Shown: positions 1 through 64,000 of the stretch, piece by piece
Layout of the letters: the number at the start of each line of letters is the position of its first letter
Position numbering within the stretch: position 1 is the first letter of the stretch
From: Octopus vulgaris
Lineage: Eukaryota
DNA length: 64,000 nt
Assembly: GCA_951406725.2 (NCBI GenBank)
Contig: OX597827.1
Span: 57,474,001-57,538,000, forward strand
Direction of reading: 5' to 3'
Notes under the pieces: model-generated
What the model saw: the letters and a program-made list of their open reading frames with translations, nothing else
What the model was told of the DNA's origin: nothing
The model's database searches: none
Translations under genes and position numbers: made by a program

Positions 1-239
1 GGTTCATCGTTGAACGGATAGATATATGTTATAAACAGAGAATAAGCAAGCAAAACATGTGTTGAGTTATTACTTAAGAACATTTAATTTATGATTTAAA
101 CATAGTGCAGAGTAGTTGTAGTAAATAGGTAAAGTCTCTCACAGCCGTTTCTGTAATAAGCCTGCGGAGCGTATGCTATTGATCAAGGATTTCCAATTAA
201 GCTAACTAAACCGTCATTGGAGAGAGAGAAATAAATGTT

Positions 240-508
240 TTTGTTTTCCTTCTCGAGCAATGCCTGGCTCATAAGGGCCAGTTTCCCGGTTTCCTTGGTG
301 TATAGGTTCCCCATCTGGACGGGACGCCGGTCCGTCGCAGGTGAGCTGCTAGATGCAGGAGGAAAGAGTGAGAGAAAGTTGTGGCGAAAGAGTCAGCAGA
401 AGTTCGCCATCACCTTCTGCCGGAGCCGCGTGGAGCTTAGGTGTTTCGCCCACAAACACACACATCGCCTGGTCTGAGATTCGAACCCACTAGGCCATGT
501 GCCTCCAC
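240..508 (-). mobile_element. tRNA-derived SINE, family C (GTGGAGGCACATGGCC head), internally deleted head
   Basis: Minus strand reads GTGGAGGCACATGGCCTAGTGG-GTTCGAATCTC (A/B-box-like) and matches the copies at 38749 and 39403. Confidence 0.8.
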
Positions 509-948
509 AGAGAGAAATAAATAAATAAATAAAAAGTATTAAAATTGTTTTTAAAAGTGTTGGATTTGGGTGCACCTGTTGTGGTGCATGTTTTCTAAGT
601 GCTTTAGGCATTTTCTGACACGCCCTTCAAAATTCGCGGCTCATCCATGAACCATACATGTCGATGGCTGTGATAGTGGTGGAAGTGGTAATAGTGGAGG
701 TTGTGGTGACAGTAGTGGAGGCGGAGCGGCAGCTGTGGGGGGTGATGGCGTGTTGTGTTAGTATCAGTGGTACCCCAGGTCAATGCTGATAGAGCAATGC
801 TATCATCAAACTCATTCCAAGTGTGATCAACCTGTCTTTTTAAGAATATCTGGGTCTATATTCTGTGATGTGGTTGGACGGAGAGTCTGCTTCTATGTCT
901 GGCATGTCATGCGACCGCGTAAAGGCACCCACGATTTGTTTTGTTTAA

Positions 949-1176
949 AGCGGTGAGCTGGCAGAAACGTTAGCACGCCGGGCGAAATGCTTAGCGGTAT
1001 TGCGTCTGTCGTTGCGTTCTGAGTTCAAATTCCGCCGAGGTCGACTTTGCCTTTCAACCTTTCGGGGTCGATAAATTAAGTACCAGTTACGCACTGGTGT
1101 CGATGTAATCGACTTAATCCATTTGTCTGTCCTTGTTTGTCCCCCTCTATGTTTAGCCCCTTGTGGGCAATAAAGA
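949..1176 (+). mobile_element. tRNA-derived SINE, family B (core GGTCGACTTTGCCTTTCATCCTTTCGGGGTCGATAAA, Nin/Deu-like)
   Basis: B box GAGTTCAAATTCC; near-identical to 55265-55490 and more than 10 other copies in the window. Confidence 0.8.
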
Positions 1177-1747
1177 AACAGATATAAAGGAAATTAGGGG
1201 CGGCAGTGTTACTGATGGTGGTGATGGTGGTGGTGGTGGTGGTGGCCTCGTGATAGTATTGATGATGGTGATGATGGTAATGATTGTGATAATGGTGACG
1301 CTGCTGCTCATACATCAGTGGTGTTCATAGAGATAGTGGTGGTCGTGGTGGTGGTGGTGCTGCTGTTCCTGGTACTGCTGCAGGGGATGCTAATGGTGGT
1401 GGTGGCGACGGCGGTGGTGGTGGTGGTTGTGGTGGTGGTGGTGGTGGTGGTGTTTTTGGTAAGCAACAAGACGGGTAAGGGTGATTAGGTGATGGTCTAG
1501 GGTTTAGGGGGCGGGAGACCCCAGACCTTGGAAAACAAAAAACTTTGGTCGTCTTGTAGTCGAGGGCTCTTCGTTTACGCCGGACACCACTGGGAGGTGG
1601 TCCTCGAAGTCGCTGGAAATGGAGATCAGGTCCAAGTCCAAACTCTTGAACGGCTGGTACAGCTGCAGGTGATGTTAGTGGGTGTAGTGGCAGCGGCGGC
1701 GGCGGCGATGGTGGTAGCGGTGGTGGGGCTGCTGCTGCTGCTGGTGC

Positions 1748-1781
<34 letters not shown>

Positions 1782-2095
1782 ACTGCGGTTGCTGGTGCTG
1801 GTGTTAGTGATAGTGGTAGTACTTGTAGTGGTGGTGGTGGTGGTGGTGGTGGTGGTGGTGGTGGTAGTGGTCGTCGTCGTCGTCATCATCGTCGTCGTCG
1901 TCATCGTCGTCGTAGTCGTAGTGGTGGTCACGGTGGCGGCGGCGGCGGCGGCTGTGTTGATCAATCCGCCTCCAAGGCGGGGCAAATGTGAAGAATATTT
2001 ACTGGACGTGTGAACGGGATTCTGATTGCAAAGTTGTAAATCTCTTCTTTCTCCTCCAAAAGTTGGATAACAGTTTCAGTCAAGAGATGACATGA

Positions 2096-2096
<1 letters not shown>

Positions 2097-2136
<40 letters not shown>

Positions 2137-2292
2137 AAGGATGCTGCACAACTAAATATACATCAATAAATGATACGTTGATCTATTTCAAACACCTTTA
2201 CGTACATGGACATACATAATTATATCGTATAAATACATAGGTGTATATGTGTATATGTGTGTATATGTATATACGTATGTGTGTATATAGCG

Positions 2293-2331
<39 letters not shown>

Positions 2332-2405
2332 CTATATGTGTTTCATTATACATATGTGTATATATATATGTGTGTGTGTGTGTCTGTGTATGTGCGTGTG
2401 TGTGC

Positions 2406-2438
<33 letters not shown>

Positions 2439-2522
2439 GTGTGTTTTCATATATATTTATATTCATATATATACATATATACACTTATATATAGTACATA
2501 TATATGATATATACGTTTATAC

Positions 2523-2553
<31 letters not shown>

Positions 2554-2960
2554 TATATACTGTATATGTATACATGCATTATATACATATATACCGTATA
2601 TGTGAATATACCGTATATGTGAATATACATTATATACTTATCGTATATATGAACATACATTATATACATAGCGTAAATTATATATAATATATACACACAC
2701 ACATATATATACACACACATATATATATACACACACACATATATATATATATACATACACACTCATATATACATACATACAAGGATATATGCATATATGA
2801 ATATGTATATGCATATATATGTGTGTGTATATATATGTACGTATATATTTGTGTGTATACGCGTATAACATACATACATACATACATACATACATACATA
2901 CATACATACATACATGCATACATACTTTACACTACATTACATTACATTACATTACATACG
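2097..2960. repeat. Compound microsatellite field (GA, TA, TG, TACA, TACAT)
   Basis: Direct reading. Confidence 0.95.
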
Positions 2961-3600
2961 TAGAGGCGTAAAGTAGCTTGATTTAGCGTCCAAATCTACA
3001 AATTTGACGACTCCATTGATCTGATGAATACTTAAGTAACGTATACGACAGAGACATCTAACACCAGCGTGCAAATGGAGAAGTCGATATAGTCAGAAGC
3101 GAAATAGTGTAGCGATTTGATCATCATTGATACGCCACTGTCGTCTTGGAAACGTAAAAATCAATCCACCTATCCACTCACAAATGTCCGAACGCCTGGT
3201 ATATATGTACGTATTTCGCTTCCTTGGTCATGTGATGGTCAAGAAACGTACCACTCTGATCTGCTTATGGTATGGTATGGTTTGGTTTGGTATGGTATGG
3301 TATGGTATGGTATGGTATGGTATTGTATGCTTACACACGAAGTTACAAAGTAAAAAATAATCATTCACAGAATTATACACACACACACACACATATATAT
3401 AAACATATATACATATACATCTATATATGCATATGTGTATGCGTGTGTATGCATATATATATATATTTGCATATATTTATGCGTGTCTGCATGTATATGT
3501 ATATGTAGACATACACACACAAGCATGTATGTGTGTATGCATATGCATGTCTTTATATGAATATATGTATAACATTGTTGTGTGTGTGCCAGAATGTATG

Positions 3601-3654
<54 letters not shown>

Positions 3655-3767
3655 CCGAAATTGCGAGGATGATCCGGTTCTTGACTGGAGATAAAAGGCT
3701 TTTTTTTGTATCGTCTATCTGGATGTTTTGCGTTCTTGTCTATTTTGTATTTTATTTTACACATATA

Positions 3768-3834
<67 letters not shown>

Positions 3835-3969
3835 CAAATTAGAGATAAAACCACTATTAGGCAAATCAAACAATGAAAAACTTAAGCCAATACATAAAAT
3901 TAATTAATTTATATTATTTTAAATATATATCAAAATTATTTAAAGTTTAATAAAAGATAATGAGTAACA

Positions 3970-4038
3970 CACTACGATCGTTTCATGGCTGTCCAATTCG
4001 TAATAATTCGAGTTGTGGTTACAGTCAATCTTCAGGTG
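3970..4038 (-). ncRNA. Type I hammerhead ribozyme motif in a Penelope-like fragment
   Basis: Minus strand CAC-CTGAAGA-[extended, imperfect stem II]-GAAA-CGATCG-TA-GTG; the flank 3840-3900 is homologous to the hammerhead-bearing element at 18575-18855. Confidence 0.6.
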
Positions 4039-5019
4039 ATTGAAATATTTATCTTAGCGAGGTTTATATTCGTTTTTCTTGCTTCAGCTCAAAGCTGCAG
4101 CCATGCAGAAGATAAAAAACAAAGACAGGTGAAAGAACAACAAGCAGATGTATTAGTTTGACGCTCGGGGAGAATGGAAAAGCCTTTGACGTTTCGAGCT
4201 TACGTTCTTCGACAGAAAGAATTGAGAGGCGGGGAATGGTGAGAGAACGAAAATAACAGTGAGAGAGAAAATGTGTTGGGATTAACGGTTCAACCTCATG
4301 CAATGGCCGGAAGAAAGAGGTTGAGTGAAAGGGAGAGAATAATAGTGACCCGGAAAAACTAAGGTGCGCAAGCGTGTGTGTGTATGTGGGAATGGTGTGT
4401 ATGAGTGTGTATGTGAGAATGAGGGCGAGCGCTCATGAATGTATGTGTTGGTGAGCTTAAAATCATGTGGGCCTGTGTGTGTGTATGTGTATACGCAACC
4501 TAGTGCGTACATTTTGTGGAGTGATATACGTTTCATGTACTGGTATGTATGTGTGTGTGTGCATATGGACGTGTGTATATGTATGTGGGATTATTGTGTG
4601 TGTGTGCAAACGCATGGGCCTCTGTGTGAGTATGGAAATGTGTGTGTGTGTGTGTATGTGTAGAAGTAACCTAATGTGTGCGTTGTGTGGAGTGATGTAC
4701 GTTTCGTGTATTTGTGTCCCTGTGTGTGTATGTGTGTGTGTGAGTGCATATGGACGTGTGCATATGTGTGTAAGGCTACTGTGTGTGTGAGGCTATGGTG
4801 TGTGTGTGAGTTTGCGTGAGCATGCGTGTGCAATCGCTTGTGTGTAGCAGTTGATGAGTGCTTGTTCTTGTGGTGTGTACACGTGTGTGTGTGTGTGTGT
4901 GTGTGTGTGCACGTGTGTGACCCTGTAGTGTACGTGTGTACTGTGCATGTTTTTATGGGGAAGTTGTGTGTTTATGCGTGTTCCATGTGTGTATGTGTGT
5001 TTTGTTTGCTTTTTCGAGT

Positions 5020-5484
<465 letters not shown>

Positions 5485-5549
5485 AACTATAGTAACTTAT
5501 TGTAACGTTACAATTTAACAGAAATTACATCACTTTTTCTCTTTACCCA

Positions 5550-5990
5550 GAAGCTTTCAGCTTAGCAAAAGTTTTCACTTTTTGCCAAGTACGTTTCACT
5601 TCCCTACAGCTGCTATGTTTCAAGCTTTTCGATCGCTTTCAAAGCAGGTCTTAAGATTTACGATATCAAGAGATTGAATGACGAATATGCAAAACTCCTT
5701 TTTTGATATTTTCTTGTCAGATGTAGCTTCTGATTTCTTGCAGCTACTCGAATGTAATTTACATTCGAATGATACTTTGATATCTAAATTTAAAGCTTTA
5801 TCTTTTCGGGGTGAGATATCAGAAATCTTTTGGAGATATTGAAAAATTTTGAACATTTGGTGAGGCATGCATTGGAAATTATTGCATTGCTGTTTTCTAT
5901 CATTTATTCATGTGTACGGTTTTTCTGAATATTAAAATTAGCATTTAACCATATGTGTGAAAATCTGTTGATAGTAATCAAACGAGGAAA
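5550..5990 (+). mobile_element. Decayed hAT (Charlie/Buster-like) transposase C-terminal region
   Basis: Frameshifted translation HFPT...LQLLECNLHSNDTLISKF...IFW...FEHLVRHALEIIALLFSIIYSCVRFF resembles the hAT dimerisation domain. Confidence 0.55.
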
Positions 5991-6145
5991 CTAAGTATTG
6001 ATATTTCAAAAGTCTCATCTTTAACAAGGAAGAGTGTTTTGTTTTTTGTTTTTTGTTTTGTTTTTAAACATAATTTATTTGTTACATTAATATGGAAGGG
6101 GTTCATGCAATACAAGGAAAAGAAATGTTCAGATGAAACAACGTA

Positions 6146-6665
6146 CCGTAAATCCTCGAATATAGTCCGCCCTTGAGTATAATACGCAGGGGATTTTTAG
6201 GGGGCTGTACTTCTGAAAAACCTAAACCTTGTGTATAATACGCACTCCTTCTCTAACTTGAGTCGTGCGTAATTAAGCCAGCAGCACCTAGTCGAACAAA
6301 CACTTCCGCACATGCATAATACAATAATGGTGATGTTCTTAACTGTTATATGGGAATGTAAATGTTTGCAAATTGTTTTTGTTACAGGTTATTCTGTGTT
6401 CTGAATACTTTTATTTTAATAAATGTTGCTTACTGCAAGTTATGGATGATTCTTCTTTGACTTCATTGCTTTCAGGTTTAGCTTAAGGTATTTTCGTGCC
6501 CGGCATCACAAAATGCCCTTGGATAAACATTGCCGGACAGCAAATAGAGACTCGGACATTGCTTAGGAAATATTTTTCATTTTTACCCTCGTAAATAGTA
6601 CGCTCTAGGGATTTTGACCTTTAAATTTTGGGGGGAAAATGCTGATTATACTCGAGGATTTACGG
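6146..6665. mobile_element. Tc1/mariner-superfamily (Tc2/pogo-like) MITE
   Basis: 19-bp TIR CCGTAAATCCTCGA(A/G)TATA, 18/19 match, flanked by TA on both sides. Confidence 0.85.
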
Positions 6666-7188
6666 TATGTGACACGTACAGAAAGCTTTTGTTACAAATT
6701 TAACATTGGGCTAATTTTTACACATCAAATACATATTCGTGGTGTCTTTTTCTTCTGAGGCTCTGATGTCTGCAACACTCTGCCCAATTCGCGGCAAATT
6801 TGTCTATTTGTAAGCTGCGATCACAGAAAATCTAGACGAGCCACCGAACTATCACGTTAACAACAGCCATTTATTGGATAACAATTGGGTTTGTGCACAT
6901 GAACGAATTTTGATTTTTATGTGACAAAACGTGGGATCGAATCCAGTACTATACATCCAACCTCCTAGTTTTCTATGGCAAAATACGATAAGCTTTTTTC
7001 CTCTCATTGGTGCATTGTGACATTTTAATAAGTGTTGCTTAATACGTAAAATCAAAATGTTTTGCTATAAATGTTTAGTTCCGTTTATCTTTCTCAAATT
7101 TCCCTATACTCTTCTTTCCAATTTTCTATTTCCTTGTCCAGGAATCGAAACCACAATCTTATGATCATGATGCTGACACCCTAACCAC

Positions 7189-7579
7189 AGGAACTGGAAG
7201 CACTCCGTCGGTTACGACGATGAGAGTTCCGGTTGATCCGAATCAACGGAACAGCCTGCTCGTGAAATTAACGTGTAAGTGGCTGAGCACTCCACAGACA
7301 CGTGTACCCTTAACGTAGTTCTCGGGGATATTCAGCGTGACACAGAGAGTGACAAGGCCGGCCCCTTGAAATACAGGTACAACAGAAACAGGAAGTAAGA
7401 GTGAGAGAAAGTTGTGGTGAAAGAGTACAGCAGGGATCACCACCACCCCCTGCCGGAGCCTCGTGGAGCTTTAGGTGTTTTCGCTCAATAAACACTCACA
7501 ACGCCCGGTCTGGGAATCGAAACCGCGATCCTATGACCGAGAGTCCACTGCCCTACCACTGGGCCATTGCGCCTCCACT
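7189..7579 (-). mobile_element. Full-length tRNA-derived SINE nested in the head of another SINE
   Basis: Head GTGGAGGCGCAATGGCCCAGTGG...GGTTTCGATTCC; 11-bp TSD ACCCTAACCAC at 7178-7188 and 7580-7590. Confidence 0.85.
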
Positions 7580-7859
7580 ACCCTAACCACTAAGCTACAC
7601 GCCACCACAATTTTCATAAATACAGACGCCTAATTATATAATATCTTCATGTGATAGCATGAGCATTTCTGAAATAGCAGCTGAGATATACCGCTGCGAT
7701 GTAGTATAGTTGTTATACCCAATGAACATCGGTGAAAAGTCACAGCGCGGTTGATATCAGATGGGCAGGCTTCCTTATATATCTTCGTGTGATAGCATGA
7801 GCATTTCTGAAATAGCAGCTGAATTTTACTGCTACAGCGCAGAATAATCGGTATACGCG

Positions 7860-8120
7860 ACAACACCAGTGCAAAACCACACGGACACGTTTGTTATTTG
7901 ATAAGTAGGCTTCCTAAGTTAGTGTAGGACACATATGTAGTTGTAAAGTTGTATATCATTCTAAAAATTCTGTTGATCCAACGATAAGAGCATCCATACT
8001 CAGACAGTCGAAAGGCGATGGATACTCGCCAAGAAGTAGCTCAGGTGACAATGCTGAACGAGTGATGTTTTATCAGCATTGTATCTACATGAGAATGTGT
8101 GGAGAAATCTGTTCAGAGAC
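7860..8120 (+). mobile_element. Merlin/IS1595-type transposase C-terminal relic
   Basis: Translation VYHSKNSVDPT...HTQTVERRWILAKK matches the ISXO2-type motif VNHSxxFVDPxTGxHTQxIExxW. Confidence 0.6.
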
Positions 8121-8550
8121 CGTGAAAAAGTTCTATGCATCGTTTTCATGTTATAAAAATATAATATTAGAGGTTGCCACTGTCATTGCTAACGGTTTCT
8201 GTTGCAATTTACATTCACACTTTTTTAGGACAGTAAACTACTCGTTAACCAAATTGCCCGTATGCGGTATCTGGTGTTTCACTGGCCATTCATGATATTG
8301 GCTTCAAATTTTGGCAGAAGGCCAGCAATTTCATGGAAGGGATAAGTCGATTACATTGACCCCAGTATTCGATTGGTATTTATTTTATCGATTTATCGAC
8401 CCCGAAAGGATGAAAGGCAAAGTCGATATCAGAACGTTAAGTGCCATTCATGATATTAATAACGTTTTTCGGTATATATTTATTTTCAAAAATCTAGAAT
8501 AATAAATATTATAACAATGTACTGCTCATTTGATCAACAGAGGAAACTTG

Positions 8551-8952
8551 GGGTCTTTTCGGTTTGAACGGCAGTTTTTTCTAGCGGTGTCTTTTGAAAT
8601 TGTCACCCATAATTATGACCCTAGTATCGATCTATTGCATTTCAATCTGTTTTAGGGTTAGGGTTAGTTAGGGTTATGGTTAGGGGTGGGGGGAAGGGTA
8701 TCTTTTTTTCTTCACAAATGTAAATAAACCCAATCTGTTTCTTAAACGAGGGACATATTCATACGGGACAGAATGTTTTTTTACCTCGATGGACGTCACT
8801 GATTGGTTGAAATTGCAGAAATTGAAAAAAAAAACAAATATCTTACAAACTATAGAATTTTTTATAAACTCATTCTATCAGTATACGAAGTTTAAAATTT
8901 TTTAGTTACCTAGAAATTATGTTAAAAACTGCCGTTCAAACCGAAAAGATCC
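8551..8952. mobile_element. MITE with GG termini and ~29-bp TIRs (Merlin-like), containing TTAGGG repeats
   Basis: TIR GG(G/A)TCTTTTCGGTTTGAACGGCAGTTTTT; imperfect 8-bp TSD; second copy at 59591-60004, partial copy ending near 34100. Confidence 0.75.
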
Positions 8953-8991
8953 GAAGTTTGCATTATGACCCGCGTCTACCTATAAATGGTA

Positions 8992-9234
8992 TTAACCCTG
9001 TCAGGCCGTATTCCCGCCATAGTGGGAATAGGTTAAACGTCATCTCTGCCAGATTCCTGGTGGAAGCAGCAACGAACAACACAAGTAGAAAAAGAAGATG
9101 CAGCCGATTCTATCCATTTGTTTGCTTGTTTGCCAGCAATCATTACTCATGTATATGCAGCTATTTATTTTTTTGCTCGAGAACTCAGGTGAAGAGTAGA
9201 TTTAGACACAGGGGCCTAGGTCTGAGAGGGTTAA
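8992..9234. mobile_element. piggyBac-type MITE
   Basis: TTAA-CCCT...AGGG-TTAA termini. Confidence 0.5.
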
Positions 9235-10582
9235 TGCCTTACAATCTCCTCCCACCACTTTTAAAGATCTAGAACTTTTTGAGACTTGAGGTTAGAAAAC
9301 AAAATAAATGGCACGGACTATATAATGACACCCTGGATGTTCTACTGCTCTGATGTAACTAGTTCGATTTGCTGCCCAAACTAAACAACCATCCGTTAAA
9401 TATACAACGTTACTTTTCTGTAACTTTTCCTATTTACAACAGTGAAAAGACTGTCTAAAGTGAATTAATACATGGGTAGCGAGTCAGAGAGAAAGCTTAT
9501 TCTATGTATATAAACATAATTTATTGCTGCATTAATACAGAAAGTGTTCATGCAATACAAGAAAAGGAATATTCAGATGAAACTATATATATGACAAGTC
9601 GGAAATTCAACATTCGGGCTAATTTTTCAAATCAATACATATATTCTTATTGCTGAAGTTTGGCTTCTATCGTGCCACGTTGAATATGTAGCTGTGAAAA
9701 CAGCTATGTGTCGAAAGTGAACGCCTCCAAGGAATGGAATCATTCTGAGGTTTTCGCCCACAAATGAGCTGTATTTGTAGACTCTGTTCACGGGAGATTC
9801 TAGGCATACCACTAGACTATCACATGAACAACAGCCGTTCATTGAACCGAAATTGAGTTTGCGTACATGATCAACTTGTGATTTCTATGTGACAAAACCT
9901 GGGATCGAATACAACTGTTATACCTGTTTTATAGTGAAGAGGGTGACTAAGCTAGCGAGAGAGTAGTGTTTAGGGGTCAGACACATCCCAGCTCGGATGA
10001 CACCTAATCAGCTTCATCCATTGCCAAACCCTTCGCCATCCAAACAACTTCAATGTGGGGGAAATCATAAGTAGTTTGGTGCGTTTAGAGCAGCAGTCCT
10101 CGGCTTGTTTCACACCACGGACCGGTTTCGCGCTGACAATTTTTCCATGTATCTGTAAATTGTGTGATGATGCTATGAGAGCTGTTTCTATATTGTTACA
10201 GTTACAGAATATAGAAAGACGTGTAAAACCGAAAACAATGTAATCCAGCCAAAATATCTCAGTTACGCAAACGTAAACAGAATTATTATTTAGCCCTAAA
10301 ATACATTGTCCATATTCAAAGAACCTTCTTGGTTTAGTGGTATGGAACGTTTCTCTGGTATTCTTTTATTCTTTTGCTCGTTTCTGACATTTGACGGTGG
10401 CCAAGCTGGAGCACCGCCCATTAGTCGAAGAAATCGATCCCTGGACTTTTGCCTACAAGCCTGCTGCTTATTCTATTAGTCTCTTTTGCCGAACAGCTAA
10501 GTTACGGGGACGCAAACACACCAACATCGGTTGTCAAATAATGGTAGATGGGGAACAGACACAAACACACACATTTATATAC

Positions 10583-10614
<32 letters not shown>

Positions 10615-11967
10615 GACGGTTTTATATGGTATGCATGTCCGTAGAGTACTCAGCCACTTGCGCGTTAATTTTGCGAGCATTCTGTTCGTTGATCAGATAA
10701 ACAGGAATATCGTCATCGTAACCAACGAAGTGCCACTTTTTAAAAAGAATGAAAGAAAAGGAAATGTTCTATATTGTAAGGCAAAAATGTCATGTGTTTA
10801 GTATACGCAGTGAAATCTAAGACGAAATAGTTGCGATTCCGTCGTGTATTCGCCCTCGACTCACGCTTAGTTTGATAACAACAGCTTGCGCATCGGTGAG
10901 ATCCACAAATGCCACTATTAGGATCGGATTAACACCCATAGTAACACTAACCACTAAAAAGATTTTCCTGCCCCATATAGGATCGTTTTTAGTTTTCTTC
11001 CAATCACTTGAAGGCTTATCTTGCTCCAGTCCAATCAGCTGGCCAAAATGAGTTGTAGCTGTAATTCAAAGGGGCCAGCCTTGAAATATTCCGTGTGAGG
11101 CTGAATCTCTTTGAGAACTACGTTAATGATATGCATGTCTGTGGAGTACTCAGCCACTTGCGAGTTAATTTTATCCTCGTGTGGTAATGAAAAGTGAAAG
11201 TGACATCCTATATTTGCTGTGTCTGTATCTATGTCTCCCTCTCTCTCTCTCTTCTTTCTCTTTCACTTCCTCTGTGTCCCTCCTCTCTTCCGCTTTTAAT
11301 TTTACAATGTGTGTAGGTATCTATGTATCAACTTTCCTTATAATACATATATATCACATTATATATGTGATATATAATAGACATGCGCGATGATGATAAT
11401 AGTAGTCTCTCGTCGTCCAAGAAAGACGGTTCTGCAATTTCTTGCTGAACAACATGCACAAATGATTCGCTTATAGTTATCAAATGTTTGTACAATAAAT
11501 TAGCTCACAGTACACACTCTCTCTCTCCCTCAAATCGACATTACCTGTGCAGGTACGCGGTGTGCCACACGTCGGATATCGAAGTGATCGCAGGGCAACA
11601 TGAGTTGAAGTGTTTTGCTCAAGAACACAACGCATCACTCTGTCCAGGAATTGAAACTTGGATGAGAGATCATGGCGTGAAACGCCTTAACCACCAGGCC
11701 AAGCACCTTCACAATACACATATAGAATGCATATATTATAAATATATATAATGTAAAAACAACCGGCAGACTGCGACAGTCAATAAAATAGGGAAAAAAA
11801 TTGAAAATTTATTCCTTCTGAGCGGCTCGATACCAAAGGATCCAAGGCTCAGCGGTTGGGAACCCCTAGTTTTGAGAACTGAGATCGAAATTACGTCTCT
11901 TTCACACAAGCTACTTTTTCAGAAAAATCAACCTTGATTATATTATCAAGATCTTATCAATTGTGTT

Positions 11968-12561
<594 letters not shown>

Positions 12562-12972
12562 TCATCAACTACAACTCGATACTATGCAAATAACACTCCA
12601 GTGATCCCTTGCACTCTTCAATATGCACGTACGTCATCATTGCATTTCAAGGCGACACAAGGAGAGCGTATGATAGCCATGTTTACACACTAAATTTTAT
12701 GGAAGTTTTGATTTACGATGAATGCATCATCGAAAGATATGTGTGTATGTATGTATATGTACTCAGGGCTAGGGGTTTTTTAATGTTTTTTTGTTTTTTT
12801 TTTGATAATCCGCCCTTTACATGTTATGGATAGATATCAAATAAACCTTAAAAAAAGATATATTTCCCTACTCTATCACTTTACGCAGCATCTTGAACTT
12901 CCCCTCTACCTGTGTTTTTTAATCTCACTGGCGCTCCACGTCTATGTATCCATCTTTCTATTTCTCCTACGT

Positions 12973-13053
<81 letters not shown>

Positions 13054-13056
<3 letters not shown>

Positions 13057-13330
13057 GAATCTAAAAACAGAATCAATTCCTATCATAGTAGGTGCATTAG
13101 GCATGATAAAAAAATATTCAGACAAATACATAACAAAAACACCAGGACTTACAAACACATATAACATACAGAAAATTGCACTACTAGGCACTGCACACAT
13201 CCTACGCAGAACACTTTCCATACAATAACCATCAGAGCATCACAACAAATCACAGCACATACCCAAGGCACACAGAGCTGCGCTCGGTAGTGAAGTGAAA
13301 GCACGTTATAAAAATAAAACTACTGAATTA
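13054..13330 (+). mobile_element. 3' end of an R4/Dong-like RLE non-LTR retrotransposon inserted in (AAT)n
   Basis: WNLKTESIPIIVGALGMIKK...IQKIALLGTAHILRRTLSIQ* matches R4/Dong C-termini; flanked by (AAT)n on both sides. Confidence 0.75.
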
Positions 13331-13379
13331 TGATAATAATAATAATAATAATAATAATCCTTTTTACAATAGGAGAGAG

Positions 13380-13417
<38 letters not shown>

Positions 13418-13671
13418 AACGAGGGAGTAATACATGTGGCTGTTTGAAATCCTAGAAACGGCAGTTAAGTCTCCTTCAAATCACAGAACAAAACCACTGG
13501 GCAGGGCTATTTGGACATTGATGATTTCGCATGGTTCTACTGGACATTGAATTTGTTTTGGCGACGGTACTTTTTGGCACTGAAGGCAAACACGCACGCA
13601 CGGACGCAGAAATATGCACTTACAGATACAAAAAGGGATCTTTTCTGTTTGCTGTCAATTTTCAATCTCTT

Positions 13672-14054
13672 TACCCTTTTTACTCTTATACTTGTTTCAG
13701 TCATGTGACTGTGGCCATGCTGGAGCACCGCCTTTAGTCGAGCAAATCGACTCCAGGACTTATTCTTTGTAAGCCCAGTACTTATTCTATCGGTGTCTTT
13801 TGCCGAACCGCTAAGTTACGGGACACCAGCATCGGTTGTCAAGCGATGTTGGGGGGACAAACACAGACACATACATATACACATATATATATACGACGGG
13901 CTTCTTTCAGTTTCCGTCTACCAAATCCACTCACAAGGCTTTGGTCGGCCCGAGCTATAGTAGAAGACACTTGCCCAAGGTGCTATGCAGTGGCAATGAA
14001 CACGGAACCATGTGATTCATAAGCAAGCTAATTACCACACAGCCACTCCTACGC
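13672..14054 (-). mobile_element. tRNA-derived SINE family A
   Basis: Head GCGTAGGAGTGGCTGTGTGG, tail TGACTGAAACAAGT; many copies in the window. Confidence 0.85.
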
Positions 14055-14118
14055 TTATCTCTTCAATTTCTGTTCGAATTGATTCCATATTCAGCGTAAT
14101 GATATGCTTTTATATGCT

Positions 14119-14520
14119 AGGCGTAGGAGTGGCCGTGTGGTAAGTAGCTTGCTTACCAACCACATGGTTCCAGGTTCATTCTCACTGCGTGACACCTTGG
14201 GCAAGTGTCTTCTACTATAGCCTAGCGCCGACCAAAGCCTTGAGAGTGGATTTGGTAGACAGAAACTGAAAGAAGCCCGTCGTATATATGTATATGTGTG
14301 TGTGTGTATGTTTATGTGTCTGTGTTTGTGTTTGTCCCTTCAACATCGCTTGACAACCGATGCTGGTGTGTTTACGTTCCCATAACCTAGCGGTTCGGCA
14401 AAAGAAACCGATAGAATAAGTACTAGGCTTACAAAGAATAAGTCCTGGCGTCGATTTGCTCGTGTAAAGGCGGTGCTCCAGCATGGCTGCAGTCAGATGA
14501 CTGAAACAAGTAAGTAAAGA
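14119..14520 (+). mobile_element. tRNA-derived SINE family A
   Basis: Full-length copy, head-to-head with the preceding copy. Confidence 0.85.
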
Positions 14521-14769
14521 AAAGAATAGTCAATATCATGAAAATCATTTTCGCTATAAATCAGTGAATAAAGAATTATTATCTATTAAAGTTTTAACAT
14601 TTTGGGTAATTTTAGCCAATCGTAGGCCACAGTCACATTCATGCCTGTTTCCATAGAAAAAAGTCAAACATGAGAACTCTTTTGCCTGTGAGAAAGTACG
14701 TGTTGACAAACGTGTTCCAGTCATTGAGGTGGTTGTCATAAGTGCTAAAAATATCAGCCAGATAGGCTT

Positions 14770-15150
14770 TAAATCACGCGCCAGAGGAGGATGTGGTTTC
14801 GTACTTGCAAGAAAAGAGTGTTATGCCCAAAAGAAAATTATGCAAAATGAAGAAGCATTTTATGAGTACAAGCAAACATAGAGGAGAGATGTATTGGCGG
14901 TGCTCGCGCCAAGGATGCATGGAGCCTGTGTCAGTGAGGAAAGACACATGGTTTGAAGGTGGCACCTTTCCTCTTAGGACTGTAGTTCTTTTCCTTTACT
15001 CGTGGGTTAAGGAGTTGACTTCAGTCTGGTTTTGTGTTGAAGAATTACACAGCTGCTGGTTATAACAGCTATGTTAGGGAATTATTTGCGGAAGACCTGC
15101 TCCGTCATCTAGTTAAGGTTGTTGGTCCTGCGAAGATTGTTGAGATGTTT
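14770..15150 (+). mobile_element. Merlin/IS1595-type transposase N-terminal relic
   Basis: YWRCSRQGC..VSVRKDTWFEG..LFLYSW.KELTS..C.EEL followed by RELFAEDLL..VVGPAKIVE, typical of eukaryotic ISXO2-like transposases. Confidence 0.7.
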
Positions 15151-16234
15151 GATTTTGAAAATATATAATTTGTAATGTGCTATTTTGTTTTTGGATAAAT
15201 CTTTTAGGTTTGTGCTAAAGTTTCTTATTTTGAGAAATTTTTAATTTGTAATATGCTGTTTATCGCATTAAATGCACATTGAATGCTTCAAAATACAACA
15301 TACGTATTGCTTACACGTTCTTTTTTTTGTCATTGAGGTTGTTGTGATGTGTGCTAGAAAATAATAGCTAAAAAGGCCCTAAATCATGTTCCCCCGCAAT
15401 TTTTTTCTTTTTGCATAATCGTTTGAATTTTTGCGTATAGAATACAAATACGCAAAAATTTTCTGAAAATTCAAAAAAATAAATAAGTTATGAGGGGTTA
15501 TATGTCGTGCGTAATTCATTTGATTACGGTTTCATACAAAACACTAGTGCTATTTTCAGGATGTTGACAAAATGTGCAGCCACGCACAAAATGACTGCTT
15601 CCAAATCCTGTTTCCTGACTGAGTGAAAATGAACAAACTTTAAACCTCTATAACTTTAATTTTTTTTCTGGAAAGAGTGAAATAACTCCAGCAATTCAGC
15701 TTGGAAAACTACATTAATATACCAAATTTTTAAATTTTCAATAAACTTTGATTTTTGAAATCTTGCCTGTCAAACAGAAAAAATCCAGAAAGAGTGAAAG
15801 AAAGGAAAAGACAAGGACATTACAATTTATTAATTGAACACGATTTACATTTCCCTCTCCTCGTGCACATAAAGAGAAGTTAGCTGGTGCTCCGTCGGTG
15901 TCGACGACGAGTGTTCCAGTTGATCCTATCAACGGAACAGCCTGCTCGTGAAATTAACGTGCAACTAGCTGGACACTTCACACACACGCGTATCTTCAAC
16001 GTAGTTCTCAAAGGGATTCAGCGTGACACAGAATGTGACAAAGTCGGCCCTTTGAAATACAGGTACAACTCATTTTGCTAGGTAAGTTGATTGGAGAAGT
16101 GTGAAATAAAGTGTCTTGTTCACGGGATAAGCTAATAGCAATGGCTATCTGATATTTATAGTCAATCGCCTGTCATTCTAACACTATATGGTAAACACAA
16201 TCAGTGTTTTCCTCGGTTGTGCAGCTGCAGGACG

Positions 16235-16860
16235 TGTAGACTTTGGTCAAATTTAAGACTCTCCCTTGCTCTCCTAAATTCAGCTGCCCGTTTTCGCAAT
16301 GTTTACAAAGTTGGGGCGTCATCCCCTATTGTAGTCCCCATGTCAGTATCAGTGTCCTTTAGCGTGTAGTCACGCCAACTTGGGAAATCTCCAGCACGCA
16401 TGCGCAGAGTTGGATTCTTCCGGGAGGTCTGTCGGAAGTTCCCACATGCGCATGCGCAGAAAACTAGCAGCAGCGAAATTTCCCTCGTATCGCTCTCTCG
16501 AACGCTGAGAGCCGAATAGGACGGTCGTGTTTTAGCAGCTCTCTCAAGCTGCTACCTCGTGGTGTTTCTCCGCTATGCTTGAACGGACAGGATTTGGCTC
16601 ACTCCACTTGACTACTGCGACGAGCTCCTAGGCTGCCGATTCGCCCAGAAAGAAGTATGTATATATTGCGAATCCAGAAATAAAATATTTATGCTTTTGA
16701 AGTTAATCAGGAGTCTTGACTCTTTCCTTCGATTAATATTTTAATGTCAAGGATGCGAGCTGCATTCATCCAGTGCGGGGACCTCTCATCCTGTTACAAT
16801 TGGTGACCCCTGAACATGAAACGAACGTGCAAGCCAACAGACAGACACAGCAACTCGCCA
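16235..16860 (+). mobile_element. LTR of an LTR retrotransposon (probably Gypsy) with tRNA-Trp PBS; internal region lost
   Basis: GC-rich segment with AATAAA ending ...TGTTACA (16798), then TGGTGACCCC (16801-16810); 5' boundary uncertain. Confidence 0.65.
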
Positions 16861-17259
16861 TACTTGAATGCCAAATTTTGTCCATTTTCAAGAGATCTCA
16901 CGACTAGTTTCTTTTGAAGTCTTCTTTTAAAAGTCAGAAATAAATTTACCAGTTATCAATAAGTGCTATAAATTAATACATTCAAGATTTCACAACTCTA
17001 GCGTCACCCCTTCGTAGTCAGCTTATGAACTTTTCAGCCCTCACTTTACGAGGATCCGCTTTACGAGACTCCGGGGGTTTACGAATTATTACGAGATTTC
17101 TGTTTACGAGTTTTCGCTTTACCAGCGATCATCGGAAACGAATTAACACGTATATCGAGTCATTACTGTATAAAGCGCGTAAATTTGGTATAAGTTAATA
17201 CACTTTCCCTATCAATTATGCTTTCTTTTTCTTCTTTCCGTTTTTTGTAGATTTGGGAT

Positions 17260-17605
17260 GTTCTTCTTCTTCTTCATCGACGTCGTTGTCTTCTTCTTCT
17301 TCTTCTTCTTCTTCTTCTTCTTCTTCTTCTTCTTCGTCGTCGTCTTCTTCGTCGTCGTCTTCTTCGTCTTCTTCTTCGTCGTCTTCTACTTCTTCTTCTT
17401 CTACTTCTTCTTCTTCCTCTTCTTTTTCTTTTTCTTCTACCTCTTCTTCTTCTTCCTCTTCTTTTTCTTTTCTCCTACTTCTTCTTCTTCCTCTTCTTTT
17501 TCTTTTTCTTCTACTTCTTCTTCTTCCTCTTCTTTTTCTTTTTCTTCTACTTCTTCTAACCCTACTTCTTCTTCTACTTCTTCCTCTTCTTTTTCTTTTT
17601 CTTCT

Positions 17606-17636
<31 letters not shown>

Positions 17637-17683
17637 TTTCTTTTTCTTCTTCTACTTCTTCCTCTTCTTTTTCTTTTTCTTCT

Positions 17684-17714
<31 letters not shown>

Positions 17715-17728
17715 TTTCTTTTTCTTCT

Positions 17729-17759
<31 letters not shown>

Positions 17760-17791
17760 TTTCTTTTTCTTCTTCCTCTTCTTTTTCTTTT

Positions 17792-17822
<31 letters not shown>

Positions 17823-17920
17823 TTTCTTTTCTTCTACTTCTTCCTCTTCTTTTTCTTTTTCTTCTTCTTCTTCTTCTTCTTCTCCTTCTCCTTCTTCTTC
17901 TCCTTCTCCTTCTTCTTCTT
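17260..17920. repeat. ~660-bp nearly pure pyrimidine (CTT)n-derived tract
   Basis: Direct reading. Confidence 0.95.
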
Positions 17921-18369
17921 TGTCGTACAGCCATTTCAATAAGTTCACCAATCACCGATATTATAAGCAACTCTGCGGTGTGACAAGTCGGTAGTTAAGT
18001 AATCCGGTAGACGACCAATTAATTTCTCGTAGTAGTTTTTTTTTCTTTTTCCTGCCTTTTTTTTTCTATTTTTTGTTTTCTTTATTTTCTTAATGTTAAC
18101 AATCAAATATAGACTGGTGTAAATCCTGGACTTACAAACAAGATTAACCGATTTTTATATTTAATTTTTTTTTTTTTTTACATTATTTGTTCGTTATCCG
18201 TCTAGTCTTGGAGTCAGGATATCAGCACTAGCAGAATTTTTTCCAGTTCTTTCATAATTCAAAGAAAAATGTTATGTGTGTATGTTGTACATGTATATGT
18301 ATACATATATATTCATATATATGTATACACACACACATACATACATACATATATATATATGTGTGTATG

Positions 18370-18465
<96 letters not shown>

Positions 18466-18574
18466 AATAATAAATATTAGGGAATAAATCCAAATTTACA
18501 GGGAAAAAAATCAGATTTAGGATTAAATCCAATTTTATAGTAAAATATTATAAAATATTATTAGAGACAAAAAA

Positions 18575-18855
18575 TTATTAGAGACAAAACCACTATTTTG
18601 CAAAACAAACAAGGAAAGACTTAATCAATACATAAAATTTTAATAAATAGTCAAAAAAACCGCCACTACAATTGTTTCTCAAATTACTTCATAATTTGAA
18701 ACTGACTTATTGGAAGTCCACCTGAAGATTGTCGATCAAGACAAGAAACAATTGTAGTGGCGGTTTTTTTGACTATTTATTAAAATTTTATGTATTGATT
18801 AAGTCTTTCCTTGTTTGTTTTGCAAAATAGTGGTTTTGTCTCTAATAATATTTTA
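18575..18855. repeat. ~105-bp inverted repeat (Penelope-like inverted insertion) between (TA)n tracts
   Basis: 18575-18679 is the reverse complement of ~18744-18850. Confidence 0.9.
18718..18760 (+). ncRNA. Minimal type I hammerhead ribozyme
   Basis: CCAC-CTGAAGA-TTGTC(gatcaa)GACAA-GAAA-CAATTG-TA-GTGG: intact core, paired stems I and II, palindromic stem III, GUA cleavage triplet. Confidence 0.75.
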
Positions 18856-18862
18856 TATATAC

Positions 18863-18937
<75 letters not shown>

Positions 18938-19007
18938 TATATATATACACATATATATAGACTTACTTGGAAATGGATGCGTGGCCGTTCAATTAAATAA
19001 TGATATA

Positions 19008-19070
<63 letters not shown>

Positions 19071-19388
19071 CATATATGGGTAAAGGACGTCACCAATAGT
19101 AAATAACATGTATTACGAAAACAAATGAGTTGAAAACGCAAACAATGAGAGAGAAAATGAAGAACAGGACAAATAACACAAAGAACAACTCTTAATCAGT
19201 TGTCGGTTGTCTGTCTACTCTTCGTTTCGAGCATTGAACGACAATATGAGTCTTCGAAGACAGTTGCTCCCATAAATACCAAAATGAAATTTTGGATTTA
19301 TGGAGGGTGAACGTTGGTAACAAAAACAGGACAGTGGAAACATACAAGGAAACCGAACGAAAATAAACATTTTACCCTCGTTCTGGTC

Positions 19389-20460
19389 TTACAGAAAAAC
19401 CGTTGAACCCCAATTGTGGCATCTCGGTATTCTGCCCTCCACGTTCACCCTTAGTTCTACTCTGTTCGAAAGAAAAATCAGGTCGGGAACTTTCTCAAAC
19501 TTCTCTGGCTTCACGTGGAGAAGAACCTCCAAGGTAGTCCCAACCCAATTCTTCCTCCTCGATCTTGTAACGCTCAGGAGATTTTGCCCGCCATCCCTAC
19601 AAATACACGCAAGAATCCACCATAGATTCAAGACTGGTGGGACTGCAGGTACCGTAATTCGTATCGCCCTCCTTCCCATGTACGTTGGGAAGAGGGCGAT
19701 TTCCTTGGTGCGACCCGTGGTCACCGAGTTCTGTATCGTCTGCTCCTTTGTCTTAAAAAATGCCCCTACTCCGCCGTACTGCCTCGCTCTCGCAATGTGG
19801 TGGATATTTTGCCATATGTCTTTCAAGGCTTTTTCCACTTGGTCGCATTTAGCATTTTCGAGCTTACTCGTCTTTGTATTTACACACCTGTAGACGACTG
19901 TTCGTTTCGTTGTTGCTTCGAGCACGTCGTCAGGAGGCGCCAATTCTGCCCTCCTTCCATTCATTTTCATAAATTTTGCCGCCTTGCTTAGTTTTTCTAT
20001 TTTGTCTTCCAATGAGATGTTAACCCATTCCTTAGCTGCCGTGATATTTGTCAAAGTTTTTTCCCTACCGCTAACTCCATTTTTTTAGACGCTTTGCAGT
20101 CGCTTTCAATATTGTTTTGCGTGCTCCTATAATTTCCATGTAACGAGAAAGATTTTACTCCTTCCTTCCTCTCGCTTTCTTTCTGCTTTTCCTCTTCTTT
20201 CTTCTTTTCTTGCCTCTAAGTTGCTTCTTCATCCTTCTTTTCTTCCTGCTGTCTGCTGCCAATCATGGCGAGGAGGACGGGGAAGTCTCCGTGCAAATTG
20301 CCGTACCACCTTCCTTCCTCACTCCCGCTTTTCGTTGCCATCTATCTTCAATGTTTACTTTCTTTGAAGTAAATTTTCGAGGAAATTTGAAAACAAAAAG
20401 GTTTATATCCCCCACCCCAAAAAATGGAGCTTTGGTTAACAAACGTCAGTTGGCTCACAA
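19389..20460 (-). mobile_element. Non-LTR retrotransposon (Tx1/L1-like) ORF1 relic
   Basis: 221-aa ORF ending V.VEGRIPRCHNWGST, a decayed CCHC knuckle as in Tx1-type ORF1. Confidence 0.55.
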
Positions 20461-20482
20461 AACGATTTAACCAATAAAATAC

Positions 20483-20694
20483 AGTACTCTTTTACTCTTT
20501 ACTCTTTTACTTGTTTCAGTCATTTGACTGTGGTCATGCTGGAGCACCGCCTTTAGTCGAGCAAATCGACCCCGGGACTTATTCTTTGTAAGCCAAGTAC
20601 ATATTCTATCGGTCTCTTTTGCCGAACCGCTAAGTGACGGGGACGTAAACATACCAGCATCGGTTGTCAAGCAATGCTAGGGGGACAAACACAG

Positions 20695-20729
<35 letters not shown>

Positions 20730-20888
20730 CATACGATGGGCTTTTTTCAGTTTCCGTCTACCAAATCCACTCACAAGGCATTGGTCGGCCCGGGGCTATA
20801 GCAGAAGACACTTGCCCAAGATGCCACGCAGTGGGACTGAACCCGGAACCATGTGGTTGGTTAGCAAGCTACTTAGCACTCAGCCACT
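20483..20888 (-). mobile_element. tRNA-derived SINE family A
   Basis: Identity to other copies; (TTTTACTC)n tail. Confidence 0.85.
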
Positions 20889-20977
20889 GAACCTTTTAAA
20901 ACAAGTGGATTAAACATAAACTAACAGCGCGCCAAAAACACACCTCCTACTCTGGTAATAATAACAACAACAACAAC

Positions 20978-21009
<32 letters not shown>

Positions 21010-22310
21010 CAATTCTAAGTGGAAAGTAGCAATACAAAAAGAGATCGAATTTTTGTAGGTGGATGTATCAGATCTTGATGAACTTTCTAGAGGAGTAAAT
21101 GTTAGGATGAAACAAGTTAGAAAAATCAAGCAAAAATATAAAATCAAAGATTTTATAAACCTCCCTGCAACCAAGGAACAATTGAAACAAAGAATACAAC
21201 TGAAAGCCCAACGGCTCAGAAGGTATGACAAAAGAATAAAATTTTCTTGACAAAATAAGCTATTCAAGACGGATGCAAACAAATTTTATAGGGAAATTGG
21301 CAAAAGCAAGCCACCTAAGAGTGAGGAAATGGAAGAATTCTGGAAGAAGATATGGAGAATATAATGCTGAAGCTCACTGAAAGTGAAACTGGATGAAGTT
21401 GAGGAGCAGAAATGGGAGGTACTAGGAGTAGAAGAGCTAAGATGTTGTTTTTAGAAAGTCTCACAAATGGAGAACCCCAGGACTGAACTGGATCCCTAAC
21501 TTCTGGCTGAATTGTTTCACAGAAGTACGCCAAAATTTTGCTGCATCCCTATTTGATGTCATCCAGAACCCAGAGCAAATTTTGTCGTCTTGCTTAGTTT
21601 TTCTATTTTGTCCTCCAATGAGATGTTAACCCATTCTTTAGCTGTTGTGATATTTGCAAAAGTTTCTTCCCTACCGCAAACTCCATTTTTTTTAGACACT
21701 TAGCAGTCGCTTTCAATATTGTTTCGCGTGCTCCTATAAAATCCATGTAGCGAGAAAGACTTTACTCCTTCCTTCCTCTCGCCGAAGGAACAACATACCT
21801 TCTTCCAAGAACTGATGACACACAAAAATCCAAAGAACTACTGACCAATAACATATCTCAACACTACTACAAGATCCTCACATCCATACTAACTGAAAGA
21901 ATACACAATTTTCTGGAACAGAACTCTATCCTTCCACAAGCTCAAAAAGGTTGTAAAAGGAATTCTTAGAATGATTGTAGAGAATTTCTGGAGCAACAAG
22001 AACTTTATTATGGCATGGAATAGACTACAGGAAAGTGTTTGACAGTGTCCCACATAACTGGCTACTCAAGGCCCTTGAGATATACAAGATCTCTCCTGTC
22101 ATCTCCAAATTCTTACAAGGTGGCAAAGTCAAGTGGAATACACGTCTTCTTCTAAACCATAGTAATGGGATGAGCCAATCTAGCATCAACATCAAACGAA
22201 GAATCTTTCAAAGTGACTCCCTTTCCTCATTACTCTTTTGCATGGTACTGTTCCCACTCTTAAACGAACTGAGTAACACCAGGTATGGGCTCAAAATATA
22301 TAATATTATA
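21010..22310 (+). mobile_element. R4/Dong-like reverse transcriptase relic
   Basis: AQRLRRY..QNKLF..D.NKFYR, EGTTYLLP..NY*PIT..YKILT..QKGC, DYRKVFDSVPHNWL, RIFQSDSLSSLLFC; stops and frameshifts; preceded by (AAT/AAC)n. Confidence 0.8.
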
Positions 22311-23329
22311 AGTAAATCATCTGAAGCTGTTTGTGAATCACAAAGAGCTAGTAGGACTGTTAACCCTCGCCTGTTTCTAGGCAAGGTAATATTTTTCCAT
22401 TTATCAGGCTTCACTATCTCTCTTGTGAAGACAAGAGAGATAGTAACACACATGCACACAAATATGTATATATTATTTACACAATGGGTTTCTTTCAGCT
22501 TCCATCCACCAAATCCATTCACAAGGCTTTGGTTCATCCAAAGCTATTGTAGAACATATGAACATACTTGCCCAAGGTGTCACACAGTGGGACTGAACCC
22601 AAAACCATATGGTTGGGAAGTAAGATTCTTACCAAGCCACATGAAAGCATATATACATTATATATATATATATATTTATATATCAAAAACAAGATGCTTT
22701 GACTTTGACAATTTTATGAATAAAAGGCTTAGAATATTTACATCATCAAAATATGTTACCGGTTTCAATTGTTTTAAAATAATTTATTCATGCAATAAGC
22801 CAAGCAAAAATAAAATGCATAAATTAATTTAATCTTTTCTGTAAGCAGTCTTCAAATGTTCACATGGTTTTCTTATAAACTTCAAATAATTGTGTTATTG
22901 CTCTCCTGGTGGTTGCTGAGTCATAACAGTAGTAATAACAGTTTTGGCAGTGGCAGTTATTGTTGCTTACCAATAATATTGATATTAAAAAGTGGTTCAT
23001 AGTTGTTAGAGAGGATGTATGGTAGGTGGCAGTAGTAGTAGCAGTAATAGTAGTGACCACAGTAGTAGTGGCTGAATCTCTCACTAATGGAAGTAATAGT
23101 AACTTAAGCAGTAGTTGTAGTAACAGAAGTAGTGGAAATGGTTGAAGTCATAGATGTAGTGGGAATGATTTGTTCCGCTCCTACAGTAATAGGTGTGGGC
23201 ACAGCAGTTGTAGTAGTAGTAGTAGTAGTAGTAATAGTAGTAGTAGCAATACTAATCTTCTTTCCCACAGTTTTAAGAAGTGGTTAGTATTTGATTATGA
23301 ATGTGGTTCCTTTGCTAATGTGTTTTTTG

Positions 23330-23880
23330 TTGCAATGTGCCATCAGGAAATTGATACATGGCAAATATCATAAAATTCGGGTATTTCTTGCTGGCATATC
23401 TAGCTATATATTCACTGAGACCTAATTACTTCTTTCCAGTGTCCGAATTTGAGGTCTATGCAAACTTATGCATTGTCTTAAGGTTATCCAGTTTACCCTA
23501 TGTAGTTTTCTATGCATCCTGAGCCAATGCACATATAACATTATTTTGAAGAGTTGTCCTTGTTTAAAACAGATCTCTGATCCTTCTGACAGGTTTAAAC
23601 ATATACCATAGTTGCAACTTCTGCATTTTTTTTTTTTTTTACTGTTGCTTCTGTTAATTGGCCTTTGTTCATATCTTTTTTCATTGATTTGGGCTGTTTT
23701 GCTTTTAATGATAGTATGTGTTTGAAGGATTTTCTTAATCCTGGAATCATTGTATGTGTTGTTATGCTTTGAAATATCATGTTGGTGGCCTCATTGCTTT
23801 TAGAATTATGAATGGATATGTAAGACAAAGGCTTTCAATTCTGGTATAGTTTTTTATTTTGTCTTAGTACAAGCCCAAAG
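23330..23880 (-). mobile_element. Penelope-like element relic (GIY-YIG region)
   Basis: Minus strand SGCIENYIG*TG followed by LRQ..LHRPQI. Confidence 0.5.
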
Positions 23881-23891
23881 ATAGTTTTTTT

Positions 23892-24310
23892 AGGCGTAGG
23901 AGTGGCTGTGTGATAAGTAGCTTGCTTACCAACCACATGGTTCCGGGTTCAGTCCCACTGTGTGGCACCTTCGGCAAGTGTCTTCCACTATAGCCTCGGG
24001 CCGGCAAAAGCCTTGTGAGTGGATTTGGTAGATGGAAACTGAACGAAGCCCGTCATATATAAGTATATGTATATGTATGTGTGTATGTATATGTTTGAAT
24101 GTCTATGTTTGTCCACCCCCTCCCCCCAACATCGCTTGACAACCGATGCTGGTGTATTTACTTACATCCTCATAACTTAACGGTTCAACAAAAGAGATCA
24201 ATAGAATAAGTACTAGGCTTACAAAGAATAAGTCCTAGGGTCGATTTGCTCGGCTAAAGGCGGTGCTCCAGCATGGCCACAGTCACGTGACTGAAACAAG
24301 TAAAAGAGTA
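23892..24310 (+). mobile_element. tRNA-derived SINE family A
   Basis: Full-length copy. Confidence 0.85.
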
Positions 24311-24454
24311 CCCGGATGTTAATTTTCTTGGCTCATGAATTCCACTATCAATAAAAAATGGTGTGAAACTTCCTGTTAAGAACTGAATACAGAACCATGT
24401 GAGTGGGAAGCAAACTTCTTACCACACAGGTACGCCTGTGTGTGTATGTATACA

Positions 24455-25550
24455 AGTTGTTCACCAAGGATCAGTTCTTGAACCCCTCTTGTTAATAATA
24501 ATCCTCTAGGCCATAACAGAGTAATTCAAGACTGCCTGCCCCTAGGAGCACCTCCACGCTGATGACCTTGCACTTATAACCGAATCACTACCTAACCTAC
24601 AGAAGAAATTTTAGGTATGGAAGCAAGGTCTGGAATTTAGGGGCCTTAGAGTTAATCTAGCAAAGATCAAAATCCTAGTAACTACTCTCAGAGTGAAAGG
24701 CAGATTGTATGATGCCTGTGTACATACATCTATGCTAAATGGCAGTGAAACATGGGCTGTGACTGCAGAGGACATGTGAAGGCTTGAAATAAATGAAACC
24801 AGCATTCCCTACTGGATGGATAATGACAGTATGCACATACAATAGACTACAAATGATTTAGGAGGAAAACTGAATATAAGAAACATTAGATGTTGTGTCC
24901 ATGAAGGAAGACTGCCCTGGTATGGCCATGCGATGTATATGGATGAGGACAGCCACATAAAGAAGTGTTGATTTCTAATTATGGAGGGGAGCTTGTGGAA
25001 GAGGTAGACCCAAGATGTAAGGATCTGAAAAAGGATCTTCAGACACTGGGCTTCACTAAGGAAATGACAAGGGACCAGGACTTGTGGTGATCTGCTGTAC
25101 TTGAGAAGACAAGCTAAGTAAAATCATGGCCTAAGTATATTCAGGCATGTCCTTTATGGCCATGACCCCACACCTTCTCCCAGCTGAGAGACCTTTATCT
25201 TGAAGATGCCAGTGCCACATGGTATGTACATGTGCCAGTGTCACATGGTATGTATTTGTGCCAGTTCCACATAACATGCACTTGTGCATGCCACAAAACA
25301 TGCACTCATGCCAGTGTCATAGAACATGCACTCGTGCTGGTGCCACAATACGCGCAGTCATGTTGGTGCCATATGGAAAATACCCAGCACACTCTCTAAA
25401 GTGGTTGGCATTAGGAAGCACATCAACCATGCCAAAACAGTCAACTGGAGCTTGGACAGCTTTCCAACTGGCCAGATCCTGTCAAACCATTTGACCCATC
25501 CCAGCATGGAAAACAGACATTAAATGATGGTGATGATGATGATGACGATA
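24455..25550 (+). mobile_element. RTE-clade LINE 3' relic
   Basis: VHQGSVLEPLL...HADDLALI...GLRVNLAK RT motifs; tail CCAGCATGGAAAACAGACATTAAATGATG with (TGA)n. Confidence 0.75.
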
Positions 25551-26219
25551 AAAGTAAAATAACAAAATAGTGAAGATGGAGAGCTTTTTACAATTCAAAA
25601 ACAAAAGTTTAATAACCTTTATATGTTTCAGGCAGAATGGCCCATCATCAGAAGTAAACAGTCATGAAATGTTAGTCTATAGAGTACAGGCCATGTTATC
25701 ATTGTGCAAACAGGGACCCCATTATGTTTGTGTGAGTTGTGGTGACAACAATGGGCAATTATTGTGGCAGAAGCCATTCCCCAAACAGTGTCAGCAGTGC
25801 TTGCAGAAGTCATAGCTTGTTTTGTAGGGAATAGCTTGTAGTAGTTTTTGTGGTTACTACCACTACATGTATTGAAGCTAGTGGCAGTGGTGATAGCTGT
25901 AGTAATAGTCACCAATGACGAGGGTACAGGAACAGGCAATGGCAATAACAATTATGGTAGTCATGACGATGGTCATGGCATAGTGAATTTGATGACAGTG
26001 AACAGCTTATATAAGTCCCAGGCCTAACTCTGGTCATTTGTTGATCTTTGGATTATCTAAGTTGGCATGGGTTGGATGGTTTGAAAGGAACTGCCTGGCT
26101 AGCTCCAGGCAAACAAGCCAACCCATGCCAGCATGGAAGGAGGACATTAAACAACAATGATGATGAATATTAAAACGTCCTTGATCTAGAGATTTCCAAC
26201 ATTTCACTCTAAGAACCTG

Positions 26220-27285
26220 TACAGAAGCTGATTGTTTGTCATATTTGGATTAACTAACTTGAATATTCAATCCAGAGATTTCCAGCATTTCTCTCTAACA
26301 CCCAGTATGGAAGCATCTGCCATTGAAGGTGTTACTGCATTTCAAAATGTGTTTACAGAAGGAAGACACATGTCATTGAACCTCAACGAAGTAAGGAGTG
26401 CTGGAAACATATCACCTAAGTCCAAGAAAATCTGTGCGGTATGCGAGTCGTGAGGTGGGGATTTCAAAATCGTCTGTCCAACGCATTTTGAAGTGTTGTC
26501 ATTGGGAAAGTTACGTTCCAAGATTAGTCCATGCTATTAATGACGATTATCCAGACCGAAGAGTGCAGTATTGCGAATGGTACTTGGCACGATGTGTAGA
26601 AGATGCACACTTTCCAACAAAGACTGTGTGGAGTGGGGAGGCCACGTTCAAATTACATGGTTCAATTAACCATCACAATTGTACCTACTGGGGACCTGAG
26701 AATCCGCATGTTATGGCAGACCACCATGTTAATTTACCAGGAGTTACAGTGTGGTGTAGCTTATCAAGAAGATTAATTGGACCATTATTTTTTGATGCTA
26801 CTGTGACTGGTCCTGTCAACTTGAACTTGCTGCAACAGTCTTAGAGAAGATTTTGAAGATAAGGAGTTTTATTCTCAGCAAGATGGGGTACCTCCACACT
26901 ACCATCATGATATTAAATCCTAATTTGTTGAAATATTGCCAAACAGGGGTTTTTTTGTTGAACATCCTCTGTGTTCACCAGACCTCACACCACTAGACTT
27001 TTTTATATGGAGAATACAAAAAAGACAAAGTCTACACTATGAAACCTGCAACAGTCGCTGATTTGAGAGCAGCAATTGAACAAGAATGCACACAAATACC
27101 AAACGAATTCTTTCATGATGTCTGTGATCTCATCACTTCACGTTGTCGGCAGTGCCTGGACCGGAACGGACGTCAGTTTGAAAACAGGCATTGACAAAAC
27201 AATAGAATAATGTCTGTAGAATCTATTAAATTTTGAAAATGAAATGTATTTTAATAAACACCTACATTTTTTTTTAAGTACCCTG
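26220..27285 (+). mobile_element. Tc1/mariner-superfamily transposase pseudogene
   Basis: [53 protein letters not shown]; 3' TIR ends ...TACCCTG followed by TA. Confidence 0.85.
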
Positions 27286-27295
27286 TATATATATT

Positions 27296-27657
27296 CTTTT
27301 ATTTGTTTCAGTCATCTCATTCCAGCCAAACTGGAGCACTGCCTTTAGTCAAAGAAATTGACCCTAGGACTTATTCTTTGTAAGCCTAGTTCTTATTCTA
27401 TCAATCACTTTTTCCAAACCCCTAAGTTATGGGGATGTAAACACACCAACATCAGTTGTCAAGTGATGGTGGGAGGACAAACTCAGACACACACACATGT
27501 ATACGACAGGCTTCTTTCAGTTTCCAACTATTAAATCCTCTCATAAGGCTTTGGTCGGCCTGAGGCTATAGTGGAAAACATTTGCCCAAGGTGCCACACA
27601 GGACTATAAACACAGAACCATGTGATTGGGAAGCAAGCTTCATATCAAACAGCCACC
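27296..27657 (-). mobile_element. tRNA-derived SINE family A
   Basis: Identity to other copies; another partial copy at 28297-28598. Confidence 0.8.
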
Positions 27658-28465
27658 TGTGTGTGTGTGTGTGTGTGTGTGTAATCACAGAACCTTACAT
27701 TCATAATAAGTTATAGAACTTCAGTTCACAAAGATTATCTTTGCTTTGTGAGAACAAATGAGGTATTTTAAATCTAAGATAAAAAGCAAGCAAAAGCCAG
27801 CAAGGGAGATAACTTCAATAACAACAAACGCAATTATTAGGAAATAACGATAGTGCAGCAAGGAGTGGATCTAGTCCTTTAAAGCCAAAAATGGCGCTTA
27901 CTAGTTCTCATCAGCAAAGCATGCCCATTTCAGCTAATTAGAGTTAGAAGTGATCGAATGTATAGAGAGAGAGAGAGAAACGCAGGGGAAATAATGATGC
28001 TGATTATGTGTGTCAACAATTGGAGAAGAAACTACAGACTGTTTTGCATTATACACACACACAAACACACACATGTATGCATGTACATGTGTGTTTACAT
28101 ATAATCACTATCAATGTTTTAATATCCACATTTCCATGCTTGCATGGCTCAGAGTTAAATAGTAATAAAATTTTTAGTAGAAAAAAAAATTTCAGTTGTG
28201 TGTATGTAAATTACTAACAACCAAAATTTTTATCTTCTACTAAAAATTTTATTTCTATATATATATGTGTGTGTGTATATATATATATATATATTCTTAT
28301 ATTTGTTTCAGTCACTTGACTGCAGCTATGCTGGAGCACCACTCTTAGTCAAACAAATTGACCCCAGGACTTATTCTTTGTGGTCTCTTTTGCCGAAGCA
28401 CTAAGTTACAGGGACGTAAACACACCAACATCGGTTATCATGCGATGGTGGAGGGACAAACACAG

Positions 28466-28510
<45 letters not shown>

Positions 28511-28887
28511 CAACAAGCTCTTTTCAGTTTCCATGTACCAAATCCACTCACAAAGCTTAGGTCGTCCCAAGGCTATAGTAGAAGACACTTACCCAAGGTA
28601 TAGCATAGGTGGGGGTGGGGGGCTCCGAAAGGGGCCTCAGGGAGTAGCATCCCTGCCTCCCTGAACTAGTTTCCCACCACATTTCTTAAAAATCGTGGTA
28701 GAGACCTTGGTCTCGAGACCACTCAAGTCTAGAAACTGAGGTTAGGGTAAGCAAGAACATGCTCCCCATAGAAAATCCAGCTTTGAGAAAGCCTCATGGT
28801 GTAAAGGCGGTTACTATGGCATTGAGGTAGATCAAGCCACCCCCGTTAACAGGGAAAAAACGGGATTTAAAACATTGGTTGATGATG

Positions 28888-28927
<40 letters not shown>

Positions 28928-28930
<3 letters not shown>

Positions 28931-29139
28931 CTGGGTACTGAAAAAGTTCATGCCTTTAACGATATCGTGAAAGGCCTGGTTAGAGGCCCAACTTTCTGAG
29001 TTATTTTACAGGATTTAGAAAAACTGAAGGACTGCTGCAATAAGTGTGTGAATCTGAGAGGGGAATATGTTGAATAAAATCATAACTAATCCTCCAGTAT
29101 TTTCTTTTACCCAAAGCCAGGAACTTTTCAGTCTCTCAT
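28928..29139 (+). mobile_element. Non-autonomous mariner derivative
   Basis: Encodes the mariner C-terminus GLEKLKDCCNKCVNLRGEYVE*; imperfect TIRs; inserted at the end of (TA)n. Confidence 0.65.
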
Positions 29140-29560
29140 ACATAGTATAATGAAGTGAAAAGCTTCAATTAATTGAAATTAGAAATACAAAAATCTCCTT
29201 GAAACCCCTAAAAGATATAAAAGAAAAAGCAAGGAAGATAACTCCTATAATATCAGATAATCCAAATTTTAGGTAAATAAAAATAATATATATACAACTA
29301 GGCTAATCTTTTCTTTTATACCAATAACAATGAACTTATAAATGAATGAATGGATGAATGAATGAAGGAACATATAGATGTTTCTGTTTGTATATGTCCA
29401 CCTTATACACATGCACATATGAACATGCACGCACACACATACATACACACACACAAATATAATGTGTTTATGAAATTAAATTATCAAAAATTGCAGTTCA
29501 AAATATAAATAACCATAACAAAGTCTGTACAATTTGTTTAGTTCAATTCTGCTAGCGTGA

Positions 29561-30102
29561 TCAAGAAATATGAATTTTTTTGGTCTGTATAGGTTTTTCT
29601 ACAGCACTAACAGTTAATGGCCACATCCCACCAAGTATACCTGCCTGGATGGAAACACCAATGGCTACAGCTAGTTCCGGCTCGACTGACGTATTTGGAT
29701 CTTTGTTGAAATACTCTTTAATGAGTTCCCGGACCCTTGGTATTCGAGTCGATCCGCCAACCAAAACAACATCATGCACTTCCTGGCGATCCATAAGTAC
29801 CGTTTTCAGTACAGAATCAATAGGGTCTAGCACTTTCTTAAATAAGTCAGCATTGAGATTTTCAAAGTGTTGTCTCGTGACAGTGGTCTGGAATGTTGGT
29901 GAACCTTGAAAGGAGGTGATTTTCATGCTGATGTCTGTTGACAAATTGTTGGTCAGCTTCAATTTAGCATCCTCTACTTGAAAACGCAGTGTCTGTCTGT
30001 CTGTCTTGTCTTCTAACTGTTTGTTGAATTGTTTACTGATCAAATCCAGCATGTGGTCAGTAAGCCGTTGGTTAAAATCTTGTCCGCCTAAACGGTTATT
30101 AC
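29561..30102 (-). CDS. HSPA13: Heat shock 70 kDa protein 13, coding exon 7 (last)
   Basis: GNNRLGGQDFNQRL...VLVGGSTRIPRVR...VSIQAGILGGMWPLTVSAVE; TTTTCAG acceptor; TGA at 29561-29563. Confidence 0.95.
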
Positions 30103-30862
30103 CTGAAAAGTATAGTAAAGATAGGAAATATTTCTTTTGCAGAGCATTTGGTTCTGGTTTAAGTAATACAAACCCTATAATTTAACCATCAAATTGTAGT
30201 CCCTTGCACATTTACTACTTAAAATAGTCCATTTACCATTAAAATGTAATTGCTTACATTTATATAACAACTGTTGTTATCATTAGGCCTAACTCACCGT
30301 AAAGTCAATACCACCATGACTGATATCCAAACTACAGTGGAGAAGGCTAACCACTGGATTTGGTTAAAAAGAGACGATGAGCGATGGCTGGAAGAATATT
30401 GAGCTTTATTTGATAACCAGCTGATCTAGCAAGCGGGGCCTCATATCAGTTAGGGGTGCTGGAGCGCATTGATGCTGTCAAGAGGTAGGCCCCGAAATGG
30501 CACACATTCACTCCTGATGACCCCATACACTTGCTGGCTTCTGGTATGCGGAGTTTTTGACTGGTAGCACTTGCATGTGCAAGTTGTTTGCAAGACATTT
30601 ATATACCCAAATGTAATTTCTAACATTAACCCTTTAAATGTAATGCCCTACTCTCACATTTACCCTGCAAATGTAGTCAAATGTAGTCCTTTGTACTCAC
30701 ATTTACCCCACCAAAAGTAGTCTTGCACTCATAATTATACCAAATGCAATCCCTCACACTTAGCCCTGAAATATAGTTCCTTAGACTTATGCCATCTCAC
30801 CCTAACTGTAGTACTTACATTCACTCTCCAAATTGTAGTCCCTTACAGCCATATTGGCATCT

Positions 30863-31090
30863 TAACCCTTTTGTTATCAACCCAGCTGAAACCAGCTCTG
30901 GCTCTGTAGTACAAACGCCTTGTTTTCATAAGTTTTGAATTAAAATCTTCCACCAAACTTTAGTCACAATTTATGTTCCTAACATTAGCTGAATGATAAC
31001 TAAGTTATTTTACTAAATTCTTTGTTATATTTAAAGTAATTGAAAGAAAAACAAAGCATCTCAAAATAAATACAGTAACGAAAGGGTTAA
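30863..31090. mobile_element. piggyBac-type MITE family 1
   Basis: TTAA-CCCTTT.GTTA...GTAACGAAAGGG-TTAA; further copies at 32546-32774 and 58907-59135. Confidence 0.75.
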
Positions 31091-31291
31091 GTGTGATCCC
31101 GTAACCTTCTAGCATTCAAATTATTGTCTCATGTAATGCTTATTCATTCACTGTTTTAAATTAATCATGCATTATTTCATAGCTATGAGATTTAGGTGAT
31201 GCTGTTTAATTTTAGAATTGTAGGATAGGTGTGAGGTCAAACATAGCTGATCTGAACATAAAACAAAACATTTGGACCTAAAAGGTTAAAT

Positions 31292-31575
31292 GGATAGGGC
31301 AGCGGACTCATGGTCAGAGGATCATGGTTTTGATTCCCAGATCAGGCGTTGTGTGCTTATTGAGCGAAAACACCTAAAATCTCCACGAGGCTCTGGCAGG
31401 GGGTAGTGGCAACCCCTGTTGTACTCTTTCCTCCCAACTTTCTCTCACTCTTTTTTTCTGGTTCTTGGGTAACACTGCGATGGACTGGCGTCCCGTCCAG
31501 CTCGGGGGAACACATACGCCACAGAAACCAGGAAACCAGGCCCATGAGCCTGGCTAGGCTTGAAAAGGGTGCATA
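31292..31575 (+). mobile_element. tRNA-derived SINE (family C head, alternative tail)
   Basis: Head matches the 7189-7579 element; tail matches 44590-44690. Confidence 0.7.
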
Positions 31576-31635
31576 AAAAAATATAAAGGGCTAAAGCAAC
31601 AATTTACAGTTTACCATTTCAATAATTTACAGTTT

Positions 31636-31816
31636 TAACCTTTAACAGTCGGACTATTCTGTTAAATGTAATGCTTATTCATTCACATTGTTTCCGATTA
31701 ATCATGCATTATCTTGTAGCTTTGAGATTTCAATCCTGTGTTTGCATATTTTTGAAATGACTTTATAGGATAAGAATGAGATAGGATCTGGTTGGTTTAA
31801 ATGCTAAAGGGTTAAA
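31636..31816. mobile_element. piggyBac-type MITE family 2
   Basis: TTAACCTTT...GCTAAAGGGTTAA; related copies near 31103, 32110-32388, 37125-37679, 43264, 58634-58853. Confidence 0.6.
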
Positions 31817-32288
31817 TCAGGAGTTATCCTACCAAAACACAGTTGCATACAGCAACAATTTCAGCAAAAATTTAGCCCCTTATATCAGCAGTTACCCCAA
31901 ATGTACAGCTCTTTCCACAAATATCTACCAAGAAAGAGGAGGAGGATATGAAAAAATTAAATTATATAAACTGATATTATAAATCCTACTCAACATTTTT
32001 TTTTATGGATTAAACAGAGAAAAGATAGTAGCCATGGTTTTTTATCCAGAGTATCCAAGACTGAGTTAGAAACAGATCTGGCCTTAATGCTTCCAACAGA
32101 ATGTACTCAACCATTTGGCATATAAACTGGCCATATTTGGCCCAAATATTCTACCTGCTTTATGTTCAAACTAGCCAAATCTAGTCTTTCACACTTACAC
32201 AACAATGTCATTCTAAAATATACAATCACATCATTGAAATCTCAAGGCTACAAGACAATGCATGAGTAATTCAAAATAATGTGAATAC

Positions 32289-32347
<59 letters not shown>

Positions 32348-32890
32348 CATTACATTTGACAGAATGATCTGAATCTCAAAGAATTAAACATACTCAAGGG
32401 CCAGGAAGTGGTGTTGACCAGATAACAGTTTAAGTTTACCACCAAAGAATAGTCCATTATTAAGACTTTCTCTCAGTTTCCTTTTAATCAATTTCATTTA
32501 CAAAGTTTGGATTAACAAGACTCTATGATGGTGAAAAATACTTGCTTAACCCTTTTGTTACCAACCCGGCTGAAACCGGCTCTGGCACTGTAGTACAAAT
32601 GTCTTGTTTTCGTAAGTTTTTAATTAAAATCTTCCACCAAACCTTAGTCACAAATACTGTTTTCAACACTAGCTTAATGATAACTCAGTTATTTTACAAA
32701 ATTCTTTATTATATCTAAAATAATTGAGAGAAACACAGAACATGTCAAAATAAATACGGTAACGAAAGGGTTAAAGAGCTGTAAACCTTGAACAAAAGAA
32801 CTGCAAAGTGAACTTCTTAATCACAATGCTGAGAACTCCCATGTTCTGTGATTAGTAGTTGAGTATGAAGTAAGTATTAATGATTCTTAC

Positions 32891-33061
32891 CAGCCATTGC
32901 AAGGGTCAAAAACATTCCCCCTTGCACATTGAGCAAGGAAACATCTAGCGTTCCACCACCTAGATCTACGACAATTATATAGCGAAGACTTGGTGCACTG
33001 TGGAAACCATAAGCCATAGCAGCAGCTGTAGGTTCATTGATTATCCGCATCACTTGAAGAC
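32891..33061 (-). CDS. HSPA13: HSPA13 coding exon 6
   Basis: [19 protein letters not shown]...[26 protein letters not shown]; AG/GT boundaries in frame. Confidence 0.95.
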
Positions 33062-34149
33062 CTGAAAGGGAGTGTATTTTGTCATTACAAGGAAATGCCA
33101 AAATAGAGAAAATATTACAATAGCAAGTAAAATATTCACATAGTAGAATGAAAGTGAGATGATGTTACATTGGAAAATGTATATTTTAACAAATAACTAG
33201 TGCTAGTTCCTCATCATTATCATTGTTTTAACTTCCACTTTTTTCATGCTTACATGAATTGGACAGAATTTATTGAGGCAGATTTATGATGACCTGATGC
33301 TCTTCCTGTCACCAACCCTCACCTGCTTCCAAACACAGTAATGTTTCCTCCATCGCCAGATATGTTTACAGAAAAAACTGAAAATGAAGAAAACTGCTTA
33401 CATGACAGTGACACTCATTTACAACTGTTACGTAATGTCAAGACAAGGAGACATTACTACACATCACACGCATGTATGCACTCACTCACACACAAACAAA
33501 CACAAAGAGCTTCTTTCAGTTTCTTATTTCTGCCCACAAGGGGCTACACACAGAGGGGACAAACAAAGGGATTAAGTCGATTATATAGACCCCAGTGTTT
33601 AACTGGTACTTATTTAATCGACTCCAGAAGGATAAAAGGCAAAGTCAGCCTCGGTGGAATTTAAACTCAGAATGTAGCGACAGACGAAATACTGCTAAGA
33701 ATTTTCGCCCAGCATGCTAACGTTTCTGCCAGCTCACCGCCTTTCAGTTTCTGTCTACAAAATACATTCGCAATATTTTGGTTAGCTCAGAGCTATAGTA
33801 GAAGGCACTTGCCCAAAGTGTCACACAGTGGGACTGAACATGGAACTATGTGATTGAGAAACAAACTTCTCCCTACACAGAGATGCCAGCATCAAGTTAA
33901 TGATTTTAGCTCAATAGAGGCGATTAATTGGTTAAAATTCGAAAAATTAAACTACGTTAAACAAACAAATTACAATTTTCTCAAGAAAGCCAAGACAAAA
34001 AAATGTTTTATTTTGACACATTTTACCAGTATACGAAGTTTAAAAGTGTTTAGTTAACTAGAAATTGTGTTGAAAACTGCCGTTCAAAAGGAAAAGATCC
34101 AACGATTGTATGCCAAAATAACCTTCTTACAACATCCTATCTCCTTCAT

Positions 34150-34617
34150 TTTTGACTGGGCAATATGCTTGAGAAGATCTGTTGAGTCAAGTAAAACCAA
34201 AATCATAGTTGTGGCCAGTGACCCTTGACTGGGTCCCGTGCCGTTGGCATGTAAAAAGCACCATTTTAGCATGGTCAATGCTAGGTCTGCCTGACTGGCT
34301 CCCGTGCCGGTGGTACATAAAAAGCAGCATCCGAACCGTAGCCAATGACAGTGCCCCCTGACTGACTCCTGTGCCAATGGCATGTAAAAAGCACTATCCA
34401 AACACAATTGATGCCAGGCCCACCTGGCTGGCTCCTGTGCTGGTGGCACATAAAAAGCACCCACAACACACTCGGAGTGGTTGGTGTTAGGAAGGGCATC
34501 CAACTGTAGAAATATTGCCAGATCAGATTGAAACCTAGTGCAGTTGCTGGCTTTCCAGACCTCAGTTAAACCATCAAACCCATGCCAGCATGGAAAATGG
34601 ACGTTAAACAATGACGA
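34150..34617 (+). mobile_element. RTE-tail non-autonomous retroelement with internal subrepeats
   Basis: Repeated TGGCA.RTAAAAAGCAC units; tail CCCATGCCAGCATGGAAAATGGACGTTAAA; inverse copy at 57842-58360. Confidence 0.65.
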
Positions 34618-35232
34618 TACATATATACATATACATACATATATTAAACTGTGGTTGCAGAACAAACAAAAAGAAAAAAAAATTTCTAAACGATGAACTT
34701 TTATCTGACCTTATATATATATTATATATTACTTATTTATATGCTTCCTATATTTATATATGTATTTTTATATATCTATATATTTATATATTTCTTATAT
34801 TTTTATTTTTATTATTCTAGGTGTTGTAATGTTTTTAAAAAAATATATATTTCTTAATCACTAAAGTATTAATCGTTAACTTTTAACCGAGATGAACTGT
34901 ATTCAAGCATTTTTCTTGTATTTTCTTATATGATTGTACTGATGAGTTGTGTTTCATCTTCCGTGATGTTATACATGTAAATTCTATATGAAAGAAAAAG
35001 CATTATGTGATTAAATGTTCGAGATATGAAATGTTACGTGGATGACCTTGTATTTGTTTGTTCTGCAACCACAGTTTAATATATTTGTCTCATTTAATTG
35101 AGCACTTCTATAACAGTCCTATTAAACATTTTGTTCCTGATAAGAAACAATTACTGTATTATTGATATACATATATATATACATGTATGTATACACACAC
35201 ACACACACAAATATGCAGGAAACAAAATATAC

Positions 35233-35452
35233 CAAGGAGATTTGCTGATTTCCTCGTGTAATTCCGTTGCATTTCATCAAATTCCGCTGGTACAGAGATG
35301 ACAACTTTCTTAACAGCAACTGACAAGTTCCGGTCTGCAGCTGCAACTAGAGTTCGAAGAAGAACGCTGCTAATTTCTTCAGGTGTCTTGTATGTTAGGT
35401 TGTTATTAACATTGATGTGGAACACAGGATATTTACCATTCCTTAAAGACAT
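35233..35452 (-). CDS. HSPA13: HSPA13 coding exon 5
   Basis: MSLRNGKYPVF...TPEEISSVLL...VISVPAEFDEMQRNYTRKSANLLG; canonical splice sites. Confidence 0.95.
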
Positions 35453-35548
35453 CTGAAAAACAAAATGGAGATGTTGAATCGGAAGAGATATAGTAAACAT
35501 TTTACTTTTATGTAAATAACTACATATCAGGGAATTATTTCATTTTTT

Positions 35549-35918
35549 TTTACTTGTTTCAGTCATTTGACTGTGGCCATGTGGCATGTAGTTGAGCAAT
35601 TCAACCCCAGGACTCATTCTTTGTAAGCCTAGTACTTATTCTATCGGTGTCTTTTGCCAAACCGCTAAGTTACAGGGGACGTAAACACACCACCATCAGT
35701 TGTCAAGCGATGTTAGGGGGGATAAACATAGACACACAAACATATACATATATATGATGGGCTTCTTTCAGTTTCCATCTACCAAATCCACTCACAAGGC
35801 TTTGGTCGGCCTGAGGCTATAGTAGAAGACACTTGCCCAAGGTGCCACACAGTGGGACTGAGCCCGGAACCATGTGGTTGGTAAGCAACCTACTTACCAC
35901 ACAGCCACTCCTGCACCT
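35549..35918 (-). mobile_element. tRNA-derived SINE family A
   Basis: Identity to other copies. Confidence 0.85.
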
Positions 35919-36624
35919 AATTGGTATAGGATTAAATAAAGACACATACAAGAGGCAGATGGAAAGATGTGTAATAAAGGCAGTAAGATTTTGGGGGACA
36001 GGCAAGCAGACAAACAAATACAAAGATAGTAAAGTGAGCAGGCAAGCATGTAGACAGACATAAGCACATATAAGGACATGTAGAGGCATTGTAAAAGAAA
36101 AACAAAGGGGAAACATGTACAGTTGATCAGAGGGTTGGAGATATACATACACTCACTAAAGACAGGTAGAATAACAAATATTTATAACAGTGAATAACAA
36201 ATATTTATAAAGCTGTTGGTCTTGCTCACCATGATTATCAACCATATAGCACCACATTTTTCATATATCCACACTGGGCATGCAGACAAACAAATACAAA
36301 GATAGTTATGGAAAGAAAGAAATTCTTGACATTGAAGCCACTTCACAGTGTGTGCAACAAAAGAAGAAGAAATTTCATTTGAAGAGTTATACACAACAGA
36401 ATAGATGCGGTTATCAATATGGAGATGTGTTTTTCATCATTTTTATCTCAGAGACTCAATTTTTTCAGGTCAAACCTACCTGTTTCATAAAAAGTCTTGG
36501 TTCAATCTACCTATCCTCTATATATCTTTACACACATTTTGTGCCACTTTTACTTAACAAGCATTATTGTTCTACATCGTGTGCACTAAAAATAACTCTG
36601 AAGCTTATTAATGAAATACAACCA

Positions 36625-36968
36625 ACGTGGCATCTTGGGCAAGTGTCTTCTGCTATAGCCCCGGGCCGACCAATGCCTTGTGAGTGGATTTGGTAGACGG
36701 AAACTGAAAGAAGCCTGTCGTATATATGTGTATATATATATATATATGTGCGTGCGTGTTTGTGTGTCTGTGTTTGTCCCCCTAGCATTGCTTGACAACC
36801 GATGCTGGTGTGTTTACGTCCCCGTCACTTAGTGGTTCGGCAAAAGAGACTGATAGAATAAGTACTGGGCTTACAAAGAATAAGTCCTGGGGTCGATTTG
36901 CTCGACTAAAGGCGGTGCTCCAGCATGGCTGCAGTCAAATGACTGAAACAAGTAAAAGAGAGTAAGAG
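36625..36968 (+). mobile_element. tRNA-derived SINE family A, 5'-truncated
   Basis: Identity to other copies. Confidence 0.85.
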
Positions 36969-37177
36969 AGAGAGAGTCTCTGTTGTATTCACCCTCAGTT
37001 TGCTTGCTTATTTGCATTTGTTCATCTGAATAACAAATATTTATAAAGCTGTTGGTCTTGCTCACCATGATTAACAACCACATAGCACCACATTTTTTCA
37101 TATGCCCATACTGGGTGCAGGCATGACCCTTTAGCATTTAAGCCAGCCATACCCAACCAAAATATTCTGCTTATTTT

Positions 37178-37545
37178 ATGTTCAAACTGGTCAAATCCAG
37201 TTTCTAACACCTGAATGTTCAAACTGGTCAAATCCAGTTTCTAACACCTGAATGTTCAAACTGGTCAAATCCAGTTTCTAACACCTGAATGTTCAAACTG
37301 GCCAAATTCAGATTCTAACACCTGAATGTTCAAACTGGTCAAATCTAGTTTCTAACACCTGAATGTTCAAACTGGTAAAATCTAGTTTCTAACACCTGAA
37401 TGTTCAAACTGGTCAAATCCAGTTTCTAACACCTGAATGTTCAAACTGGTCAAATCCAGTTTCTAACACCTGAATGTTCAAACTGGTCAAATCCAGTTTC
37501 TAACACCTGAATGTTCAAACTGGCCAAATTCAGATTCTAACACCT
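37178..37545. repeat. Minisatellite, ~10 x 37 bp, inside a piggyBac-type MITE
   Basis: Unit ATGTTCAAACTGGTCAAATCCAGTTTCTAACACCTGA. Confidence 0.95.
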
Positions 37546-38303
37546 ATCCAACAATCCCAAAGTAAGCAATCACATCAAGAAAATCTCAAAGCTATGAGAA
37601 ACACATGATTACTTCAAATCAATGAGGAAAAATAAGAATTACATTTGACAGAGTAAGCTGAATGACTAAGAAGGGTTAAACAAGTTTTCATCTCAACTAC
37701 ATTGTTTCAAAATTGATCCAATTACACAGTACTTTTAGCAAGTGTCTCCTACCAAAGCTTCCGGTGAGTCAAAAATACTTGTGAATGAAATTTGGGAGAT
37801 GAAAATCGTAAGGAAGCCAGTGGGAGAGATCATTAGGATTCTTTGGTGGTAAACTCAATCCAGCTACCAGTTTAAGATCATCATCTGACTATTGTGTGCC
37901 TTTAATGAATCCTACAACGCTGCAATAAATCAGGTCTCCAGTCTAAGGATAGCTTTTACTCTTCTTCCTACAAGTCTCAAAGACCCTGAAACATCATGGG
38001 ACTTAGACACTTTTGCATCTGGTTAAAAAAATTAAATTTTATTCTGCAGAAGGTGAATTAAGATTTATATCTGAGACGATGTTACCAACAGTATTACTTG
38101 CAGAAACAATACTACTAAAGTAACACAATTTAGTGACTATCCAGCATACTAACTAAGCCGTCCTGAGCTAGTCTCAAAAGTTAATTGTACCAATGCCTGT
38201 GGTTCCCCCTCTATCTAGCTAAGATCCTACTGAACTTAATTTTAAACCAACACAACAGGAAGACAAAATTTGTTTCAGTTACACAAGATTTAATTGAACA
38301 AAC

Positions 38304-38448
38304 CTGAAATGGGTAGTGTTTCTGAATTTCAGCAAGTTCTTCAGGAGTAAAATGTCTCCCTATAAAGCGCTTGCTATCATAGATGGTATTCTTGGGGTTG
38401 TACTCTGCCTGGGCTACAGCATCATAACCAACATAAACACCACTTTCA
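38304..38448 (-). CDS. HSPA13: HSPA13 coding exon 4
   Basis: ESGVYVGYDAVAQAEYNPKNTIYDSKRFIGRHF...YPFQ; phase-compatible splice sites. Confidence 0.95.
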
Positions 38449-38748
38449 CTAAAATAAAACAAAATGGCACAGATACAAAATAGGCAAACCAACTCATTTT
38501 TAATTTAGAAATGAAAAGATAAAATTTACTTTAACAATAAAGTTTCCACTTTTATAATTTATATTTATTTATTAATAAGCCCTTCAAATTTTTCAAATTT
38601 ACAGCTGGCTATCATAAATATTTTAACATGGAATTCTAATGTCATAGAATTAACACTTTCAAAACTTTCAAGAGTGCAGGCAAGGATCATTCATTCACAA
38701 TCACAAACACACATAAGTACTAAAGAGACATGTTCACACAGAACATAA

Positions 38749-39030
38749 GTGGAGGCACATGGCCTAGTGGTTAGAGCAGCGGACTCGCAGGTTCGAAACT
38801 CAGACTGGGCAATGTGTGTGTTTATGAGTGAAACACTTAAGCTCCATGCGGCTCCGGCAGAAGGTAATGGTGAACTTCTGCTGACTCTTTTGCCACAATT
38901 TTCTCTCACTCTTGCAGCTCATCTGCGATGGACCGGCGTCCCATCCAGGTGGGGAACCTATACACCAAGGAAACCAGGAAACCAGCCCTTATGAGCCAGG
39001 TATGGCTCAAGAAGGAACAAACAAACAAAA
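38749..39030 (+). mobile_element. tRNA-derived SINE family C
   Basis: Head GTGGAGGCACATGGCCTAGTGG; sibling copy at 39403-39700. Confidence 0.8.
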
Positions 39031-40015
39031 AGAACATAAGTGCAGGGGCATACATCTACACATATGCACACCCTAGCTCCACTACATATTTATACAACAC
39101 ACCACCTGATCCAAGAAAAAAACCCACAATCCTGTGATTGTTTACACCCACAACCACTAGGTCACGCATCTTTACTATATATGTGTGTGTGTTTCTGTTA
39201 TGGGAGAATCTTGTACATCCGCACATGACTGAAAGAGGACTATCGAATTTCAATAAATAAAGAACTGTGTGAACTATCAGGGGCAGTTGACAGTGTTGGT
39301 TTCTGTGTTAGTGCAACATGTGCTGGTTTAATACTGTACCTACATCCAAGTCATACAGAATGTGTTGTGTGTGAATATTTGGGTAATACTATTTTATACA
39401 CGTAGAGGCACATGGCCTAGTGGTTAGAGCAGTGGACTTGCAGTCGAGGGATAAGTGGGTTCGAATCTCAGACTAGGCTATGTGTGTGTTTATGAGCGAA
39501 AACACATAAGCTCCACGCGACTCCGGCAGAAGGCAATGGTGAACTTCTGCTGACTCTTTCGCCACAACTATCTCTCACTCTTTCCTCCTGCATCTAGCAG
39601 CTCACCTGCGACGGACTGGTGTCCCATCCAGGTGGGGAACCTATACGCCAAGGAAACCAGCTCTATGAGCCAGGGATGGCTTGAGAAGAAACAAACAACA
39701 ATTTTATGCACAATGTGTACACACACATCATAACAGTTTCTTTGTGCCTGTATTTGTTCCATTCACCATTTGACAACTGGTGTTGGTTTCTTTGTGTCCT
39801 CGTAACTTAGCAGCTCAGCAAAAGAGACTGACAAAATAAGTACCAGACTTTAAAAAAATTAAGTACAGCTGAGCTGTTTGACGAAAGCCCTTCAAGGCAG
39901 TGCCCCTAGCATGGCCACAGTCCAAAGTCTGAAAGAAGTAAAAGACTTAAGATAAAAGTGAAATAATCGCTAAAGGTTTAAGTAGAAAGAAGCAAAGAAA
40001 GAAAAGTCTTCTTAC

Positions 40016-40121
40016 TTGAATGCTACAACACTTGGGATACACTGCTGTTCATTTTGGACAGACAAAATATCTACTCTTCCAGACACTGCATGGTACATTC
40101 CAATACAGGAGTAGGTCGTAC
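40016..40121 (-). CDS. HSPA13: HSPA13 coding exon 3
   Basis: GTTYSCIGMYHAVSGRVDILSVQNEQQCIPSVVAF; AAG acceptor, GTAAG donor; 106 nt keeps the frame. Confidence 0.92.
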
Positions 40122-40157
40122 CTTTTGAAGATAATAAGAATAAGAATAATAACAAAC

Positions 40158-40198
<41 letters not shown>

Positions 40199-40221
40199 TG
40201 ATAATAAAAAAATGAAGAATG

Positions 40222-40454
40222 ATTTCAAATTTTGGCACAAGGCCAGCAATTTCAGAGGAGGGAATGAGTCAAATACATTGACCCCAGTACTCAACTGATA
40301 CTTATTTTATCAACCCAGAAAGAATGAAAGGCATAGTTGACCTCAGTGGAATTTGAACTCAGAAAGTAGCAGCTAACGAAATACTGCCAAGCATTTCACC
40401 CAGCGTGCTATTGGTTCTGCAAGCTTGCTGCCTTAAATGATGATGGTGATGATG

Positions 40455-40498
<44 letters not shown>

Positions 40499-40912
40499 CC
40501 TTTCTACTATAGGCACAAAGCCTGAGGTTTTGAGGGAAGAGACTAGTTCATTACATCAACCCCAGTGTTTCACTGGTACTTAATTTATTAATCCCAAAAG
40601 GATGGAAGGCCAAGTGAAATTTGAGCTCAGAATGTAAAGACAGACAAAATGCTGCTAAGCATTTTGCCTGACATACGATTCTGCCAGCTTGCCACCTTAA
40701 TAATTATAATAATGGTTTCAAATTTGGGCACAAGGCCAGCAATTTCAGGAGAGAGGGCTAAGTCAATTACATCGACCCCAGTGTTCAACTGGTACTTATT
40801 TTATCGACCCCGCCACCGAAAGGATGAAAGGCAAAGTTAACCATGGTGGAATTTGAACTCAAAATGTAAAGATGGATGGAATGCCACTGAACATTTTGTC
40901 TGGCACATTAAC
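40222..40912 (-). mobile_element. Three tandem family B SINE copies separated by (AAT)n
   Basis: Repeated GATGAAAGGCAAAG/CCCCAGTG core. Confidence 0.75.
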
Positions 40913-40934
40913 TCTTTGGACATACATACATACA

Positions 40935-40990
<56 letters not shown>

Positions 40991-41382
40991 TAATCCAAAC
41001 AAGAAAGCACAAAAAAACACAACAACGCGAGGACGTGGAACAAATATAGTATTATTGGACGCTCAGGAAAGAAGGAGGGTTTAACGTTGCGAGCGGAGCT
41101 CTTCGTCGGAAACATAGGAGAAGGAAAGATCCAGAGAAGGGAAGACAGAGGAAAAATAATCGCCAACGGTACACACAAGGTCGTCCGAAGTCAGACGCCA
41201 TGATACATCGTTAGCTACTACACACATTTTTTTTCTCTCCTTGTTTTTTTCTGTGTATCTTTCTGTAGAAGAGCATAGGCTCGAAACGTAAAAGACTTTT
41301 TCTATTCCTGAGCGCTATACTAAAACATCTGTTTGTTTGTACACCACCTGCCTTCGTCTTTTGTTTATTTTCATAAACTTTC

Positions 41383-41426
<44 letters not shown>

Positions 41427-42378
41427 TGTGAGTGAGCAGACAAGCATCACCCTCACCATTTGACTTTCACCAACATGTATTGACTTTCACCAACATGTAA
41501 TGAATAAGTAACTTCTGAAGGCAAAAGAGGATGAAGACCACCACAATGCTGAAGCCATAAAAACTAATTTAATCAATAGTTTAGCTTTAAGCCTTCAGAG
41601 ATATCAAGTATTACAGATATTTCTTCAGTAAAAAGGTGGTGAGCAATCAGAATCGTTAGCACACCAAGCGAAAATCTTAGTGGTATTTCGTCTGTCTTTA
41701 CATTCTGAGTTCAAATTCTGCTGAGATTGACTCTGCCTTTCATCCTTTTGAGGTCAACAAACTAAGTATCAGTTACATACTGGGGTCGATCTAATCGACA
41801 GGTCCCTTCCCCAAAAATTTTGGGCCTTGTGCCTAGAGTAGAAAAGGATATTTCTTCAACAATGGTTACCAACTGAAATATTGTAACACCCAAAGTGTTT
41901 TGTAGGCAATAGATTGAGGTGTTGCAAGATTGTAGGAAGCTCGTTTCTCAACCACATGGTTTTGGGTTCAGTCCCACTGCACGGCACCTTGAGCAAGTGG
42001 CTTCTGATATAGCTTCAGGTCAACCAAAGCCTTGTGAGTGAATCTGGTAGTCAGAAGTTCTGTGTATGTGTTTACATGTGTTTATGAAAGTGCTTGTGCT
42101 TCTTTCAATACATAGGAAGGAAATGAGATTTCTATGAGATACAAAATATATTGAAGAGGTTTTTGTTTGAAATTCTTAAAAAAAAGTATTTGAATCTCAA
42201 TAGTCATAGAAAGGTATGTATATTCTAAAGGAATATACATGACCTTTCATCTTTCTCACATCCTTGGGCACATAAAATGACCTGATCATATTATCAGGGT
42301 GAATATTTCTTAATAGTGAAATAGAATATTAATAGATAAATCTTTAAATATGAACATTATCAAAAGTATTACATCTGT

Positions 42379-42726
42379 TTCGCTTTCGGATTTGGTTTGC
42401 AAGATTCTTTATATGAGTTCGTGTGTTGAAGCATATTCTGTTATGTTTGAGCACAGTCATTTTCTTTTTGTGCCTTATAATGTAACACACTCACCGGTAA
42501 AATTTTCGCTTATTTCTTATTTTTATTTTCCTAAAATTTTCGTTGCATCTTGCAACAAAAAGGAACGCAGTGTAAATAATGGACAGAGTCAAGACTATTG
42601 AAAAGGTTGCAAAACACAACGAAAATTTTAGGAAAATGAAAATAAGAAATAAGTGGAAATTTTACCGGTGAGTGTATTAAATTATAAGGTACAAAAAGAA
42701 AATGACTCTCCCCAGACACAACAAAA
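42379..42726. mobile_element. Insertion with internal ~90-bp inverted repeat and 12-bp flanking direct repeat
   Basis: TATTACATCTGT at 42367 and 42727; arms ~42456-42546 and ~42618-42707. Confidence 0.7.
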
Positions 42727-43122
42727 TATTACATCTGTGTCTTACCAAAATCATTATATCTGTGCATGTGCGTAAGCACATCTGTTAGTGTCTTGATGTA
42801 GGTGTATTATGTGTGTGAAGCTTGCATAGAGTATGTGAAGTTTGTGTATATGTATTGAAGCTGAAATATAGAAAACATGTCGGTTTTCAACCTAATGATA
42901 GGTGACAGATGATGTAATTAATTTGAAGTTAATCAAGCACTTACCATTAGGTTGATTAACTTCAAATTAATGACATCAGCTGTCACCATTTTTTGTAGTT
43001 TTCATCTTATTAAAGGTTTCAACCAATAATTCATATAAAGACTTTTGAAATGAATATGCATATAGAAATTCAGGCAAAATAGAAAGACAGGCAAAGACAG
43101 AAAAATAAAGCATTTTTTTTAC

Positions 43123-43212
43123 CTAAGTCTATTCCAAGGATCTTTGGTACAGGAGGTGGCAGCAGATACTGAGCCAAATAACCAGCCAACAGCAATGCCA
43201 AGATGGAAGAAC
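43123..43212 (-). CDS. HSPA13: HSPA13 coding exon 2 (hydrophobic leader and start of ATPase domain)
   Basis: GSSILALLLAGYLAQYLLPPPVPKILGIDLG; TTTAG/GT boundaries. Confidence 0.95.
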
Positions 43213-43442
43213 CTAAAAGAAAGAACAAAACAATACAGCTCGTATTAAAACAAATACGATATCTTAACCCTTTAGCATTCAGATTACTCTGTCAAATGTA
43301 TTGCCTATTTACTCGCATTGTTTTGAATTAAATATGTATTATTTCGTAGTTTCAAGATCTCAACAGTGTGTTTGTATATTTTCAGAGGGACATTGTAAGG
43401 TAGGTGTGAAAGGTTGGATCTGGTTAGTTTTGACATAAAATA

Positions 43443-43791
43443 CACCTTTAGTCGAGCAGATCGACCCCAGGACTTATTCTTTGTAAGCCTAGTACTTATT
43501 CTATAGGTCTCTTTGGCTGAACCGCTAAGTTACAGGGACATAAACACACCAGCATCGGTTGTCAAGCGATGTTGGGGGGACAAACACAGACACACACAAA
43601 CATATACACACACATATACATATATACGACGAGCTTCTTTTAGTTTCTGTCTACCAAATCCACTCACAAGGCTTTGGTCGGCCCAAGACTATAGTAGAAG
43701 ACACTTGCCCAAAGTGCCACGCAGTGGGACTGAACCCAGAACCATGTGGTTTGTAAGCAAGCTACTTACCACACAGCCACTCCTACGCCTA
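43443..43791 (-). mobile_element. tRNA-derived SINE family A
   Basis: Identity to other copies; another copy at 45995-46363. Confidence 0.85.
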
Positions 43792-44589
43792 TTTTATCGA
43801 CTCTAGAAATATGAAAAACAAAATTGACCTCAGTAAGAGTTGAACTTAGACCCTAATAATCTATAACTGAAATAATCTATAACTGAAATTTGGGGGTGGG
43901 AGATAGTCAATTACATCAACCTCAATACCTAACTGGTACTTATTTTACTGACCCTGAAAGGATGAAGGGCAAAGTCAACCTTGGCAGAATTTGAACTCAG
44001 AATGTAAGGACAGATGAAATACTGCTAAGCATTTTGCTTGGCATGCTAACAATTCAGCCAGCTTGCTGCCTTATCTGTAACTAAAATAATATTTATGAGA
44101 ACCCAGGTTTGAAATTTCCCCAAGACACCTGATGAAGGCTGGAGGGTATATCAGCCGAAACATGTTAACAACAAACAAGATGAGGACAAATATCAGTCAA
44201 CTGTAAATAATGTAAAAATAACAGCACTACAAAATATTGATTTCAAATTCTGGCACAAGGCCAACAACTTTGGGGGAGAGGGAGGGAGCCAGTTGATTAC
44301 ATCAACTCCAGTTCTCAACTGGTTCTTATTTTACTGACCCTGAAAGGATGAAAGGCAAAGTTGACCTTGGCAGAATTTGAACTCAGAACTTAAAGAAAGA
44401 CAAAATGTTGCTAAGTATTTTGCCTGGTGTGCTAATGATTCTGCCAGCTTGCCACCTCTCAAAACTAGAAAATATTAGTATGGCTAACATAGAAGAAAGA
44501 AAGTTAAAATGTAGGGATGTAGTTGAATACATACCAACATACTATATAAAATCAATAAATACCCCTTAAGCTATTTCTTTCTTTTTCTT

Positions 44590-44837
44590 TGCACCCTTTT
44601 AAAGCCTAGCCATGCTCATGGACCTGGTTTCCCAGTTTCAATGGTGTATGTGTTCCCCAGCTGGACAGGATGCCAGTCCATCGCAGCGTTACTCATTATT
44701 GCCAGTTGAGTGGACTGGAGCAATGTGAAATGAAGTGTTTTGCTCAAGAACACAACGCGTCACCCGGTCCACGAATCGAAACCACAATCTTACAATCATG
44801 ATGCTGACACCCTAACCACTAATCCACGTGCCTCTAC
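44590..44837 (-). mobile_element. tRNA-derived SINE family D (core TGTGTTCTTGAGCAAAACACTT)
   Basis: Head GTAGAGGCACGTGG..TAGTGGTTAGGG..GGTTTCGATTC; related pieces at 7134-7188 and 11590-11710. Confidence 0.7.
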
Positions 44838-47335
44838 CCTTAAGCTATTTAGTCAATGGAAAATCAGTGAATGCTTTTTATCTATATATAAAACTAAGTA
44901 GAATTGATTCCTGTTTAAACATTACCTATCAGAGGACTTGAGCAGCTCATCAGAACTAGCTGAAGAAGTACGCATTAATTTCAGTACTCTTTCTTACAAC
45001 TGTTAACTGCAACTCTTCAAGATGTCTATTTTCAAGATGAACTGAGCCACTAAAAGTTGTGTTATTTATCAAAAATGCAGTGTGAAATGATATAGAAATT
45101 GTTAATGTTAGAACTCTATCACCTTATCTAGCTGTAATTAGCACAAATACTGAATTAATTATCATCAAAATTTTGAATTCTCAGTTCAAACATCAAATTT
45201 CTTGAAGTTCATTGGAATCATTATATTACTGTTCTTGGGTGACTGACTTGACTCATGTTAATCTTTATCCATTTTAACACTACCACCTAACATTTGGGTA
45301 CCTTTACAAGAGTTAATTTTATTATAATAAGCATTTGGGGTTAGATCTATGGCCTGAGAATAACTTTACCCCACCTGTCTCAAAGGCTCTGAAAAGGGTC
45401 ATAACTATCCACCATCCTCAGATGAAGCTGGAAAAAAGTGGGGAAAAAAAAGAGATTTCTCCAGAGTCTTGTATAATTTATTCTTATTACACAACTAATT
45501 ATCAGAACTAAGGTTTCTTCAAAATTCCAATGAAGTTAGACATGTCAACTAATAATTGCACATAGGCCAACAAAAAGGCCTCAACTTTACTGTTGGAATT
45601 GCTACAAATAGTAGTCATATCTAAATAATATAAAACTAGTTGCTAGAACATTCTAAAGCTACTTAACACATCTGATAATAAAAAAAAAACTTGGGAATAT
45701 GTAACAGCTGTTCATGACAATCCACTTCTCCAAAGTGTTGGCCTCATAAACTACTACATTACAGGTCCAAAAAATATTTTCTTTCAATGTTATACAATAC
45801 TATAGAAAAGTCATCAGTGACTGAATACTCTCTTTAACTGTCTACAATGATAGTGCTTATGAACCTACAGTTACGAAGGGCTTCAGTAAATCGGGTTCGC
45901 TAACCTAGCACTTTTTCGTTGCTAGTTTGATTTAATAAACTACTAGAGTATTAATAGCGTTTTTGTTTTAATGTTATACTACACCAAGTATATACTCTTA
46001 CTCTTTACTCTTTTACTTGTTTCAGTCATGTGACTGTGGCCATGCTGAAGCACCGCCTTTAGTCGAGCAAACCGACCCCAGGACTTATTCTATCAGTCTC
46101 TCTTGCCGAACCGCTAAGTTACGGGGACATAAACACACCAGCATCGGTTGTCAAGTGATGTTGGTGGAGACAAACACAGACACACAAACACACACATACA
46201 TATATACGACGAGCTTCTTTCAGTTTCCGTCTACCAAATCCACTCACAAGGCTTTGGTCGGCCCGAAGCTATAGTAGAAGACACTTGTCCAAGGTGCCAC
46301 GCAGTGGGACTGAACCATGTAGTTCGTAAGCAAGCTACTTACCACACAGCCACTCCTACGCCTATATATCTAGAAATTTTTTGCTACAAGTTATAAATAT
46401 CATGTCTAATGTAAAATATCTTCATGGGCAGCAAAAGCAAGTTCTCAGATACTAATGTTATCTCAAAACAAAATTCAAACTAATGTGGCTTATCCTGCTG
46501 TTTCTCTCTGCGAACATATTGTGTATATTAAAAAAATAGTGTTTGCAAGAGGAGTTAACTCCAAGGTGAAAAATCTCAGAACTGAGATGGAAACCAGAAA
46601 AAAAAAAAAAAAATAGGAATCTGAAAGAAAATAATATAAATTCTACTCTAGAGTTTAATGTTAATATTTATGTTGCCAGGAGAAATGTCAACACACGTCG
46701 CCAAACGAGCTGTTTGTATTTATAAATTCAACAGTTGTCAGTTAACAAACAAGGGATATCAAAATATTCCGTCTGCTAAAACAGCCCACGCTTTCAGTTG
46801 TAGTCAGCTGGGAAACACGAAATTTTAAGCAGCCGAATGAAAACGCTTCAACGTATAAACGCAACCGATAATTTACGATTTTCAACAGCAATCTATTTTT
46901 TTCTTAAATATATATTTTTTAATTTATCAATCTATAATACTTCACTCTTGATAATTCTGCTACTCAGTTCAACAAAGGTCGCCAATCTTTTAATCATTTA
47001 AATCAATTTTCTATATACATATATATTCCAATACCGCGCACTTTTAAACATTTACGTCTCGGTCTTTGCTAGCCGTATATGTATAGTGTAACCTTGTAGC
47101 TTAATGTAACATTAAGTTGTGAATTCGGATGAAATCATGTTTAAATGTATGATCAAACATGACCAAACCATAATCATAATCTATAATTTATAAAATGGAC
47201 ATGACTACATTATCCTGCTTACATTTTATTATTGTTTAGTCCCAGTCGTCCCTAATCAAAAAGATTCCAGTTGTGACCATTCCGTAATTAAAATAAAATC
47301 CCAGTTTTCTTTCATTGTCTAGGTAAAATATATCG

Positions 47336-47700
47336 GAATGTGTGTGGGTGGTAAGAAATTTGCTTCCCAACCACATGGTTCCGGATTCACTCCCACCGTG
47401 TGACACCTTGGGCAAGTGTCTTCTACTACAGCCTCGGGCCGACAAAAGCCTTGTGAATGGATTTTGTAGATGGAAGCTAAAAGCTCGTCGTGTGTGTGTG
47501 TGTGTCCCACCACCGCATGACAATTGCTATTCGTGCGTTTACGTCCCCGTAACTTAGAGGTTCGGCAAAAAAGGGACTACAGAATAAGTACCATGCTTTA
47601 AAAAAATATATAAGAATTGGGATCGAGTCATTCGATTAAAAATTCTTCAAGGCAGTGCCCCGGCATGGCCACAGCCTAATGAGTGAATCAAGTAAAAGAT
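47336..47700 (+). mobile_element. tRNA-derived SINE family A (diverged)
   Basis: Identity to other copies; another copy at 49820-50180. Confidence 0.8.
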
Positions 47701-48112
47701 AAGAGATATATAAAAACTGAAATAACGAAATTTGATAACGATAAGAACTAAACAGTATTACATTTAAATAGGTAAACGCGTCCAGCTTATCAATAATAAC
47801 CATATGGGCATTGACAATTTACTCACAAGTACAATTAGTAATGTTCACGATATTTTAGTGTATCCTACTAAGTAAGGCAGTATAAAAGATACGTTTGGGA
47901 GCAAAATAAAGCCGTTGTGGAAAAATCCTGTTGGTGCCGTCATCGTTAAAGATAAAAGAAATAATTCTTTCCTTAGCCGGATTCTAATCCGAGAGCGATA
48001 AGCCAGGAATTATATCCAATATTGTGTTAATATTAGATAAATTACTGAAAAATTAGTGAAAAAGAAGTTACAAACTATAATTGTCAGGTAGATATATAAA
48101 CCCATTACTTAC

Positions 48113-48137
48113 CTAAAATTACGAATCCAACTCCCAT
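48113..48137 (-). CDS. HSPA13: HSPA13 coding exon 1
   Basis: ATG GGA GTT GGA TTC GTA ATT TTA G then GTAAGT (MGVGFVILG, comparable to vertebrate MAREMTILG); the seven exons sum to 1299 nt, 432 aa plus stop. Confidence 0.88.
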
Positions 48138-48334
48138 CTTAGCTCCAAGTCACAGGTAGTGAGAGAAAAACGAAATTTTAGAAACCGGTTGTTGACAAGA
48201 TTGATTCAACAGGGAAATACACGTGTTAATTACAGCGATCCTGGCGGGTCATATTTATTACTAAGGGGAAGTGACTCCCGATTCCTTTTTTTTAATTCAC
48301 CTCGAACACGCACTCTAAAGAAAAATCTAAATAA
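48138..48334. promoter_or_regulatory. Putative bidirectional promoter and 5' UTRs of HSPA13 and PLPBP
   Basis: 197 bp between divergent ATGs; repeat-free; CACGTG at 48220-48225 and GGAAGTG at 48267-48273. Confidence 0.75.
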
Positions 48335-48433
48335 ATGAGGTCTGCAGCATTAAGAATGGCAGAACTGGAAGTTGGACAAGCTTTAAAGACAGTATATCAA
48401 CGGATGGAACAAGGGTTCTTGCGACGTCCTCCG
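48335..48433 (+). CDS. PLPBP: Pyridoxal phosphate homeostasis protein (PROSC/YggS family), coding exon 1
   Basis: MRSAALRMAELEVGQALKTVYQRMEQGFLRRPP then GTAAGA donor. Confidence 0.88.
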
Positions 48434-49967
48434 GTAAGATATTTTTCAAGTCTAACATTTATCAAAATAAATGTCAACAAATCTAAGAATTGTCTTCAAT
48501 TAAAATATATTTGGATTAATGCACAGTCTATGTTTGATCGAACAAAAACGAAATTAATAAAAAATAATAAAGGAAAGAGCTTGTATTTCAAGTTTGTGAG
48601 CTTAAAAAAACACACGCTATATTAATGGTTGACATTGATGATTTTGAACTGATATTGTTCTCAGTGTGAGAACTAGTTTACATGTTTTCCCTCTAAGTGT
48701 GCCTTATCTTAATGATTTGATAACATGTTATGTAAGTTAGTCTATATATAAAACTGCTTTTACGTAATTCATTTAATTTGTCTCCCTAGAGTTGATATCG
48801 CTTATATTGTATGTTTAGTGTAAATTCTGAGTTTTCTTAAAACATACTTATAGGAATCTTAGGCGGATTATTGTGCCAAGTTCCTAAAAGTACATGTTTC
48901 TATGCCATTCGGTTAGCAGCTAATTGTAATATTATTGTTTATTGTATACGTTTTAAATATTTCACGGGACCTGGATTATTTAAGGTTACTACTAGTTTTA
49001 TAAATATTTGGATAAATAATTTATCTGCGAGAGAAAGGAACTCGTGGGGTTACGATTGTATCTGAATAACAACAATAATAAAAAATACTGCGATATGATA
49101 ATAGTGCCGCCGGTTAATAACAAACTTCCAGTTAACGACCTAGATAAGGCAGAAAGTCTTGGCTACGATAATAACGAACATAAAACTTATTTGTTTTTAT
49201 CTAAAGCAGTTATAATGATCATCCGAAAATGTCGATAATGATAGAAGAAACACCGGAACGTGAAACGATAAACTCCAGCAGCATAAGATCTGTATATGTC
49301 AGCAGCAAGAAATTAGTAATTAATGAAAGGATCAGATATTTATAACAACGAAATCTGATTGACTCTATTCAATGTTTTTCTGAAAGAATTAACTCGATTC
49401 ATGATTTGTTTTAAAATCAAATTAAAATTGAAGGACACTAGTAGAGATCTAATTCAAATATGACTCGTAGATGGTATACAATCATTTTAGCATCGTGTAA
49501 AAAAAGCATTAGAATATCTTCAAACAAGTGATCCAAATCTTAATGCAGACAGTGAGTTCATTCAACACCTTGAAATTATTACTGAATATCAGATTACTGA
49601 AACAAAGAAACAAAACATTGAAATACGGTGTGATCTTGAAGATGTCCCCGATTCAAATTTCAAATGTTGATAGAAACGAATACAGATCTGATTCTGATTC
49701 CAACTATGGTTTTTTTTTTTGTGGGGGGGGGGGGGTGAATTATAAGCATACACCATTAAGTAAATCTTGTTTTAAATAATAACTTCCTGGTAATATGGAA
49801 ATATACAAAAGATTAAGATATGGCTGTGTAGTAAGAAGCTTGATTCCCAATCACATGGTTCTGGGTTCAGTCCTAATGTGTGGCACCTTAGGCAAGTGTC
49901 TTTTATTATAGCCCTGGGCCAACCAAAGCGTTGTGAGTGGATTTGGTTGACAGAAACTGAAAGAAGC

Positions 49968-50018
<51 letters not shown>

Positions 50019-50410
50019 TGTCTGTATTTGTCCCTATAACTTAGTGGTTCAGTAAAATAGAGTGATAGAATAAGTACTCGGCTTCCCAAAAAAATAATTG
50101 TAGGGTTGATTTGTTTGACTAAAATTCCTTGAGGTGATGCCCCAGCATGGCTACAGTCTAATGACTGAAACAAGTAAGAGATAAGATTCCATAAGTATTT
50201 ATGATGTTGACATAATAAGGCCACAATGATAAATGTCAAATTCATTAATATTGGTCATTATGCACAGCATGTAAGATCACATTTGCAGTTAGGTCACTAT
50301 GATATCTTAGAATGTCTGGATGGATTTCAATTAAACCAAAGTTTCAAAAAGTGTGATTTCAAACTTAAATAATTCGATGAATTGCTGACTAAATTTTAGG
50401 AAAATTTAAT

Positions 50411-50630
50411 ATTGGGTTGTCTGGAAAGTTTGTGCCAATTTATAGTAGCTTACCTTTCGACTTATTTTAGAACTTGGTTGAGTCCATAAAATAGGATTTG
50501 ACTACACCTTCATTTAGAGCACATTTTAAGCTGTCTTTTCATGGAAGAAGGTTTATGTTCCTATAACCTGTGTTAATTCTGTAACCCTTTAAAATGGAAG
50601 ATAAGAAAGTTCATTTTTGGCAACCCCAAT
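50411..50630 (+). mobile_element. Internally deleted mariner
   Basis: TTGGGTTG...CAACCCCAA termini; retains a transposase-like start MEDKKVHF. Confidence 0.6.
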
Positions 50631-50994
50631 GCTCAAATGGTACTTATTTTATTGATACCGAAAGGATGAAAGGCAAAGTTGACCCTAGTGGCATTTGAAC
50701 TCAGAACATAAAGACAGATGAACCATTGCTAACACATTAATTTACAAGTGAAGTAGAAAAACTGAAGAAACTAATTAAAGTTATTTACGAGTTCCTCCTA
50801 AAAGACTGATGGATACCTGAGAATATGTAAAGACTATAGAGAAAAATGAAGGAATAGTTCTTGTTACATTTCTGTACTAACTTGTGAATTGACTAAATTA
50901 TTGAGTTAGATTTGTTCTTTTTTGAAACTAGATATAAGTAAACTTTTTTGTTTATGATACTTTAGTGAACAACATTTTCCTCAGTTCATTTATT

Positions 50995-51210
50995 CAGGAT
51001 GGGCCAAAGCTCACAAAGTGGGCTGAAATTTCAATAAACTTTTCAATTACATTTTCTTAATGATTTATGATAAGTGATTTTTCACGTCAGTGTACATTTG
51101 TTTCCAATACATACTGTATATGATGCTATGGTATTATAAAATTTAAAACAAAAAAAAAATAAAGGAATTATTAAGTATTGAAACTCCTTTGTGACTTTTG
51201 ACCCACCCTA
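50995..51210. mobile_element. Tc1-like MITE
   Basis: Imperfect TIR CAGGATGGGCCAAAGCTCAC / GTGACTTTTGACCCACCCT. Confidence 0.55.
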
Positions 51211-51458
51211 TGTAATTAGAGTAGTGTGTGAAATTATACCAATATTGTATCCAACAAACTTAAACATGGATAGAAGAACAGCATCAGTCCCACCAATCTT
51301 AGAAAACCTGTATATGTTATAAGCACTGCCTCTCCCACTTGTCTCAACATTTACTGACAGATTCATTGAATTTGTTCTGATTGTTATTGAATGACTAATG
51401 GTTGATTACCTATCAATTCTAAAACAAATCCTTAATAGAATAACAGGTTGGAAATAAC

Positions 51459-52735
51459 AATCCTTTCTACTAGAAGAACAAGGCCTGGAATTTTGGAGTT
51501 GGGGACTTGTCGATTACATTGACCCCAGTGTTTCACGGGTACTTATTTATTGACCCTGAAAGGATGAAAGGCAAAGTTGACCATGGCAGAATTTGGACTC
51601 AAAGTGTAAAGACAGGTGAAATGCCACTAAGCATTTTGCCCAGCATGCTAATGGTTCTGCCAGCTCACCACCTTAATAATAATAATCCTTTAGGGTGAAG
51701 GTGGGGGGAGACTTGTTGATTACATCGACCCCAATGTTTCACTGGTACTTAATTTATCAACCTCAGAAGAATGAAAGGTAAAGTCGACCTCAGTGGAATT
51801 TGAACTCTGAACACAGAGACAGATAAAATACCACTAAGTATTTTACCCAGCATGCTAACGACTCAGCAAGCTCACTGCCTGATATTAATCATCATCATCA
51901 TCATCGTCGTCGTTTAGCGTCCGTTTTCCATGCTAGCATGGGTTGGACGGTTCTACTGGGGTCTGTGAAGCCAGAAGGCTTCATCAGGCCCAGTCAATAA
52001 TAATAATAGTAATAATGGTTTCAATTTTTGACACAAGGCCAGTAATTTCAGGAGAGGGGGTAAGTCAATTAAATTAATCCCAGTGCCCAACTGGTACTTA
52101 TTTCATCAACCCCAGAAGGATGAAATGTGAAGTCAACCTTTGCAGGATTTTCATTCAGAATGTAAAGATAGACAAAATGTCACTAAGCATTTTGCCCAGC
52201 ATGTTAACGATTATGCCAGCTCCCCACCTTATTAATAATAATAATAATGATAATGAAACCTTTAATTGGAATGAAGTTCAACATCCATATAGAAGTTACA
52301 ACATTCAGATTGACCTTGCCTCCACCTGTGTTTGCCACTCACTTCATCTCCTCTTCTAAGGTAGCAAGCTGGCAGACTCATTAGCACACCAGGCAAAATG
52401 CTTAGCAGCATTTCGTTTGTATTTATGTTCTAAGATTCAATATCACCAATCAACTTACCCCAATCCCCAGAAGGTAGCTGTGTGCCAAAAATATGAAACC
52501 AATATTTGTTCTTGTTCTAAGGTGATTGAGCTGGCTGAATCATTACCATTCAGGACAAAATGCTTAGTGGGATTTCTTCTAACTTTACATTCTTATTTCA
52601 AATGCTACTAAGGCCAGCTTTGCTTTTCATCCTTTCAGGGTCAGTGAAATAAACACCAGTTGAGCACTGAGGTTGATGTAATCAGCTTACCCCACTCACC
52701 CAAAATTGCTGGTCTTGTGCAAAAATTATAATCCA
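51459..52735. mobile_element. Cluster of family B SINE copies (three minus, two plus) plus an RTE tail
   Basis: Repeated family B core. Confidence 0.7.
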
Positions 52736-54136
52736 ATATTTGTTTTTTATTGTTTGTAATCTGAATTAAAATCCCATTGGCTTTAAAAGCATCTTCTTTC
52801 TTCTCGGTTTCTGTATCTCTGCTTCCCTCTCTCTCCTACTTTTTCTCTATTTAATGTGGCTACAGCTTATAAGAGAATATCTTGTAAAATAAAATGTAAG
52901 GCAACAAGAGACTACCATTAGTCTCCTATTAAAATTCCATGACATAGGGTTTATCAAGAAAGCTACCAGGGATTGTTTGTAGATCTGGTGACACAAGGAA
53001 GAAGACTACCAAAATTAATTATTTCTTATATACATATGAGCCCTAGTATTTGCATTTTAGAGGAAATTATACTGGATAGTGTAGGGTTTCAGCTTACCCC
53101 CAAAGCATTAGCAAGACAATTGAGGTCTTCTTGTCTTCTAAAATATAATTCTGTTCACATCAAGGTTGCCTTTATGGGAGTAGTCAGTCAAACCCCTACT
53201 TCAATGGTACTTTATTTTAACCATTAGAGGATTTTAATTCAATGTATAAAGAGTCATAACTAAATCTTTTATCTTTTACTTGTTTCAGTCATTGGACTGC
53301 AGTCATGTTGAGGCATTGTCTTGAAGGGTTTAGTCAAGCAATTCAGCTCCATTATTTATTCTATCTATCTCCAAGCATTGAAGTATTGTTTCATCTTGGA
53401 TTTGAAACTGGGTTATGCATTCAGTTTACCTGAAACTTACTACCCTTTATTTTGATTAAGCACGGTTTTTTTGGGGAGGGGTGTAGTCCAAGTCATATTC
53501 AAGATGGTATGGTGAAGCGATAGTCATCTGAGTGTTAAACAGAATGCCTCACACTATTCTGGCTCTCTCTCATTCTGAGTTCAAATCCTGTTGAGGTTCT
53601 TTTGCCTTTCGTCCCATCAAGGTCAAAAAGGTATCAGTTAAATACTGAGTTGAGTTTATTTTTGTCTCTCACTCAGTCAATCAATGTGAAGTGGTCAAGA
53701 AAGAAGCATTCAGGTCATGGTCTCCCCCACACACACACACACACACACAATCCTTTCTCTTTCTTATTGTAGACACAAACAAGAAAGAAAGATATCTGAT
53801 TCAGTTGACCCTAGTATATTACTAAAAGAGTAACTATATGGAGGTACCCCAGCACATCCACTGCAAGTGGACACTAAAACACCAAGGAATTTTCATTCAT
53901 CAAAATTAACCCCATAATGATAAGGACAATCTTTATCTAAATGATTATCAATGATCAAAAACAAATGAAGAGAGAGAACAGTAAAAATATTACTTAATTA
54001 AAAATTTATTATATTTAAAATGCTATGAAAAGTGTGTTGTTTAGAAGTTATGTATGACAACTCTGGATATGTTTCAGGATTGCCTCCCCTTTTTTTAATT
54101 TTTTTTTTAGTTTTTACAAGATTTAATCATCCAGAT

Positions 54137-54452
54137 CAGTGCTTCTCAAACTATCTCATGTGGCATATCAGCAGTTTTTTTGGGGGGGTTTTCCAATGTG
54201 TCAGGGACCAGTAATATTAATTCATACCGGAAACAATATATATAATGAATATAATAAAAGTTGACAAATTTTAATCTTATATTTATTTATCTTTTATATA
54301 TATTTTATCTTATATGCTTATGTAATATTGTAATAATACAATATTACTTAAGCATTTTATGATTCTTTCTTTTTTGGAAACTCACCGCATACTGGCAACT
54401 GATGGCTCACAGACCGGCACCGGTCCACAGACCACCATTTTGAGTAGCACTG
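54137..54452. mobile_element. hAT (Charlie-like) MITE, directly followed by a second hAT end at 54461
   Basis: CAGTGCTTCTCAAA...TTTGAGTAGCACTG; 8-bp TSD ATCCAGAT/ATCTAGAT. Confidence 0.8.
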
Positions 54453-55264
54453 ATCTAGATCAGTTGTTCCCAACCTGGTGTCTGTGGACCTCTGGTGGTC
54501 TCCAAAGGTAGTAATGGGGTCCGTGAACTAAATTCAAAATCTCATGTATATGTGTGTGTGTATATAATATATATATTTTTTTTTTTTAAATCTTAAGGAA
54601 TAATAAGTATTCCAGGTTATCAGGACATATACTATTTTACACGTTACTAATGCAATGTAAACAGTATCATTTATAATATTATTACAAATTTGGGATTTTA
54701 CCACTAGAACCGCAACTCCTGGATTTATGTATTAGGTATAGCCTGGATAAACACACCACCAGCGCAGAAACATGTGTAGCGTTGATTAAAAATATCTTCT
54801 TTCCCCACAGATAATTTAGGTTTTTTTCACTATTGCGAAATAATAATCATTGAATTGGTTTTTTTAAGCTTAAAAAAGGCTTTTATTTTACCATGTCTTA
54901 TTGCAAACTGCATTCATAAATAAGGCATCGACAATGTACAGTAAATACCACCAAATTGTATTCGTAAATTTAGATTACCTTTTTTTTTTACTGTTCTGTA
55001 TTTGAAAATAAAAATTATTTGTTTGTAAGCTTAGAATAAGTTTTTATTAACCATGTGTTACTGAAAATGCATTCATAAATAAAGTACAGAACTGGGAATG
55101 GTTATTATCAGTTTAGCCTAGTAGAGACAAGTTAATTCAACTTAAGTCGTGTCTCCTGGAACCAATTAAGGACATAGGGTGAGGTATGCCTGTATATGTT
55201 TTTGTGCATTCCAAACAATGAATATGTGATCTGAAAGTCATATCAATGGGCAAGTTGACTTTTT

Positions 55265-55490
55265 AAGGTAGCAAGCTGGCTGAAATGTTAGCACACTAGG
55301 CGAAATGCTTAGCGGTATTTCGGCTGTCTTTACGTTCCGAGTTCAAATTCTGCCGAGGTCGACTTTAACTTTCATCCTTTCGGGGTCAATAAATTAAGTA
55401 CCAGTTACACACTGGGGTCTATGTAATCGATTTAATCCCTTTGTCTGTTCTTGTTTGTCCTCTATGTTTAGCCCCTTGTGGGCAATAAAA
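55265..55490 (+). mobile_element. tRNA-derived SINE family B
   Basis: Near-identical to 949-1176. Confidence 0.8.
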
Positions 55491-55789
55491 ATTTTTTTTT
55501 TAATTTTTAAAAAATAAGTTGACTTTTTTTAATCTTAAATTAGTGCTTACAAATGTTTAATATCATGTGTATATATGTGTGTAAGTTCATAAGCTAATGA
55601 TTGAATAGATAAGTATTAAAGAACTTAATATGTGCTATCAAGCAGGGTGCAATAAAGTATATAAGAATTATTTTTTTATTCCTTATAAAAAGACCTGTTT
55701 ATTCTAAAATTGATTTTCCTTTTTTTGACAAGTAGAAAATTTCCAACAAAACTTGTTACATCTCTCTGTAATAAGCAAAGAATAAATCT

Positions 55790-56015
55790 GCACACACATA
55801 ATTTAAAAGGCTTATATCAATAAACAATTGATGACTCAGTCTTGTCTTGGGTGCACATGCAGAGATAAATCAAAATAGGATAGGTATGCAATATATCCTC
55901 TATTGTTTATGAAGCACAGGCATTGGTAGGCTATGGCAATGGCCAGATAGAGAACAAGCATTATATTGGATCCATGGAAAGAAAATTTAAATCCAGATAC
56001 AACAACCACCTTTCA
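55790..56015 (+). mobile_element. Penelope-like GIY-YIG endonuclease relic
   Basis: CTCRDKSK...KHYIGSMERKFKSRYNNH. Confidence 0.65.
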
Positions 56016-56421
56016 TTTCTCTCCTGTCAACTTTTCACCAAAGAACTTTGTCTAAAACATTCAATTTTCCTCTCCCCATGGTATGTTCACAGTACTATTT
56101 TCATCAATTTTACTTAAGATACAATACAGGCCAACACTAGTTTCCTTGGAATCTGTTTGATCATGTGTTTCAATTGAAAAACTTGAAATGCTCTTTATAT
56201 GGTTCACTAGTTTAGCAAGTATTTGACTGACAATCCCAGTAAAATAGTGATTACAATGAGAGAGCCTTTCAAGACTATCCAACAATAATATTGATACCAA
56301 CAAAACTAATAAATGTATCATAAACATCTTTTTAGTCATCTACTAGCTTCTTTATTGACTTTTTTTATCTGAAAAATATTTCATTTATTTTGTTTTTGTT
56401 TTTGTTTTTTAATCTTTACAG

Positions 56422-56529
56422 AATTCATCTAAAATTCCTCCACGCCTCGTTGCTGTTAGTAAAACTAAACCAGTTGAAATGATCATCAGTGCTTACAATA
56501 ATGGACAGTTGCACTTTGGGGAAAATTAT
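56422..56529 (+). CDS. PLPBP: PLPBP coding exon 2
   Basis: [36 protein letters not shown], with the PLP-binding Lys motif AVSKTKP and FGENY; AG/GT boundaries. Confidence 0.95.
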
Positions 56530-57483
56530 GTATGTAGCTGCAAGCAATTCTTTTCTTTTAGTCAATTTTACTGAGTTCATTCATTTGCTTTACATCACAA
56601 TCTCTAACTAATACATGTATACCTTCTCCTTGACTTACGACCAAGTTCCATTCTAACTGACAGGCCATAAGTCGTATGTCAGATTTGTATTTTTCAACAT
56701 TATTCTCATTTAAACACAACTGATGCTTGAAAGCAACTGAGTGAGAGACAGTGATGGGCAGTGGATGCCTGGGTCTGAATGAGACCTGCATTGCCAGATG
56801 CTGTGATAGTTATCACACACACACAGCTGCCCAATGTCTGAAAATTTATTTTTTGTTCATTTATTTATATCTATCTATTTATTTTTTGTGGTCATAAGTG
56901 CAGATGGTCGTCAGTCACATAGGTGGTAAGTCAAGCAGAAGATGTATATTATATTATTAAACTCTGTCACAAGCTTAAGTCTGAAAACAGAATGTTTATG
57001 AATTACATATTGGTGCAGATATGGCTATTTGGTTAAGAAGCTCACTTTGCATGTGGTTTTATGTTCAATCCCACTACATGGCACTGTGTATAAATGTCTT
57101 CTACTACAATCCCAGACCAACCAAGGCCTAGTGGCTGAATTTCGCAGACCAAATGTGTATGAAGTCCATGATGATGACATACACAGGGTACAGGGAATAT
57201 ATTGTTGTCTAAATTATACAAAAAGGTAAAATAACACTGACATCTCACTTTAACAGTTTTTCCTCATAGTAATATTTTGTATCATTACCTATTTCCTTAC
57301 ATATCATACACTTCTGGTAAGCTGTCTTCATTTGTCATTGAGACACTGACATGATACATCTAAATAGTCTGAAATTCTCTTTGAAATTCTTCTTTCTTTG
57401 TTCCCAAGTTATTTCTACAAAGGATATCTACACACAATAACTTTATAAATTTGTATCATTACAATATTTTTTTCCCCACACAG

Positions 57484-57519
57484 ATTCAAGAGATAGAAGC
57501 AAAAGGAAACCATCCTGAT
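57484..57519 (+). CDS. PLPBP: PLPBP coding exon 3 (36 nt)
   Basis: IQEIEAKGNHPD; polypyrimidine-CAG acceptor, GTAAGT donor. Confidence 0.9.
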
Positions 57520-57594
57520 GTAAGTAAACACTTAAAAACTTTAAACTGTTAATTATCAAAATAGTGAACCACTAACACATTAAGTAGCTTAAAC

Positions 57595-58410
57595 CAGTGG
57601 TTCTCAGGTAGGGTGCATATGGACCCTGGGTATCCACACAGGCAAAGTAGCAAATTGGAGATCTACAGTAATAGTTTAAGGGTCCATGAAAATATTTTGC
57701 TTCAAACATATTCATTGCCAGAAGCAGCTACATTTTTTTCTCTTGCGTTTTACATAGTTATGTTTCCAGCCACTGAAATGTGTTCCTTCAGAGGGTATCA
57801 TTGCAGGAATTTCAAAAAGAAGTTTATAAAACTAGTTATTTAACATCATCATCATCGTTTAACGTCCGTTTTCCGGTTCAACGGGGGTCTGGGAAGCCAG
57901 GAGGCTGCACAAGGCTCCTGTCTGATCTGGCAGTGTTTCTACAGCTGGATACCCTTCCTAACGCCAACCACTCTGTGAGTGTAGTGGGTGCTTTTTACGT
58001 GCCACCAGCACGGAAGCCAGTCAAGGCGGCACTGACATCGGCCACGTTCAGATGGTGCTTTTTACATGCCACCGACACAGGTATCACAACTACAATTTCT
58101 ATTTGATTTTGATGTTGATGTACTTGACTCAATAGGTCTCCTCAAGCACAGCCGGTCGCCCTACGATCCAAAGTAAGCGCAGCTGGTCGCCCAACAATCC
58201 AAGGTAAGCACAGCAGGCTATCCTGCGATCCAGGGTACTTTGGATGGGCTGGGGCTGCTATGTGAAGCTGGTGCAGAAAACAACCATGAACTCACGTTAT
58301 TTGTCGGGTCATCACAGTCACAGCATATCTCCAGAGATCTTGGTCTTTTGTCATTGCCTCTTAACAGTAATCAAAGGGGTCCTTAGATAAAAAATGGTCG
58401 AGAACCCCTG
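57595..58410. mobile_element. hAT MITE with a nested RTE-tail retroelement
   Basis: CAGTGGTTCTC...GAGAACCCCTG; TSD GCTTAAAC/GTTTAAAC. Confidence 0.75.
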
Positions 58411-59590
58411 GTTTAAACTGGAAATTGTTGAAATAATAAACCATTAACACAATGAACAGTTTAAAAAGTAAATAGCTGAAATGTTAAACCACTGATATAC
58501 TTAATTGTTTAAAACTGTTAAGCGTTTGAAATAGTAAAGCACTAACACAGTTAACAGTATAAATGGTTAACTACTAGCACAGTTAACTTTTCAAACTATA
58601 TATTGTTGAAATGGTAAACTATGGACAGTTGTTTTAATCCTTTAGCATATAAACTGGCCACATCAGGCCTAAGTATTTTTTATTCTTTATGTTCAAACCA
58701 GCTGGATCCAGCCTTTCACACCTATCCTACAATAAAATTAAATAATCACATCATCGAAATCTCATAACTGCAAGATAATGCATGATTAATCAAAACAATG
58801 CAAATAAACAAGAATTTACATTTGACAGAGTAATCTGAATACTAAAGGATTAAAACCATAAAATGTTGAAATGAAATGGTAAGCCACTGGAACAGCAGTT
58901 AACTGTTTAACCTTTTCGTTACCAACCCAGCTGAAACCAGCTCTGGCTCTTCAGTACAAATGTCTAGTTTTCATAAGTTTGGAATTAAAATCTCCCACCA
59001 AACCTTAGTCACAATTCATGTTCCTAATACCAGCTGAATGATAACTAAGTTATTTTACTAAATTCTTTGTTATATTTAATGTAATTGAAAGAAACACAGA
59101 GCATCTCGAAATAAATACAGTAACGAAAGGGTTAAATTGTAAATGGTTAATGTGATAAACAATTGATATTGTGAGCATGGATAAAGAGAGTTCCGTAGAG
59201 ATGCAGTATTGAGATGAGAAAAATGCTAAGTGCAAGTTTCAGAAATAGTAACCATCTCTTCAGAAAAAGTTATATCTTGGCAAACTGGCAGTGTAAATGA
59301 AACTAGGACATAGATTTCCTGTTTTTAGAGCTATTTTCTTAAAAGAGCAAAACAAAGCAGGAGAGGAGATAGCACTTGTAGGTTCCTATCCTCTTCCATA
59401 ATACGAAGACGAGTCAGAAAGTACTGCATTTGTTATTGGCATTGCTTTTTGACTTGTCCTCATTTATACAAAGATTAATCAAAAAGTAATGCATATAAAA
59501 TTTAAAACTAGTTTATTCACATTTTTCAATATTCTTATGGAAGGGATGCATAGGAATGTATGTTATTAAAATAAAACAAATTTAAAATCC

Positions 59591-60004
59591 GGATCTTTTC
59601 GGTTTGAACGGCAGTTTTTAACATAATTTCTAGGTAACTAAAAAATTTTAAACTTCGTATACTGGTAGAATGTGTTTATAAAACATCTTTTTCTCTTAGC
59701 TTTATTGAGAAAATTCTATAGTTTGTAAGATATTTGTTATTTTTTTCTTCAATTTCTGCAATTTCAACCAATCAATGACGTCTATTGAGGTGAAAACATT
59801 CTGTGCCGTATGAATATGTCCCTCGTTTAAGAAATAGATTGGGTTTATTTACATTTGTGAAGAAAAAAAGTTACCTTCCCCCCACCCCTAACCCTAACCC
59901 TAAAACGGATTGAAATGCAATAGATCGATATGAGGGTCATAATTATGGGTGACAATTTCATATGACGCTGCTAGAAAAAACTGCCGTTCAAACCAAAAAG
60001 ATCC
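59591..60004. mobile_element. Merlin-like MITE, inverse orientation to the 8551 copy
   Basis: Same TIR; 8-bp TSD TAAAATCC/TAAAATTC. Confidence 0.8.
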
Positions 60005-60073
60005 TAAAATTCTGTTATGAAAATCAATTTCTAATTTTCTTTTCCTATTCTTTTATTGTCTTACATTTTTCAG

Positions 60074-60149
60074 ATTGTAGCCCAATGTAAAAATATCAAA
60101 TGGCATTTCATTGGCAACCTGCAGCGTAACAAAATAAATAAATTACTTA
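60074..60149 (+). CDS. PLPBP: PLPBP coding exon 4 (gene continues beyond the window)
   Basis: IVAQCKNIKWHFIGNLQRNKINKLL with the WHFIG.LQ.NK motif; CAG/GTAAGT boundaries. Confidence 0.95.
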
Positions 60150-60288
60150 GTAAGTATACAGTTACATACTTAGATAAGTTTTGACCTGCATTGGCCCAGG
60201 CCATGTCTAACTTAATAGCACTTCCTGGATGTGGATGTGTGTGTGTGCAGAGGTGCACTCCAATGTGTTTGTACTTGTTTCCTCTTTT

Positions 60289-60400
60289 CCTTGTTTCAGT
60301 CATTTGATTGTGGCCATGCTGGAGCACAGCCCTTAGTTGAGTAAATCGCTCCCAGGACTTATTCTTTGTAAGCCTAGTACTTATTCTGTCGGACTCTTTT
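60289..60400 (-). mobile_element. Family A SINE 3' part, truncated at the satellite junction
   Basis: Matches family A up to ...CTCTTTTG, then switches to satellite sequence. Confidence 0.75.
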
Positions 60401-60821
60401 GTTGAAAATTTTCGTAAAATTATTGGGTAAAATTTTCAATGAAAATTTTCGAAAAATTTTTTGGGAAAATTTTCTGTGAAAATTTTCTAAAAATTTTTTG
60501 AGAAAATTTTCGAAAAATTTTGGGGGAAAGTTTCAAAAAATTTTCGGGTAAAATTTTCGGTGATTTTGGCACCATTGGTCTTCCATACTTTATGATTTTG
60601 GCACCTCTGGCCTTCCATACTTTGTGATTTTGGCACCGCTGGCTTTCCATACTTTGTAATTTTGGCACCGCTGGCATTCCATACTTTGGGGAAAATTTTC
60701 GAAAAATCTTTGGGTAAATTTATCGTTAAAAATTTTCGTAATATTTTCGTGGAAAATTTGGGGAAAATTTTCGGCAAAAGTTTTCGAAAAATTTTGGTGA
60801 AAATTTTTGGGGAAAATTTTC

Positions 60822-61030
60822 GGAATCCCGTATAACGAATATGCTCCATATGCTGATGTCTATAAACTTCGATATGGTCATAATTGTTAAGTGTAAAGTA
60901 GAATCTGGTGTATCGTTGATTGTGAGGCATCTTGACTGTAATATTAAACCAGAATTCACTCTATACAAAGAAAGCAGCAGAAGCAGCCACCTAAAATTCT
61001 ATTTTTAGCCATAACATCTATTTTTAGCTT
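60822..61030 (-). pseudogene. CRESS-DNA-virus-like ori plus 5' rep fragment, copy 1
   Basis: TAATATTAC (60938-60946), 7 nt, then ATG (60930) MPHNQRYTRFYFTLNNYDHIEVYRHQHMEHIRY. Confidence 0.6.
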
Positions 61031-61112
61031 GGGGAAAATTTTCGAAAAATTTTCGGGAAAATTTTCGAAAAATCTTTGGGGAAAATTTGTGGTGAAAATT
61101 TTCGAAAATTTT

Positions 61113-61312
61113 CGGAAACCCATATAACGAATATGCTCCATATGCTGATGTCTATAAACGTCGATATGGTCATAATTGTTAAGTGTAAAGTAGAATCTGG
61201 TGTATCGTTGATCATGAGGCATCTTAACTGTAATATTAAACCAGAATTCACTCTATACAAAGAAAGCAGCCACCTAAAATTCTATTTTTAGCCATAACAT
61301 CTATTTTTAGCT
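61113..61312 (-). pseudogene. CRESS-like ori plus 5' rep fragment, copy 2
   Basis: TAATATTAC (61230-61238); ATG 61222; MPHDQRYTRFYFTLNNYDHIDVYRHQHMEHIRYMGF. Confidence 0.6.
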
Positions 61313-62150
61313 CGGGAAAATTTTCAAAAAATTTTTGGGGAAAATTTTTGATGATTTTGGCACCTCTGGCTTTCCATACTTTGTGATTTTGGCAGCGCTA
61401 GCTTTCCATACTTTATGATTTCGGCACCACTAGGTATCCATACTTTGGGATGTTGGCACCACTGATTTTCCATACTTTGGGGAAAATTTTTGTTGAAAAT
61501 TTTCGTAAAATTATTGGGTAAAATTTTCTAAAATTTTTTGGGAAAATTTTCGGCAAAAATGTTCCAAAAATTTTCGTAAAATTTTTGGGGAAAATTTTCC
61601 AAATATTTTTAGGTAAAATTTTCGGTGAAAATTTTCTAAAAATTTTTGGTGTAAAATTTTTGGTGAAAATTTTGGAAAAATTTTTGGGTAAAATTTTCAG
61701 GTAAAATTTTTGGTGATTTAGGCACCATTGGTCTTCCATACTTTATGATTTTGGCACCTCTTGCCTTCCATACTTTGTGATTTTGGCACCGCTGGCTTTC
61801 CATACTTTGTAATTTTAGCACTGCTGGCTTTCCATACTTTGGGGAAAAATTTCGGAGAAAATTTTCGAAAAATCTTTGGGTGAATTTTTCGGCAAAAGTT
61901 TTTGAAAAATTTTGGGGGAAAATTTTCGGAATCCCATATAACGAATATGCTCCATATGCTTATGTCTATAAACGTCGATATGGTCATATTTGGTCATATT
62001 TTTAGCCATAACATCTATTTTTAGCTCGGGGAAAATTTTCGAAAAACTTTTGGGGAAAATTTTCGATGGAAATTTTCGAAAAATTTTTGGGTAAAATTTG
62101 TGGTGAAAATTTTCGAAAATTTTTGGGTAAAATTTCCAATGAAAATTTTC

Positions 62151-62360
62151 GGAAACCCATATAACGAATATGCTCCATATGCTGATGTCTATAAACGTCG
62201 ATATGGTCATAGTTGTTAAGTGTAAAGTAGAATCTGGTGTATTGTTGATCGTGAGGCATCTTAACTGTAATATTAAACCAGAATTCACTCTATACAAAGA
62301 AAGCAGCAGAAGCAGCCACCTAAAATTCTATTTTTAGCCATAACATCTATTTTTAGCTCG
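62151..62360 (-). pseudogene. CRESS-like ori plus 5' rep fragment, copy 4 (copy 3 at 61928-62030 is internally deleted)
   Basis: TAATATTAC (62267-62275); ATG 62259; MPHDQQYTRFYFTLNNYDHIDVY. Confidence 0.6.
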
Positions 62361-64000
62361 GGGAAAATTTTCGAAAAATTTTTGGGGAAAATTTTTGAAA
62401 AGTTTTTGGGTAAAATTTTCGATAATTTTGGCACCACTGGCTTTCCATACTTTGTGATTTTGGCAGCGCTATCTTTCCATACTTTATGATTTCGACACCG
62501 CTAGGTATCCATACTTTGGGATGTTGGCACCACTGATTTTCCATACTTTGGGGAAAATTTTTGTTGAAAATTTTCGTAAAATTATTGGGTAAAATTTTCT
62601 AAAATTTTTTGGGAAAATTTTCTAAAAATTTTTTGAGAAAATTTTCGGCAAAAATGTTCCAAAAATTTTCGTAAAATTTTTGGGGAAAATTTTCCAAATA
62701 TTTTTAGGTAAAATTTTCGGTGAAAATTTTCTAAAAATTTTTGGGTAAAATTTTTGGTGAAAATTTTAGAAAGATTTTTGGTGAAAATTTTGGAAAAATT
62801 TTTGGGTAAAATTTTCAGGTAAAATTTTTGGTGATTTAGGCACCATTGGTCTTCCATACTTTATGATTTTGGCACCTCTTGCCTTCCATACTTTGTGATT
62901 TTGGCACCGCTGGCTTTCCATACTTTGTGATTTTGGCAGCGCTATCTTTCCATACTTTATGATTTCGACACCGCTAGGTATCCATACTTTGGGATGTTGG
63001 CACCACTGATTTTCCATACTTTGGGGAAAATTTTTGTTGAAAATTTTCGTAAAATTATTGGGTAAAATTTTCAGCAAAAATGTTCGAAAAATTTTTGCGG
63101 AAAATCTTCGTAAAATTTTTGGGAAAAATTTTCTGTGAAAATTTTCCAAAAATTTTTAGGTAAAATTTTCTAAAAATTTTCTGGTAAAATTTTTGGTAAA
63201 AATTTTACAAAGATTTTTAGGTAAAATTTTGGAAAAATTTCTGGGTAAATTTTCGAAAAATTTTGGGGTAAAATTTTCGGTGATTTTGGCACCATTGGTC
63301 TTCCATACTTTATGATTTTGGCACCTCTGGCCTTCCATACTTTGTAATTTTGGCACCGCTGGCTTTCCATACTTTGTAATTTTGGCACCGCTGGCTTTCC
63401 ATACTTTGGGGAAAAATCTTTGGGTAAATTTATTGTTGAAAATTTCTGTAAAATTTTCGATGGGGAAAACTATTTTTTTCAAGTATAATATATCTGATGG
63501 TGTTTCATTAGATTACATATTTTTACAGCTGCATGTCCTGTCTAACTGCTATGCACCAAACAATGGTGATACAACTGACAAATCTATCCAGATTAAAATC
63601 ATATAAATATCTGAAATGAATCGATGTTGTTCATTAAGATTATAAATTTTCAGGCTATTAACCTTTCTTTTGAGATGAAAAATCTTTCGTCTATAAATAT
63701 GAGATCAATAGTCTGCAAAATACTAATCTTATTACTTGGTCATTAGTACTTGTAGCAGAGCCTAAGCTCACTGGAAGTCTCACTGTCTGCTTGCTGCTTG
63801 ACAAATATTTATCAGTTCAATTTTTCATATGATTACAGCAGTGGGATATTCCGCTCTGTGGTAATTGCTCACAGTAATCTCAATAGAGCTGTTGAACGTT
63901 AAGTAGTGTTTTGACTGTGAACACAATGCAGTGCTAATGAGAAGCTATGAATTGCTATCCTCTCAGCTGGTCATCACAGCTCTCAATAGCTTTGATGAAG

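Follow-up and report, generated by a model that had tools for sequence, protein, structure and literature searches.

An intronic tandem array in Octopus vulgaris raises the question of how the start of a virus gene can become part of a satellite, and whether a viral Rep protein took part in multiplying it. The original prediction read this array as an intronic satellite built from a CRESS-DNA-virus-like origin plus a truncated rep, possibly amplified in trans by an intact Rep. We analysed the array in a window of 64,000 nucleotides (the whole stretch of DNA under study, OX597827.1:57474001-57538000) and followed its components through the genome assembly.

A compound satellite in an intron of a PLPBP/YggS-like gene

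The array is about 3.1 kb long and comprises three kinds of module: a AAAATTTT repeat (A), a 32-bp minisatellite (B) and a cassette of about 210 bp. The array, its A and B blocks and its left flank are located in the window as follows.

60074..60151, plus strand: PLPBP exon with the WHFIG motif, upstream of the array
60280..60401, plus strand: partial copy of a SINE-like repeat abundant in octopus, truncated where the array begins on the left
~60400..63469: the compound satellite, intronic in the PLPBP/YggS-like gene and made up of A modules, 32-bp B modules and rep cassettes
60560..60688: B minisatellite block (32-bp unit)
61347-61479, 61713-61841, 62425-62550, 62831-63023 and 63283-63408: other B blocks
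62547..62834: A module block of 12/24/37-bp AAAATTTT repeats, 20% GC, rich in palindromes

Apart from the cassettes, the remainder of the array consists of blocks of A-module type. Perfect 10-bp palindromes number 56 in the array versus about 3 in stretches of the same length in the rest of the window. The host gene is of the PLPBP type that had been proposed: TIGR00044 was matched by four of the five exon pieces tested, each below the whole-protein cut-off. The array is flanked by the exon that ends at 60151, which is too short for a match and carries WHFIG, a YggS motif, and by an exon about 1.6 kb past the window.

At the left end, the SINE-like repeat and the array have a few bases in common. 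The rest of the repeat is not found at the array's right end, which suggests that target DNA was lost when the array was inserted. The right junction is spanned by single contigs in five of the seven sequencing runs compared (three species labels, four studies), one of which may be the source of the assembly itself. The concern that the array might be a misassembly is thereby removed for this junction, which exists in several samples. No contig bridging the left junction was present among the contig matches listed, and no empty-site allele was seen in the runs compared, one of which covers the flank only.

The cassettes encode the start of a CRESS-virus Rep

The four cassettes are located as follows.

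60821..61029, minus strand: cassette 1, with upstream module, TATA-like box, 5' UTR and 36 rep codons (60930-60823)
61113..61314, minus strand: cassette 2, with 36 codons (61222-61115) and a 9-bp deletion upstream
61927..62028, minus strand: cassette 3, internally deleted, without TATA box, UTR, start codon and motif I
62150..62360, minus strand: cassette 4, with 36 codons (62259-62152)

Three intact cassettes and one deleted cassette are what the original prediction described. Its 36-codon readings match all three whole frames exactly, and after codon 36 these frames continue into AAAATTTT satellite.

A PF02407 search of the genome retrieved one complete HUH nuclease domain, P0001, at 64.34 Mb on contig C14 (81.6 bits, cut-off 26). 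P0001 carries the motifs FTLNN, HLQG and YCQK, matches the circovirus/nanovirus Rep nucleases of PDB entries 2hw0, 7kii and 6h8o (E 1.8e-14, 2.2e-14 and 2e-9, respectively) and is about 40-50% identical to the nearest viral contigs and proteins. The portion of PMC5923481 from which the Rep motif scheme is taken yields no family assignment. Cassette 2 is identical to P0001 at 21 of 34 amino acids (62%) and to an unnamed database protein, P0007, at 19 of 37. At the DNA level, none of 400 shuffles aligned with the C14 rep as well as the cassette did.

We also searched the window with an independent Rep profile, made from 148 of 153 database Reps with the octopus-like P0001, P0007 and P0035 excluded. 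The three cassette frames were the top three of 2127 six-frame segments (E 1.4e-4 to 5.8e-4; next-best segment 1.2), and their peptides reached 20.7-21.6 bits versus a maximum of 7.3 in shuffles (1000 per peptide, 949-970 scored). Of the expected likeness to Viral_Rep and CRESS Rep profiles, the part concerning the custom profile stood, whereas Pfam alone gave no match to cassette pieces of 37 aa. From the identity with P0001 and the top rank in the independent profile we identify the cassette codons, on sequence comparison, as the N-terminus of a CRESS-virus rep with motif I, in line with the earlier reading. The cassettes end at codon 36-38 and lack motifs II and III and the SF3 helicase; as had been stated, no active enzyme is encoded here.

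Fossils of the virus lineage elsewhere in the genome

The C14 nuclease piece consists of 412 bp that took the place of some 40 bp in a Merlin/ISXO2-like transposase copy, and it adjoins parvovirus NS1-like fragments. A Rep belonging to the Merlin element itself was ruled out, because other Merlin copies show the empty site. This rep piece shows how viral DNA is captured.

A larger viral stretch, reached via P0035, lies at 38.11 Mb on contig C15 and is bounded by two origin copies about 2.1 kb apart. The origin has a 9-bp stem and the loop TAGTATTAC. Between its two copies there are 6 substitutions and one 11-nt indel across about 165 nt (about 4%), and a search for the origin sequence found only these two copies. 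The rep of this stretch has an internal deletion and keeps an SF3-helicase-like part. An arginine-rich ORF on the opposite strand is likely the capsid gene. Pfam found nothing in this ORF; Atlas placed it with Cressdnaviricota clusters at 0.93, with a recognition value below the Atlas threshold, and in one of these clusters Circo_capsid is present in 79% of members.

Helicase-like pieces were detected at 8 places (weakest E 2e-6 and 2.4e-4). The opposite-strand ORF has relatives at 6 places, 4 of which are additional. Including C14, fossils of the virus lineage thus occupy up to 13 places in total. A PF00910 search of the genome (0 of 24 candidates) was a false negative, as a natural query later found the helicase pieces. 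Proteins matching two of the fossil ORFs have the source label Octopus vulgaris, in keeping with the cephalopod host that had been supposed, and a protein annotated in O. bimaculoides is 88% identical to the helicase-like piece on contig C11. By locus, the Rep remains are a nuclease alone on C14, an internally deleted gene on C15 and a helicase alone elsewhere; among the best candidates scored in the assembly, none was a gene with whole nuclease and helicase.

A probable single capture, multiplied within a satellite

In 53 fetched loci we counted at least 238 distinct cassette pieces, forming 35 clusters on 13 contigs. There were at least 60 cassette matches at the DNA level (40 of 190 candidates scored) and at least 126 at the protein level (150 of 173 candidates scored). 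A 20-mer from the cassette had 132 genome matches versus 4 for a control 20-mer. The cassette is therefore endogenous and multi-copy, as had been supposed, but it does not form a single intronic satellite: the array in the window is one of at least 35 dispersed clusters.

A common 3' end is reached by 203 of the 238 pieces, which indicates one capture, and the rep fragment was likely joined once to AT-rich palindromic satellite. Multi-copy CRESS fossils in the salmon louse and Varroa are usually read in another way, as repeated integration, to judge from the part of PMC3198968 that treats them. Applied to the octopus, every array would be a separate integration of concatemers from one virus with A and B in its own genome. 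Against this, one break is common to all copies and no other viral gene lies alongside. Comparison of A and B with the octopus viral fossils, rep, the origin and the Rep profile gave no similarity above shuffles. The exact B unit was found in none of the viral or metagenome contigs searched, nor the cassette start in the viral contigs. We regard separate integrations as extremely unlikely.

The idea that A and B or the far-upstream part of the cassette are rep or origin DNA was likewise dropped for A and B, which gave no signal over shuffles; the far-upstream part gave three weak matches among 24 comparisons (12-20 of 400 shuffles as good). Viral-protein queries of 129 satellite loci (683 kb, overlapping) found no capsid, helicase or motif II/III, and no stem-loop nonanucleotide was found there. 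A copy extending to motifs II and III, which the original prediction looked to, is thus not among these loci, though the profile likeness to Rep holds. Five apparently long Rep matches (to residue 70-89, 35-45% identity) were set aside; the one inspected is a cassette running into satellite.

We calculated pN/pS for 98 pieces covering codons 1-35, from an earlier set of 145, and obtained 1.0. The same 98 frames include 54 that are open, 21 with frameshifts, 14 with stops and 9 without ATG. The cassette evolves neutrally.

We built a tree of the near-whole copies (94 of the 145 pieces); it is star-like, and its bootstrap was not fully settled. Divergence between copies is 9.4% inside an array, 9.0% across arrays on one contig and 10.7% across contigs; 47 of 86 copies have their nearest neighbour in their own array. 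All 8 near-whole C14 copies, including the three in the window, form one clade (99/95) that occupies 5 places between 57.5 and 70.7 Mb, i.e. over 13 Mb. These C14 cassettes differ from each other by 2-13%.

The compound satellite also spreads without the cassette. The B module has 317 candidates in the genome, and at 14 of the 16 B-module places fetched there was no cassette within the 3.2-kb locus. B units diverge by 6.5% in cassette-free arrays versus 11.3% beside cassettes in this biased sample. Cassette-free B arrays are thus no more diverged, so B-unit divergence gives no support for the satellite having come first.

No stem-loop origin, and a possible nick site

The element that had suggested an origin is a 9-mer in the 5' UTR of each whole window cassette, downstream of the TATA-like box.

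60938..60946, also 61230-61238 and 62267-62275, minus strand: TAATATTAC 9-mer, ending 7 nt before the ATG, without a stem

In 159 copies, this position reads TAATATTAC in 10, TACTACTAC in 75 and any NANTATTAC in 13. In the tree, TAATATTAC is nested among other forms of the 9-mer and is a derived minority variant. A CRESS origin holds its nonanucleotide in the loop of a stem of roughly 9-11 bp, upstream of rep. Folding gave z scores of +1.07 and +0.34 for the cassette versus -3.14 and -4.51 for the C15 origin, and the best perfect stem around 92 NANTANTAC sites (92 kb of arrays) was 4 bp. The lineage's own origin lies upstream of the TATA box. On C15 the stem-loop is 89 nt upstream of the ATG, and in all 23 viral contigs examined, selected out of 80 from those whose match starts at residue 1, the origin is 45-158 nt upstream (68-85 in 19). 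The C14 rep has a similar run, GACTACTAG, at the matching position of its UTR, and the 9-mer is therefore likely to be inherited UTR. The CRESS-like origin originally placed in the cassette is therefore not supported, since there is no hairpin, TAATATTAC is derived and the location in the 5' UTR is unlike that of the lineage's origin. With no supported origin in the cassette, the 'ori plus 5' rep' architecture of geminivirus-related DNA (GRD) does not hold for it.

The 9-mer may be a cryptic nick site. Among the 159 copies, 102 fit NANTANTAC, i.e. they keep T-4, T-1, A+1 and C+2. In vitro, the preference of Reps is mainly for T-4 and T-1, and cleavage of such sites does not depend on a stem, as described in part of PMC7826260. 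A weakly supported clade of 13 copies (94/80), which includes the young C14 copies, carries NANTATTAC, and this canonical form accounts for two of the few near-fixed point differences of the clade (noticed post hoc). Entry of the virus into the germline dates from about the same time (about 4% between the C15 origins, 2-13% among the C14 cassettes).

These three observations run counter to the host-driven account that we favour below, and a defective or hybrid replicon could be proposed instead. A viral Rep in trans would nick the 5'-UTR 9-mer or a lost origin, and template-switching concatemers would be captured at breaks. The star-like burst of multi-unit arrays fits such a process, as does the presence of integrated relatives of the virus at up to 13 places. 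It also has a model in beet, where AT-rich virus-host minicircles are replicated in trans, according to the portion of PMC6293997 that describes them. However, the beet minicircles retain the stem-loop, of which the 683 kb of satellite loci yielded none. Further points against a Rep in trans are the place of the lineage's origin upstream of the TATA box and the likely inheritance of the 9-mer from the UTR. Neither array ends nor cassette break-off points cluster where the 9-mer would be cut, copies whose 9-mer is broken (the TTCTACTAC clade) also moved between loci, cassette-free arrays are common, and the best candidates scored in the assembly include no intact Rep. We consider replication by a Rep in trans possible but rather doubtful.

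We judge it unlikely that the unit is a selfish, origin-poor parasite of a CRESS virus. As such it would have carried the viral promoter and rep start on palindromic repeats, with a stem-less 9-mer nicked by Rep in germline infections and its youngest lineage selected toward the canonical nick site, and would have founded an animal satellite family.

How the arrays spread

Array ends lie anywhere within A, B or the cassette, with no fixed termini. A flanking duplication was convincing in one of 41 intervals (14 bp, with shared bases at both joints); the rest are short or low-complexity overlaps. Fold-back inversions are frequent, and one of them switches at an imperfect inverted repeat inside a cassette.

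Foldback elements and Helitron-derived satellites have modular inner tandem repeats and inverted blocks. The octopus arrays resemble them in both features and are dispersed across many contigs, and they might stem from a non-autonomous transposon, whether Helitron/Helentron-like, foldback or Replitron-like, with A and B as inner repeats and a captured rep fragment. We rate this as very unlikely. The arrays have neither termini in common nor terminal repeats, whether inverted or direct, and regular target duplications are absent. Matches between flanks belong to common octopus repeats, to local duplications or to one MITE lineage. Of 42 array edges, 2 touch the SINE-like repeat (3.9% expected), which is the chance level, and targeting of this repeat was dropped for that reason. 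Viral-protein queries of the 129 satellite loci found no transposase or further part of a Rep.

Loci on contigs C1, C3 and C7 have in common a MITE-like insert at the cassette 5' end (733 bp at 92% between two of them). The shared insert implies that chromosome-resident copies acted as templates. Together, the ragged ends, the fold-backs, the co-copied MITE-like insert and the clade confined to one contig favour host repair and recombination over a Rep in trans. Our preferred account, which we hold to be probable though far from certain, is that the cassette preserves, as a neutral fossil, the TATA region and the initial 36 codons of an octopus CRESS rep and is carried as a passenger of a satellite that spreads by host repair and recombination.

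Under this host-driven account, a virus of the lineage would have infected germ cells and a fragment would have been captured at a break. Slippage and unequal exchange, together with template switching that the abundant short palindromes primed, would then have increased the number of fragment-plus-satellite units. Random pieces of arrays would have been copied into distant breaks, the template being either a chromosomal copy or a circle released from an array. The spread would have been one main burst followed by a later local wave on C14, from which the intronic array in the window would derive, and the copies would have decayed afterwards with little homogenisation. The features of the arrays described above fit microhomology-guided repair with template switching, with or without excised circles. 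Comparable dynamics have been proposed, in the parts of the two reports that concern them, for the Rsp-like repeats of Drosophila (PMC7403614) and the Cast satellites of Tribolium (10.1101/2023.04.24.538079).

Comparison with known systems

We compared the octopus arrays with other repeats related to ssDNA viruses and with dispersed satellites, using what the cited portions of the respective reports describe. GRD2/3/5/53 of Nicotiana and EGV1 of yam are likewise truncated, neutral, tandem copies of an ssDNA-virus rep in a host genome (PMC5014472). GRD units contain a v-ori-like intergenic piece and occupy one or two chromosomes (PMC5014472), whereas the octopus cassette has no stem-loop, and its fragment of 36 codons lies inside satellite modules of non-viral appearance, with 35 clusters distributed over 13 contigs of an animal genome.

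Among animals, CRESS rep fossils are also represented by circovirus/nanovirus-like Reps of invertebrates, including Aplysia (PMC3198968). The salmon louse and Varroa have near 60 copies, mostly read as separate invasions or segmental duplications in the part of PMC3198968 concerned. The octopus exceeds this number, with more than 200 pieces from one break that were multiplied inside a satellite.

The arrays have the traits of dispersed euchromatic satellites, being short, at many loci, variable in their ends and subject to exchange between loci. The Rsp-like and 1.688 repeats of Drosophila (PMC7403614) and Cast1-9 of Tribolium (10.1101/2023.04.24.538079) likewise form short dispersed arrays with bursts and microhomology junctions, and also resemble the octopus arrays in a rare unit that hitch-hikes on a commoner satellite and in local spread along one chromosome. 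Unlike in those systems, the rare unit in the octopus is a virus gene fragment, and whereas circles were demonstrated there, the octopus satellite is known from integrated arrays.

The BCTIV minicircles of beet, like the octopus cassette, join a viral regulatory region and gene start to AT-rich non-coding DNA; they are episomal and have a stem-loop origin (PMC6293997), whereas the octopus arrays are integrated and lack the stem-loop. Replitrons are also repeats tied to a CRESS-related HUH Rep, but they have their own transposase and short terminal direct repeats and are reported from plants, algae and protists (PMC10288648). The octopus Rep, in contrast, scores as an ordinary Viral_Rep and has relatives of SF3-helicase and likely-capsid type; fixed termini are absent from the arrays, which do not fit a Replitron, Helitron or TIR element. 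We found no description of CRESS fossils in octopus, cephalopods or molluscs, or of this satellite, in the open-licence literature, and one may exist in print.

What the octopus arrays mean

The feature is real. It is of a known kind, the tandem truncated rep, and differs from GRD in its dispersal and in its setting within a satellite without a stem-loop. The fossils are evidence that an unclassified lineage of CRESS viruses infects cephalopod germ cells, and the record of this lineage comprises one insertion that reaches from origin to origin and contains rep and a likely capsid gene, together with related pieces at up to 12 more places. They also show that copy number can mislead, because more than 200 rep-like matches stem from one capture multiplied in a satellite and not from many infections. 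Each copy carries an alignable tag of 200 bp, with which the spread of a satellite (the burst, the local wave and the fold-backs) can be traced at single-copy resolution. The octopus arrays thereby offer a clean test case of whether a viral Rep can drive the birth of a satellite in an animal.

Satellite modules and other repeats

The modules of the compound satellite, the AT-rich palindromic A module and the 32-bp B minisatellite, also occurred in other arrangements in the octopus assembly (G000; features are given in the internal coordinates of fetched loci, L, with contigs, C).

L228:1454-1697, 244-bp insert made only of B module
L072:7438-10000 and L073:1-5500, higher-order tandem unit of roughly 1.8 kb
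L076:5100-5494, L077:4480-4853 and L062, MITE-like element of roughly 370 bp with long inverted ends

A direct repeat of 14 bp lies on either side of the B-only insert, and each of its two joints has bases in common. The higher-order unit combines A and B modules with SINE-like and microsatellite DNA. The MITE-like element abuts the 5' end of the cassette and is common to loci on C1, C7 and C3, each ≤8 Mb from the contig start; another tandem repeat adjoins two of these loci.

The window itself also holds a 660-bp TTC repeat tract (17261-17920) and a 37-bp minisatellite (37178-37545; 9.9 copies, 96% matches) that is unrelated to the rep-cassette array.

Viral fragments elsewhere in the genome

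Longer CRESS-virus sequences and other viral fragments were located on several contigs.

L186:1247-3255 and L188:4803-7125 (G000:C15:38.11 Mb), origin-to-origin CRESS-virus insertion
L031:1383-1794 (G000:C14:64.338 Mb), whole HUH nuclease domain (104 aa)
L033:1154-1693 and 3014-3379, pair of helicase fragments resembling parvovirus NS1 (PF01057, 52 and 28 bits)
L201:1333-2094 and L203:1312-2055 (G000:C31), two uninterrupted ORFs (about 250 aa) for a likely capsid
L191:481-2645 (G000:C11:25.61 Mb), a likely-capsid fragment and a helicase fragment in convergent orientation

The C15 insertion is longer than one genome unit, and its origin copies, which differ by about 4%, carry a 9-bp stem-loop (TAGTATTAC). 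Its rep has an internal deletion that leaves the helicase part, and a likely capsid ORF lies on the opposite strand.

The C14 nuclease piece sits in a Merlin/ISXO2-like transposase copy, of which about 40 bp were replaced. Both NS1-like fragments lie ≤4 kb from this piece and are surrounded by tandem Merlin-like copies; the region is possibly a cluster of transposon and viral fragments.

The C31 likely-capsid ORFs are near-identical and separated by 3 Mb, and a further one was found on C12 (L202). The C11 fragments adjoin an ORF that looks GPCR-like from its sequence. The C11 helicase fragment has an intact reading frame and shares 88% identity with a protein annotated in O. bimaculoides, so these fragments may be an old insertion common to both octopuses.

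Follow-up and report, generated by a model that had tools for sequence, protein, structure and literature searches.

The octopus DNA analyzed here (64,000 nucleotides, referred to as the window) contains a cassette of ~200 nt in which the start of a Rep gene is joined to the nonamer TAATATTAC. Four copies of this cassette are nested in a tandem array inside host DNA. We consider it probable that the cassette is an origin-plus-rep fragment of an endogenous CRESS virus that is now inactive and has been multiplied passively together with the surrounding satellite. The coordinates of the features are collected in Table 1.

Table 1. Position, strand and character of the array, its cassettes and their elements within the window
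Feature	Position	Strand	Remarks
Compound tandem array, 3.1 kb	60403-63465 (right end approximate)		~2.3 higher-order units of 1567, 1153 and 285 nt
Dispersed host repeat (SINE-like), 5' part	60280-60402	+	Truncated by the array; the join has a 10-nt microhomology
Predicted shortened Rep N-terminus, cassette 1	60820-60930	-	37 codons read, ~34 Rep-like, motif I FTLNN, then satellite
Predicted shortened Rep N-terminus, cassette 2	61112-61222	-	68% identical to P0003 over 34 aa
Predicted shortened Rep N-terminus, cassette 3	62149-62259	-
TAATATTAC nonamer, cassette 1	60938-60946	-	Likely relic nick site, without a real hairpin
TAATATTAC nonamer, cassette 2	61230-61238	-
TAATATTAC nonamer, cassette 3	62267-62275	-
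Weak TATA-like site	60959-60965, with counterparts at 61257 and 62294	-	35 nt ahead of the ATG, upstream of the nonamer
Two 12-nt direct repeats, cassette 1	60998-61028 (61017-61028 and 60998-61009)	-	Possible iterons
Two 12-nt direct repeats, cassette 2	61281-61311	-	9 nt nearer the nonamer than in the other two cassettes
Two 12-nt direct repeats, cassette 3	62327-62357	-
Fourth cassette	61935-62025	-	Nonamer, ATG and most of motif I lost by internal deletion

A predicted CRESS-type Rep N-terminus behind the nonamer

A phmmer search of 1.84 billion proteins with the cassette peptide returned four matches, two of which were Rep N-termini (P0003 and P0004; E 8.8e-7 and 4.4e-5, respectively). 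Counted from the first methionine, the peptide was 68% identical to P0003 (23 of 34 residues) and 51% identical to P0004. P0004 passed the Pfam Viral_Rep family PF02407 (38.3 bits against a cut-off of 26) and continued into the remainder of the nuclease domain. In the PDB, the six best of the eight matches of P0004 were Rep or replicase chains, including circovirus Rep. One of the PDB matches, 7KII, is described as duck circovirus Rep (PMC9973303), and the string ARCHIEKAKG, present in the top PDB alignments of P0004, is given for PCV2 (PMC7826260). Both P0003 and P0004 look frameshifted, derive from short contigs and may themselves be endogenous fragments. The two top phmmer matches, P0001 and P0002, were dropped as concatemers of the translation of a sequencing adapter, which resembles part of the cassette peptide by chance. 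Their repeated motif is what we take to be the adapter.

Independently of P0003 and P0004, a profile of two distant full-length Reps (L001 and L005) was scored on 1631 window peptides and 1631 reversed decoys (3262 in all). It ranked two of the cassette peptides top (E 0.025 and 0.029) and the third copy fourth (E 0.93). Two cassette peptides were also ranked top by a profile of five distant Reps, at an E value that was not significant (1.7). Comparison by hhalign gave a probability of 90.9 for the Rep match, with a query alignment that includes P0003, and the fourth cassette matched P0003 by tblastn (E 2e-4). Collectively, these similarities identify the frame behind the nonamer as a CRESS-type Rep N-terminus.

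The homology to CRESS Rep covers only the N-terminus and motif I. It stops ~34 codons in, where the satellite starts, and no HUH motif, catalytic motif or helicase was found within the window. The original prediction had described three intact cassettes, a term that suits them only relative to the fourth, deleted copy. No further Rep pieces were detected in the window by tblastn with eight Rep queries or by a full-length profile (best E 0.35), and the cassette peptide by itself gave no Rep family match in Pfam or the PDB. A word-index search found no close full-length relative, and a profile search gave only P0003 and P0004 (two of eight candidates). Scans of GTDB for full-length relatives confirmed 0 of 151 and 1 of 88 candidates, the single one being a distant Rep without the nonamer. 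There was no usable match in the ESM Atlas, and no match was obtained by blastn of the cassette against phages, by a plasmid search with the L001 Rep or with Rfam and ARAGORN.

One minus-strand frame in the 32-nt repeats of the array (60560-60688 and five other blocks) reads YGKPAVPKS, with a spacing like that of Walker A but lacking two of that motif's glycines. Its likeness to the Walker A motif of Rep has no profile support and is probably a coincidence.

The nonamer lies closer to the Rep-frame ATG than expected by chance

An exact-match search located TAATATTAC on the strand of the Rep frame in three of the four cassettes, at the positions originally predicted. The spacer of 7 nt that had been described between nonamer and ATG was found in all three, and this ATG opens the frame containing FTLNN. 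The nonamer has the form NANTATTAC that is a feature of CRESS-DNA rolling-circle origins. Exact TAATATTAC occurred five times in the window, each time on the minus strand, with three occurrences in the cassettes and two unrelated (48926 and 54211). The expected count was 1.65, and 5 of 100 shuffles reached five. Since the three cassette nonamers are duplicates, the raw count alone is not beyond chance.

The position of the nonamer was compared with control ATG frames. None of 444 had the exact nonamer within 100 nt upstream, and NANTATTAC was found within 20 nt upstream of 1 and within 100 nt upstream of 9. Estimated from two background hits only, the background for the exact nonamer was 0.0003 at up to 20 nt on the same strand and 0.005 at up to 150 nt on either strand. 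For the looser motif NANTATTAC, a chance occurrence at up to 150 nt has a probability of 0.064 (~6%). The exact nonamer is unlikely to lie this near the Rep-frame ATG, on the same strand, by chance, and the earlier argument that its position beside FTLNN is support was borne out.

A second argument, that the nonamer persists in three copies, did not survive. The three full cassettes differ at 8 sites of 209 nt, are 96-98% alike and carry distinct substitutions. At this level of variation, a 9-mer would be invariant with a probability of 0.70. Thus, as near-identical duplicates, the three cassettes amount to one event and are silent on conservation. Because the Rep N-terminus is genuine and the proximity of the nonamer is unlikely by chance, a relic origin is the best reading, and the nonamer is likely to be a former viral nick site.

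The hairpin is missing, and putative iterons lie upstream

The best stem around the nonamer was the 3-bp CTG/CAG in all three cassettes (about -0.2 kcal/mol). Stems of at least 3 bp arise in 28% of random flanks, which places this stem at chance level. In the reference CRESS genomes (3/3), 7-8 perfect bp formed the stem, with folding energies of -9.7 to -13.4 kcal/mol. Folding z-scores for the cassettes were positive in 8/8 folds, none of which was better than shuffles. The nonamer is therefore not at the apex of a 9-11-bp stem, as is characteristic of CRESS-DNA rolling-circle origins. The original prediction had correctly noted that only the 3-bp stem flanks the nonamer; its reading of this stem as a degenerate hairpin is undercut by the frequency of such stems in random flanks. 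A longer inverted repeat spanning the nonamer and the ATG was rejected, as its 6 perfect bp are reached by 25% of random pairs.

Upstream direct repeats had also been predicted and were present in all three cassettes as a GCTAAAAATAGA pair, 19 nt from start to start. A further 9-nt segment in that prediction was found in two cassettes and is absent at 61266-61274. The distance between repeats and nonamer differs among the copies (51 versus 42 nt). Pairs of 12-nt direct repeats occurred in 8 of 753 control 80-nt windows, which makes the pair modestly unusual, and it resembles the A-tract satellite; we regard the repeats as putative iterons. The TATA-like site overlaps a pyrimidine-rich TAG, which may be a splice acceptor instead.

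The cassettes are nested in a satellite array in host DNA

The array combines GAAAATTTTC-type satellite with paired cassettes and a 32-nt repeat, which is present in 26 copies grouped into six blocks. Its ends at 60403 and ~63465 are far from the nick positions at 60940, 61232 and 62269. The window is animal genomic DNA, rich in microsatellites, and the array is embedded in host chromosomal DNA: the flanking repeat has 10 other copies in the window, and HSP70-family exons and a reverse transcriptase remnant lie alongside. The flanking repeat, which we take to be similar to an Octopus SINE, is interrupted by the array, and its 3' part was not found to the right of the array.

Several other features of the window were recorded. 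Exons of an HSP70-family gene lie on the minus strand at 29561-30181 and 35159-35539 (Pfam E 3e-43 and 2e-9), and its predicted C-terminus resembles that of HSPA13/STCH. Two copies of a MITE-like repeat, at 59585-60010 and 8548-8959, agree at 84% over 443 nt; the repeat has inverted matches at its termini and a CCCTAA run resembling telomeric DNA. Open frames resembling remnants of mobile elements were seen at 19389-20084 (minus), 21981-22832 (plus) and 26395-26844 (plus), for which Pfam gave no match, a weak RVT_1 match (E 7e-5) and a weak Tc3-type HTH match (E 0.03), respectively. A highly uniform 37-nt minisatellite occupies 37178-37545 (9.9 copies, 96% matches).

Comparison with known origins and mobile elements

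Geminiviruses encode Rep on the strand opposite the nonamer. Here, nonamer and Rep share a strand, the Rep matches are to PF02407 and circoviruses with no match to a geminivirus Rep family, and TAATATTAC is present without the GC-rich stem-loop of geminivirus origins and GRD. The cassette is not a geminivirus origin, as stem, Rep type and strand all disagree, and the geminivirus link drawn in the original prediction is not supported. The Nicotiana GRD and yam EGV1 elements, as described in PMC5014472, share with the cassette an endogenous origin-like sequence of an ssDNA virus with a shortened rep, multiple direct repeats and TAATATTAC; GRD is reported there to drift neutrally. In contrast to these elements, the cassette has an animal host, a PF02407/circovirus-like rather than begomoviral Rep, a nonamer on the Rep strand and no GC-rich stem. 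In addition, it keeps only ~34 codons and is nested in two kinds of minisatellite.

The origins of circoviruses, nanovirid DNA-R and alphasatellites, as described in PMC9049520 and PMC7826260, have a Rep-sense nonamer shortly before the Rep start, an upstream TATA-like site and nearby short direct repeats in common with the cassette. The TATA of alphasatellites precedes the origin and their Rep AUG is given at nt 41 (PMC9049520), a position that appears to be numbered from the nonamer. Whereas the stem in these origins has 9-11 bp and the AUG lies tens of nucleotides past the nonamer, the cassette has 3 bp, 7 nt and no complete gene. By analogy, its geometry resembles the circovirus/alphasatellite type.

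Degraded Rep-like sequences are described from invertebrate genomes, including those of four mollusc species (PMC6069186, PMC3198968). These endogenous CRESS or circoviral elements are presented as Rep fragments, whereas the cassette also has a probable relic origin and a tandem arrangement. A term search of the main text of both papers, whose supplementary element tables could list cephalopods, showed no cephalopod, origin or tandem arrangement. Replitrons and Helitrons are likewise HUH/Rep-linked mobile DNA of eukaryotic chromosomes with short direct repeats, as described in PMC10288648; their motifs are at the termini, whereas the repeats and nonamer of the cassette are internal and the array ends in satellite with a microhomology join. 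At this one locus, neither the defined termini nor the clean insertion of a non-autonomous element of the Replitron or Helitron type was seen, as the ends are satellite and the 3' part of the interrupted repeat is missing.

As judged from these comparisons, the cassette agrees with an endogenous CRESS element in its Rep homology and its host chromosomal setting and, lacking a stem, would not be a working CRESS origin.

Alternative explanations for the nonamer

Several points count against reading the nonamer as an origin: the chance-level stem, the 6% frequency of the loose motif, an L001 nonamer before a non-Rep gene, the absence of a Rep family match by the peptide alone and the failure to find a close full-length relative together with its DNA context. 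The Rep fragment could be viral and the nonamer an AT-rich leader or promoter string of rep, perhaps from a larger Rep-encoding virus, that was never a nick site. We consider this explanation unlikely, while noting that it accounts for the missing hairpin, and that a normal 9-11-bp stem would need to overlap the ATG. L001, a Rep-encoding genome of 19.6 kb, has the exact nonamer just upstream of 1 of 39 gene starts without a stem (expected 0.025), a case that was noticed after the fact and that relies on an in-frame ATG lying ahead of the start annotated for the gene. This non-Rep gene shows that a viral AT-rich leader can produce such a pattern. Further, the nonamer is missing upstream of rep in both L001 and L005, whose full Reps are the most similar to the peptide; these Reps are only ~30% identical to P0004, so they are not close controls. 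Against a leader stands the match to the exact canonical origin nonamer on the Rep strand, absent from all 444 controls, and TAATATTAC is the annotated origin in two unclassified arthropod CRESS genomes (PMC6186406).

The sequences recovered during these searches had features of their own. In L001 (OP947160.1, Pinkberry virus), positions 6604-6619 on the minus strand hold the exact TAATATTAC without a stem, followed after 6 nt by an in-frame ATG that would extend the hypothetical gene PBPMD00_23, and the genome also has two Rep-annotated genes. L005 (JBOFGC010000087.1, 1516-3879) is a contig of a Bacilli MAG with a Viral_Rep protein near the Pinkberry Rep and a capsid-like frame, and is probably a mis-binned virus. 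L002 to L004 (OM869583, OM869672 and OM869688) are filed under Microviridae, a taxonomy line that looks wrong, as they carry a CRESS-type Rep, a capsid and a TAGTATTAC stem-loop.

The cassette could also be the cis-origin of a non-autonomous rolling-circle element, with a full-length Rep encoded elsewhere that binds the repeats, nicks the nonamer and spreads or amplifies the 1.2-1.6-kb unit. The size of this unit is within the range of subviral circles, and the array interrupts the host repeat and hence arrived later. The nonamer and both repeats are invariant in all three full cassettes, but such invariance is expected by chance (0.70). The array ends lie off the nick site, a clean insertion followed on its other side by the remainder of the host repeat was not found, and the window contained no intact Rep. 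Reps are described as nicking bare, stemless nonamer oligonucleotides in vitro (PMC10653810, PMC7826260); in vivo, however, the TGMV stem is described as essential and the spacing from iteron to stem as important (PMC10653810), and here the spacing varies. Taken together, we judge rolling-circle amplification of the cassette to be distinctly improbable.

It is highly improbable that the motif owes its origin or retention to a role as splice acceptor of the host (TTTAATATTACAG), with the Rep stub as an exonised fragment. The nonamer and the next base end in CAG, but this CAG has an ordinary pyrimidine content, reached by 38% of YAG sites. Another TAG, located 25 nt upstream, ranks among the top 2% of YAG sites in the window by its pyrimidine tract; the frame itself runs into low-complexity satellite. 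Finally, a chance combination of nonamer and FTLNN in AT-rich satellite DNA, or an assembly artefact, is largely refuted and has a negligible likelihood: searched by itself, the peptide matches neither a Pfam Rep family nor a PDB entry, and two of its four phmmer matches are adapter concatemers, but it shares 23 of 34 residues with P0003 from the first methionine, P0004 extends into the rest of the nuclease domain, and the cassette copies carry distinct substitutions.

Proposed origin of the cassette and its significance

Under the favored reading of an inactive endogenous CRESS fragment, a small circular ssDNA virus, with its origin and the start of rep side by side on one strand, would have entered the germ line. 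Only the origin-proximal fragment would have come into an AT-tract satellite, and its stem may have decayed or may never have been captured whole. As the copies are 96-98% alike and did not lose a stem among themselves, the putative loss must predate them. The composite unit may then have been copied by slippage or unequal exchange, without Rep action at the site, and have joined the flanking host repeat through microhomology. We infer passive copying from the array ends away from the nick positions, the 10-nt microhomology at the left join, the lack of the nonamer in one of four cassettes and the variable repeat spacing.

Literature listings that included few subscription papers showed no element of this kind, whether from octopus or from an animal satellite. 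It is very doubtful that this is an octopus satellite family with a captured CRESS origin whose spread is, or recently was, driven by Rep through rolling-circle copying that starts at a stemless nonamer. If true, an animal genome would harbor a non-autonomous rolling-circle satellite of viral derivation, and genome-wide copies with nick-site ends, if found, would link the spread of the satellite to a viral rolling-circle enzyme. As an inactive fragment, the more probable reading, the cassette would be a fossil that records germ-line infection of an animal host by a CRESS lineage that is unclassified and for which the P0003 and P0004 fragments are the only close relatives recovered. In animals, it would be the equivalent of GRD in plants, with an origin and a rep stub in tandem.
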